From NCBI RefSeq assembly GCF_003334355.1, contig NZ_QOWP01000004.1: a stretch of DNA of 64,000 nucleotides; one strand, given 5' to 3'. Of the stretch, positions 1 through 64,000 are shown piece after piece. The translations under genes and the position numbers were made by a program. The notes under the pieces were generated by a model, which was not told the DNA's origin, did not search any database, and saw only the letters and a program-made list of their open reading frames with translations. Within the stretch, counting starts at the first letter, position 1. Each line of letters begins with the position of its first letter. Origin of the DNA: Escherichia coli. Its GTDB lineage: Bacteria > Pseudomonadota > Gammaproteobacteria > Enterobacterales > Enterobacteriaceae.

Positions 1-125
1 TGTTCGTTAGTCCGAGAACTGGCACGATTGATAAAAAACCACAAGATGAGCCCGATAAGAAGAACCACCACCGATACAACCAAAGACGCAATGTTCATCA
101 CGCCTGAATTTACAACTTCGTTCAT
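1..125 (-). CDS. yebO: Small inner-membrane protein YebO, N-terminal part only (gene runs off the window start)
   Basis: Reverse-strand ATG at 123-125 translates MNEVVNSGVMNIASLVVSVVVLLIGLILWFFINRASSRTNE..., matching my recollection of YebO; truncated by window edge. Confidence 0.7.
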   Translation of the reverse strand, partial: MNEVVNSGVMNIASLVVSVVVLLIGLILWFFINRASSRTNE

Positions 126-199
126 TTCACCACCTCTGAGTAGAGGTGCTATTCTACCACTGCTGGAGAGGAAGAAAATCTAGTGCTGAAAAAATGATA

Positions 200-343
200 T
201 CACCACGGGATAAACTGGTTAATGGCACAAATTCCGCTGAAAAATTGTACATCCTGATCGCACATCATGTTGAATACCTGCGCCCAAAGCAGCAAGCAAG
301 CCAACACCACGACAACCAGAACGACCCATCGAAACTTTTTCAC
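200..343 (-). CDS. mgrB: MgrB, 47-aa membrane peptide, negative feedback regulator of PhoQ
   Basis: Reverse-strand frame reads (GTG)[46 protein letters not shown] then TGA; GTG start with GGAG about 9 nt upstream; not in supplied ORF track. Confidence 0.8.
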
Positions 344-501
344 TCCAATCTCCGCTTCACCTACCTTATGTCATTAAACTAGCATGCGTTAGTTAAACAG
401 CGCCTAACTATGTCGATATTCGTGCTTTTTCGGAATGAGTAGCTTGCTTCAGCGCATATTGCCGCTACGATTAAGCGAACATAAAAAGAGAAGAGGTTGT
501 A

Positions 502-741
502 ATGCGATTCATCATTCGCACAGTTATGCTGATAGCACTGGTATGGATAGGATTATTACTCAGCGGATATGGCGTTTTGATTGGAAGCAAAGAGAATGCC
601 GCAGGATTAGGTTTGCAATGTACCTATCTGACTGCCAGAGGCACCAGCACGGTACAATACTTGCACACTAAAAGTGGTTTCTTGGGGATAACAGATTGCC
701 CACTGTTACGTAAAAGCAATATCGTGGTCGATAATGGTTAA
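502..741 (+). CDS. yobH: YobH, 79-aa small protein of unknown function
   Basis: ATG ORF of 79 codons with AGAGG RBS; sits between mgrB and kdgR as expected. Confidence 0.8.
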   Translation: MRFIIRTVMLIALVWIGLLLSGYGVLIGSKENAAGLGLQCTYLTARGTSTVQYLHTKSGFLGITDCPLLRKSNIVVDNG

Positions 742-842
742 GGGTAATAAATAACCAGATTCTCACTCATGAGTAAAATATTCTTATAGCAAGCGCGTTT
801 AATATAACGCACCTTCAACTTTATTTTTCTCATGCTAAATAA

Positions 843-875
843 AGAACCTGTCTGTTTGATATTCCGACAGGTTCT
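843..875 (-). terminator. Candidate terminator hairpin downstream of kdgR
   Basis: Inverted repeat agaacctgtc...gacaggttct immediately 3-prime of the kdgR stop, followed by a T-rich run on the minus strand. Confidence 0.5.
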
Positions 876-883
876 TACTCTCA

Positions 884-1675
884 TCAGAACGGATAGTCGT
901 GATAACCCATTTGGGCAGAAATTTTGCGCGCTGCGGTATGCAACATTGCGACATATTCCTGTAAACGCTCTTCAGAGAAACGCAACGTCGGGAAGGAGAT
1001 GCTCAAACCGGCAATGACCACGCCAAAGCGATCAAATACCGGTACCGCAATGCATCGCAGCCCTTCTTCCTGCTCTTCGTTATCTTCGCCATACCCCTGC
1101 TCGCGCACCTGGTCCAGAACGGGTAATAACGCTTCTGTACTGGTGATGGTCCGCTCGGTACTGCGTTTATACTCCACGCCCTCAAGAATTTGCTTCACTT
1201 CATCGCGATCGCGCCATGCCAGCAGTACCTTACCAATCGCGGTGCTGTACAGCGGATTACGACGCCCAATCCGTGAATACATGCGCAAATTGTACATAGA
1301 GTCAATTTTGTGAATGTAAACAATACTGTCTTCGTCCAGTGCGCCGAGGTGGATAGTTTCTTTGGTCAGGCGGGAGATCTCACGCATCTGGATATCTGCG
1401 CTACGAATTAAATCGACGTTTTGTAACGCGCGAGCGCCCAGTTCAAACAATTTCAGGGTCAGGGAATATTTCTCCGACTCCCCTTCCTGCGCCACATAAC
1501 CTAAGGTTTTCATGGTCTGTAAAAAGCGATAAACGGTGCTTTTTGACATCATGACGCGCTGCGACAGCTCGGTTATCCCTATTTCGCGCTCTTCACCCAG
1601 CGCCTGCAAAATGCCAAAAACTTTTAGCACGGAAGATACAGAATCAGGCTGTTTATCCAGATCTGCGTTAGCCAT
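884..1675 (-). CDS. kdgR: KdgR, IclR-family transcriptional repressor of 2-keto-3-deoxygluconate catabolism
   Basis: 263-aa ORF, ATG start verified; IclR-type HTH near the N-terminus. Confidence 0.93.
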   Translation of the reverse strand: MANADLDKQPDSVSSVLKVFGILQALGEEREIGITELSQRVMMSKSTVYRFLQTMKTLGYVAQEGESEKYSLTLKLFELGARALQNVDLIRSADIQMREISRLTKETIHLGALDEDSIVYIHKIDSMYNLRMYSRIGRRNPLYSTAIGKVLLAWRDRDEVKQILEGVEYKRSTERTITSTEALLPVLDQVREQGYGEDNEEQEEGLRCIAVPVFDRFGVVIAGLSISFPTLRFSEERLQEYVAMLHTAARKISAQMGYHDYPF

Positions 1676-1851
1676 TTATCACCTCATTGCGAGTGTTTTA
1701 TAAAAATCAGAACTGTTTTTTATTATAATTTCGCACCAGGGTGGTCGCAATCCATCTTTTGCCGGTTAGTTACAATTCTGCGACATCCACCGTGAATATC
1801 AGTGCTAGAATCATACCCCTGTTGATTATTCACCAAAGATATAAAATTCCT

Positions 1852-3225
1852 ATGCCAAAAGTTCAGGCCGACGGCCTGCCATTGCCCCAGCGATACGGTG
1901 CGATATTAACCATTGTGATTGGTATTTCGATGGCTGTCCTTGACGGCGCAATCGCCAACGTCGCCCTGCCAACAATCGCCACAGACCTTCATGCCACGCC
2001 AGCCAGTTCCATCTGGGTAGTGAACGCCTATCAAATCGCCATTGTCATCTCCCTGCTCTCGTTTTCGTTTCTGGGCGATATGTTTGGCTATCGACGTATT
2101 TATAAATGCGGTCTGGTCGTTTTTCTGTTGTCTTCACTGTTCTGCGCCCTTTCTGATTCGCTGCAAATGCTCACCCTTGCGCGTGTCATACAAGGTTTCG
2201 GCGGTGCAGCGTTGATGAGCGTTAATACCGCACTTATCCGCCTGATCTATCCACAACGTTTTCTGGGGAGAGGGATGGGCATAAACTCGTTTATTGTTGC
2301 CGTCTCTTCTGCTGCCGGGCCGACAATTGCTGCAGCAATCCTCTCCATCGCATCCTGGAAATGGTTATTTTTAATCAACGTACCGTTAGGTATTATCGCC
2401 CTGCTTCTGGCGATGCGTTTTCTGCCACCCAATGGTTCTCGCGCCAGTAAACCCCGTTTCGACCTGCCCAGCGCCGTGATGAACGCGTTAACCTTCGGCC
2501 TGCTTATCACTGCGTTGAGTGGTTTCGCTCAGGGGCAATCGCTGACGTTAATTGCTGCGGAACTGGTGGTAATGGTTGTTGTTGGTATTTTCTTTATTCG
2601 CCGCCAGCTTTCTCTTCCCGTACCGCTGCTACCGGTGGATTTACTGCGTATCCCGCTGTTTTCACTTTCTATTTGCACATCTGTTTGCTCTTTCTGCGCA
2701 CAAATGCTGGCAATGGTTTCCCTGCCCTTTTACCTGCAAACCGTGCTCGGGCGTAGTGAAGTCGAAACAGGTTTACTTCTGACACCGTGGCCGTTAGCAA
2801 CGATGGTGATGGCTCCGTTGGCAGGCTATTTGATTGAACGCGTACATGCAGGATTGCTGGGTGCTCTAGGGTTGTTCATCATGGCTGCGGGGCTTTTTTC
2901 CCTGGTTCTGCTGCCCGCGTCACCTGCGGATATCAATATTATCTGGCCGATGATCTTATGTGGCGCTGGATTTGGCTTGTTCCAGTCACCCAATAACCAC
3001 ACCATTATTACCTCCGCTCCTCGCGAACGTAGCGGTGGAGCCAGTGGCATGTTAGGAACGGCTCGTCTACTGGGTCAGAGTAGCGGCGCGGCACTGGTGG
3101 CGCTGATGCTAAATCAGTTCGGTGATAATGGTACGCACGTTTCGCTGATGGCTGCGGCTATTCTGGCAGTGATTGCTGCCTGTGTCAGTGGTTTACGTAT
3201 CACTCAGCCACGATCCAGGGCATAA
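1852..3225 (+). CDS. yebQ: YebQ, MFS-family efflux transporter
   Basis: ORF track starts at 1741; ATG at 1852 gives the 457-aa product beginning MPKVQADGLPLPQRYG; multi-TM hydrophobic protein. Confidence 0.88.
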   Translation: MPKVQADGLPLPQRYGAILTIVIGISMAVLDGAIANVALPTIATDLHATPASSIWVVNAYQIAIVISLLSFSFLGDMFGYRRIYKCGLVVFLLSSLFCALSDSLQMLTLARVIQGFGGAALMSVNTALIRLIYPQRFLGRGMGINSFIVAVSSAAGPTIAAAILSIASWKWLFLINVPLGIIALLLAMRFLPPNGSRASKPRFDLPSAVMNALTFGLLITALSGFAQGQSLTLIAAELVVMVVVGIFFIRRQLSLPVPLLPVDLLRIPLFSLSICTSVCSFCAQMLAMVSLPFYLQTVLGRSEVETGLLLTPWPLATMVMAPLAGYLIERVHAGLLGALGLFIMAAGLFSLVLLPASPADINIIWPMILCGAGFGLFQSPNNHTIITSAPRERSGGASGMLGTARLLGQSSGAALVALMLNQFGDNGTHVSLMAAAILAVIAACVSGLRITQPRSRA

Positions 3226-3255
3226 AAAAAGCGCGTCGATCAGGACGCGCTTTTT
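3224..3255. terminator. Bidirectional rho-independent terminator between convergent yebQ and htpX
   Basis: aaaaaaa-gcgcgtc-gatcag-gacgcgc-ttttt: GC stem flanked by an A-run and a T-run. Confidence 0.7.
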
Positions 3256-3270
3256 AGTATTTACTTCATA

Positions 3271-4152
3271 TTACTTCAGGTATTCACCCGTACGCAGAGC
3301 TTCAATTCGTTTATCCAGCGGCGGGTGAGTCATGAACAACTCACTGAGCGATTTCGACTTACCGTTAATGCAGAAAGCCATCATGCTGGTTGCTTCTTGC
3401 GGTTCATAGCTGGTTTTCAGGCGCTGCAGCGCGGCAATCATTTTCTCGCGACCAACCAGTTTTGCCGAACCGGCATCAGCATGGAATTCACGATGACGCG
3501 AGAACCACATGGTGATAATGCTCGCCAGAATACCAAACACCAGTTCCAGAACCGTTGCAACCGCAAAGTAGATCAGCGGGTTGCCGTTGCTCTCTTCACC
3601 TTCATCACGATTTCCGCCCATAAAACCCGCGGCAAGCTGCGCCAGAATACGGGAAATAAAGATAACGAAGGTGTTCACCACGCCCTGAATCAGCGTCATG
3701 GTAACCATATCACCATTGGCGATGTGGCTGATTTCGTGAGCAATTACCGCCTCGGCTTCATCCGGGCTCATGTTCTGCAGCAAACCGGTGCTGACAGCAA
3801 CCAGAGAGGCATCACGGCGCGCACCGGTTGCAAAAGCGTTGATGTCCGGCGCATGGTAGATAGCCACTTGCGGCATAGCGATCCCTGCCTGACGAGCCTG
3901 GGTTGCTACAGTATTGACCAGCCAACGTTCCCTTTCGTTACGCGGTTGCTCGATCACTTCCCCGCCAACAGATCGTAATGCCATCCATTTGGACATCAGA
4001 AGCGAAACGAAGGAACCACCAAAACCGAACAGCAAGGCCATGATCATCAGCCCCTGAACGCTGCTCGACTGTATCCCTGTCAGGCTCAGTACCAGCCCGA
4101 AAACGACCATTACGGCCAGGTTCGTTAGCAGGAAGAGCGCGATTCGCATCAT
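3271..4152 (-). CDS. htpX: HtpX, heat-shock zinc metalloprotease (M48)
   Basis: 293-aa ORF, ATG start; HEISH zinc-binding motif present ([11 protein letters not shown]). Confidence 0.95.
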
Positions 4153-4343
4153 AATTTTCTTTTTACCTCAGTTTAACAAAACGCAATATGCGATACCCAC
4201 ATCGTATGGGTTACGCGACTATTTTCAAGTCTGGATAGTGCGTAAGTCACCAGAAAGACACAACTTTACATTTTGTAGCATCTGATTTACGGCATCTTGC
4301 CGCTGTTAAAAAATCAGGCACAATTTCTTGTGCCTGATTGATA

Positions 4344-6392
4344 TTACTTGACGGGAGCGGGTTGTTCCGCGGGTCTGGCTTTTTCAAGCTTCGCCAGATC
4401 GAGTGCGATATTCACCGTCTCATCCAGATAAGGATCCGGCTCCTGGTAATCTTTCGGTAGATCATCCAGCTTCTTCAACTCCGGTTTACCTTCGCGTTTA
4501 AAGCGTTCGTTCAAACGCGCCAGACGCGTCGCATCATCTTCATTATTCTCTTTCTCACGCACAGCGTAGTTCAGAGAAACGATATTGCGCTTGTCCTTCA
4601 TAGCGTTGAAGCGCGCGATATCCTTCATGATGTTCTGGAACTCAGGATCTTTCGCGATACGCGCATTATGTTCCTTCAGCAGCTCCGGCCCAAAGGCCGT
4701 TAAATCGCCTGATTTCACATAAGTCGCGGCATCAATGCTATCCCACGGCAGCGCGTTATCTTCGAATTTCTCACCCGTTTCCGTTTCTTCATTACCCGTC
4801 GGCATGATGATGTCTGGCGTTACGCCTTTACGTTGCGTACTGCCGCCGTTAACGCGATAGAATTTCTGGATCGTGTACTGCACAGAACCCAGCGCTGGCC
4901 ATTCAGGACGTAACATCTGATCGTAAATACGGTTCAATGAACGGTATTGCTGAACGGTGCCTTTACCAAACGTCGGTTCACCCACAACCAGCGCACGACC
5001 GTAATCCTGCATTGCCGCGGCAAAGATTTCTGAAGCCGAAGCACTGAAACGGTCAACCAGTACCACCAGCGGGCCTTTATAGAACACCTGCCCGTCGGTA
5101 TCGCTGTCTTCACGAACCTTGCCGTTGTTATCGCGGACCTGAACAATGGGACCCGCAGGAATAAACAGACCTGAGAGCGATACCGCTTCGGTCAACGCCC
5201 CACCGCCATTGCTACGCAGGTCGATGATCACACTGCTGACATTCTGTTTTTCCAGTTTCTGCAGTTGAACTTTGACATCGTCTGTCAAACCCACATAGAA
5301 GCCCGGAATATCCAGCACGCCGACTTTCTCTTTACCGACGGTCTTCACCGACATTTTAACCGCGCGGTCTTCGAGACGAATACGTTCACGGGTCAATGTT
5401 ACAGTGCGGGTCTTGGTCCCTTTACCAGCAGGTAAAATTTCCAGACGAACTTTACTGCCCTTCGGCCCTTTAATTAAGGCAACCACATCATCAAGACGCC
5501 AGCCAATCACGTCAACCATCGGCTTGCCTGTTTGACCAACACCGACAATTTTGTCACCAACGCTGATAGCTTTACTCTTCGCTGCCGGACCACCTGCCAC
5601 CATCGAATTGATAACGGTGTAGTCATCATCCATTTGCAGCACTGCGCCAATACCTTCCAGCGACAAACTCATTTCAGTGTTGAACTGTTCGGTATTACGC
5701 GGGGAAAGATAGTTGGTATGCGGGTCGATTTCACGCGCAAACGCCGTCATTGCCAGCGAGAAAACATCTTCGCTGTTGGTTTGCGCCAGACGACGAATGG
5801 CAAATTTGTAGCGGCGTGTCAGGGTTTCACGAATTTCTTTATCCGTTTTTCCTGCCAGCTTCAGGCTTAACTCGTCGAATTTGACTTTACTGTCCCACAG
5901 CGCGTTCAACTCAGCCTCGTTTTTCGGCCAGGGCGCTTTGCTGCGGTCAAGGTTATAAGTGTCGTTGCCGGTGAAATCCATCGGCTTTTCCAGTACCGAC
6001 AAAGCGTACTGGTAACGTTCAAAACGGCGCTTTTGCGCCAGATTGTAGAGATCGTAGAAAACGTCGAGTTTGCCTGAACGCAATTCATCGCCTAACTCGG
6101 TTTTCTTTTTCGCGAACTGTTCAACATCGCTTGCCAGCAGCACATTGTGGCTGTAATCGAGCAGATTCAGGTAGCGGTCAAAGATTTTGGCCGAAAATGC
6201 CTGATCGAGGTCGAACTGGCGATAATGAGAACGGGTGAAGCGCGACGTTACGCGCTCACTTACCGTCGCATGCTGCGTCTCTTCCTTTAATACCGGAATT
6301 TGATCAGCACGCGTGATATCTTCTACAGCGAAGGTCTGGCCTGCTATTGCAAGCAGGCCAGCTAACGCGGTAAGCCTAAAAAACATGTTCAT
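4344..6392 (-). CDS. prc: Prc (Tsp), periplasmic tail-specific protease
   Basis: ORF track extends to 6440; ATG at 6392 gives 682 aa starting MNMFFRLTALAGLLAIAGQTFA (signal peptide). Confidence 0.93.
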   Translation of the reverse strand: MNMFFRLTALAGLLAIAGQTFAVEDITRADQIPVLKEETQHATVSERVTSRFTRSHYRQFDLDQAFSAKIFDRYLNLLDYSHNVLLASDVEQFAKKKTELGDELRSGKLDVFYDLYNLAQKRRFERYQYALSVLEKPMDFTGNDTYNLDRSKAPWPKNEAELNALWDSKVKFDELSLKLAGKTDKEIRETLTRRYKFAIRRLAQTNSEDVFSLAMTAFAREIDPHTNYLSPRNTEQFNTEMSLSLEGIGAVLQMDDDYTVINSMVAGGPAAKSKAISVGDKIVGVGQTGKPMVDVIGWRLDDVVALIKGPKGSKVRLEILPAGKGTKTRTVTLTRERIRLEDRAVKMSVKTVGKEKVGVLDIPGFYVGLTDDVKVQLQKLEKQNVSSVIIDLRSNGGGALTEAVSLSGLFIPAGPIVQVRDNNGKVREDSDTDGQVFYKGPLVVLVDRFSASASEIFAAAMQDYGRALVVGEPTFGKGTVQQYRSLNRIYDQMLRPEWPALGSVQYTIQKFYRVNGGSTQRKGVTPDIIMPTGNEETETGEKFEDNALPWDSIDAATYVKSGDLTAFGPELLKEHNARIAKDPEFQNIMKDIARFNAMKDKRNIVSLNYAVREKENNEDDATRLARLNERFKREGKPELKKLDDLPKDYQEPDPYLDETVNIALDLAKLEKARPAEQPAPVK

Positions 6393-6411
6393 GCCTGGCC
6401 CGGCCTCCGTT

Positions 6412-7110
6412 TCAGAACACCAGGTGTTCTGCGCGCACAATCAAAGACATACCCGAATTCAGCTGGACGCGGACGCCGTCTTTGGTGATTTCTAATACGG
6501 TGGCATCCATCGCGTTTTGACCCGCTTTCACCTTAAGGGCTTGTCCAACAGTCAGAGCTGAAATGTCAGAAACCGGGGTGTGCTGTTCTTCGCGAGGTGC
6601 TTTTACTGTTTTTGGCGCTTTCTCTACCGGCTTTTGCGCACGAGGTTTACGTTCAGCGCCTTCTTTGCGGCGTGGCGTGGTCGGACGTGGCTTGCGTTCG
6701 CGGCGCGGTGCGTCTTCTTTCTCACCAGCAGCTGCGGCAGCTTCGCGTTTTTTCGCTTGCTGTTCAGCACGCTGTGCCTGAACACGCGCTTTCGCTTCTT
6801 CAAGCTGCTTGCGAGCATGCTCTACATGTTGCTCGTCCAGCTCACCGCATGGGTTGCCGTCAAGATCGACACGCGTTGCGCCGGGTTTAACACCGTAAAG
6901 ATAACGCCAGCTCGAAGTGTAGAGACGTAAAGCGGATCGTAATTGCGTTTTGCTCAGGTTCATTTCCCCGGCAACACGATCGACCAAATCCTGAAAAATA
7001 CCGATTTTCAGCGGACGCGCTTCACCTTCCGCACTGAAACAGTGGGGAAAACGTTCGGCCAGAAACGCGATTACTTCTTTACTGCTATTCAACTTAGGTT
7101 GATTTTCCAT
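6412..7110 (-). CDS. proQ: ProQ, RNA chaperone
   Basis: 232-aa ORF, ATG start; Lys/Arg/Ala-rich linker; 19-bp gap to prc start suggests co-transcription. Confidence 0.93.
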
Positions 7111-7206
7111 GAAATTTCCTGATTACAACGGACGTAGCCAACAAGCGCAGGCATGAACAGGCGTCATTATAATGACGCTACCAGTAAATGCTACGTTATC
7201 CGTTGA

Positions 7207-7704
7207 TTATCCTGCGACGCTCGCAAAGAATTTTTTGTAATCCGTCGTTGCAAGCACTTTTTCAAGCTGTGCCACAAGCTGACGTAAGCCTTGCTCGTCC
7301 TCGTCTGTAAAGCGACCGAAGACGGTACTATCGATGTCAAGAACACCAATAATCTGATTTTTCACCACCAGCGGCAGAACAATTTCAGAATTACTCGCCG
7401 CATCACAGGCAATATGCCCGTCAAACGCGTGAACATCCTCGATACGCTGCACTTGATTGCGGGCAACCGCAGTGCCGCACACCCCGCGCCCGACGGGTAT
7501 CCGGACACAGGCAATTTTGCCCTGAAATGGTCCGAGTACCAGTGTATCGTCCTCAAGCAAATAAAAACCTGCCCAGTTTACGTCAGTGAGACGCTCGTAT
7601 AACAACGCACTGGTGTTCGCAAGCGTTGCCAGAAAACTGGTTTCTCCCGCCATCAGCGCGTTAAAGTCGCGATTTAAATCCGCGTAAAATTCTGTTTTGT
7701 TCAT
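7207..7704 (-). CDS. msrC: MsrC (YebR), free methionine-(R)-sulfoxide reductase, GAF domain
   Basis: ATG at 7704 gives 165 aa starting MNKTEFYADLNRDF; ORF track extended upstream. Confidence 0.85.
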   Translation of the reverse strand: MNKTEFYADLNRDFNALMAGETSFLATLANTSALLYERLTDVNWAGFYLLEDDTLVLGPFQGKIACVRIPVGRGVCGTAVARNQVQRIEDVHAFDGHIACDAASNSEIVLPLVVKNQIIGVLDIDSTVFGRFTDEDEQGLRQLVAQLEKVLATTDYKKFFASVAG

Positions 7705-7833
7705 TATATAATCACTTGTTTGTCTTACCTGGAACTGCCAGCCTATTAAAATAAGCATTAAATGCGTTAATGCTCAAGATCATTCCCATCATGGGTTAAG
7801 ATTAATGTTAATTCTTATTACATTTGGCACGTC

Positions 7834-9117
7834 ATGGCTCTTAACACACCACAAATTACGCCGACAAAAAAGATAACAGTGAGGGCAATCGGCGAGGAAC
7901 TGCCGCGTGGTGATTACCAACGTTGCCCGCAATGTGACATGCTGTTTAGCCTGCCCGAGATAAATTCTCATCAGAGTGCCTATTGTCCGCGCTGTCAGGC
8001 AAAAATTCGCGACGGGCGCGACTGGTCGCTAACGCGCCTGGCGGCAATGGCTTTCACCATGCTGTTGCTGATGCCGTTTGCCTGGGGCGAACCGCTGTTG
8101 CATATCTGGCTGTTAGGTATTCGTATCGACGCCAACGTCATGCAAGGCATCTGGCAAATGACCAAACAGGGCGATACGATAACGGGGGCGATGGTCTTTT
8201 TCTGCGTTATTGGTGCCCCCCTCATTCTGGTGTCCTCCATAGCATATTTATGGTTTGGTAACCGACTGGGAATGAATTTACGTCCGGTACTGCTGATGCT
8301 TGAGCGACTTAAAGAGTGGGTAATGCTGGATATCTACCTGGTCGGCATTGGCGTTGCTTCTATAAAGGTACAGGATTATGCCCATATCCAGGCGGGTGTC
8401 GGCTTGTTCTCTTTTGTGGCGTTGGTGATTTTAACGACGGTGACGTTGTCACATCTTAATGTCGAGGAGCTGTGGGAGCGATTTTATCCGCAGCGCCCCG
8501 CTACGCGTAGGGACGAGAAACTTCGTGTCTGTCTTGGGTGCCATTTTACCGGCTATCCTGATCAGCGTGGTCGCTGCCCGCGTTGCCATATCCCGCTACG
8601 CCTGCGTCGCCGTCATAGTTTGCAAAAATGCTGGGCGGCGCTGTTAGCGTCAATCGTTTTGTTGTTACCTGCCAACCTGTTGCCTATTTCTATCATTTAT
8701 CTGAACGGAGGACGGCAGGAAGATACAATTCTTTCCGGAATTATGTCGCTGGCAAGTAGCAACATTGCGGTTGCGGGAATCGTGTTTATCGCCAGTATTC
8801 TGGTACCGTTTACTAAAGTGATCGTCATGTTCACTTTACTGTTGAGCATTCATTTTAAATGCCAGCAAGGTTTACGCACACGCATTCTGTTACTGCGGAT
8901 GGTGACCTGGATTGGTCGCTGGTCGATGCTCGACCTGTTTGTCATATCTTTAACCATGTCGCTGATTAATCGCGATCAGATCCTCGCTTTTACTATGGGA
9001 CCGGCTGCGTTTTATTTTGGCGCAGCCGTAATTTTGACTATTCTTGCTGTGGAATGGCTGGACAGCCGCTTACTTTGGGATGCACATGAGTCAGGAAACG
9101 CCCGCTTCGACAACTGA
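7834..9117 (+). CDS. yebS: LetA (YebS), PqiA-family inner membrane protein
   Basis: 427-aa ORF, ATG start; two CxxC zinc-ribbon-like pairs and multi-TM repeats typical of PqiA/LetA. Confidence 0.9.
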
Positions 9118-11719
9118 AGCGCAGATTAAAAATAAACGCCGTATCTCACCTTTCTGGCTGCTGCCTTTCATCGCGCTAATGATTGCCGGTTGGCTGATTT
9201 GGGACAGTTATCAGGACCGGGGTAATACCGTCACCATCGACTTTATGTCGGCGGATGGTATTGTTCCGGGCCGTACGCCTGTTCGTTATCAGGGCGTTGA
9301 AGTCGGAACAGTGCAGGATATCAGCCTCAGCGACGATCTTCGTAAGATTGAAGTCAAGGTCAGCATCAAGTCCGATATGAAAGATGCGCTGCGCGAAGAG
9401 ACTCAGTTCTGGCTGGTGACGCCAAAAGCATCGTTGGCAGGTGTCTCCGGGCTGGACGCCCTCGTCGGTGGTAACTATATCGGCATGATGCCGGGTAAAG
9501 GTAAAGAGCAGGATCACTTTGTCGCACTCGATACCCAACCGAAATATCGGCTGGACAATGGCGATCTGATGATCCACCTGCAAGCCCCCGATCTCGGTTC
9601 GCTGAACAGCGGTTCATTGGTCTATTTCCGCAAGATCCCGGTGGGAAAAGTCTACGACTATGCCATCAATCCCAACAAGCAAGGCGTGGTGATTGATGTC
9701 CTGATCGAGCGGCGTTTTACCGACCTGGTGAAAAAAGGTAGCCGTTTCTGGAACGTTTCCGGCGTTGATGCCAACGTCAGTATCAGTGGCGCGAAGGTGA
9801 AACTGGAAAGTCTGGCGGCACTGGTTAACGGTGCGATTGCCTTCGATTCACCAGAAGAGTCGAAACCTGCCGAGGCGGAAGATACCTTTGGTCTGTATGA
9901 AGATCTGGCCCACAGCCAGCGTGGCGTAATAATAAAACTGGAACTGCCGAGTGGGGCAGGATTAACCGCCGACTCGACGCCGTTAATGTATCAGGGGCTG
10001 GAAGTCGGACAGCTGACTAAACTGGATTTAAATCCTGGTGGTAAAGTCACCGGAGAAATGACCGTTGATCCCAGCGTCGTTACGCTGTTACGGGAAAATA
10101 CCCGCATCGAATTACGCAACCCGAAATTATCCCTTAGCGATGCCAATCTCAGCGCCCTGCTGACTGGCAAAACCTTCGAGTTGGTACCCGGCGATGGCGA
10201 GCCACGCAAAGAGTTCGTTGTTGTGCCAGGCGAAAAAGCACTGCTGCATGAACCTGATGTTCTGACGCTGACCCTGACCGCACCGGAAAGTTACGGTATT
10301 GATGCGGGTCAGCCGCTCATTCTTCACGGCGTGCAGGTAGGCCAGGTTATTGATCGTAAACTCACCAGCAAAGGCGTTACCTTTACCGTCGCCATTGAGC
10401 CTCAGCATCGAGAACTGGTAAAAGGCGATAGCAAATTTGTCGTCAACAGCCGTGTCGACGTGAAGGTGGGGCTGGATGGCGTTGAGTTTCTCGGTGCCAG
10501 CGCCTCAGAATGGATTAACGGCGGGATACGTATTCTGCCGGGCGATAAAGGCGAGATGAAAGCCAGCTATCCACTGTATGCCAATCTGGAAAAAGCGCTG
10601 GAGAACAGCCTTAGCGATTTACCCACCACAACCGTGAGTTTGAGTGCAGAGACGCTGCCGGATGTGCAGGCAGGATCGGTAGTGCTGTACCGTAAATTTG
10701 AAGTTGGTGAAGTGATTACCGTGCGTCCGCGAGCTAACGCGTTTGATATCGATCTGCATATTAAGCCGGAGTATCGCAACCTTCTGACCAGCAATAGCGT
10801 GTTCTGGGCAGAAGGCGGGGCGAAAGTTCAGCTGAATGGTAGTGGTCTGACCGTACAGGCATCCCCGCTCTCCAGAGCATTAAAGGGAGCCATTAGCTTC
10901 GACAACCTCAGCGGTGCCAGCGCCAGTCAGCGTAAAGGCGATAAGCGTATTCTGTATGCTTCCGAAACAGCGGCCCGTGCGGTTGGCGGGCAGATTACGC
11001 TTCACGCTTTCGATGCCGGAAAACTGGCGGTCGGGATGCCAATTCGCTATCTCGGTATTGATATCGGGCAAATCCAGACGCTGGATCTGATTACCGCACG
11101 CAATGAAGTACAGGCAAAGGCGGTACTTTACCCGGAATATGTCCAGACCTTTGCTCGCGGTGGTACGCGCTTCTCAGTGGTCACACCGCAAATTTCGGCA
11201 GCTGGCGTTGAGCATCTTGATACTATCCTCCAGCCGTATATCAACGTCGAACCAGGCCGGGGCAATCCTCGCCGCGACTTTGAATTACAAGAGGCCACCA
11301 TTACTGATTCGCGTTACCTGGATGGCTTAAGCATTATTGTTGAAGCGCCGGAAGCCGGTTCGTTAGGTATTGGTACGCCTGTGCTGTTCCGTGGTCTGGA
11401 AGTAGGTACGGTTACCGGAATGACGCTGGGGACATTGTCAGATCGCGTGATGATTGCGATGCGCATCAGTAAACGCGATCAACACCTGGTGCGTAACAAT
11501 TCCGTCTTCTGGTTGGCATCGGGTTACAGTCTGGACTTTGGTCTGACGGGCGGCGTAGTGAAAACCGGCACCTTTAACCAGTTTATCCGTGGCGGCATCG
11601 CCTTCGCCACGCCTCCAGGTACGCCACTGGCACCGAAAGCCCAGGAAGGCAAGCACTTCCTGTTGCAGGAAAGTGAACCGAAAGAGTGGCGTGAATGGGG
11701 TACTGCGCTTCCCAAATAA
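9086..11719 (+). CDS. yebT: LetB (YebT), multi-MCE-domain periplasm-spanning lipid transport protein
   Basis: ATG at 9086 gives 877 aa starting [10 protein letters not shown]; internally repetitive MCE-like segments; overlaps yebS by 32 nt. Confidence 0.9.
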
Positions 11720-24368: not shown

Positions 24369-26180
24369 TTAAAAAGTGATACAGGTTGCGCCCTGTTCGG
24401 CACCGGACAGTTTTTCACGCAAGGCGCTGAATAATTCACGTCCTGTTCCCACGCGTGACGCGCTCAGGTCAGGAATGTGCGGTTCGCGAGCAGCCAGTTC
24501 CGCTTCGTCTACCAGCAGCGTCAGTTCGCCTGTCTGTCCATTCACACGAATGATGTCCCCGTCGCGCACTTTTGCCAGCAGCCCGCCATCGTAGGCTTCT
24601 GGTGTTACGTGGATAGCTGACGGCACTTTACCTGAAGCGCCGGAGAGTCGTCCATCGGTAACTAACGCAATTTTGAAACACCGGTCCAATAATACACCAA
24701 GTGGCGGCATGAGTTTATGTAATTCTGGCATTCCGTTCGCTTTTGGCCCCTGATGACGGACAACAACGACACAATCGCGGTCCAGCAAACCCGCTTCAAA
24801 GGCCGGCATAACGTCATGCTGGCTTTCAAAAACAACCGCTGGCGCTTCAATCACCTGGTTCTCAACCGGCACGGCAGAGGTTTTCATAACCGCACGGCCC
24901 AGGTTACCGCTTAACACTTTTGTCCCACCATGATGAGAGAAAGGTTGTTCGAAGGAAGCGATCACATTGCTGTCGAGTGATTTTTCCGCCCCTTCCCGCC
25001 AGTCCAGTTCACCATTATTCAGCCATGGTTCAAGGGTATAACGAGACAGACCAAAACCTGCCACCGTATTGACATCTTCATGCAGCAGGCCTGCTTTGAG
25101 CAGTTCACGCACCAGAACCGGTACGCCACCTGCCGCCTGGAAGTGGTTAATATCGGCCGGACCGTTCGGGTAGAGACGTGCCATCAGCGGTACAACATCA
25201 GAAAGGTCAGAGAAGTCATCCCAGTTAATCTGAATACCGGCCGCGCGCGCCATCGCCACCAGGTGCATGGTGTGGTTAGTGGAACCACCGGTCGCCAGCA
25301 GTGCAACGATACCGTTCACCACCACTTTCTCATCGATCATCTTACCGATCGGCATCCATTCATTACCATTACCGGTCATGCGTGTAACCTGACGCGCAGC
25401 TGCGGCGGTCAAAGCATCGCGCAGCGGAGAATCCGGATGAACAAAAGAAGAGCCTGGCAACTGCATCCCCATAAACTCCACCACCATCTGGTTGGTGTTG
25501 GCAGTACCGTAGAAAGTACATGTTCCCGGCGCATGGTAAGACGCGGCTTCTGACTCCAGTAAGGCCATGCGGTCCACTTTACCTTCGGCATAAAGCTGGC
25601 GAATACGCACTTTTTCTTTATTTGGCAAACCGCTTGCCATCGGTCCAGACGGCACAAACACCGCAGGCAAATGACCAAACGACAGGGCTGCCATCGTCAG
25701 ACCCGGGACAATCTTGTCGCACACCCCGAGGAACAGAGCACCATCAAACATGTTATGGGACAGCCCGACCGCCGCAGACATCGCTATCACTTCGCGGCTT
25801 AGCAGCGACAATTCCATTCCATCCTGCCCCTGGGTGACACCATCACACATCGCCGGAACACCGCCCGCAACCTGACCAACCGCATTCGCTTCATGCAGGG
25901 CTTTACGAATGATTTCTGGATAGTGTTCATAAGGCTGGTGCGCGGAGAGCATGTCGTTATAGGAGGTGATGATGGCGATATTGTTACGCAACATGCTTTT
26001 CAAAGAGGCTTTGTCTTCTGGCTGGCAGGCAGCGAAACCGTGTGCCAGGTTACCGCATGCCAACTGCGAACGATGAACGGTCGACGTTTTCGCTTGTTCT
26101 ATCCGGGCGAGATAAGCAGAGCGAGTCTCGCGCGAACGTTCAATGATTCGATTTGTTACGCGTAACATTTGTGGATTCAT
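24369..26180 (-). CDS. edd: Edd, phosphogluconate dehydratase (Entner-Doudoroff)
   Basis: 603-aa ORF, ATG start; IlvD/Edd family. Confidence 0.95.
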
Positions 26181-26302
26181 AAAGGCTCCTGAAATTGAGT
26201 TGTCAGAGCAGGATGATTCACAACGCGTTTCATTCAGAGGATTTATGAGTGAAACGCCTGTAACCGGAGCTCATAGGGCAAAAACGTTTCAGTCAGTGTA
26301 AT

Positions 26303-26336
26303 AAAAAAAGCCTCGTGGGTGAATCCGCACGAGGCC
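26303..26336 (-). terminator. Rho-independent terminator downstream of zwf
   Basis: gcctcgtg-ggtgaatc-cgcacgaggc followed on the minus strand by a T-run. Confidence 0.65.
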
Positions 26337-26374
26337 TGAAAGTGTAAAAATTGTTCTACAATCTGCGCAAGATC

Positions 26375-26390
26375 ATGTTACCGGTAAAAT
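26375..26390. promoter_or_regulatory. Candidate GntR-type operator upstream of edd
   Basis: ATGTTACCGGTAAAAT near-palindrome resembling GntR operator half-sites (TGTTACC / GGTAACA). Confidence 0.4.
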
Positions 26391-26414
26391 AACCATAAAG
26401 GATAAGCGCAGATA

Positions 26415-27890
26415 TTACTCAAACTCATTCCAGGAACGACCATCACGGGTAATCATCGCCACCGAGGCAACGGGTCCCCAGGTTCCGGCCTGATACGGTT
26501 TCGGCGCATCATTGTCCATCGCCCACGCCTCAGTAATGGAGTCTACCCATTTCCAGGCTTCTTCCACTTCGTCGCGACGTACAAACAGTGCCTGAATACC
26601 ACGCATGGTTTCCAGCAGCAAACGTTCATAGGCATCCGCCAGATGCGTCTGATTAAAGGTTTCTGAATAGCTCAGATCCAGCTTGGTGATTTGCAGGTTA
26701 TGTTTGTGGTCAAGGCCAGGAACTTTATTCAGTACCTGGATATCCACGCCTTCATCAGGTTGCAGACGGATAGTCAGTTTATTCTGCGGCAGATCCTGCC
26801 ACGACTCTTTAAACAGATTCAGTTCAGGTGTTTTGAAATAGACCACGACTTCAGAACATTTGGTCGGCAGACGTTTACCAGTACGCAGGTAGAATGGCAC
26901 ACCGGCCCAGCGCCAGTTATCAATGTCGACGCGGATCGCCACGAAGGTTTCTGTATTGCTGCTCTTGTTCGCGCCCTCTTCTTCCAGATATCCCGGCACT
27001 TTTTTGCCCTGGGCGAAGCCCGCAGTATATTGCCCGCGTACGGTTTTTTCGCGTACGTTGGAGCGGTCGATGCGGCGCAGAGACTTCAGTACTTTCACTT
27101 TTTCATCGCGGATGCTGTCTGCGCTCAGGTCAGACGGCGGAGACATCGCAATCATGCAAAGAATTTGCAGCAGGTGGTTCTGGATCATGTCGCGCATCTG
27201 ACCGGCTTTATCAAAATAGCCCCAGCGCCCTTCGATCCCCACTTCTTCTGCCACGGTAATCTCAACATGATCAATGGTGCGATTGTCCCAGTTATTCACA
27301 AACAGGGAGTTAGCAAAACGCAGCGCCAACAGGTTCAGCACCGTTTCTTTACCAAGATAGTGGTCGATACGGTAAACCTGGCACTCCTCGAAGTATTCGC
27401 CAACCTGATCATTGATTTCCTGCGAGGTCGCCAGCGACGTCCCCAGCGGTTTCTCCATGACTACGCGTGCCGGTTTAGCATTCAGTTTTGCCTCGCCAAG
27501 CCCTTTGCAAATTGCGCCAAAAGTGCTGGGCGGCATGGCAAAGTAGTTAATGGTGATACGATTTTTTTGATCCAGCATCGCGCCGAGACGGTTGAATGCA
27601 GCAGTGTCATTGACATCGAGATTACAAAAATCCAGACGTGCACTCAGGGTGTCCCATAAACCTTCATCAATGGTTTCTTTCATGAAAGTTTCGAGCGCCT
27701 CGCGGACAACTTTGGTATACGCCGCTTTATCCCAGTCAGCACGCCCTACGCCGATAATCCGGGTGTCCGGGTTGAGCTGACCGGCTTTTTCCAGTTGATA
27801 CAGGGAAGGCAGCAATTTACGACGCGCAAGGTCGCCTTTCGCGCCGAAAATGACCAGGTCACAGGCCTGGGCTGTTTGCGTTACCGCCAT
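26415..27890 (-). CDS. zwf: Zwf, glucose-6-phosphate 1-dehydrogenase
   Basis: 491-aa ORF, ATG start; RIDHYLGKE signature. Confidence 0.95.
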
Positions 27891-28227
27891 GTCATTCTCC
27901 TTAAGTTAACTAACCCGGTACTTAAGCCAGGGTATACTTGTAATTTTCTTACGGTGCACTGTACTGCTTTTACGAGCTTGCGAAAACTGTAAACGCTTAT
28001 CCACCCGTGCGATTACGGGAAAAGCGCGCAAAGTGCGGCAAAACTGATAAAAAAATCATCGTTTTCCATTCGGTAAAAATCTGACACTGATCATGTTATG
28101 AAAAAAAATAACAACTTTTTTATCTGCTTTTGTCATTAACACGGCACACAGGCGTAATATCTGACAAAACTGCATTTCGATTTCTTTCAGTGCGGAAATC
28201 GTCATTACCCGTGAGTCTCTTTACATC

Positions 28228-29097
28228 ATGAATATGCTGGAAAAAATCCAGTCTCAGCTGGAACATTTGAGCAAATCAGAGCGCAAAGTTGCCGAGGTCA
28301 TTCTGGCTTCGCCCGATAACGCGATCCATTCGAGTATTGCTGCTATGGCACTGGAAGCCAATGTTAGCGAACCGACGGTGAATCGTTTCTGTCGCAGCAT
28401 GGACACGCGCGGTTTTCCTGATTTTAAACTTCATCTGGCACAGAGTCTGGCGAATGGCACTCCCTATGTTAATCGCAACGTCAATGAAGATGACAGCGTT
28501 GAATCATACACAGGGAAAATATTTGAGTCCGCAATGGCAACGCTCGATCATGTCCGTCATTCACTGGATAAATCTGCCATCAACCGCGCCGTCGACTTGC
28601 TCACTCAGGCAAAAAAAATCGCCTTTTTCGGATTAGGCTCTTCAGCCGCCGTTGCCCACGATGCGATGAATAAGTTCTTTCGTTTTAATGTTCCGGTGGT
28701 GTACTCCGATGATATTGTGCTGCAACGCATGAGTTGTATGAATTGTAGCGACGGAGACGTGGTGGTGCTGATTTCTCACACTGGAAGAACAAAAAATCTG
28801 GTCGAGCTGGCGCAGCTGGCTCGCGAAAACGACGCAATGGTGATTGCCCTCACCTCTGCGGGTACCCCGCTCGCCCGGGAAGCAACGCTGGCAATTACCC
28901 TCGACGTACCGGAAGATACTGACATTTATATGCCCATGGTTTCTCGACTTGCACAGCTGACCGTGATAGATGTGCTGGCGACAGGATTTACTTTGCGACG
29001 CGGTGCAAAATTCAGAGATAACTTGAAGCGGGTCAAGGAAGCGCTGAAGGAATCGCGTTTTGATAAGCAGTTACTTAATTTAAGTGACGATCGCTAA
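28228..29097 (+). CDS. hexR: HexR (YebK), RpiR-family regulator (HTH + SIS domain)
   Basis: 289-aa ORF, ATG start; divergent from zwf. Confidence 0.9.
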
Positions 29098-29224
29098 AAA
29101 CGACTGTCACTGTCCTAATCTTATACGACATCCGAATGAGATTAATTTATCGCCATCGCGGCGTTATTTCATTCGGATTTCATGTTCAAGCAACACCTGG
29201 TTGTTTCAGTCAACGGAGTATTAC

Positions 29225-30667
29225 ATGTCCAGAAGGCTTCGCAGAACAAAAATCGTTACCACGTTAGGCCCAGCAACAGATCGCGATAATAATCTTGAAA
29301 AAGTTATCGCGGCGGGTGCCAACGTTGTACGTATGAACTTTTCTCACGGCTCGCCTGAAGATCACAAAATGCGCGCGGATAAAGTTCGTGAGATTGCCGC
29401 AAAACTGGGGCGTCATGTGGCTATTCTGGGTGACCTCCAGGGGCCCAAAATCCGTGTATCCACCTTTAAAGAAGGCAAAGTTTTCCTCAATATTGGGGAT
29501 AAATTCCTGCTCGACGCCAACCTGGGTAAAGGTGAAGGCGACAAAGAAAAAGTCGGTATCGACTACAAAGGCCTGCCTGCTGACGTCGTGCCTGGTGACA
29601 TCCTGCTGCTGGACGATGGTCGCGTCCAGTTAAAAGTACTGGAAGTTCAGGGCATGAAAGTGTTCACCGAAGTCACCGTCGGTGGTCCCCTCTCCAACAA
29701 TAAAGGTATCAACAAACTTGGCGGCGGTTTGTCGGCTGAAGCGCTGACCGAAAAAGACAAAGCAGACATTAAGACTGCGGCGTTGATTGGCGTAGATTAC
29801 CTGGCTGTCTCCTTCCCACGCTGTGGCGAAGATCTGAACTATGCCCGTCGCCTGGCACGCGATGCAGGATGTGATGCGAAAATTGTTGCCAAGGTTGAAC
29901 GTGCGGAAGCCGTTTGCAGCCAGGATGCAATGGATGACATCATCCTCGCCTCTGACGTGGTAATGGTTGCACGTGGCGACCTCGGTGTGGAAATTGGCGA
30001 CCCGGAACTGGTCGGCATTCAGAAAGCGTTGATCCGTCGTGCGCGTCAGCTAAACCGAGCGGTAATCACGGCGACCCAGATGATGGAGTCAATGATTACT
30101 AACCCGATGCCGACGCGTGCAGAAGTCATGGACGTAGCAAACGCCGTTCTGGATGGTACTGACGCTGTGATGCTGTCTGCAGAAACTGCCGCTGGGCAGT
30201 ATCCGTCAGAAACCGTTGCAGCCATGGCGCGCGTTTGCCTGGGTGCGGAAAAAATCCCGAGCATCAACGTTTCTAAACACCGTCTGGACGTTCAGTTCGA
30301 CAATGTGGAAGAAGCTATTGCCATGTCAGCAATGTACGCAGCTAACCACCTGAAAGGCGTTACGGCGATCATCACCATGACCGAATCGGGTCGTACCGCG
30401 CTGATGACCTCCCGTATCAGCTCTGGTCTGCCAATTTTCGCCATGTCGCGCCATGAACGTACGCTGAACCTGACTGCTCTCTATCGTGGCGTTACGCCGG
30501 TGCACTTTGATAGCGCTAATGACGGCGTAGCAGCTGCCAGCGAAGCGGTTAATCTGCTGCGCGATAAAGGTTACTTGATGTCTGGTGACCTGGTGATTGT
30601 CACCCAGGGCGACGTGATGAGTACCGTGGGTTCTACTAATACCACGCGTATTTTAACGGTAGAGTAA
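29225..30667 (+). CDS. pykA: PykA, pyruvate kinase II
   Basis: ATG at 29225 gives 480 aa starting [19 protein letters not shown]; ORF track extended 47 codons upstream. Confidence 0.93.
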
Positions 30668-30673
30668 GTACGT

Positions 30674-30709
30674 TGCCGGATGCGGCGAAAACGCCACATC
30701 CGGCCTACA
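30674..30709. repeat. REP (repetitive extragenic palindromic) element
   Basis: gccggatgcggcg...acatccggcctac, the typical REP palindrome. Confidence 0.7.
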
Positions 30710-30774
30710 GTTCAATGATAGTTCAACAGATTTCGAATATTCTGAAGCAAACTTGAACTTATCATCAGGCGAAG

Positions 30775-30799
30775 GCCTCTCCTCGCGAGAGGCTTTTTT
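30775..30799 (+). terminator. Rho-independent terminator after pykA (overlaps lpxM stop)
   Basis: gcctct-ctcgcg-agaggc followed by tttttt. Confidence 0.7.
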
Positions 30800-31769
30800 A
30801 TTTGATGGGATAAAGATCTTTGCGCTTATACGGCTGGATTTCGCCCGGTTTGCGAGTTTTCAGCAATTTTAGTATCCAGGTGTATTGTTCTGGTCGCGGA
30901 CCAACAAAAATCTCGACTTCTTCATTCATCCGCCGCGCAATCGTATGATCATCCGCCTCTAACAGATCATCCATCGGTGGGCGCACCTGAATCGTCAGAC
31001 GATGCGTCTTGCCATCATAAATCGGAAACAGCGGTACAACGCGCGCACGGCACACTTTCATCAAACGACCAATCGCGGGCAACGTCGCTTTATAGGTGGC
31101 AAAGAAATCCACAAATTCGCTGTGCTCTGGGCCATGATCCTGATCGGGTAAATAATATCCCCAGTACCCCTGACGTACCGACTGGATGAATGGTTTAATA
31201 CCGTCATTTCTCGCATGCAGACGACCGCCAAAGCGACGACGCACCGTGTTCCAGACATAATCAAAAACCGGGTTGCCCTGATTATGGAACATCGCTGCCA
31301 TTTTCTGCCCTTGCGAGGCCATCAGCATGGCAGGAATATCGACGGCCCAACCGTGCGGCACCAGAAAGATAACTTTCTCGTTATTACGCCGCATCTCTTC
31401 GATGATCTCCAGCCCTTGCCAGTCAACGCGCGGCTGAATTTTCTCCGGCCCGCGTATTGCCAACTCAGCCATCATTGCCATCGCTTGCGGCGCGGTGGCA
31501 AACATCTCATCAACAATCGCTTCGCGTTCAGCTTCACTACGTTCTGGAAAGCAGAGCGACAGATTGATTAACGCACGACGGCGTGAGCTTTTTCCCAGTC
31601 GTCCGGCAAAACGTCCCAGCCGTGCCAGAATGGGATCACGGAACTTTGGCGGCGTTAAAGCGATACCCGCCATCGCTGCTACGCCCAGCCATGCTCCCCA
31701 GTAGCGCGGGTGGCGAAAGGATTTATCAAACTCAGGAATGTATTCGCTATTATTTTTTTTCGTTTCCAT
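30798..31769 (-). CDS. lpxM: LpxM (MsbB), lipid A myristoyltransferase
   Basis: 323-aa ORF, ATG start. Confidence 0.93.
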
Positions 31770-31888
31770 GCTTTTCCAGTTTCGGATAAGGCAAAAATCA
31801 ATCTGGTGATAGTGTAGCGGCGCAACTTGCCCCGCACCAAATAAAAAAAGCCGGTACTGACTGCGTACCGGCTGCGAATGGATGTTAA

Positions 31889-33211
31889 TTAATCAAACCG
31901 TAGCTGCGGCACAATCTCTTTGGCCTGCGCCAGGAATTCGCGACGATCGGAGCCGGTCAGCCCTTCGGTACGCGGCAGTTTTGCCGTCAGCGGGTTTACG
32001 GCCTGCTGGTTTATCCATACTTCATAGTGCAGATGCGGCCCGGTTGAACGTCCGGTATTACCGGAAAGCGCGATACGGTCGCCACGTTTCACCTTCTGTC
32101 CCGGTTTCACCAGAATCTTGCGCAAGTGCATATAACGCGTGGTGTAGCTGCGACCATGACGAATAGCCACATAATAACCTGCTGCGCCACTGCGTTTGGC
32201 AACCACCACTTCACCATCACCCACTGAAAGCACTGGCGTACCCTGCGGCATGGCGAAATCAACACCTCTGTGTGGTGCAACGCGACCGGTCACCGGATTA
32301 GTACGACGCGGGTTAAAGTTAGACGAGATACGGAACTGTTTCGCCGTCGGGAATCGCAAGAATCCTTTCGCCAGACCAGTACCGTTACGATCGTAGAATT
32401 TGCCATCTTCAGCGCGGATAGCGTAATAATCTTTACCTTCTGAACGCAAACGTACGCCCAGCAGCTGGCTTTGCTCACGTTTACCATCAAGCATTTCTCG
32501 AGACATTAACACCGCAAATTCATCGCCTTTTTTCAGTTTGCGGAAATCCATTTGCCACTGCATGGCTTTAATCACTGCGCTCACTTCGGCGCTGGTTAAA
32601 CCGGCGTTTCTGGCGCTGGCAACAAAGCTTCCCCCGACGGTACCTTTCAGCAGATTGTTAACCCACTCTCCTTGCTGCATTTCGCTGGTCATTTTAAAAC
32701 CGTTAGCGGCAGTACGGTCATAGGTTCGGGTTTCACGACGAGACACTTCCCAGGTGAGGCGCTGCAGTTCGCCGTCCGCGGTTAATGTCCAGGAGAGTTG
32801 TTGACCGATTTTCAGGTTACGCAATTCTTTGTCGGCCGCAGCCAGTTGGGTGATATCACCCATATCAATACCATACTGATTGAGAATGCTGCTTAGCGTA
32901 TCGCCAGTGGAAACAACATATTCATGCACGCCCGCTTCACCGGCGATTTTGTCATCCAGTTCGTCCTGGGGAATGGCTTCATCTTCTTGTGCAGCTTGAT
33001 CAATCGGCTCACTGGCTTCAGGTAAGAGCGAACGAATTTCGTTCTGTTCCAGCTCAATGGTTTTGACAATTGGCGTGGCATCACGGTGATAAACATAAGG
33101 CCGCCAGACAGCGACGGCCAGAGTAAGAACGGTGAGCGACCCCAACATAACGCGGTGTAGTCGCGGTAAATTATTAAACGCCAGGGCGACAGAGCGGGCT
33201 ATCTGTTGCAC
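31889..33211 (-). CDS. mepM: MepM (YebA), murein DD-endopeptidase, LysM + M23 (LytM) domains
   Basis: 440-aa ORF starting MQQIARS; the first codon is GTG on inspection. Confidence 0.9.
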
Positions 33212-33226
33212 GTAATCACTTCCTCA

Positions 33227-34159
33227 TTAATCTCCTTTCAGGCAGCTCGCATACTGGTTGGCTAATTGACTCAGGAATTCTGAATAGCTTGTTTTACCCA
33301 GTTTGATATTCGTCCCCAGGGGATCCAACGTTCCCATACGAACGGATGTCCCTCGTGCGACGCTCTCAACGACCGCTGGCCTGAACTGTGGCTCAGCAAA
33401 AACGCAGGTTGCTTTTTGCTCAACCAACTGTGTTCTTATTTCATGTAAACGCTGCGCGCCAGGTTGAATCTCAGGGTTAACGGTAAAATGACCAAGCGGT
33501 GTCAGTCCAAACTGTTTTTCGAAATAGCCGTAAGCATCGTGAAAAACGAAATAACCTTTCCCCTTGAGCGGCGCGAGCTCGTTACCAACCTGCGTTTCGG
33601 TTGAGGCTAATTGTGCCTCAAAATCCTTCAGGTTGGCGTCAAGTTTGGCTCGACTTTGCGGCATAAGTTCCACTAATTTTCCATGGATTGCAACCGCTGT
33701 AGCCCGCGCTATCTCTGGGGAAAGCCAAAGATGCATGTTGAAATCGCCGTGATGGTGATCTTCGTCACTTTTTTCCGCGTGGTCGTGATCATCATCATCG
33801 CCGTGAATACTTTTCATCAGTAGCGGTTTCACATCTTCAAGCTGCGCAATCGTTACCTGCTTCGCTTCTGGTAATTTGCTTACCGGTTTTTGCATAAACG
33901 CTTCCATCTCCGGGCCAACCCAAACGACTAAGTCCGCGTTCTGTAAGCGTTTTACATCCGATGGACGCAGTGAATAATCATGTTCAGAAGCGCCGTCAGG
34001 CAGTAAAACCTCCGTTTCTGTTACACCATCAGCAATGGCAGAAGCGATGAACCCAACGGGTTTAAGCGAAGCGACAACGGCGGCATCTGCGGCCTGTGTT
34101 GCACCTCCCCAGAGAGCGGCGGATAATGCTGCGAAAAGAAGCGTTTTTTTATGTAACAT
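33227..34159 (-). CDS. znuA: ZnuA, periplasmic zinc-binding protein of the ZnuABC transporter
   Basis: ATG at 34159 gives 310 aa starting [23 protein letters not shown]; His/Asp/Glu-rich loop ([19 protein letters not shown]). Confidence 0.9.
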
Positions 34160-34191
34160 AATGCGACCAATCATCGTAATGAATATGAGAA

Positions 34192-34214
34192 GTGTGATAT
34201 TATAACATTTCATG
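34192..34214. promoter_or_regulatory. Zur box in the divergent znuA / znuCB promoter region
   Basis: tgtgatattataacatttcatg matches the AT-rich Zur palindrome, centred in the 78-bp znuA-znuC intergenic region. Confidence 0.75.
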
Positions 34215-34237
34215 ACTACTGCAAGACTAAAATTAAC

Positions 34238-34993
34238 ATGACAAGTCTGGTTTCCCTGGAAAATGTCTCGGTTTCTTTTGGCCAACGCCGCGTCCTCTCT
34301 GATGTGTCGCTGGAACTTAAACCTGGAAAAATTTTGACTTTACTTGGGCCAAATGGCGCAGGTAAGTCGACACTGGTACGGGTAGTGCTCGGGCTGGTAA
34401 CACCCGATGAAGGGGTTATCAAGCGCAACGGAAAACTGCGCATCGGCTATGTACCGCAGAAGCTGTATCTCGACACCACGTTGCCACTGACCGTAAACCG
34501 TTTTTTACGCTTACGCCCTGGTACACATAAAGAAGATATTTTGCCTGCACTGAAACGTGTCCAGGCCGGGCACCTGATTAACGCACCGATGCAAAAGCTC
34601 TCTGGTGGCGAAACGCAGCGTGTACTATTAGCGCGAGCATTGTTAAATCGCCCGCAATTATTAGTGCTGGATGAACCCACTCAAGGCGTGGATGTAAATG
34701 GCCAGGTGGCGTTATATGACCTTATTGACCAACTGCGTCGTGAACTGGATTGTGGCGTTTTAATGGTTTCTCACGATCTGCATCTGGTGATGGCAAAAAC
34801 CGATGAAGTGCTGTGCCTGAATCACCACATTTGTTGTTCCGGCACACCGGAAGTTGTTTCCCTGCATCCGGAGTTTATTTCAATGTTTGGTCCTCGTGGC
34901 GCTGAACAACTGGGTATCTATCGCCATCATCATAACCATCGTCACGATTTACAGGGACGAATTGTTTTGCGTCGGGGAAATGATCGCTCATGA
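34238..34993 (+). CDS. znuC: ZnuC, zinc ABC transporter ATPase
   Basis: 251-aa ORF; Walker [10 protein letters not shown], signature LSGGETQR. Confidence 0.93.
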
Positions 34994-35775
34994 TTGAATT
35001 ATTATTTCCCGGTTGGTTAGCCGGGATCATGCTCGCCTGTGCCGCGGGTCCGCTGGGTTCGTTTGTAGTCTGGCGTCGTATGTCTTATTTCGGTGATACG
35101 CTGGCTCATGCCTCATTACTTGGCGTCGCGTTTGGTTTGTTGCTGGACGTGAATCCATTCTATGCGGTGATTGCCGTTACGCTGCTGCTGGCGGGCGGTC
35201 TGGTATGGCTGGAGAAGCGTCCACAGCTGGCGATCGACACGTTATTAGGGATTATGGCGCACAGTGCCCTGTCGCTGGGCCTGGTGGTCGTGAGTCTGAT
35301 GTCTAATATTCGTGTTGATTTGATGGCTTACCTGTTCGGTGATTTGCTGGCAGTGACGCCAGAAGATCTCATCTCTATTGCGATTGGCGTGGTCATCGTG
35401 GTGGCTATTTTGTTCTGGCAATGGCGCAATTTGCTGTCAATGACGATAAGCCCGGATCTGGCGTTTGTTGATGGTGTGAAATTACAGCGAGTGAAATTGT
35501 TGTTGATGCTGGTGACGGCATTGACGATTGGTGTAGCGATGAAATTTGTCGGTGCGTTGATTATTACTTCGTTGCTGATTATTCCTGCTGCTACTGCGCG
35601 TCGCTTTGCCCGCACGCCGGAACAGATGGCTGGTGTCGCTGTTTTGGTGGGGATGGTGGCAGTGACTGGCGGTTTAACCTTTTCCGCGGTTTACGATACG
35701 CCGGCGGGTCCGTCGGTGGTGCTATGTGCGGCACTGTTATTTATTCTCAGTATGATGAAAAAGCAGGCCAGCTAA
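34990..35775 (+). CDS. znuB: ZnuB, zinc ABC transporter permease
   Basis: 261-aa membrane ORF; ATGA overlap with znuC. Confidence 0.93.
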
Positions 35776-35793
35776 TCTATCGCTGAACACATT

Positions 35794-37129
<1,336 letters not shown>

Positions 37130-37134
37130 TTACC

Positions 37135-37746
37135 TCATAACGCGGCGCGTAGGGCTTCGCGAATTAATGTTTCACTGCTGGCGTCAGGGCGAGCGATTTT
37201 GCTCACCATGCGGCTTGCTTCTTGTGGTTTATAGCCCAGCGCCACCAGCGCGGCAACCGCTTCCTGTTCAGCATCGTCGGTTGCCGGGCTGGCAGGTGAT
37301 GTGAGTACCAGGTCGGCGGCTGGCGTAAAGAGATCGCCATGCAGACCTTTAAATCGGTCTTTCATTTCAACAATCAAGCGTTCGGCGGTTTTTTTGCCAA
37401 TACCCGGCAGTTTCACCAGCGCCCCCACTTCTTCACGCTCAACGGCATTAACGAACTGCTGCGCTGACATTCCGGAGAGGATCGCCAGCGCCAACTTCGG
37501 GCCGACGCCGTTGGTTTTGATCAACTCTTTGAACAACGTGCGCTCTTGTTTATTGTTAAAACCGTACAGCAGCTGCGCGTCTTCACGCACCACAAAGTGG
37601 GTGAAAACGATCGCTTCCTGTCCCGCTTCAGGGAGTTCATAAAAACAGGTCATCGGCATATGCACTTCATAGCCTACGCCGCCCACTTCAATTAACACCA
37701 GCGGGGGTTGTTTTTCAATGATGATGCCTCTGAGTCTGCCTATCAC
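37135..37746 (-). CDS. ruvA: RuvA, Holliday junction DNA-binding protein
   Basis: 203-aa ORF starting MIGRLRG; first codon reads GTG. Confidence 0.93.
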
Positions 37747-37796
37747 ATGACGCTCCTGCGTAATGAATCAAAGATAATGCTGTATGATAAAAAAAT

Positions 37797-37814
37797 GCTG
37801 GATAGATATCCAGC
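37797..37814. promoter_or_regulatory. LexA operator (SOS box) of the ruvAB promoter
   Basis: gCTGGatagatatCCAGc palindrome about 50 bp upstream of ruvA. Confidence 0.75.
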
Positions 37815-38020
37815 GAAGGATGAAGAAAACTTGCGAGGTGTCTCGATGATCTGAAAAATGGCACAGTATAATTTATTCTACAGGTTATTTTGGAAGCAAA
37901 TATTTTAATATTACATATTCAGTGAAAAAATGCGTAATAAAAATATACATTGCGCCTCCTGAAAAAATAAATTTTTTATGCTATTACGTATATTCGTATC
38001 TATTTCAATGGAATGACAAC

Positions 38021-38623
38021 GTGAATATTAATTACCCTGCTGAATATGAAATTGGAGATATCGCCTTTACATGTATAGGTGCTGCCTTATTTGGTCAAAT
38101 ATCAGCTGCATCAAATTGTTGGAGTAATCACGTCGGGATCATTATCGGTCATAACGGTGAAGACTTCCTGGTTGCAGAAAGCCGGGTCCCCCTTTCAACC
38201 ATCACCACGCTATCTCGTTTTATTAAACGTTCTTCTAATCAACGCTATGCTATAAAGCGATTAGACGCTGGGCTGACAGAACAACAAAAACAACGAATTG
38301 TTGAACAGGTTCCCTCCCGGCTACGCAAACTTTACCACACCGGTTTTAAATACGAATCTTCGCGCCAGTTCTGTTCAAAATTTGTTTTTGATATTTATAA
38401 AGAAGCGCTATGTATTCCGGTGGGTGAAATAGAGACGTTTGGAGAATTGTTAAATAGCAATCCGAATGCAAAACTCACTTTCTGGAAATTCTGGTTCCTG
38501 GGTTCTATTCCGTGGGAGCGTAAAACCGTCACGCCAGCCAGTTTGTGGCATCATCCGGGTTTGGTGTTGATTCATGCGGAGGGAGTGGAAACGCCTCAGC
38601 CGGAACTGACCGAGGCGGTATAA
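38021..38623 (+). CDS. yebB: YebB, permuted papain-like (YiiX/YebB family) putative amidase, unknown function
   Basis: GTG at 38021 gives 200 aa (alternative GTG at 37922 would give 233 aa); conserved Cys (QFCSKFV) and His (NHVGIIIG) candidates. Confidence 0.65.
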
Positions 38624-38624
38624 C

Positions 38625-39146
38625 TTAACGCAGTCGCCCTCTCGCCAGGTTCAGCCGCGATTCGCTCATCTGCATCGCATTCTGACTAACGTGGCAGTGG
38701 GTGATGGCAATCGCCAGCGCATCGGCGGCATCCGCCTGTGGATTAGCGGGCAGTTTCAGCAAGGTGCGGACCATATGCTGCACCTGGCTTTTTTCGGCAC
38801 TACCAATACCTACCACCGTTTGCTTTACCTGACGTGCCGCGTATTCAAATACTGGCAACTCCTGATTCACCGCCGCCACAATCGCCACGCCGCGCGCCTG
38901 GCCCAGTTTCAGGGCTGAGTCAGCATTCTTTGCCATAAAGACTTGTTCAATGGCGAAATAATCAGGCTGGAACTGGGTGATGATTTCCGTCACGCCCGCA
39001 TAGATGAGTTTCAGACGAGACGGTAAATCATCCACTTTGGTGCGTATGCATCCGCTACCCAGGTAGGACAGTTGCCTACCTACCTGGCGGATGACGCCGT
39101 AGCCGGTCACGCGCGAACCCGGATCAATGCCGAGAATAATAGCCAT
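38625..39146 (-). CDS. ruvC: RuvC, Holliday junction resolvase
   Basis: ATG at 39146 gives 173 aa starting [18 protein letters not shown]. Confidence 0.93.
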
Positions 39147-39180
39147 CACGCGTCTCCGTTTTGCTGTTTAGCAGGCCTCA

Positions 39181-39921
39181 TCAGAGAGTCGCTGCGACCT
39201 CATCAGAGATTTCACCGTTATGGTAAACTTCCTGCACGTCGTCGCAATCTTCCAGCATATCGATCAGACGCATCAGTTTCGGTGCGGTTTCTGCATCCAT
39301 ATCAGCTTTGGTAGACGGGATCATGGAAACTTCCGCGCTGTCTGCTTTCAGACCTGCCGCTTCCAGAGCGTCGCGCACTTTACCCATTTCTTCCCATGCA
39401 GTGTAGACATCAATCGCGCCGTCATCATAGGTCACAACGTCTTCAGCACCTGCTTCCAGTGCTGCTTCCATGATGGTGTCTTCATCGCCTTTCTCGAAGG
39501 AGATGACGCCTTTTTTGCTGAACAGATAGGCTACGGAACCATCAGTACCGAGGTTACCGCCACATTTGCTGAATGCATGACGCACTTCAGCAACGGTACG
39601 GTTGCGGTTGTCAGACAGACATTCAATCATGATTGCCGTGCCGCCAGGACCGTAACCTTCGTAGATGATGGTTTCCATGTTCGCATCATCATCACCGCCC
39701 ACACCACGTGCAATTGCGCGGTTCAGAGTGTCACGGGTCATGTTGTTAGACAGTGCTTTATCCACCGCTGCACGCAGACGCGGGTTAGCGTCCGGATCGC
39801 CACCGCCCAGCTTAGCCGCGGTTACCAGCTCACGAATGATTTTAGTGAAGATTTTACCGCGCTTAGCATCCTGCGCAGCTTTACGATGTCTGGTGTTGGC
39901 CCATTTACTATGACCTGCCAT
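39181..39921 (-). CDS. yebC: YebC, YebC/PmpR-family transcriptional regulator
   Basis: 246-aa ORF, ATG start, [23 protein letters not shown]. Confidence 0.93.
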
Positions 39922-39949
39922 AAAAATATCTCCAGATAGCCCTGCCTGT

Positions 39950-40402
39950 TCAGGCAGCGTTAATTACAAACTGTTCAATCGCCTGCCGGTTGCTCCAGGA
40001 CTTAGTGAGCGCCGCGGCAGCAGGCGCATCAAGCCACTTGTAAGCCAGATGTTCAGTGAAGACTACCTGGCGTTCGTGCGGGAGCGCAAGACAGAACCAT
40101 GATTCCGTATTACGCGTCACGCCCGGCGCATAGCGATGACGTAAATGTGAAAAAATTTCAAACTCTACCGTGCGCTGACAGTCAATTAAGGTCAGTTGTT
40201 CAGCGACAACATCAATGGTGACCTCTTCCTTTACTTCGCGCATGGCAGCTTGCGGCGCGGTTTCACCCTCTTCCACGCTGCCGGTTACCGACTGCCAGAA
40301 ATCGGGGTCATCACGCCGCTGCAACATCAGCACCCGTTTCGTATCTTGTGCGTAGATGACCACTAAGATCGAAACGGGACGCTTATACACTTTATCCTTC
40401 AC
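39950..40402 (-). CDS. nudB: NudB, dihydroneopterin triphosphate pyrophosphatase (Nudix)
   Basis: GTG at 40402 gives 150 aa starting (M)[10 protein letters not shown]; Nudix box [21 protein letters not shown]; upstream in-frame ATG at 40459 is an alternative. Confidence 0.8.
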
Positions 40403-40519
40403 GCTGCCTCTTCGTTGACTGCCTTCGCTCATCCCATTCACATAGTTATCTATGCTCATGGGAGTTCACTCAGTTGCCGCCTTGATGCAACGCGAATGAT
40501 TTCGTGTATTTGAGTCATA

Positions 40520-42292
40520 TCAGTTATTCTCAGCCTTCTTCACAACCTGAATGCTCAGCTCAGCCAGTGCAGTCGGGTTAGCAAAGCTCGGTGCTTCAGT
40601 CATCAGACACGCTGCCGCCGTGGTTTTCGGGAAGGCGATAACGTCACGGATATTGTCGGTGCCAGTCAGCAGCATGGTCAGACGGTCAAGACCGAATGCC
40701 AGACCTGCGTGCGGCGGAGTACCGTATTTCAGGGCGTCGAGCAGGAAGCCGAATTTCTCGCGCTGTTCCTCTTCGTTGATACCCAGAATACCAAACACCG
40801 TCTGCTGCATATCACCATTATGGATACGTACTGAACCACCGCCCACTTCGTAACCATTGATGACCATATCGTAAGCGTTCGCCACCGCATTTTCCGGTGC
40901 AGCTTTCAGTTCTGCAGCAGTCATGTCTTTCGGTGAGGTGAACGGATGGTGCATTGCCGTCAGGCCGCCTTCACCGTCGTCTTCAAACATCGGGAAGTCG
41001 ATAACCCACAGCGGTGCCCATTTGCTTTCGTCGGTCAGACCAAGGTCTTTACCCACTTTCAGGCGCAGTGCGCCCATCGCGTCGGCAACAATTTTCTTGT
41101 TGTCGGCACCGAAGAAAATCATATCGCCATCTTGCGCGGCAGTACGATCCAGGATGGCTTCGATGATTTCTGCATTAAGGAACTTCGCTACCGGGCTGTT
41201 GATACCTTCCAGACCTTTCGCGCGTTCGTTAACTTTGATGTAAGCCAGACCTTTCGCGCCGTAGATTTTAACGAAGTTACCGTATTCGTCGATCTGCTTA
41301 CGGGTCAGCGATGCGCCACCCGGAACACGTAGAGCGGCAACACGGCCTTTCGGATCGTTCGCCGGCCCCGCAAATACTGCAAACTCAACAGATTTCAGCA
41401 GATCGGCAACGTCGGTCAGTTCCATCGGGTTACGCAGATCCGGTTTATCAGAACCATAACGGCGTTCTGCTTCCGCAAAGGTCATTACCGGGAAATCGCC
41501 CAGATCCACGCCCTTCACTTCCAGCCACAAATGACGCACCAGCGCTTCCATCACTTCACGCACTTGCGGCGCGGTCATGAAAGAAGTTTCCACATCGATC
41601 TGAGTAAATTCAGGCTGACGATCAGCGCGCAGGTCTTCGTCACGGAAGCATTTAACGATCTGATAGTAGCGGTCAAAGCCGGACATCATCAGCAGCTGTT
41701 TGAACAACTGCGGGGATTGTGGCAGCGCGTAGAATTTACCTTTGTGCACACGAGAAGGCACCAGGTAGTCACGCGCGCCTTCCGGCGTGGCTTTGGTCAG
41801 CATCGGAGTTTCGATGTCGAGGAAGCCGTGGTCATCCATAAAACGGCGCACCAGGCTGGTGATTTTAGCGCGGGTTTTCAGGCGCTGAGCCATTTCCGGG
41901 CGACGCAGGTCGAGGTAGCGGTATTTCAGACGCGCTTCTTCGGTGTTGACGTGGTTAGAGTCAAGCGGCAGAACATCTGCGCGGTTGATGATAGTCAGCG
42001 AGGACGCCAGCACTTCGATTTCGCCGGTCGCCATATCGCGGTTAATATTTTTTTCGTCACGCGCACGTACGGTGCCCGTGACCTGAATGCAGAACTCATT
42101 ACGCAGTTCAGAGGCCAGCTTTAACGCGTCCGCACGATCCGGATCGAAAAATACCTGCACGATACCTTCGCGGTCGCGCATATCGATGAAGATCAGGCTA
42201 CCAAGATCACGACGACGGTTGACCCAACCACACAGAGTCACCTGCTGCCCCACGTGGGACAAACGGAGCTGTCCACAATATTCTGTACGCAT
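40520..42292 (-). CDS. aspS: AspS, aspartyl-tRNA synthetase
   Basis: 590-aa ORF, ATG start; class II aaRS motifs. Confidence 0.96.
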
Positions 42293-42601
42293 GAGATATC
42301 CCTTAACTTAGCTGCCGGCGGATGCCCCCTGCTGCGCAGGTGACCAAGTCGCAGCGTTAGCTGTATGTCACAACTGAATGAAAAAAGGCGGCTATTATAC
42401 TGGAAATTCTGCCGCACCGTAAGAGCCTGGCCCGCGCTGGAACGCCTCGTTACCACTTTATATCGGGCCTGAAATCAGACTCTACGCCAGTTTGCTATAA
42501 AGGTGTTGCCCGAACTCATAAAAATTAACAAAATTTGTCGTTCCGCCATCGGCTAATCGCATTAAGGTGTGAGGCACGATTTTGTTTTTTCAGGAGTCAG
42601 C

Positions 42602-43168
42602 ATGCTTGAACTTAATGCTAAAACCACTGCGTTGGTGGTGATCGATTTACAAGAAGGCATCTTACCTTTTGCCGGTGGTCCACATACTGCCGATGAGGTA
42701 GTTAATCGCGCCGGGAAGCTGGCGGCGAAATTTCGCGCCAGCGGTCAGCCCGTGTTTCTGGTGCGCGTTGGCTGGTCTGCCGATTACGCCGAAGCATTAA
42801 AACAGCCGGTTGATGCCCCCTCCCCCGCTAAAGTGTTGCCCGAAAACTGGTGGCAACATCCAGCTGCATTAGGTGCAACTGACAGTGATATCGAAATCAT
42901 CAAACGTCAGTGGGGTGCGTTTTACGGTACGGATCTGGAGTTGCAATTACGCCGCCGAGGTATCGATACAATAGTGTTATGTGGGATCTCGACCAATATC
43001 GGTGTTGAATCCACCGCCCGCAATGCCTGGGAACTTGGCTTTAATCTGGTGATTACCGAAGACGCCTGTAGTGCCGCCAGCGCCGAGCAGCACAATAACA
43101 GCATCAACCATATCTACCCACGCATCGCCCGTGTGCGCAGTGTGGAAGAGATCCTTCACGCGTTATGA
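42602..43168 (+). CDS. yecD: YecD, isochorismatase-family hydrolase
   Basis: ATG at 42602 gives 188 aa starting [17 protein letters not shown]. Confidence 0.88.
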
Positions 43169-43983
43169 TTTACATCGGTCTACCGCAATGGTCGCATCCT
43201 AAATGGGTGCGGTTGGGGATCACCAGCCTTGAAGAGTATGCCCGCCACTTTAACTGCGTGGAGGGCAACACCACGCTTTACGCCCTGCCGAAACCCGAGG
43301 TTGTCCTGCGCTGGCGTGAGCAGACCACAGATGACTTCCGCTTCTGTTTTAAGTTTCCGGCGACCATTTCGCATCAGGCAGCATTACGGCATTGCGATGA
43401 TTTAGTGACTGAATTTTTGACCCGCATGTCACCGTTGGCTCCGCGCATTGGGCAATACTGGCTGCAACTGCCTGCCACATTCGGCCCACGGGAGCTGCCT
43501 GCGCTTTGGAATTTTCTCGATTCTCTCCCTGGCGAATTTAATTATGGTGTGGAAGTCCGCCATCCACAGTTTTTCGCCAAAGGGGAAGAGGAACAAACGC
43601 TTAATCGCGGTTTACATCAGCGCGGCGTTAATCGGGTGATTTTAGACAGCCGCCCGGTTCATGCAGCATGTCCACACAGTGAAGCTATTCGCAACGCTCA
43701 ACGAAAAAAACCTAAAGTTCCGGTACATGCTGTACTGACGGCGACAAATCCGCTGATTCGTTTTATCGGTAGTGATGATATGACGCAAAACCGGGAATTA
43801 TTTCAGGTCTGGTTACAGAAATTAGCGCAGTGGCATCAGACCACTACGCCTTATCTTTTTTTACATACGCCAGATATTGCCCAGGCCCCGGAACTGGTAC
43901 ATACCCTGTGGGAAGACTTACATAAAACGCTTCCAGAGATCGGAGCAGTTCCGGCTATTCCACAGCAATCTTCTCTTTTCTGA
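43165..43983 (+). CDS. yecE: YecE, DUF72 family protein
   Basis: 272-aa ORF; ATGA overlap with yecD. Confidence 0.88.
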
Positions 43984-44035
43984 ATTTGCCACCTATCATA
44001 GACAGGTGCAATCGGCCATTTTAAAGGGAGTTTGT

Positions 44036-46183
<2,148 letters not shown>

Positions 46184-46196
46184 AGGTCTGGTATTA

Positions 46197-46300
46197 CTGC
46201 CGGATGCGGCGTGAACGCCTTATCCGGCCTACAAAACCTTGCTAATTCAATATATTGCAGGGACTATGTAGGCCTGATAAGCATAGCGCATCAGGCAGCT
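46197..46300. repeat. Inverted REP pair (BIME-like) between cmoB and torZ
   Basis: gccggatgcggcgtgaacgccttatccggcctac and an inverted partner gtaggcctgataagcatagcgcatcaggcag. Confidence 0.75.
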
Positions 46301-46347
46301 TTACGTTTGCATAACCTCAGCGCCCGTTTCCGGGCGCTATTCACTTC

Positions 46348-48777
46348 TTATGCCTGAATAGCTGGCTGATCAAACGCCGTTAACTTCGGCGCATTGCCCG
46401 TATATTTTTCGATATACACCAGCGCAGAGTTACCGGCACAGGCATTTGCCAGCTGCGAGCTGGGGATATCCGCCGTTAACACGTTCGCACTGCCGTTTTT
46501 ACACAAGCCATTTTCCAGATCTGGCCATGCACCTTCATGCACGCATACCACGCCTTTTTTGATCCCGTCAGTCACCACCGCGCCTGTCAGAATCTGACCA
46601 CGTTTGTTCCACACACGCACCAGATCACCATTCGCAATACCAAAGCGAGCAGCATCTTCGGTGTGAATAGTGATTGGTTCACGATCTGCAACCGCATATT
46701 TTTTACGCAGTTCCGCATAGTTAAGCTGACTATGTAAACGGTGTGCCGGATGTGCGGTCAGAAGCTGCAACTGCTTCTCGTCGGCGGTACCCTTCCACTC
46801 ATCAGGCGCAAGCCAGGTTGGGTGTGCCGGGCAATCCTTATAGCCAAATTTTTCCAGCGTTTTGGAGTAAATCTCAATTTTGCCGCTTGGCGTACCCAGC
46901 GCATTTTTCACCGGATCGGCGCGGAAATCACCATAACGAACGTACTGTTCGTTCTTCTCGCTGCGGCGCATTTCGATCAGTTTATTTTGCTGCCAGAAGG
47001 CATTAAACATCGGCATAGTCACGCGTTGCGCACGGGCACCTTTCTGAGCGGCATCATAGAAAAATTTCAGCCACGCCATTTCATCTTTACCTTCGGTATA
47101 GATCTCTTTTCCGCCAGGTTTGAGTAATTCCGCAAGATCGGCAAACACATCAAAATCGTTTCGCGCTTCAAATTGCGGAGCAACAACCTGCTTCATCGGC
47201 ACAATATGCTGGTTGCTGTAATCACCGGTCATCGTTAAGTCATTGCGCTCAAACGATGTGGTGATCGGTAATACGATATCTGCATGTTTAGCAGCTGCGG
47301 TCCAGTAGCATTCAGAAACGACGATCATCTCCGGTTTCTGCCATGCTTTAATCAGACGATTAGTATCCTGGTGATGGGTAAAGTTACCGCCACCCGCCCA
47401 CCAGATCATTTTGATATTCGGATACGTTTGCTCTTTACCGTTATGCTGATATTTGCCGCCAGGATTTTCCAGCGCATCGACGATACGGGCAACAGGAATC
47501 GCCGTCATTCCGCCATCATCAGCGGCCTCGCTGGCCTGTCCGGCAATCGCCGCAGACATTTCCGGCAGCACGCCGCCAACACGTGTCGGGTTGCCACCAT
47601 TGGAGTAATGATAAGAGAAACCAAAACCGCCGCCCGGTGTACCAATCTGCCCTAACATCGCCGCCAGCGTCACCAGCATCCAGTGTTTCTGTTCACCATA
47701 TTGCTGGCGCTGAATTCCCCAGCCTGCCATCAGCATTGTGCGATTCGCCGCCATCAGTTCAGCGAGTTTGACTATCTGCGCTTCCGGTACGCCAGTAATT
47801 TCCGCCGCCCAGGCCGCGCTCTTCGGAGTATTATCGCTCTTACCTGTCAGATATTCTTCAAACTGCGGATACCCGGTGGTGTATTTTTCAAGGAACACTT
47901 TATCGTGTTTGCCTTGTGTCATCAGGGTATGCGCAATCCCTAACATCAGTGCCACGTCGGTGCCCATATTCGGCGCGATCCAGGTGGCATTATCGCCAAA
48001 GAACTCAATGGTTTCGGAGCGGATAGGATCAATGGCAATCACTGGTTTGCCAGATTTTTTCAGCTGATGGAAGTATTCCAGCCCTTGCTCATCGGTACTG
48101 CTCCAGGCAATTTTTAAGGTATTCAGCGGGTTCATCCCCCACAGCACCACAACCTGGCTGTTTTCCAGAATCAGCGGCCAGGAGGTCTGCTGTTCATACA
48201 CCTCTACAGAACCGACCACATGCGGCATGATCACCTGTGCTGCCCCGGTTGAATAATCGCCGCTATGCCCGGAATAACCGCCCGCGAGGTTCATATAACG
48301 TTGCAGTAAGGTTTGCGCTTTATGCAACACGCCAGAAGAGCGCCAGCCGTAAGATCCGGCAAAAATGGCCGATGGTCCGTTAGCTTTACGAATACGATCG
48401 TGTTGCTCATGAATCAGTTTTAATGCTTGTTCCCAGCTCACCTGTACATAGGTATCTTCGCCTCGACCTTTCGCCGGTTGCAGTGGATTATCGAGATAGC
48501 TTTTTCTCACCATCGGATGCTGAATACGCGCCGTGGTGTGTACCTGATCCGCCGCCGTAGACTGTAAGGAGTTCGGTATGGTTTTCGCCAGCGCGCCTGT
48601 CGAAGAAACAATCTTGCCGTCCTTCACTTCTACGTTCATCGCTCCCCAGCGTCCCGCGGTGAGGATTTTACCGCCCTTCTCTTCTGCCCATGCGGGTAGC
48701 GGTGCTGCCGATGTCACCACCAGCGCTCCAGCGGCAATACCGCTGTGTTTAATAAATTCACGTCTTGTTAATGTCAT
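46348..48777 (-). CDS. torZ: TorZ (BisZ), molybdopterin TMAO / biotin-sulfoxide reductase
   Basis: ATG at 48777 gives 809 aa; twin-arginine signal [21 protein letters not shown]. Confidence 0.93.
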
Positions 48778-48801
48778 AACTTCCTCCCTGATCAACGAGG
48801 A

Positions 48802-49902
48802 TCACTGTTTCTCGGTAATATCTTTGGCGTTGTACTGGAAATACCGCGTTAAAATGTCCAGTTCGTTTTCGCTCATGCTGGTTCGTGCCCCCATTCCTTT
48901 GGCAATGGACGGCCACGCATTGACGGTGTAATGGTCGGCGGCAATAGGGGCATGACAACCAGCGCAATAGGTATCGTCAAGTTTTTCAGCGTATTGCCAT
49001 AGCGGTTTACGGTCCGCTAATGCGGGATCGGTAAGCGCACCCTGTAAAGACGCCTGACGCCATTGATTGCCGTATTCGTCAGCCTGCCATTCCCCGTTTA
49101 CCGTGAGCGCCTTGATACCTTCTTCACTTAATGTGGCTAGCGCCAGCCGTTGACCTGCCGCCAGGTAGAGCGTGTTTTCACTGCCCTGCATTTGATAACC
49201 CTGCAACAGAACGATCGGCTGTTTGCCACTGGCATCAACGACGGTGAGATCGGTACCAGGATTCACGGTAGCCAGCTCGCCTATGCGAGAAGTTTTGAAA
49301 GGATAAATATGTGCGCCATTAGTCACTGAAGTAGCGGTCTGACTTTCCAGCTCATGCGCCGCGTTGTCATCCATTTTTATTTCTGGCGGAAAATGGGCAA
49401 TGCCTTTATGACAATCGATACAGGTTTCGCCGCCCTTTTGTGCTTTGTTATGCATTTTCTGCGCAGATTCACTTTGCGAGGCAATATCCATGGCATCAAA
49501 AGAATGGCAACTACGGCACGTTGCAGAGTCAGTTGCTTTTAATTCTTTCCATACTGTTTCGGCCATTTCCTGGCGATGAGTTTCGAACTTATCGTCACTG
49601 TCTATTTTGCCGCTAACAAATTCATGATAAATATCTTTAGATGCTTTTAATTTAGCAAATAAATAATCCATCCCTGACTTTGGAATATGGCAATCGGCAC
49701 ATTCCGCACGTATCCCTTTCTGGTTCGAAAAGTGGACAGTTCCCTGATATTCCTCAAAAGGTTTACTCATCGAGTGGCAGGAAAGGCAAAATGCTGTATC
49801 CGACGTTTTATGTAAGGCTTTTTGCGCCAGCAATAACCCGCCGCCACCAACCACAACCGCTATCAGCAAAAACAATAACCCAATGCGTTTTTTCCCTCGC
49901 AT
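48802..49902 (-). CDS. torY: TorY, membrane-anchored pentahaem c-type cytochrome (NapC/NirT family)
   Basis: 366-aa ORF, ATG start; multiple CxxCH haem motifs (CLSCH, CADCH, CRSCH, CIDCH, CAGCH). Confidence 0.93.
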
Positions 49903-50210
49903 AGATTCCTCTAAATAAATTCCAGAACACCGAAATCATTGTATAATTAAATACACAACGAATTAACCGCTTGCATAACTCGGCACAACACTGCCTGAAA
50001 TAATCGATAAAGAATATGATTTATTACAATGTAATCATTAATTGCTAAGGAATAACCCAGTTGCTATTTAGAATATATATTTATCAGTTTTAGCAATTTA
50101 AATCCCATAATCAATGTGAATATAAAAAATATTTTTAGCACAACGCTATGCGCACTGTCACCCGCTCAACAGATCACGGTTATCGTTCGTTTTTTATACT
50201 GCTCAGGGAT

Positions 50211-51045
<835 letters not shown>

Positions 51046-51049
51046 TTAA

Positions 51050-51616
51050 TTACGCCGACTGCTCGCTGGCAACGATCTCTTCAATGGACCACGGATGAAA
51101 CTTAATAGTTGTTTTGCCATCGCTGACCGCCAGCGTCGGATTCGGTAATCGCTCATGCTCACCTTTTGGCGAACTGGTTTTCACTGAGATCCCCGGTAGG
51201 CTGAGTCCTTCATCAGAAAGCAATGCCAGCGCACGGGCATTCAGCGTTTCTGGATCACCCGGCAGAACGATTTCAATATGTTCCCAACCTTCGTGTGGGT
51301 AACGTTTTTCCCCGGGCCACGGTAGCTCCACAATAGAAAACTGCCAGTGCGCAACCTGTACCGGTTCATGCAATTTAAACAGACAAATCGGTCTGCCATT
51401 GATCATATTTTCTGACAAAAGCTCGCCACACTGTTCAAACCCGCGACGCCAGCGTTCAGCAGTGGCGTTTTGATGGCAACGCAAAGAAATGTGATCGGCA
51501 GTCAGCGGAGTGATATTCAACCCCAGACGGCGGGAAAGTTCATCTAATGCGTGGGTAAATCGCGGTAAATCCGATGCAATATCCTGCAGCTCGTCGATAG
51601 ATTGCCAGTTCGCCAT
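51050..51616 (-). CDS. yecM: YecM, putative metal-binding protein
   Basis: ATG at 51616 gives 188 aa starting MANWQSIDELQD. Confidence 0.85.
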   Translation of the reverse strand: MANWQSIDELQDIASDLPRFTHALDELSRRLGLNITPLTADHISLRCHQNATAERWRRGFEQCGELLSENMINGRPICLFKLHEPVQVAHWQFSIVELPWPGEKRYPHEGWEHIEIVLPGDPETLNARALALLSDEGLSLPGISVKTSSPKGEHERLPNPTLAVSDGKTTIKFHPWSIEEIVASEQSA

Positions 51617-51831
51617 AATCACTCTTCGTCTTTCAGTAAAAGCGTTAATTTACCCTGTTGCCCTGTGCCAACCAACCGCTGATTTCACGCCGCTTCTGAT
51701 GCAATAGTGAAAACGGCAATACGCCACGCGCACGTTGCTGACGAAAACAGCCATTTGCAGTATACTCCCGCCCTAATTTCTTTAACTGGTGCGGGCAATT
51801 TTTGCTCGCTTCATCAATGTAAGGTATTCCG

Positions 51832-53565
51832 GTGAATATTCAGGCTCTTCTCTCAGAAAAAGTCCGTCAGGCCATGATTGCGGCAGGCGCGCCTGCGGAT
51901 TGCGAACCGCAGGTTCGTCAGTCAGCAAAAGTTCAGTTCGGCGACTATCAGGCTAACGGCATGATGGCAGTTGCTAAAAAACTGGGTATGGCACCGCGAC
52001 AATTAGCAGAGCAGGTGCTGACTCATCTGGATCTTAACGGTATCGCCAGCAAAGTTGAGATCGCCGGTCCAGGCTTTATCAACATTTTCCTTGATCCGGC
52101 ATTCCTGGCTGAACATGTTCAGCAGGCGCTGGCGTCCGATCGTCTCGGTGTTGCTACGCCAGAAAAACAGACCATTGTGGTTGACTACTCTGCGCCAAAC
52201 GTGGCGAAAGAGATGCACGTCGGTCACCTGCGCTCTACCATTATTGGTGACGCAGCAGTGCGTACTCTGGAGTTCCTCGGTCACAAAGTGATTCGCGCAA
52301 ACCACGTCGGCGACTGGGGCACTCAGTTCGGTATGCTGATTGCATGGCTGGAAAAGCAGCAGCAGGAAAACGCCGGTGAAATGGAGCTGGCTGACCTTGA
52401 AGGTTTCTACCGCGATGCGAAAAAGCATTACGACGAAGATGAAGAGTTTGCCGAGCGTGCACGTAACTACGTGGTAAAACTGCAAAGCGGTGACGAATAT
52501 TTCCGCGAGATGTGGCGCAAACTGGTCGACATCACCATGACGCAGAACCAGATCACTTACGATCGTCTCAACGTGACGCTGACCCGTGATGACGTGATGG
52601 GCGAAAGCCTCTACAACCCAATGCTGCCAGGAATTGTGGCGGATCTCAAAGCCAAAGGTCTGGCAGTAGAAAGCGAAGGGGCGACCGTTGTATTCCTTGA
52701 TGAGTTTAAAAACAAGGAAGGCGAACCGATGGGCGTGATCATTCAGAAGAAAGATGGCGGCTATCTCTACACCACCACTGATATCGCCTGTGCGAAATAT
52801 CGTTATGAAACACTGCATGCCGATCGCGTGCTGTATTACATCGACTCCCGTCAGCATCAACACCTGATGCAGGCATGGGCGATCGTCCGTAAAGCAGGCT
52901 ATGTACCGGAATCCGTACCGCTGGAACACCACATGTTCGGCATGATGCTGGGTAAAGACGGCAAACCGTTCAAAACCCGCGCGGGTGGTACAGTGAAACT
53001 GGCCGATCTGCTGGATGAAGCCCTGGAACGTGCACGCCGTCTGGTGGCAGAAAAGAACCCGGATATGCCAGCCGACGAGCTGGAAAAACTGGCTAACGCG
53101 GTTGGTATTGGTGCGGTGAAATATGCGGATCTCTCCAAAAACCGCACCACGGACTACATCTTCGACTGGGACAACATGCTGGCGTTTGAGGGTAATACCG
53201 CGCCATACATGCAGTATGCTTACACGCGTGTATTGTCCGTGTTCCGTAAGGCAGAAATTAACGAAGAGCAACTGGCTGCAGCTCCGGTAATCATCCGTGA
53301 AGATCGTGAAGCGCAACTGGCAGCTCGCCTGCTGCAGTTTGAAGAAACCCTCACCGTGGTTGCCCGTGAAGGCACGCCGCATGTGATGTGTGCTTACCTG
53401 TACGATCTGGCTGGTCTGTTCTCTGGCTTCTACGAGCACTGCCCGATCCTCAGTGCAGAAAACGAAGAAGTGCGTAACAGCCGTCTGAAACTGGCACAAC
53501 TGACAGCGAAGACGCTAAAGCTGGGTCTGGATACGCTGGGTATTGAGACAGTAGAGCGTATGTAA
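51832..53565 (+). CDS. argS: ArgS, arginyl-tRNA synthetase
   Basis: 577-aa ORF starting [10 protein letters not shown]; first codon reads GTG; class I HIGH-type motif HVGH. Confidence 0.96.
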
Positions 53566-53583
53566 TCGATTTTTCGTGAGAGT

Positions 53584-53619
53584 AAAGCCTGATCAGGGTT
53601 ACCTGATCAGGCTTTTTTA
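53584..53619 (+). terminator. Rho-independent terminator of argS
   Basis: aaagcctgatcagg-gtta-cctgatcaggcttt followed by ttttatt. Confidence 0.8.
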
Positions 53620-53741
53620 TTGCCATCTAAATGTATTCTGAAAATGGACATGCCATTGTTTTCTCACTGTTGGATAAGAGGCCAGAAGCGTAATATCCGG
53701 CCCCAGGGAAACGATAACGGTTGAATTTAAGGAATACCGCA

Positions 53742-54230
53742 GTGTTTAAATTTCTTGTATTAACATTAGGCATTATCTCTTGCCAGGCTTACGCAGAAGA
53801 TACGGTTATAGTAAACGACCATGACATTTCAGCCATCAAAGATTGTTGGCAAAAAAATTCAGATGATGATACTGACGTTAACGTGATCAAATCATGCCTG
53901 CGACAAGAATACAATCTCGTCGATGCGCAATTAAATAAAGCCTATGGTGAAGCTTATCGTTATATAGAACAAGTGCCACGCACAGGTGTAAAAAAACCTG
54001 ATACCGAACAACTTAACTTGCTTAAAAAATCACAGCGAGCCTGGCTGGATTTTAGGGACAAAGAATGTGAATTAATCCTTTCAAATGAGGACGTTCAGGA
54101 TTTAAGTGACCCTTATTCTGAATCAGAATGGCTCTCATGTATGATCATACAGACCAATACGCGAACTCGCCAGTTGCAGCTATACCGTAACTCTGAAGAT
54201 TTTTATCCAAGCCCTTTGACAAGAGGATAA
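53742..54230 (+). CDS. yecT: YecT, secreted DUF1311 (LprI-like) protein of unknown function
   Basis: GTG at 53742 with AAGGA RBS 8 nt upstream gives 162 aa; signal peptide VFKFLVLTLGIISCQAYA; the ORF-track start at 53721 is TTG. Confidence 0.7.
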   Translation: MFKFLVLTLGIISCQAYAEDTVIVNDHDISAIKDCWQKNSDDDTDVNVIKSCLRQEYNLVDAQLNKAYGEAYRYIEQVPRTGVKKPDTEQLNLLKKSQRAWLDFRDKECELILSNEDVQDLSDPYSESEWLSCMIIQTNTRTRQLQLYRNSEDFYPSPLTRG

Positions 54231-54246
54231 TTCACATATTTTTGGC

Positions 54247-64000: not shown

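Follow-up and report, generated by a model that had tools for sequence, protein, structure and literature searches.

mgrB provides the feedback brake on the PhoQ/PhoP system, and losing it leads to colistin resistance in Klebsiella and to trimethoprim tolerance in E. coli. MgrB represses PhoQ/PhoP signaling by negative feedback on the PhoQ kinase, and its promoter (PmgrB, as PmgrB-yfp) is a PhoP-dependent reporter, the brightest of a set of PhoP reporters (Lippa & Goulian 2009). PhoP binding to the mgrB promoter has served as a positive control in EMSA, and IS insertions between the mgrB PhoP box and the start codon have been selected in E. coli. For E. coli, the gene (b1826) is listed with a PhoP binding site written as ATAGTTAG and CTGTTTAA separated by three dashes (Harari et al. 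2010, supplementary file 17, Figure S2), and the TSS table of Kim et al. 2012 gives the mgrB sequence from -50 to +1 as ATATCGACATAGTTAGGCGCTGTTTAACTAACGCATGCTAGTTTAATGACA. The same table places two other PhoP-activated promoters of E. coli in the same register: borD has TGTTTA at -41..-36, TGTTTA at -30..-25, and a -10 hexamer TACGAT, and slyB has TGTTTA at -41..-36, GGTTGA at -30..-25, and a -10 hexamer TATGAT. At the upstream TSS of phoP P1, where the position of the proximal half-site alone was read, TGTTTA lies at -30..-25.

We analyzed a stretch of 64,000 nucleotides of E. coli DNA (hereafter, the window), with positions counted from its first letter. The window begins inside the E. coli yebO-mgrB-yobH-kdgR region. 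Its first 900 bases were matched in 5,425 of 5,426 complete E. coli genomes, the best match per matching genome having at least 95% identity, and the annotation beneath these matches comprised yebO, mgrB, yobH, and kdgR. The K-12 mgrB gene (b1826) occupies 1908623-1908766, and adding 1,908,423 to a window coordinate gives the NC_000913.3 coordinate. The features of the locus are listed below, with the basis of each in brackets.

200..343 (-): mgrB coding sequence, 47 codons plus the TGA stop at 202-200 (ORF list, NF007635, PF13998, RefSeq)
341..343 (-): GTG initiation codon (first start codon after the in-frame TGA at 373-371)
350..353 (-): Shine-Dalgarno GGAG, followed by the 6-nt spacer ATTGGA before the GTG (sequence)
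344..369 (-): 5' UTR, 26 nt (TSS table of Kim et al. 2012)
374..379 (-): second GTTTAA, at -10..-5, overlapping the -10 hexamer TAGTTT (TSS register, PWM, conservation)
376..384 (-): extended -10 element TGcTAGTTT (position relative to A369)
381-376 (-): -10 hexamer TAGTTT, at -12..-7 (register to the TSS)
384-383 (-): TG of the extended -10, at -15/-14 (register to the TSS)
394..399 (-): promoter-proximal half-site TGTTTA, at -30..-25, including the first GTTTAA at 398-393 (Harari list, PWM, conservation)
400..404 (-): spacer GGCGC, 5 nt (sequence)
405..410 (-): promoter-distal degenerate half-site TAGTTA, at -41..-36 (Harari list, conservation)
428..451 (+): conserved block, TTTCGGAATGAGTAGCTTGCTTCA in E. 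coli and TTTAGGAATCATnnACTTGTTTCA in other genera (alignments of 28-35 genera)
502..741 (+): yobH, the divergent neighbor, 79 aa, ATG start (ORF list, K-12 gene order)

The minus-strand frame at 200..343 encodes MgrB. It was listed as a 47-codon ORF with a GTG start when the cutoff of the ORF listing was 20 aa, and its protein matched the MgrB equivalog NF007635 (NCBIfam) over its full length (positions 1-47 of 47, 89.9 bits against a cutoff of 40) as well as Pfam PF13998 (E = 2.8e-18). RefSeq annotates mgrB at the window locus, and its mgrB CDS has the same coordinates and the same GTG in K-12 and in one identical strain. The preliminary description had called this frame mgrB, and the protein indeed aligned end to end with the MgrB reference. 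In an alignment of 12 orthologs, W20, D29, D31, F34-C39, N42, P46, and W47 were invariant, all of which the window protein carries; M1, K2, K3, R5, and W6 were likewise invariant in the 12-sequence MgrB alignment. The protein thus has the makeup of an MgrB: it is about 47 aa long, hydrophobic near the N-terminus, and ends in the conserved motif. The gene order expected of mgrB, with a divergent yobH on one side and yebO on the other, was found at the window locus. yebO was located 3' of mgrB in the representative genera examined and in three of three divergent lineages, and yobH was present in two of those three. The NCBI family is now named 'PhoP/PhoQ regulatory lipoprotein MgrB', and residues 13-16 of the window protein (VLAC, with C16) resemble a lipobox. 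In some E. coli genomes (e.g., 2015C-3121, L087), the yobH 3' end is occupied by a copy of IS1, which leaves the mgrB promoter untouched.

The gene is missing from the default ORF list because it is shorter than 60 aa, not because of its GTG. The preliminary description was right that the ORF track (at least 60 aa by default) lacks mgrB; of the two reasons that it offered, a size cutoff applies and an ATG-only rule does not, as the ORF lister accepts GTG. What the default list does contain is a 78-aa ORF running the other way (146..382, +), which is taken to be spurious. A filter of 60 aa loses small genes that start with GTG.

The 51-mer of Kim et al. 2012 maps exactly to window positions 419 to 369, and the mgrB TSS is A369 (NC_000913.2 1906816, minus strand; 46 reads, UTR of 26 nt, from one high-throughput data set). 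Comparison with this mapped TSS, as proposed in the preliminary description, gives positions of -41..-25 for the PhoP box and -12..-7 for TAGTTT. With 12 nt between it and the -10 hexamer, the box replaces a -35 element. A consensus scan detected no sigma-70 -35/-10 pair at the mgrB promoter, which fits what an activator-dependent promoter would show. A genomic SELEX peak (intensity 8.3) was reported in the mgrB/yobH spacer at about window position 413 (NC_000913.2 1906860), in the section of that study on flagellar (sigma-28) promoters; we found no convincing sigma-28 promoter at this peak.

The PhoP box is the direct repeat TAGTTA-GGCGC-TGTTTA at 410-394 (-), with the canonical 5-nt spacer. 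The arrangement (T/G)GTTTA-N5-(T/G)GTTTA was recognized at these positions, with the proximal half matching TGTTTA at 6/6 positions and the distal half at 4/6. Counted between their GTT cores, the two halves are 10 bp rather than 11 bp apart, which makes the exact register of the weak distal half-site (4/6) arguable. The published b1826 site, here ATAGTTAG-gcg-CTGTTTAA, corresponds to window 411-393 (-). We built a PhoP log-odds matrix from the 46 other distinct sites of Harari et al. 2010, leaving b1826 out. With this leave-one-out PWM, the 19-mer at 393-411 (-) scored 13.49 bits, which was the top score in the mgrB-yobH spacer and ranked third among 127,964 window positions; about 0.003 matches of such strength were expected in 344-420. 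The PhoP box suspected in 344-420 by the preliminary description was therefore found by the matrix, at 393-411. The score is below the median of the known sites (13.5 versus about 15.5 bits). The repeat at 410-394 is very probably the box of a canonical PhoP-activated promoter that, together with the mgrB gene, makes up 200-410 (-), and the corrected operator reads TAGTTA-N5-TGTTTA at -41..-25.

Other matches to the PhoP matrix in the window were all on the minus strand, at 16907-16925 (15.8 bits), 28568-28586 (14.8 bits), and 30711-30729 (13.5 bits). The first two outscore the mgrB box and the third equals it. The first is located at the 3' end of holE, the second within yebK, and the third between pykA and lpxM, which are convergent; all three are probably chance matches. 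In the mgrB-yobH spacer, the second-best match (CTTTTTATGTTCGCTTAAT, 470-488, minus strand), which scored 9.1 bits and ranked 22nd in the window, overlaps both the TSS and the leader of yobH.

To follow the promoter across genera, we used the loci from one scan of species-representative genomes with the MgrB alignment, which gave 80 loci, or 81 with the window. The genera sampled were Escherichia, Citrobacter, Salmonella, Klebsiella, Raoultella, Enterobacter, Lelliottia, Kluyvera, Kosakonia, Phytobacter, Buttiauxella, Cedecea, and others, and the 81 upstream sequences, that of the window included, were all distinct. The proximal NGTTTA was present in all 81 loci, 47-54 nt before the start codon. 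The distal hexamer was CAGTTA in 48 of the 81 and TAGTTA in five, and most of the others were also of the NNGTTA type. The spacer of the box varied in sequence between genera and was fixed in length. Most loci had a TAnnnT-type hexamer 12 nt past the box (34 of them TAACCT), the extended -10 TG was retained in 79/81, and 47/81 had CA at the predicted transcription start. The blocks conserved in the alignments were the box, TG-n-TAnnnT, GGAG, and GTG, and a PhoP box was also found in three more divergent lineages.

The preliminary description had quoted a minus-strand string with two GTTTAA hexamers as candidate PhoP half-sites, while noting that their spacing was not canonical. The string and both hexamers (398-393 and 379-374) are present as described. 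The upstream hexamer was correctly assigned, being contained in TGTTTA (399-394), but the downstream one, 19 nt away, gave a box of just 0.93 bits. The doubt about the spacing was justified, as the hexamers repeat with a period of 19 nt rather than 11, and the true partner of the proximal half-site is TAGTTA, 11 bp upstream with a 5-nt gap. GTTTAA occurs 39 times in the window, against 32.8 +/- 5.4 expected, and is thus not enriched. About 0.36 same-strand GTTTAA pairs within 30 nt are expected per window, so the hexamer pair is not significant by itself and finding one is unsurprising. The true signal is the 19-mer at 393-411.

Given that both hexamers match the half-site core GTTTA and are oriented with mgrB, they could be imagined to pair as a PhoP operator of non-canonical spacing, 13 nt apart. 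We regard this as extremely unlikely. The 19-nt period is neither 11 nor 22, and GTTTAA-N13-GTTTAA does not provide two conserved half-sites in the 11-bp register. The boxes that can be built on the second GTTTAA scored 0.93 and -3.65 bits, versus 13.49 for the canonical box, and the hexamer itself sits at -10..-5, in the -10 contact of the polymerase. It was found in two of the 81 loci, the window and Escherichia sp. L003, and is missing from the other 79 orthologous promoters, where ACCTGG, TCCTGG, ATTTAG, and similar sequences occupy the position, whereas the TAGTTA-type partner is conserved. A single GTTTAA pair per window is also unremarkable, as noted above. Because its exact GTTTA core overlaps the -10 element, the second hexamer might alternatively act as an auxiliary, low-affinity PhoP half-site of Escherichia that occludes the -10 at high levels of phospho-PhoP and so caps mgrB transcription; for Yersinia PhoP-regulated promoters, a figure legend assigns repression to binding sites that overlap the TSS or lie downstream of it. 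This is very unlikely as well. The hexamer has no good partner in the 11-bp register (CTAACGCA is weak, and the total is 0.93 bits), it is 3 bp out of phase with the main box, and its conservation does not extend beyond Escherichia. That PmgrB is the brightest PhoP reporter does not suggest self-capping either. We read the second GTTTAA as a coincidence within the -10 region that is specific to Escherichia, and the operator is the canonical box at 410-394.

The 5' end of the gene was also considered from both sides. The preliminary description proposed a GTG start behind a GGAG ribosome-binding site, and both were borne out: the GTG at 343-341 opens the 47-aa ORF and is where the RefSeq CDS begins, and GGAG at 353-350 lies 6 nt before it. 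Its statement that the frame has no in-frame ATG applies to the N-terminus but not to the whole frame, as codons 26/27 (268-263) are ATG ATG. These internal codons, or a start further upstream as in the 58-93-aa 'MgrB' forms with upstream starts in databases for other genera, could in principle be used for translation in place of GTG 343-341, yet there is next to no chance of this. Upstream initiation in E. coli is opposed by the in-frame TGA at 373-371, which is the nearest in-frame stop and lies upstream of the mapped TSS, and by the 26-nt leader, which holds no in-frame start codon. An internal start would discard MgrB residues 1-25, a hydrophobic, presumed membrane segment that is conserved. 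The GGAG is placed 6 nt ahead of GTG 343-341 and was retained in nearly all aligned orthologous leaders. The published cloning primer for E. coli mgrB starts at the GTG (GTGAAAAAGTTTCG), and a start-codon mutation, GTG>GTA, was reported among colistin-resistant isolates of K. pneumoniae, which likewise argues for initiation at this codon.

The extended forms of MgrB in databases all have V at the position aligned with M1, and their extensions are mutually unrelated. Database mgrB products of 51-93 aa carry V at the true M1 (P0023, P0026, P0014, P0060, P0061, P0063, P0074; L084-L086), and in the three divergent lineages the gene-caller products begin upstream and have 61, 67, and 93 aa; further database entries, of 51-76 aa, have the same V. 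These misannotations arise because mgrB starts with GTG, and in other genera the 5' end of the gene is often wrongly extended by gene callers.

Translation of mgrB from GTG is nearly invariant among the orthologs. Across 85 loci, the codon aligned with M1 was GTG in 84 (the window and 83 others), TTG in one, and ATG in none, as raw counts mainly from Enterobacteriaceae. Within the 81 loci of the main scan, the numbers were 80 for GTG, one for TTG (Kluyvera cryocrescens, L015), and zero for ATG, and the three more divergent lineages, recovered by profile search and contig look-up, had GTG at the M1-aligned position. The scan pattern behind most of the loci (DVQFFSGI) is independent of the start codon. 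In the same mgrB loci, the synonymous sites of codons 3-8 were scrambled, with codon 3 split between AAA (42 loci) and AAG (39 loci) and ten different codons in use at position 5; the adjacent yobH had an ATG start in 79 of 79 loci. A role of the GTG in base pairing was considered and dropped, as the leader and early coding region showed nothing unusual in RNA structure (z = 0.04). We also dropped a second SD-like GGAG overlapping the GTG (GGAGTG) as a conserved feature, as positions -3/-2 vary between genera.

The near-invariant non-ATG start suggests selection for a weak start codon in mgrB. Tentatively, and with somewhat more doubt than confidence, we propose that this weak start codon is a selected part of the PhoQ/PhoP feedback circuit, and that the conserved degeneracy of the distal half-site may likewise set the activation threshold. 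Under the mechanism that we favor, phospho-PhoP would bind as a dimer to the direct repeat at 410-394, substituting for the -35 contact, and would thereby bring sigma-70 RNA polymerase to the extended -10 TGcTAGTTT (384-376), where the conserved TG may offset the poor -10 hexamer. Transcription starts at A369 and gives a 26-nt leader with GGAG, and translation from GTG 343-341 yields the 47-aa membrane peptide MgrB, which according to the literature feeds back to inhibit PhoQ. The weak GTG may cap the MgrB output per transcript and be kept by selection for this reason. By pairing a strong PhoP-dependent extended -10 promoter with a poor initiation codon, the circuit could fix how much gain MgrB production has, and perhaps also how noisy or how Mg2+-dependent it is. 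If this reading is true, a change of GTG to ATG should over-repress PhoQ. The near-invariant GTG is a small, testable hint of tuned translation efficiency in this feedback loop.

In 79 of the 81 loci, the gene upstream of mgrB and divergent from it was yobH, and the two starts were separated by 156-168 nt except in a single locus (L024, 284 nt). The yobH TSS, at window position 478, was represented by just 2 reads. The conserved block at 428-451, with the consensus TTTAGGAAT(C/G)ATnnACTTGTTTCA, is outside the PhoP box, about 59-82 nt upstream of the mgrB TSS and at -50..-27 relative to the yobH TSS, and TTGCTT (444-449) within it is likely the yobH -35 hexamer. Compared by eye with the block, the consensus sequences of an RcsAB box, an EvgA box, a KdgR operator, a Fur box, a marbox, and CpxR, sigma-E, and sigma-28 sites each gave partial or mis-spaced matches and were rejected. 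Measured from the weak yobH TSS, the mgrB PhoP box is about 76 nt upstream and in reverse orientation, and from this placement co-regulation of yobH by PhoP is possible. A ChIP study in Salmonella lists mgrB and yobH together among the intracellular RpoD gains.

On the other side of mgrB, a separate conserved promoter of the extended -10 type, TGgTAGAAT at 159-151 (-), serves yebO, whose published TSS is T144 (32 reads). We detected no intrinsic terminator between the mgrB stop (200) and yebO, therefore read-through from mgrB is possible. A perfect hairpin, CACCTCT-actc-AGAGGTG at 130-147 (-), covers the yebO Shine-Dalgarno sequence and could form solely in transcripts that start upstream of the yebO TSS. 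Sequestration of the yebO Shine-Dalgarno by this hairpin in read-through transcripts was considered and rejected, as perfect pairing of the hairpin is confined to Escherichia and other genera do not conserve it.

The gene, the promoter, and the PhoP site are already known and represent ordinary biology. Three points were not stated in the literature that we searched, namely the near-invariant non-ATG start, the conserved degenerate distal half-site, and the conserved extended -10 TG; these are refinements and not a new kind of element. Exact coordinates of the start codon, the PhoP box, the -10, and the TSS help to judge promoter and start-codon variants in clinical genomes.

Compared with the known systems, the locus is identical in kind to E. 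coli K-12 mgrB (b1826, formerly yobG) and its promoter mgrBp in gene, promoter, and gene order. The K-12 promoter 51-mer from -50 to +1 is present as an exact copy, with no difference in window 200-420. A single SNP relative to K-12 lies downstream of mgrB, where window position 147, in the promoter region of yebO, has A and K-12 has G; the yebO hairpin of K-12 has a G.U instead of an A-U pair there. The mgrB gene of K. pneumoniae, which is the main chromosomal target of colistin-resistance mutations, is an ortholog with about 70% protein identity and a GTG start. Its layout of PhoP box, -10, and Shine-Dalgarno and its distance from box to start are the same as in E. coli, while its -10 region reads TGcTATCCT and it lacks the second GTTTAA. 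Among the E. coli promoters of the same TSS table, mgrB shares with borD, slyB, and phoP P1 the direct repeat with a 5-nt spacer and the lack of a -35 hexamer, and with borD and slyB also the 12 nt to a TAnnnT -10 hexamer, but it differs in its degenerate distal half (TAGTTA / CAGTTA), conserved in that form, and in its conserved extended -10 TG, which is absent in borD and slyB.

Follow-up and report, generated by a model that had tools for sequence, protein, structure and literature searches.

The letA/letB junction of Escherichia coli: an out-of-frame overlap with an invariant letB start and probable independent initiation

How is a gene started when its first codons lie inside the end of the gene before it, in another reading frame? 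The letA (yebS) and letB (yebT) genes raise this question in a 64,000-nt stretch of Escherichia coli DNA (hereafter the window; contig NZ_QOWP01000004.1 of assembly GCF_003334355.1). An initial annotation of the window had described a 32-nt overlap of the two genes in different frames and placed the letB start at ATG 9086, with 9044 as an alternative. It had also taken the arrangement as a sign of translational coupling. Our results point with reasonable confidence to an ancient LetAB operon junction, at which letB is translated from ATG 9086 mainly through independent de novo initiation inside the end of letA. The features discussed are listed in Table 1.

Table 1. Features of the letA/letB junction, in window coordinates
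Feature	Position	Strand	Remarks
letA (yebS) CDS	7834..9117	+	427 aa, TGA stop 9115-9117; ORF list, RefSeq annotation of the identical ATCC 8739 record
letB (yebT) CDS	9086..11719	+	annotated ATG, 877 aa plus stop; ORF list, RefSeq
letA/letB overlap	9086..9117	+	32 nt; sequence, RefSeq
Overlap content	9086..9117	+	letB codons 1-10 and two bases of codon 11; letA codon 418 (last two bases) to 427 and stop
letB start ATG	9086..9088	+	last two bases of letA His418 CAT and G of Glu419
In-frame TTG	9044..9046	+	first start-type codon of the mechanical ORF; shown as M by ORF-lister convention
In-frame ATG (MHMSQ)	9080..9082	+	two codons 5' of 9086; overlooked in the initial annotation; probably unused
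Upstream TGA closing the letB frame	9035..9037	+	16 codons 5' of 9086; 83/83 Enterobacteriaceae loci
SD-like GGGA	9077..9080	+	letA Trp415-Asp416 (UGG-GAU), 5 nt before ATG
Near-frozen synonymous block	9034..9137	+	letA codons 401-427, letB codons 1-17; dual-coding part is 9086-9117 only
GC-rich hairpin inside letA, then U-rich stretch	9002..9028	+	codons 390-392 pair with 396-398; terminator-like match, MFE fold
5-bp hairpin UGGCU-GGAC-AGCCG	9055..9068	+	fold; within conserved leader
7-bp hairpin CGCUUCG-ACAAC-UGAAGCG	9103..9121	+	letA stop in 3' arm; begins 14 nt after letB AUG
LetB single membrane helix, residues 20-39	9143..9202	+	hydropathy maximum 2.0; TM helices in LetAB structure

Gene limits and the letB start codon

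The window is 100% identical to ATCC 8739 and 99-100% identical to E. coli genomes, and RefSeq gives letA and letB the same limits in ATCC 8739, K-12 and strain N96. The letB frame is +1 relative to letA ((9086-7834) mod 3 = 1). At the junction letA reads ...TGG GAT GCA CAT GAG TCA GGA AAC GCC CGC TTC GAC AAC TGA, and the letB frame reads ...TTT GGG ATG CAC ATG AGT CAG.... A base-by-base comparison found A at 9112 in the ATCC 8739-type window (LetA Asn427; silent in LetB) and G in the other five E. coli. A random ATG inside 11 codons is not improbable by chance. The overlap described in the initial annotation is borne out by the sequence, by the RefSeq limits and by Santarossa et al. (Nature 2026; PMC13017536), who state that letA and letB "overlap by 32 bp". 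It is a genuine same-strand, out-of-frame overlap with no misannotated start, and as such already published and ordinary. In the surrounding 50 kb it is the sole long one; the other three same-strand overlaps are of the canonical 4 nt.

Both products belong to a solved complex. LetA scored 700.9 bits against TIGR00155 (PqiA/YebS family; cut-off 260.35) over residues 16-417. Against the PqiA equivalog NF011683 it scored 210.8, below the cut-off of 562, and it is therefore the YebS paralogue. It matches PDB 9n8w chain A, whilst LetB residues 1-877 align over their full length to the 877-aa chain B (E-value 0, 1949 bits). The complex contains one LetA and six LetB (PDB chain counts; PMC13017536). 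LetA 419-427 and LetB 1-13 could not be resolved by cryo-EM (PMC13017536), and the TIGR00155 match stops before the overlap-encoded tail. The overlap thus encodes only disordered tails of the two proteins. LetA probably continues for ten non-conserved, disordered residues past ...SRLLWD to the first chance in-frame stop.

Conservation of the start was assessed at 83 Enterobacteriaceae loci from 80 species, with letA codons counted over 78 aligned species. ATG 9086 was invariant in all 80 species (83/83 loci). His418 of letA was CAT in 78/78 species, though CAC is synonymous. Asp416, a synonymous site of the same type that serves as an internal control, was GAT in 54 and GAC in 24. More distant letA/letB junctions were fetched by homology search with a 200-aa query, which returned mostly fragments. 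In seven such orthologues (Serratia, Pantoea, Proteus, Plesiomonas, Aggregatibacter and two metagenomic relatives) the letB ATG kept a constant position with respect to the LetA W-(D/E/N/K) motif, and it directly followed the LetA ...SRLLW(D/E) motif in Serratia, Proteus, Plesiomonas and Pasteurellaceae too. The letA stop floats, giving overlaps of 14-59 nt across taxa; in 4 Enterobacteriaceae the overlap is 44 nt rather than 32 nt.

There is no plausible downstream letB start that would remove the overlap, since the next in-frame ATG is Met32, within the membrane helix, and LetB orthologue N-termini keep M-[SQ]-Q-E. ATG 9086 is real because an 877-codon ORF lies behind it, it is invariant in all orthologues examined and it gives an initiation peak in vitro (INRI-seq, below). 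The letB start proposed in the initial annotation therefore holds. The RefSeq and UniProt starts of LetB are correct, and the long overlap is not the product of a mis-called start.

It is very unlikely that letB starts further upstream, at ATG 9080 (MHMSQ...) or TTG 9044 (MLWNGW...), with a longer cytoplasmic N-terminus. These two and 9086 are the only canonical starts (ATG/GTG/TTG) 5' of the membrane helix, and both are in frame with no stop between. In one Pantoea-like genome a gene caller picked the MHM start, and ATG 9080 is kept in 53/80 species. It is lost, however, in the remaining 27, where it is ACG in 25 and ATA in 2; the losses include another E. coli and Salmonella arizonae, and ATG>ACG here is a synonymous GAT>GAC change in letA. 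TTG 9044 is replaced by TTT in 3/80 species (L022, L026, L027). Between 9044 and 9085, the base changes are synonymous in letA but radical when read in the letB frame (L>Q/P, W>L/S, A>D).

Neither upstream codon has a usable Shine-Dalgarno (SD) sequence. TTG 9044 showed no SD pairing (+0.6 kcal/mol). ATG 9080 has no SD of its own: its duplex of -3.0 kcal/mol lies at a spacing of 16, and the SD-like GGGA ends on its A. For ATG 9086 the GGGA duplex with the 16S 3' tail reaches -4.0 kcal/mol at a spacing of 4-5, the best of the three. The start was also mapped by INRI-seq, a published purified cell-free system using synthetic truncated RNA, in which the letB oligo spans window 9056-9238 with a 30-nt leader. 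This oligo contains 9080, yet the annotated start alone was called and Table S3 lists no alternative start on it; the peak window (+12 to +18) only narrowly excludes a 9080 start. In addition, the solved, functional complex was built from the 877-aa protein. Given their conservation, the strength of their SDs and the in vitro results, TTG 9044 and ATG 9080 were rejected as letB starts.

The comparison of orthologues that the initial annotation had proposed as a check therefore separates the candidates, 9086 being invariant and 9080 and 9044 not. Its further point on 9044, that a start there would alter the predicted membrane anchoring, is not supported either. The 14 extra residues are non-hydrophobic (Kyte-Doolittle <0) and would merely lengthen the cytoplasmic tail ahead of an unchanged helix, whose position is the same for all three candidate starts.

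Initiation at letB and the question of coupling

All distant orthologues carry GGGA or GGAA at the place of the E. coli SD-like motif. In INRI-seq the letB start gave a peak at K-12 position 1917510 in 5/5 replicates (30-69 CPM). The letB transcript lacks the letA start, and with it any upstream translating ribosome, but initiates at the annotated letB start. The letB oligo accounted for 59 CPM of the transcript pool; letA gave about 7 CPM from a transcript of 541 CPM. Signal per transcript was thus about 60-fold higher at the letB start than at the letA start. The letB start region is also weakly structured. Its 63-nt window (-30..+33) folds with an MFE of -8.6 kcal/mol, the mean for the operon being -15.3 +/- 4.0, which places it among the weakest 2.8% of windows, and the 81-nt fold gave z = +1.31. 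In vivo, the Ribo-RET peak at the letB start was 0, probably as a result of low expression. LetB, yebS and yebT were absent from the supplements of TRAINSPOTTER, a Salmonella N-terminal proteoform study and Burkhardt 2017.

Our preferred reading is that letB is translated mainly by ribosomes binding de novo to a dedicated initiation region inside the letA 3' end. This region would combine the weak SD-like GGGA at -9 to -6 with an unusually unstructured, strongly conserved leader and with A-rich first codons. The initiation region of letA itself is very poor. Independent initiation would let LetB exceed LetA, as the 1:6 complex requires, and an embedded independent start region would be a simple rationale for making such a complex from one operon. 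We infer that de novo initiation is the dominant route in vivo and that the frozen synonymous sites described below reflect the needs of the letB initiation region. Against this model, the SD is weak, and an unstructured start alone should not freeze specific bases over about 100 nt, so that an additional factor may be at work there.

The initial annotation had instead suggested translational coupling, which in obligatory form would mean that letB is translated mainly by ribosomes fresh from letA. They would either scan back 29 nt from UGA to AUG after termination or open a closed start region. The out-of-frame overlap is kept across Enterobacterales and Pasteurellaceae, the letA stop codon sits in a conserved 7-bp hairpin 14 nt past the AUG, and an SD of only -4.0 kcal/mol would also suit such a mechanism. 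Moreover, the evidence for letA-independent translation of letB is in vitro. That evidence nevertheless shows leader-only RNA initiating efficiently, where coupled pairs depend on upstream translation. Coupled pairs also sequester the downstream start, whereas that of letB lies in the least structured 3% of 63-nt operon windows, leaving little for upstream ribosomes to melt. Nor are stop and start close, as in coupled pairs: 26 nt separate the letB ATG from the letA TGA, and the distance varies among taxa as noted above.

Stoichiometry and gene arrangement point the same way. Coupled pairs yield roughly equimolar products, and a poorly translated letA, with no more than one reinitiation for each termination, cannot supply one LetA with six LetB. 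The paralogous pqiA-pqiB junction has no overlap, and the backbone plasmid of the deep mutational scan, pBEL2071, carries the letA and letB ORFs separated (PMC13017536). We therefore consider obligatory coupling unlikely, and the claim is not supported as originally stated. Taken together, these results suggest that letA translation is not essential for letB but leave room for facilitative coupling in vivo.

The +1 relation of the frames would also allow a frameshift at the invariant CUU-U (9073-9076, Leu414), fusing LetA to LetB and giving one tethered chain per hexamer. CUU UGG resembles the CUU-U slip site of prfB, and Leu414 is CTT in 77/78 aligned species. The LetA C-terminus and LetB N-terminus are presumably both cytoplasmic, which would make a fusion topologically possible. 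However, the CUU is followed by neither a slow codon nor a stop, and no strong SD lies 3 nt before it. LetA and LetB have been purified and blotted as separate proteins (PMC13017536) and are separate chains in the solved complex. With no stimulatory elements and the proteins seen apart, the fusion was rejected and has a negligible chance of being correct. Independent initiation at ATG 9086 is thus retained as the best explanation.

Synonymous constraint and RNA elements around the start

Synonymous variation collapses around the junction. In letA, normalised synonymous entropy was 0.72 over codons 20-388 but 0.24 over codons 401-417 (Mann-Whitney p = 1.5e-6), and the lowest other 15-codon window of letA reached 0.53. 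In letB, codons 2-18 gave 0.19 and the rest of the gene never fell below 0.49. The block is the single synonymous-constraint outlier of the 1,300-codon operon, and it extends 52 nt 5' and about 20 nt 3' of the dual-coding part. Five Leu positions each keep a single codon, no two of them the same one. This frozen block of about 100 nt is a new detail of the letA/letB junction.

Three hairpins lie in or next to the block. The first, at 9002-9028 inside the letA coding sequence, has a stem of 10 pairs, 7 of them GC, and its tail UAAUUUUGAC passes a simple terminator scan; the tail is UAAUAUUGAC in 45/73 distinct sequences. Pair 9006/9024 can form in 86% of sequences (expected, 52%), as UA, CG, GU, AU and UG. 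The other pairs are weak or broken, several stem pairs being broken in other species. The hairpin at 9055-9068 was 100% paired and is lost in Proteus; because it is almost invariant, its conservation says little about structure. In the hairpin at 9103-9121, 98.6% of cells were paired and all changes were compatible with pairing (G.U>A-U 13 times, U-A>U.G 3 times). Within the overlap, the loop of this hairpin varies most, whilst the synonymous positions 9118 and 9121, beyond the overlap, are conserved as well.

Other candidate elements in the block were rejected. A predicted long-range stem around the AUG (9032-9039/9089-9096) is broken in 45/73 distinct sequences. TTGACT at 9034 resembles part of a sigma-70 promoter but has no -10 partner, and a promoter scan of the block found none. 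No Rfam match was found in 7600-9400 at E <= 1. Invariant GGA motifs occur at 9051, 9060 (in a hairpin loop), 9078 (the SD) and 9093, the pattern expected of a CsrA-repressed initiation region (two or more GGA, one of them at the SD or in a hairpin loop). CsrA regulation through these motifs was nevertheless dismissed, since neither gene shows a CLIP-seq peak or a change in translation efficiency. In Supplementary Data 2 of Potts et al. 2017, yebT and yebS are both marked 'No' for CLIP-seq, and the yebT TE logFC is -0.12 (not significant).

Could the block and the 9002-9028 hairpin form a specific regulatory or processing element beyond a ribosome-binding site? Such an element might bind a small RNA or an RNA-binding protein, or be processed by RNase E to give letB its own, stabler mRNA. 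It would tune the LetB:LetA ratio and does not conflict with the reading favoured for the start codon. In its favour, the lone outlier of constraint runs past the dual-coding part, the Leu codons are each fixed differently and the four GGA motifs are invariant. An AU-rich single-stranded stretch follows a hairpin with one covarying pair, and the stop-codon hairpin shows compatible changes only. Published mRNA half-lives are 2.75 min for letB and 1.64 min for letA. This difference is small, however, and the obvious GGA-binding candidate, CsrA, has neither a CLIP-seq peak nor a translation effect. There is likewise no Rfam family or promoter-like site, almost no variation is left for testing structure, and the constraint relaxes in Proteus and Pasteurellaceae. 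An element of this kind is thus possible but has perhaps a minor share of the probability.

A more speculative form of the same proposal, and a somewhat less probable one than either obligatory coupling or a regulatory element in general, is that 9002-9137 (about 120 nt) is a dedicated RNA module setting a 6:1 ratio of LetB to LetA synthesis. Its parts would be the partly covarying hairpin, the near-invariant single-stranded leader and its four GGA motifs, the start codon AUG and the conserved letA-stop hairpin. The module might recruit an RNA-binding factor or small RNA, or direct an endonucleolytic cut yielding a separate letB mRNA. If so, the frozen synonymous sites would mark a regulatory element and not merely a ribosome-binding site. 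The native letAB junction holds an unusually constrained region of about 100 nt that is removed in refactored constructs.

Comparison with known operon junctions

The letAB (yebST) locus of E. coli K-12 (PMC13017536, RefSeq) is the same locus, with the same gene limits, 32-bp overlap, 1:6 complex and unresolved tails. The mode of letB initiation and the conservation of the junction, addressed here, are not discussed in that paper.

In the paralogous pqiA-pqiB-pqiC operon of E. coli, too, the gene for a PqiA-family membrane protein precedes that for a multi-MCE protein. PqiA shares with LetA the conserved W-D near the protein end, and pqiB, like letB, has its ribosome-binding site inside the end of the upstream gene. 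By contrast, pqiA and pqiB do not overlap. They are separated by a 4-nt gap, and a strong GAGGAG SD lies 9 nt before the pqiB ATG. A long overlap is thus confined to the Let lineage. The pqiB-pqiC junction is a canonical 4-nt ATGA overlap. Homology of the letB start to an in-frame ATG 18 nt 5' of pqiB was considered and dropped, the distances from the conserved W-D being different.

Classical coupled pairs such as trpE-trpD and trpB-trpA have ATGA or TGATG junctions. They resemble letAB in being neighbours in one operon, in having products that join one complex and in that the second gene starts within the first or at its end. The letB start differs in lying 26 nt before the stop codon, in initiating alone in vitro and in its variable distance to the stop among taxa. 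The letAB products are also needed at 1:6, not 1:1.

Where a ribosome-binding site is embedded in the end of the preceding gene, it restricts the choice of synonymous codons there, a general phenomenon of which Eyre-Walker reportedly gave an example in 1996. In line with this, the last codons of letA lose synonymous variation just 5' of the letB start. At letAB, however, many sites are invariant in 78-80 species over about 52 nt upstream and about 20 nt past the overlap, so the frozen block exceeds what an SD and spacer alone would explain. Beyond these points the letAB junction is of a textbook operon type, with modest general interest.

The letA-letB overlap and the letB start site

The letB start lies inside the 3' end of letA in a different frame, as the initial annotation had read, and the 32-nt overlap was confirmed both by the sequence and by RefSeq gene limits that are identical in ATCC 8739, K-12 and one divergent strain. 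It is a known, annotated and published feature. An 801-nt junction query was 100% identical to ATCC 8739 and found at 95% identity or more in 5,425 of 5,426 complete E. coli genomes. Among the 51 annotated features of the surrounding 50 kb this is the sole long overlap, the other same-strand overlaps (cmoB/cmoA, yecE/yecD and znuB/znuC) each being the canonical 4 nt.

Features of the letA-letB junction in window coordinates
Feature	Position	Strand	Details
letA (yebS) ORF	7834-9117	+	427 aa; 3' end CAT GAG TCA GGA AAC GCC CGC TTC GAC AAC TGA
letB (yebT)	from ATG 9086	+	877-aa LetB; +1 frame relative to letA
letA/letB overlap	9086-9117	+	32 nt
+1 frame upstream of letB	from 9035		TGA(9035) CTA TTC TTG(9044) CTG TGG AAT GGC TGG ACA GCC GCT TAC TTT GGG ATG(9080) CAC ATG(9086) AGT CAG GAA
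Predicted hairpin	9002-9028	+	GC-rich, terminator-like, inside letA; codons 390-392 against 396-398, then a U-rich stretch
Predicted hairpin	9055-9068		invariant
Predicted hairpin	9103-9121	+	7 bp; letA stop UGA in 3' arm; starts 14 nt after letB AUG

At 9112 the window carries A (the ATCC 8739 type), which makes LetA residue 427 Asn and leaves LetB unchanged. In a base-by-base comparison, the five other E. coli sequences all had G there (Asp427). Over 9030-9125, identity to the window is 99% or more in only 96 of 5,425 genomes, which fits a minority allele. Start-site ambiguity also affects msrC (yebR), the neighbour of letA on the minus strand, whose mechanical ORF from an upstream ATG encodes 183 aa (7207-7758) and whose RefSeq product has 165 aa (7207-7704).

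Start conservation was compared in junctions from 80 Enterobacteriaceae species (LetB N-terminal identity 82-100%) and three E. coli records. ATG 9086 was unchanged in all 83. The initial annotation overlooked the in-frame ATG 9080, which is lost in 27 of the 80 species (ACG in 25, ATA in two); another E. coli and Salmonella enterica subsp. arizonae are among those without it. In three of the 80, TTG 9044 has become TTT. Two letA codons serve as an internal control for 9086 over 9080. ATG 9080 takes its T from the third position of Asp416, a site free to vary (GAT 54, GAC 24). ATG 9086 takes its T from the third position of His418, which is CAT in 78/78 species although CAC would be silent in LetA. 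Substitutions at 9044-9085 are all silent in LetA, and read in the letB frame they are all radical (L>Q/P, W>L/S, T>I, A>D, M>T), so that the letB frame is not coding upstream of 9086.

Pairing with the 16S rRNA 3' tail reached -4.0 kcal/mol for ATG 9086, properly spaced via GGGA at 9077-9080. ATG 9080, whose A doubles as the last base of that GGGA, pairs at -3.0 kcal/mol with a spacing of 16 nt, too long to be of use; for TTG 9044 the value was +0.6 kcal/mol. The codon at 9044, which the initial annotation had read as M without verifying it, is TTG. Its concern that a start there would change membrane anchoring does not hold: the 14 added residues are not hydrophobic and would leave the single LetB membrane helix (residues 20-39) unaltered. 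INRI-seq lists no non-annotated start on the yebT oligo, though it includes ATG 9080 (PMC9825163). With these losses, poor pairing and no INRI-seq call, both upstream starts were rejected. The annotated start at 9086, which also initiates in vitro, is well supported.

Translational coupling and probable independent initiation of letB

INRI-seq combines a synthetic E. coli transcriptome, a purified translation system and retapamulin, with RNAs comprising a 30-nt leader and the first 153 nt of each ORF (Hör et al. 2022, PMC9825163). The yebT RNA spans 9056-9238, without the letA start or upstream ribosomes, and shows that ATG 9086 can recruit ribosomes on its own in vitro. The yebS (letA) signal was ~7 CPM despite a transcript 9-fold more abundant in the pool (541 CPM for letA, 59 CPM for letB), making the letB start ~60-fold more active per transcript (PMC9825163). 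The in vivo Ribo-RET value was 0 for letA and letB alike (PMC9825163), presumably due to low expression, and LetB was absent from N-terminomics and the other published supplements searched. The letA start region (7804-7866, start 7834) has essentially no SD pairing (-1.5 kcal/mol); so poor a start fits a role for LetA as the minor subunit.

Coupling, which the initial annotation inferred from the overlap, is a sensible starting assumption where genes overlap. Against an obligatory form stands, besides this leader-only initiation, the weak fold of the junction. The 63-nt window at the letB AUG folds at -8.6 kcal/mol, compared with -15.3 +/- 4.0 for internal operon windows (2.8% as weak), and an 81-nt segment folds worse than its shuffled versions (z = +1.31), so letA ribosomes would find little to melt. 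The spacing between stop and start varies among taxa. One LetA is present per six LetB in the complex (2 LetA and 12 LetB chains in PDB 9n8w and 9n8x), a ratio that reinitiation after a poorly translated letA could not supply. Moreover, the two genes are separated in the plasmid on which the deep mutational scan of LetA was built. Most likely, letB is translated from its own embedded initiation region, to which passing letA ribosomes would add at most a minor, facilitative share; we infer this share, having found no in vivo experiment in the literature that separates letB initiation from their contribution.

A published genomic-SELEX table places a sigma-28 holoenzyme binding peak within yebS at genome coordinate 1914836, which converts to about window 8388, and a weak sigma-28-like TAAAG-N13-GCCCATAT lies at 8363-8387 (+) inside letA. 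If there were an internal promoter at ~8363-8388, letB mRNA would be raised over letA mRNA.

Synonymous-site constraint and predicted hairpins

The one point worth passing on is how deeply, and unusually so, the sequence around the junction is constrained. Across 78 species, normalised synonymous-codon entropy was 0.72 over letA codons 20-388, 0.49 over codons 389-400, 0.24 over codons 401-417 (upstream of the ATG and not dual-coding), 0.04 in the overlap and 0.19 over letB codons 2-18. The drop at codons 401-417 was significant (Mann-Whitney p = 1.5e-6), and no other 15-codon window fell below 0.53 in letA or 0.49 in the 877-codon letB. Across letA 401-414, five Leu codons are fixed as TTG, CTT, CTG, TTA and CTT, each in 71-78 of 78 species; none of the remaining 47 is equally constrained. 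The block 9029-9108 is nearly invariant in the 80-species alignment, and across 5,425 E. coli genomes the 96-nt stretch 9030-9125 differs by no more than a few mismatches. A 33-codon antisense ORF with a TTG start (9012-9113, minus strand), probably a mere mechanical ORF, lies exactly beneath this block.

The embedded ribosome-binding site explains part of the constraint but probably not base-level invariance over ~100 nt. A sigma-70 promoter (by scan), a known RNA family and CsrA were each tested and rejected as its cause; a processing site or other binding factor is possible. The yebT mRNA has a published half-life of 2.75 min and the yebS mRNA one of 1.64 min.

Within the hairpin at 9002-9028, pair 9006/9024 (third codon positions) covaries, being paired in 86% against 52% expected among 73 distinct sequences (UA 32, CG 9, GU 8, AU 7, UG 7); its remaining pairs are weak or partly broken. 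Conservation of the 9055-9068 hairpin is uninformative because its sequence is invariant. The 9103-9121 stem is 98.6% paired with only pairing-compatible changes, variation within the overlap is greatest in its loop (9110-9114), and synonymous sites 9118 and 9121 just beyond the overlap are conserved too.

Distant junctions and the paralogous pqiA-pqiB pair

We compared seven distant junctions, from a Serratia-like genome, a Pantoea-like symbiont, Proteus mirabilis, Plesiomonas, Aggregatibacter and two metagenomic relatives. In all seven the letB ATG lies 5-6 nt past UGG-GAU, GAA, AAA or AAC, the codons of the last conserved LetA residues, (S/T)RL(L/I)W(D/E/N/K), so that it has an SD-like GGGA or GGAA ahead of it in every case. 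The position of the letA stop, in contrast, varies, giving overlaps of 32, 32, 59, 14, 38, 17 and 29 nt; in four Enterobacteriaceae the overlap is 44 nt, TGA having changed to GGA. The LetA tail beyond the letB ATG has 4-19 residues without conserved sequence in the compared junctions and, from these alignments, appears to terminate at whichever stop first arises in frame. This fits the structural data: family model TIGR00155 stops at LetA residue 417, and the cryo-EM map resolves neither LetA 419-427 nor LetB 1-13, so the dual-coding stretch encodes only two disordered cytoplasmic tails.

In several non-E. coli loci fetched for comparison (L085 1501-3831, L086 603-3801, L087, L088, L090 and L092), letB and at times letA are called in at least two pieces, most clearly in the Plautia stali symbiont, where both are broken up, in keeping with a symbiont genome in decay. 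A Mannheimia letB-like gene adjoins fur, which precedes it, without any letA upstream.

At the E. coli K-12 pqiA-pqiB junction (locus L084, 2242-2262), an in-frame ATG lies 18 nt upstream of the annotated pqiB start, inside the last pqiA codons (CATGAGGAG) and, like the letB start, in a His-Glu 'CAT GAG' context. It is the annotated start of pqiB that follows the GAGGAG SD. Unlike letA-letB, this paralogous pair has no overlap: its genes are separated by a 4-nt gap, with the strong SD within pqiA.

Follow-up and report, generated by a model that had tools for sequence, protein, structure and literature searches.

Among operons governed by repressors of the LacI family, four are close in layout to the region described here. 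At gal, the operators OE and OI lie approximately 113 bp apart and flank the promoter without overlapping it, the downstream one within the first structural gene; their repressor GalR is a LacI-family dimer that lacks the LacI tail and is released by the pathway sugar, and both looping and its dependence on HU have been demonstrated. In purB, an intragenic PurR operator functions as a transcriptional roadblock, a single site within the coding region and well downstream of the start, where the same sequence serves protein and operator. The gntT gene has two separated GntR operators (141 bp apart, at positions 3384 and 3525 of locus L003), one of which sits beside the start codon, over 100 bp past the start. 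In the gntT study by Peekhaus and Conway from 1998, looping between the two operators was reportedly proposed, the upstream one being said to overlap the −10 element. The gntKU operon carries overlapping GntR operators (PMC4052901), spaced 13–15 bp apart near the promoter. The GntR in question is the LacI-family gluconate repressor and not a protein of the GntR family.

How does the edd–eda operon compare with these systems? Its repression by GntR is documented (PMC9648032, PMC13386637), and GntR control of its promoter P1, in conjunction with repression by Cra, is long-known textbook physiology of E. coli. The DNA analyzed here is a stretch of 64,000 nucleotides of the E. coli chromosome (64 kb; the window). 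P1, which is inducible by gluconate, has its control region between zwf and edd, where it is interlocked with the zwf end. With gntT it shares the repressor, the 16-bp motif, the presence of two separated operators and a downstream operator close to the start codon, but at edd both predicted operators are clear of the core promoter, one is intragenic, and P1 sits within the terminator of the upstream gene. The tail-less repressor, its release by a sugar of the pathway and the two flanking sites, the downstream one in the first gene, recall gal, whereas the edd sites are 222 bp apart and looping between them is something that we infer. Like purB, edd appears to carry an operator for a LacI-family protein in its coding region, but another site, just as well conserved, lies upstream of it. 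The motif and repressor are also those of gntKU, and the overlapping-pair layout of that operon is found again ahead of edd in Serratia sp. Ag1, Rahnella and Proteus; in contrast, edd of the Enterobacteriaceae has a split pair, 209–232 bp apart.

The zwf–edd junction and its conservation

The genes at the junction are placed as follows in window coordinates.

26415–27890, minus strand: zwf, glucose-6-phosphate dehydrogenase coding sequence, stop codon TAA at 26417–26415 (ORF list and RefSeq annotation)
26181–26414: zwf–edd spacer, 234 bp between the zwf stop and the edd ATG
26186–26190, minus strand: Shine–Dalgarno sequence AGGAG of edd (from the sequence; its AGG is invariant in the alignment A1 described below)
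24369–26180, minus strand: edd, phosphogluconate dehydratase coding sequence, first gene of edd–eda, ATG at 26180–26178 (ORF list and RefSeq annotation)
23691–24332, minus strand: eda (ORF list)

The 381 bases around the spacer are present in 5426 of 5426 complete E. coli genomes, with an identity of at least 99% in 3,474, and RefSeq annotation of identical DNA assigns them to the zwf 3′ end and the beginning of edd. Positions in the window equal those of NC_000913.3 minus 1,908,424, a conversion that was checked on 401 bp and found to cross just three SNPs. With the zwf TAA ending at 26415 and the edd ATG beginning at 26180, the spacer length of 234 bp given in an earlier note on this DNA is correct. 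An Rfam scan of positions 25000–28500 at E ≤ 1 returned no RNA family, and the idea of a small protein encoded in the spacer was rejected, the reading frames there being mechanical ORFs only.

A survey of species-representative genomes with Edd yielded 80 loci, in 60 of which, all from Enterobacteriaceae, zwf lies 218–380 bp upstream of edd. Alignment of the 46 distinct zwf–edd spacers (A1) reveals sharply bounded conserved blocks amid otherwise scrambled sequence. One block, TTTACCGGTAACATGATCT, comprises a predicted distal GntR operator and an adjoining GATCT; another, CTGAAGCGATTTTGCC, lies at the transcription start site of P1. Further blocks correspond to a hairpin, to the Shine–Dalgarno sequence with the ATG, and to TGTTACG(C/G)GTAAC inside edd. 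Taken together, the anatomy of the junction, that is, the terminator, the position of the promoter and the identity of the operators, is something of which we are highly confident.

The zwf terminator and the P1 promoter

The central part of the spacer contains the following elements, all on the minus strand.

26303–26336, minus strand: intrinsic terminator of zwf; stem 26335–26328 with 26317–26310, inner pairs 26326/26318 and 26325/26319, U7 at 26309–26303
26318–26323, minus strand: predicted −35 element TTCACC of P1, which falls in the zwf terminator hairpin (loop plus inner stem)
26295–26300, minus strand: predicted −10 element TACACT of P1, 17 bp past the −35 and directly after the U-tract and AT
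26289, minus strand: transcription start (A) of edd–eda P1, 109 nt before the ATG, with a 5′ UTR of 109 nt (26289–26181)
26280–26293, minus strand: Cra (FruR)-like box ACTGAAACGTTTTT, from −4 to +10 of P1, covering the start site

The hairpin and its U7 are the intrinsic terminator of zwf. The stem arms, GCCUCGUG and CACGAGGC, followed by U7 on the minus strand, lie 79–114 nt past the zwf stop on the sense strand and fold at −19.2 kcal/mol (z = −5.0; 0 of 200 shuffles equally stable). Across 46 Enterobacteriaceae sequences, both sides have changed in six of the ten pairs of the stem; 91.5% of its cells are paired, compared to 44–66% in a control with the partners slid, and the hairpin retains a free energy between −15 and −24 kcal/mol in 45 of 46 species. 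In the SMRT-Cappable-seq data the zwf transcript runs from 1936374 to 1934727 (PMC6131387, supplementary data), its end corresponding to window position 26303, the last U. In terms of reads, 41 begin at the start site of zwf, 14 terminate at 26303 and 4 extend beyond it (PMC6131387); these counts are low, and the start and end coordinates used here come from this single dataset. The earlier note had assigned the hairpin to zwf, and its stability, the U7, the covarying stem and the mapped 3′ end confirm that assignment. The 3′ end carries the tag ‘novelTTS’ in the published table (PMC6131387), and the zwf terminator was thus absent from the RegulonDB terminator list used for that table. A generic promoter and terminator scan detected neither element in this region, an artefact of its thresholds; the hairpin was missed because the scan allows loops of up to 8 nt and the nominal loop here measures 10 nt.

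In its GC-rich, covarying stem, its U7 and a 3′ end on the U-tract, the zwf terminator resembles canonical Rho-independent terminators. What sets it apart is the conservation of its loop sequence and of the bases that follow the U-tract, explained by their second role as predicted −35 and −10 elements in the promoter of the next gene. The start of the edd–eda operon (b1851|b1850) is reported at 1934713 on the reverse strand (SMRT-Cappable-seq, PMC6131387), that is, at window position 26289, 6 nt downstream of TACACT and 14 nt beyond the zwf 3′ end. Shimada et al. found a binding peak of RpoD holoenzyme in the zwf–edd spacer by SELEX and predicted TTCACC-17-TACACT as its best-matching promoter (PMC3946193). 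The 17 bp between the hexamers are made up of the 3′ arm of the stem, the U-tract and AT. Both hexamers are weak (4/6 and 4/6, or 8/12 in total) and below the threshold of the generic promoter scan, and the arrangement TTCACC-17-TACACT is conserved across species, with TACACT present in 58 of 61 sequences and altered by a single base in the other three. In A1, the hairpin loop GGATTCACC, the T-run and TACACT are almost invariant while the stem covaries. P1 is nested in the zwf terminator, with its predicted −35 in the loop, the 3′ arm and U-tract as its spacer and its predicted −10 immediately after. Since P1 starts downstream of the terminator, its transcripts lack the terminator sequence, and no leader spans it.

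A natural experiment that separates the terminator from the promoter function is provided by ‘Escherichia sp. ESNIH1’ (L030, positions 2260–2390). A new canonical terminator has appeared there directly behind zwf, whereas pairing in the original hairpin is lost (−3.6 kcal/mol); TTCACC, T7, TACACT and both predicted operators are retained. This locus supports the dual reading of the hairpin.

Several further observations concern the surroundings of P1. Just upstream of the hairpin, the A/T-rich stretch AATTTTT (26346–26352, −63 to −57 of P1) is nearly invariant across genera and may be a UP-like element. The idea of a structured 5′ UTR was dropped, as a 130-nt fold is unremarkable (z = −1.66), and an antisense promoter using a plus-strand TAAAAT was rejected by inspection for want of a −35. 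The TSS table of Kim et al. 2012 lists no 5′ ends in the spacer. It does contain 5′ ends of 3–6 reads inside the zwf coding sequence, at window positions 26531, 26586 and 26775, which are assigned there to edd and are probably processing products or noise.

The start site itself is covered by a predicted Cra site. The asymmetric Cra consensus is RSTGAAWCSNTHHW, which the box at 26280–26293 matches exactly; the window holds three such matches against 0.56 expected. The start-site block also resembles the Cra motif gcTGAAtCGaTTCAgc derived from ChIP-exo, and a review places a Cra site at edd–eda that overlaps or follows the RNA polymerase site. A search with the perfect Cra palindrome, allowing up to three mismatches, gave no match, and only the asymmetric consensus does. 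More copies of TGAAACG, direct and inverted, occur in the 5′ UTR at 26225–26237 and 26246–26257, where they form a 12-nt inverted repeat; these may be extra Cra half-sites.

Predicted GntR operators on either side of P1

Three elements define the outer parts of the control region.

26375–26390: predicted distal GntR operator, plus strand ATGTTACCGGTAAAAT, minus strand ATTTTACCGGTAACAT; one mismatch to ATGTTA-N4-TAACAT
26370–26374, minus strand: GATCT with a Dam GATC site, abutting the distal operator; invariant in A1 (46 species)
26153–26168, minus strand: predicted proximal GntR operator ATGTTACGCGTAACAA, in edd codons 5–10; one mismatch to the consensus

The GntR consensus ATGTTA-N4-TAACAT is quoted as ATGTTACCCGTAACAT in PMC10450161, and the pattern recovers known operators in K-12, namely the overlapping gntK pair and the two gntT sites. 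The distal site begins 25 nt past the zwf stop, upstream of the terminator, and occupies −101 to −86 relative to the P1 start (center −93.5). Is this palindrome simply a functionless chance match? Matches with two or fewer mismatches are indeed at chance level in the window (3 versus 2.04 expected), but with at most one mismatch there are 2 versus 0.11 expected, a number reached in 0 of 100 shuffles. These two matches sit 222 bp apart on either side of the zwf–edd spacer and flank a known GntR-regulated promoter. Moreover, the distal site is invariant in A1 across genera whose neighboring bases are scrambled; of the 60 syntenic loci, 59 carry it with no more than two mismatches, and every one has its core TTAC(C/T)GGTAACAT. 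Coincidence is a negligible explanation on these grounds. The earlier note had called the near-palindrome GntR-like, which agrees with its single mismatch, its enrichment and its conservation; its distance of about 195 bp from edd was also computed correctly, and the site belongs to the control of edd.

The same note had placed a distal promoter at the palindrome, controlled by GntR and giving rise to a long leader through the zwf terminator. In its favor, the palindrome contains TAACAT, which bears a weak resemblance to a −10 element, the terminator leaks slightly, and one of the gntT operators overlaps a −10 element. Against this reading, the sole reported edd–eda start, at 26289, lies past the terminator, and no start near 26375–26390 appears in the tables of SMRT-Cappable-seq or of Kim et al. 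2012. No conserved −35 is seen upstream of the palindrome, that flank being the most variable part of A1, and a transcript from there would meet an intact hairpin of −19 kcal/mol with U7 within approximately 40–70 nt. With the reported start proximal to edd only, the promoter claim is refuted on the note's own terms, and we regard a promoter at this position as exceedingly improbable.

The position of the distal site in the zwf 3′ UTR raises the question of whether it serves zwf, with GntR modulating termination or 3′-end formation. In 59 of the 60 syntenic loci, as in the window, the site does lie between the zwf stop and the terminator. Its distance from the zwf stop varies widely, however, with spacers of 218–380 bp and insertions upstream of the site, whereas its distance to the −10 of P1 is 89–91 bp in 61 of 61 sequences; furthermore, in the ESNIH1 locus the site lies downstream of a functional zwf terminator. 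The fixed distance to P1 and the retention of the site in that locus tie its function to P1 and not to zwf. We know of no effect of GntR on zwf, and a role in zwf expression seems very unlikely to us.

One half-site of the distal operator reads ATTTTA (26385–26390) in place of ATGTTA, an imperfection conserved in about 50 species. This asymmetry seems to be selected, perhaps for a tuned affinity or an overlapping function. The adjoining GATCT (26370–26374) could not be matched to any of the GntR, CRP or promoter elements tried. By inspection, it was rejected as part of a second, overlapping GntR site, as registers shifted by 13–15 bp match poorly, and a CRP site beside the operator was likewise rejected (3/5 + 3/5, with its center off-register). 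Elsewhere in the window, the hexR/yebK coding sequence contains a match to the Cra consensus (28377–28390) and a 2-mismatch GntR match (28466–28481), both consistent with chance at those thresholds. A literal search of papers for the operator sequences turned up only a primer.

The proximal site was not part of the earlier note. Located at +122 to +137 (center +129.5), it is present in 60 of 60 syntenic loci. We compared the first 60 edd codons in 61 sequences, among which 27 conserved codons are at least 4-fold degenerate. Codons 6, 8 and 9 (TTA, GTA and ACA) show an entropy of 0–0.21 bits, compared to 0.97–1.95 bits in 23 other conserved degenerate codons; codon 6 is always TTA, codon 8 always GTA, and codon 9 is ACA in 59 of 61 sequences. 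Codon 7 is only ever CGC or CGG, a C/G variation that falls on an unspecified spacer position of the operator. In outgroups without zwf–edd adjacency (Serratia, Yersinia, Rahnella, Proteus and Xenorhabdus), the intragenic site is missing and R-V-T is encoded in varied codons. Judging from these codon patterns, the putative intragenic operator is selected as DNA, its synonymous positions frozen. Codon 5 is ATG (Met) in this strain and TTG (Leu) in K-12, both of which occur among other genera, and through the SNP at 26168 the operator differs from the consensus by one base fewer than in K-12. Overall, the conservation in about 60 species indicates strong purifying selection on both predicted operators throughout the Enterobacteriaceae.

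Outside the loci with adjacent zwf, GntR sites take other positions. Several such outgroups have them 78–197 bp upstream of the edd ATG instead, some paired 14–15 bp apart. In Serratia sp. Ag1, Proteus and Rahnella (L071, L081, L083 and L084), overlapping GntR-type pairs at this spacing lie 78–158 bp upstream of edd. Many other Serratia and Yersinia loci have no GntR site between −500 and +120 of edd.

The proximal arm is less uniform than the distal one. In the same 61 sequences, the −10 and the proximal operator are separated by 120–124 bp in 12 cases, 128–133 bp in 48 and 142 bp in one; together with the fixed distal arm, these three lengths give operator spacings of 209–214, 218–223 or 232 bp. 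The helical phasing of the spacings reaches R of about 0.5 at periods of 10.5–11.5 bp, with a value of 0.009 under a crude null that ignores phylogeny. It rests on few independent indel events, and spacings of 214 and 218–219 bp are poorly phased; a helical-phase constraint of approximately 10.5–11 bp on operator spacing is suggestive only. In Buttiauxella (L043, L046 and L047, upstream of position 2290), the zwf–edd spacer measures 379–380 bp with an unchanged operator-to-edd distance, owing to some 145 bp inserted after the zwf stop and ahead of the distal operator.

Repression of P1 and the relevance of the split operators

The two predicted operators flank P1, with centers at −93.5 and +129.5, and neither overlaps the core promoter. 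We propose the following model for the repression of edd–eda. Without gluconate, GntR dimers would occupy both operators and repress P1 cooperatively, most likely by means of a loop of approximately 222 bp that encloses the promoter, and the intragenic site might pose an additional roadblock to elongation. Gluconate or 6-phosphogluconate would release GntR, and Cra would add an independent repression at the start site. We assign a probability of roughly 0.6 to the core of this model, namely repression of P1 by GntR bound to both flanking operators, through a loop and/or a roadblock, until gluconate frees the repressor. Looping specifically is a tentative proposal, at somewhat below even odds. 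GntR, with 331 residues and a sugar-binding fold that extends to residue 330, lacks the C-terminal tetramerization tail of LacI, and a loop would consequently need another dimer–dimer contact or a helper protein, as with GalR.

Might the two operators instead act independently, with no loop? The site at +129.5 would then block elongating RNA polymerase, like the PurR site of purB, and the distal site would only raise the local concentration of GntR or, as a roadblock, help the terminator to shield edd from zwf read-through. The missing tail is in keeping with such a scheme, as are a core promoter that neither site overlaps, the location of the distal site in the path of zwf transcription (with read-through in 4 of the 18 reads that reach the end) and phasing evidence that is suggestive only. 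On the other hand, independent action does not readily account for a distal site held at a fixed distance from the −10 of P1, nor for its retention in the ESNIH1 locus, where the new upstream terminator takes it out of the zwf transcript; changes in 5′ UTR length also cluster near steps of about 10–11 bp. We consider independent action the less likely reading, and cooperative repression of P1 through the two flanking operators remains the preferred one.

What is the relevance of this arrangement? With modest probability, the conserved looping geometry is a detail of a well-known regulation that has so far gone undescribed. The discovery value of the analysis is small, and its main value lies in a corrected map. 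In the engineering of Entner–Doudoroff flux, swaps of the ‘edd promoter’ face a P1 that overlaps the zwf terminator, with one operator upstream of that terminator. The other would lie within the first ten edd codons, and half of the repression apparatus would be lost on recoding of the N-terminus or on fusion of a reporter at the ATG. In teaching, the locus may also illustrate two things: dual coding, with an operator in a reading frame that freezes synonymous sites, and the use of a terminator loop as a −35 element.

Finally, we speculate that the zwf–edd junction is a conserved three-in-one module of the Enterobacteriaceae, consisting of a terminator with the −35 of P1 in its loop and of two GntR operators separated by 20 ± 1 helical turns, one situated in the zwf 3′ UTR and the other in edd codons 5–9, that would close a loop around terminator and promoter, silencing P1 and insulating edd from zwf read-through. 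The full version of this idea is doubtful. If true, it would be a case of DNA looping by a LacI-family dimer that lacks the tail, with a geometry and a codon-level cost that have not been described before.

Follow-up and report, generated by a model that had tools for sequence, protein, structure and literature searches.

The AT-rich spacer upstream of torYZ in Escherichia coli: a candidate promoter-operator with a ModE-type palindrome and H-NS-prone DNA

Introduction

Why is the torYZ operon of Escherichia coli so quiet, and does the AT-rich DNA in front of it account for this? TorZ is a third periplasmic S-/N-oxide reductase. In a preliminary description of the locus, about 300 bp between torY and the cutC terminator was called a long, strikingly AT-rich leader that resembles H-NS nucleation sites and might hold uncharacterised control elements for a poorly expressed operon. 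Each part of this description was followed up within the surrounding 64,000 nucleotides of E. coli DNA, here called the window, and by comparison with other genomes and published screens.

The premise of poor expression stands. Expression of torYZ is reported as low and uninduced, and the genome-wide table of transcription start sites (TSS) of Kim 2012 has no start inside the spacer; the sole TSS that it assigns to torY is the sigma-E start of MicL, 615 nt upstream (PMC3415461 supplement). In a 2025 study of a UPEC strain, torZ mRNA went up by 3-6 fold only, by HOCl, copper or paraquat (PMC12096835).

Position, boundaries and occurrence of the spacer

The spacer and its neighbours occupy the following positions in the window.

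49903-50210: spacer between torY and the MicL/cutC terminator, 308 bp, GC 0.321
46348-48795, minus strand: torZ
48802-49902, minus strand: torY, with its ATG at 49902-49900
49912-49907, minus strand: AGAGGA, Shine-Dalgarno sequence of torY, conserved, as is the ATG
50211-50518, minus strand: MicL small RNA, which bounds the spacer at its upper end (Rfam RF02654, 370 bits, E 4e-113)
50217-50243: cutC terminator hairpin and T-run (inverted repeat I3), the end of MicL
50290-51036, minus strand: cutC

The spacer fits exactly between the torY ATG, on the minus strand, and the 3' end of MicL. It is reported that the cutC terminator ends MicL, a sigma-E-dependent small RNA, at a good distance upstream of torY (PMC4102768). 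Neither K-12 RefSeq nor the other genomes compared carry any annotation inside the spacer. A segment of 481 bp around it was found in 5425 of 5426 complete E. coli genomes and matches several strains at 100% identity; the spacer itself is 100% identical to that of strain HS, and identity ranges from 92 to 100% across E. coli genomes. In K-12, the spacer corresponds to 1958133-1958440. In roughly 21 E. coli genomes it is interrupted by an insertion. It occurs at a median of one place per genome, and a repeat or mobile element was rejected on this ground. From a scan of TorY relatives, it was found that cutC and torY are adjacent only in Escherichia, where four further lineages have the order cutC-torY-torZ. 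Many TorY loci of Enterobacterales and Vibrionaceae are without cutC.

Base composition and H-NS binding

The claim of striking AT-richness was borne out by the AT-content check, with a GC fraction of 0.321 in the spacer against a window mean of 0.510. Among 308-bp windows over the 64 kb, the standard deviation of GC is 0.043 and 0.33% are as low as the spacer; only one other place, the ruvA-yobI-yebB spacer, is equally low. The torY-cutC spacer has the lowest GC among neighbourhood spacers longer than 100 bp, and short spacers nearby are also AT-rich (znuA-znuC, GC 0.31). The AT run aatatatatttatcagttttagcaatttaaat quoted in the preliminary description was located at about 50072-50103. The stated length of about 300 bp holds for about 240 bp but not for the terminator-proximal 70 bp (50140-50210), where GC is 48%. 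The segment that is likeliest to bind H-NS is the TpA-rich core.

50003-50135: AT core, TpA-rich, GC 0.21

As a criterion for H-NS, an AT content of at least about 65% over at least 100 bp was used; the spacer has 68% AT over its 308 bp and the core has 79% over 133 bp. TpA steps are dense, at 0.110 in the spacer against 0.042 in the window, which places the spacer in the top 0.2% of windows. The observed-to-expected ratio of TpA is 0.97 in the spacer and 0.71 in the window, and thus the usual depletion is absent. AA/TT steps are relatively depleted, and the number of A-tracts is ordinary (4, with a window mean of 3.2). Curvature was predicted by a self-written rough wedge model that is useful for ranking only, and the peak bend of the spacer reaches no more than the 82nd percentile in the window. 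Neither strongly curved DNA nor phased A-tracts find support in this rough model or in the ordinary A-tract count.

Binding of H-NS to this DNA in vitro is already in print. Shimada 2014 marks the torY-cutC spacer 'HNS', meaning that it holds one of 987 H-NS sites from genomic SELEX (PMC3946193). The resemblance to H-NS nucleation sites therefore survives in part: the SELEX site and the AT- and TpA-rich composition agree with it, but strong curvature is not predicted. Matches to the high-affinity H-NS 10-mer TCGATAAATT reach 8/10 at best, and 3 were found where 0.8 are expected in shuffles, which is weak evidence.

49998-50013: a pair of 8/10 matches to the H-NS 10-mer that overlap, with ATCGAT at the centre

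On the whole, the H-NS reading of the spacer is plausible, as an in vitro SELEX entry that had been published before. No link between hns mutants and torY or torZ was found in the literature searched, and from composition and in vitro binding we infer that H-NS may occupy the spacer in vivo. The spacer is similar to H-NS-silenced promoters, such as those of proU, bgl and csgD, in that a weak promoter is covered, and preceded on its upstream side, by an AT- and TpA-rich tract, binding in vitro is recorded for H-NS and for RNA polymerase holoenzyme, and the operon is poorly expressed. Unlike in these systems, the tract extends over about 240 bp only, between stretches of normal GC, strong curvature is not predicted, and the H-NS motif matches at 8/10 only.

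The word 'uncharacterised' in the preliminary description needs a similar qualification. The spacer does lack annotation, but binding of both RNA polymerase and H-NS, and reportedly of ModE, was already recorded in published screens. The element is of an ordinary type, and its main protein-binding facts are already known from high-throughput tables. That the spacer could hold control elements is well supported by the ModE-type palindrome, promoter candidates and conserved islands described below.

A ModE-type palindrome in front of torY

The ModE operator has the consensus CGnTATATA-N6-TATATAnCG, with a TAYAT-N7-TAYAT core. A palindrome of this type was found close to torY.

49937-49960: ModE-operator-type palindrome, 24 bp, read on the minus strand as CGTTGTGTATTTAATTATACAATG, 35-58 nt before the torY ATG

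In K-12, where it maps to 1958167-1958190, its left arm is CGTTGTATA; at 49954, K-12 has A and the window has G. This consensus was checked against palindromes that were located by pattern in the K-12 promoter regions of modA (CGTTATATTGTCGCCTACATAACG), moaA (CGCTATATACATGATTACATAGCG) and dmsA (CGATGTATACAAGCCTATATAGCG), and a position weight matrix (PWM) was trained on these three. The torY palindrome has 4 mismatches to the consensus in the window, 3 in K-12 and 2 in E. albertii; its right arm in E. coli ends with AATG, not AACG. It scores 14.9-18.1 bits, against about 27 bits for the three training sites, and is the second-best PWM match in the 64 kb. In shuffles, the P value is 0.002-0.003 by PWM, and by mismatch count it is 0.008 for K-12 and 0.04 for the window allele. 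AT-rich DNA readily matches TATAT-type motifs, which is a caveat for any ModE match. Another ModE-like match, at 50003-50030, was rejected, with 5 mismatches and a CGAT that is lost in E. albertii.

The torY site is similar to the ModE operators of modABC, moaABCDE, dmsABC and yghW in being a 24-bp dyad at a molybdoenzyme operon. The operator of modA is described as overlapping the core promoter, and the torY palindrome likewise overlaps a core promoter candidate. Unlike known ModE operators, the E. coli copy is degenerate (3-4 mismatches), and its position would predict occlusion, not activation, of a molybdoenzyme operon.

No text that ties ModE to torY or torZ was found in the literature searched. 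Kurata and colleagues, in 2013, reportedly obtained ModE genomic-SELEX sites at yghW and torY, and are said to have named two new ModE-dependent transcripts, transcribed from the strand complementary to yghW (morA) and to torY (morB). In K-12, the yghW ATG is preceded, at a distance of 14-37 nt, by a perfect ModE palindrome (CGCTATATATTGTCATATATAGCG), in the same geometry as at torY. The perfect palindrome at yghW is in keeping with this account, and the torY site is thus most likely a rediscovery. The sequences beside the yghW and torY palindromes have no similarity to each other. Judging from the DNA, ModE may occupy the torY site in vivo; which promoter serves torYZ, and whether ModE would raise or lower expression, are likewise put forward as proposals in what follows.

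The torY upstream region in other Enterobacterales

When the regions upstream of torY in E. coli and Citrobacter were compared, the only homology was 28 bp around the palindrome, of which 25 are identical; the alignment score is 41, against a null of 21.9+-3.0. Palindromes of the ModE type with 1-3 mismatches were found upstream of torY in seven further genera of Enterobacterales: Citrobacter, Trabulsiella, Entomohabitans, Yersinia (massiliensis), Budvicia, Limnobaculum and Leminorella (one locus). They are absent upstream of torY in Vibrionaceae. The neighbours of torY differ among the palindrome-bearing loci (uspF/torD, ydcS, guaA, evgA or citG), and the palindrome therefore travels with torYZ.

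The relatives differ in the rest of the control region. A perfect FNR box, mostly TTGATGAATATCAA and 73-102 nt before the torY ATG, is present in 13 of 15 Citrobacter-type torY loci, and the other two have one mismatch; together, the boxes with 0-1 mismatch span -72 to -102. In Citrobacter, Trabulsiella and Entomohabitans, the ModE-type palindrome is located upstream of this box. Its distance from the ATG is 58 nt in Escherichia against about 308 nt in Citrobacter. An FNR box (TTGAT-N4-ATCAA, as expected near -41.5 or -61.5) was not found in the Escherichia spacer, where the best matches have 2-3 mismatches and shuffle P values of 0.49-0.99. Since dmsA is reported to be controlled by both ModE and FNR (PMC12096835), the Citrobacter-type relatives have a dmsA-like control region. 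FNR control has apparently been lost from torYZ in Escherichia. Compared with FNR-plus-ModE promoters such as those of dmsABC and napF, torYZ belongs to the same enzyme class and its Citrobacter-type form bears both sites, whereas the Escherichia form is without the FNR box.

Conserved islands in the Escherichia spacer

Alignments of 6 and 12 Escherichia sequences, including E. albertii, were compared with the 4-fold degenerate sites of torY as the benchmark. Several islands stand out.

50000-49985, minus strand: invariant 16-mer TTTCAGGCAGTGTTGT, identical in 12/12 sequences, run-length P 0.0005
50010-50042: conserved block C, GC 0.15, with invariant TAAATCATATT at 50023-50013
50016-50042: imperfect palindrome with 13-nt arms, in block C
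50070-50115: conserved block B, GC 0.20, with invariant AAAACTG and, within it, a weaker promoter-like match TTAAAT-18-TATATT
50016-50048, plus strand: 10-codon ORF (MIYYNVIINC) with a weak Shine-Dalgarno sequence, open in 12/12 Escherichia sequences

In the AT core (50003-50135), identity is 69% in E. albertii and 81% in E. whittamii, where the 4-fold sites of torY are 52% and 70% identical, respectively; these two are the most distant of the sequences compared. The islands persist among species whose torY 4-fold sites are 52-80% identical, whereas the terminator-proximal 70 bp and the segment 49963-49984 change as fast as 4-fold sites or faster. Conservation peaks in the most AT-rich segments, and this implies that the composition is maintained and did not arise by drift.

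The 16-mer exists in a single copy per genome and did not match any of the transcription factor consensuses tried. A sigma-54-like GGCA-N-TGCC within it was rejected for its wrong spacing and because E. albertii has lost the TGCC half. Consensus scans of the Escherichia spacer gave nothing beyond chance for FNR, CRP, ArcA, NarL, IHF, TorR, Fur, CpxR and CusR, nor for CueR, SoxS/MarA (marbox), OxyR, PhoB, IscR, NsrR, Lrp, sigma-E and sigma-54. A GalR operator was predicted in silico at K-12 1958198 (PMC5110547); it is located in the least conserved segment, 49963-49984, and is therefore probably non-functional. The 10-codon ORF is a candidate coding sequence only, read from the DNA, and could possibly be due to chance. 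A 25-codon ORF on the minus strand is not conserved among the 12 sequences.

Promoter candidates

Three sigma-70 candidates were considered.

49966-49938, minus strand: proximal candidate TTAATT-17-TACAAT, 10.45 bits, the best on the torY strand
49919-49947, plus strand: divergent candidate ATTCCA-17-TATAAT, 8.6 bits
50161-50132, minus strand: distal torYZ candidate GTGACA-18-TAAAAA with a TGn-extended -10, 7.0 bits

The proximal candidate is one of 17 with such scores on the same strand in the 64 kb. It implies a TSS at about 49931 and a 5' UTR of about 29 nt. Its -10, TACAAT (49943-49938), is inside the ModE-type palindrome and reads TATAAT in two further lineages of Escherichia; conservation of the -35 does not extend to E. 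albertii. A stricter scan for the sigma-70 consensus called no promoter anywhere in the spacer. The two arms of the palindrome form back-to-back -10 elements, TACAAT towards torY and TATAAT on the plus strand. From its position, the divergent candidate would start a plus-strand transcript at about 49954, running into the AT tract; it is a possible promoter of the 'morB' of Kurata and colleagues.

In Shimada 2014, an RpoD-holoenzyme SELEX site is entered for the torY-cutC spacer, which is classed there as type B, leftward (PMC3946193, Table 2/Table S2), and the torYZ promoter predicted there, GTGACA-18-TAAAAA, is the distal candidate (PMC3946193). The RpoD-holoenzyme peak is at K-12(v2) 1956436, about 50182 in the window, with an intensity of 0.10 (PMC3946193 Table S1). 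An RpoS-holoenzyme peak is at K-12 1956162, about 49908 in the window (Shimada 2017, PMC5493296). Thus, holoenzyme peaks map to both ends of the spacer, that of RpoS proximal to torY and that of RpoD distal.

The spacer as a proposed promoter-operator

Taken together, we lean towards the view that the spacer is a compound promoter-operator of torYZ, in which one or more core promoters next to torY are overlain by a ModE-type operator, an H-NS-prone AT core lies upstream, and no FNR box is present. According to this scheme, molybdate-bound ModE at 49937-49960 would block RNA polymerase in both directions, or would control the divergent transcript. In vivo, H-NS would coat and silence about 190 bp of TpA-rich DNA upstream of the palindrome, with its core of 21% GC. 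The Escherichia spacer also has no FNR box, unlike the FNR-plus-ModE arrangement of the relatives. A ModE-type operator, an H-NS-prone core and the missing FNR box may together explain the low and uninduced expression of torYZ, and this combination offers a testable account of its silence in the laboratory.

Some observations count against the promoter-operator reading. In physiological terms, it would be odd for ModE to repress a molybdoenzyme operon. The position of the RpoD SELEX peak, at the distal end, speaks for the distal promoter and, with it, for a genuine long leader. Neither H-NS nor ModE nor FNR accounts for the conserved blocks B, C and D. The poor conservation of the proximal -35 in E. 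albertii and the empty result of the simple promoter scan are further points of this kind. Three features keep some interest: a 16-mer that does not vary, FNR control that Escherichia has apparently lost, and a ModE site in an unusual place, on top of the promoter of a molybdoenzyme operon.

The first alternative takes the word 'leader' literally. It is proposed that torYZ is transcribed from the distal promoter, starting at about 50125, with an AT-rich leader of about 222 nt, where H-NS nucleates and blocks initiation or elongation; the conserved blocks, which lie downstream of this start, would then work within the RNA or as sites for H-NS. The published promoter prediction and 'HNS' mark (PMC3946193) and the RpoD-holoenzyme peak at about 50182 fit this well, though the peak is weak. 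Conservation speaks both ways. The -10 TAAAAA is invariant in the six-sequence alignment and reads TAATAA in one later-added E. coli strain of the 12-sequence set, so that TAAAAA with its upstream TG is kept in nearly all Escherichia sequences. However, this -10 is without the final T, the whole candidate reaches 7.0 bits only, and the -35 is not conserved, the stretch that bears it being deleted in E. whittamii. Nor does the TSS table of Kim 2012 have a start there (PMC3415461). At the RNA level, folding of the putative 222-nt leader is no better than that of shuffles (z -0.38), and an Rfam search at E<=1 returned MicL only, with no Moco riboswitch. Alifold of the plus strand gave no conserved structure either (consensus -10.7 kcal/mol, covariation term -0.52). 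A riboswitch or structured leader was rejected on these three results. The spacer is similar to the Moco riboswitch leader of moaA in that a molybdoenzyme operon is preceded by much non-coding sequence; unlike that leader, it has no Rfam match (E<=1), no fold signal and no start in the table of Kim 2012. The 'leader' of the preliminary description is therefore unproven, all the more as the best promoter match leaves a UTR of about 29 nt. We regard transcription from the distal promoter as unlikely, and the spacer is best read as a promoter-operator rather than as a proven transcribed leader.

A second alternative takes the conserved AT-rich blocks as parts of a small plus-strand gene distinct from torYZ, a divergent ModE-controlled transcript (the reported 'morB') that starts at about 49954-49986. 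The tract would then mainly be the body of this gene and not control DNA of torYZ. Such a gene would account for the perfect TATAAT of the divergent candidate inside the palindrome, and the invariant 16-mer and blocks C and B come just downstream of such a start. The 10-codon ORF, open in all 12 sequences, would lie inside it, but it is tiny and its Shine-Dalgarno sequence is weak. The yghW locus, the reported site of 'morA', has matching geometry and a perfect palindrome; the putative identification with 'morB' follows the 2013 study by Kurata and colleagues. The RNA has no conserved structure by the plus-strand alifold, no terminator is evident on the plus strand, where the MicL hairpin is without a T-run, and no gene is annotated there in K-12 or other genomes. 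We consider such a gene to be rather improbable.

A more far-reaching version of the promoter-operator reading can also be drawn, in which torYZ has been rewired in Escherichia: an ancestral FNR-dependent promoter was lost, the ModE operator came to sit on the core promoter, and this promoter now drives both torYZ and a conserved plus-strand small gene that runs through the AT tract and takes in the invariant 16-mer, blocks C and B and the 10-codon ORF. This is a speculative proposal to which we give little weight. If it were true, the molybdate status, and not oxygen or the substrate, would gate torYZ and the plus-strand unit, and the product of the small gene, be it transcript or peptide, would serve a separate function in molybdenum or S-/N-oxide stress physiology.

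Finally, it is very improbable that this is an ordinary AT-rich spacer with only a weak promoter, possibly a junction scar of the arrival of torYZ beside cutC in Escherichia: the restriction of the cutC-torY adjacency to that genus, the rapid evolution of the terminal 70 bp and of 49963-49984, identity down to 92% within E. coli, and nearby short spacers of similar AT content such as znuA-znuC (GC 0.31) would agree with it, but the most AT-rich segments are the best conserved, the 16-mer (run-length P 0.0005) and the other islands are kept across species, the palindrome is conserved across genera, and three proteins, namely H-NS and the RpoD and RpoS holoenzymes, bind the spacer in vitro by SELEX.

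Sequence variation and ModE-type matches

The palindrome before torY is polymorphic within E. coli, where A or G occurs at window 49954, position 7 of the palindrome on the minus strand. The A allele, CGTTGTATA, is carried by K-12 and most other E. coli, and the G allele, CGTTGTGTA, which has one more mismatch to the ModE consensus, by the window strain, UTAK-4 and E2348/69. Matches of the same type are found at other genes:

cmoA, within the coding sequence, window 44769-44792: CGTCATATTGACGCCTATAAAGCC, top match of the whole window to the ModE PWM (18.2 bits)
L048, the yghW locus, 3252-3275 (K-12 NC_000913.3 3146751-3146774): CGCTATATATTGTCATATATAGCG, perfect ModE-type palindrome

The cmoA-internal match is identical to the modA operator at 18 of 24 positions, and may be either a chance occurrence or an intragenic ModE site. 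The yghW palindrome lies 14-37 nt before the start codon of the gene and overlaps its Shine-Dalgarno region in K-12.

torYZ loci of other genera

In Citrobacter, Trabulsiella and Entomohabitans, a perfect FNR box is found 73-102 nt before the torY ATG, and a ModE-type palindrome is placed about 300-380 nt upstream. This layout is drawn from the Citrobacter portucalensis locus and 14 similar loci.

L017, the C. portucalensis locus, 2193-2216 and 2421-2434: ModE-type palindrome and FNR box

Here torYZ adjoins a torA-like gene, torD and uspF. The chromosomal context varies between genera, and also inside Citrobacter, among the comparison loci L003-L033; against window 46348-49902, the identity between Escherichia and Citrobacter is only about 60% for TorY and about 78% for TorZ.

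Other features of the spacer and its surroundings

A start site has been given to torY in a published table, at K-12(v2) 1956771 with a 615-nt "UTR" (Kim et al., 2012; PMC3415461). This is a mis-assignment of the sigma-E start of MicL, whose 5′ end is at window 50518 and whose upstream sequence in that table is GGAACTT...TCCAATCA; users of the table could be misled. The spacer itself contains a short reading frame:

Window 50016-50048, plus strand: 10-codon ORF, MIYYNVIINC, open in 12 of 12 Escherichia sequences

It reads MIYYNLIINY in other lineages, and in E. albertii it is longer, at 25 codons; the Shine-Dalgarno of this putative ORF is weak. Elsewhere in the window, a GC content of 0.36 or less over 308 bp is reached only in the ruvA-yobI-yebB spacers (37675-38200; minimum 0.299), and the ruvA spacer also bears the "HNS" mark (Shimada et al., 2014, Table 2; PMC3946193).

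Insertions within the torY spacer are indicated in 21 of 5425 E. coli genomes, because the spacer is split between two places there. In E. coli DS26-1 (L037, NZ_CP035879.1, 3232-4001), IS1A and an adjoining deletion, from about window 50143 downwards, have left the strain without the torY N-terminus and with only a small part of the spacer. In E. coli 214-4 (L002, 19013-20053), torY is annotated at a length of 1041 nt, against 1101 nt, and a gap of 84 nt separates it from torZ, which suggests a C-terminal truncation. The same strain has pyk as a pseudogene.
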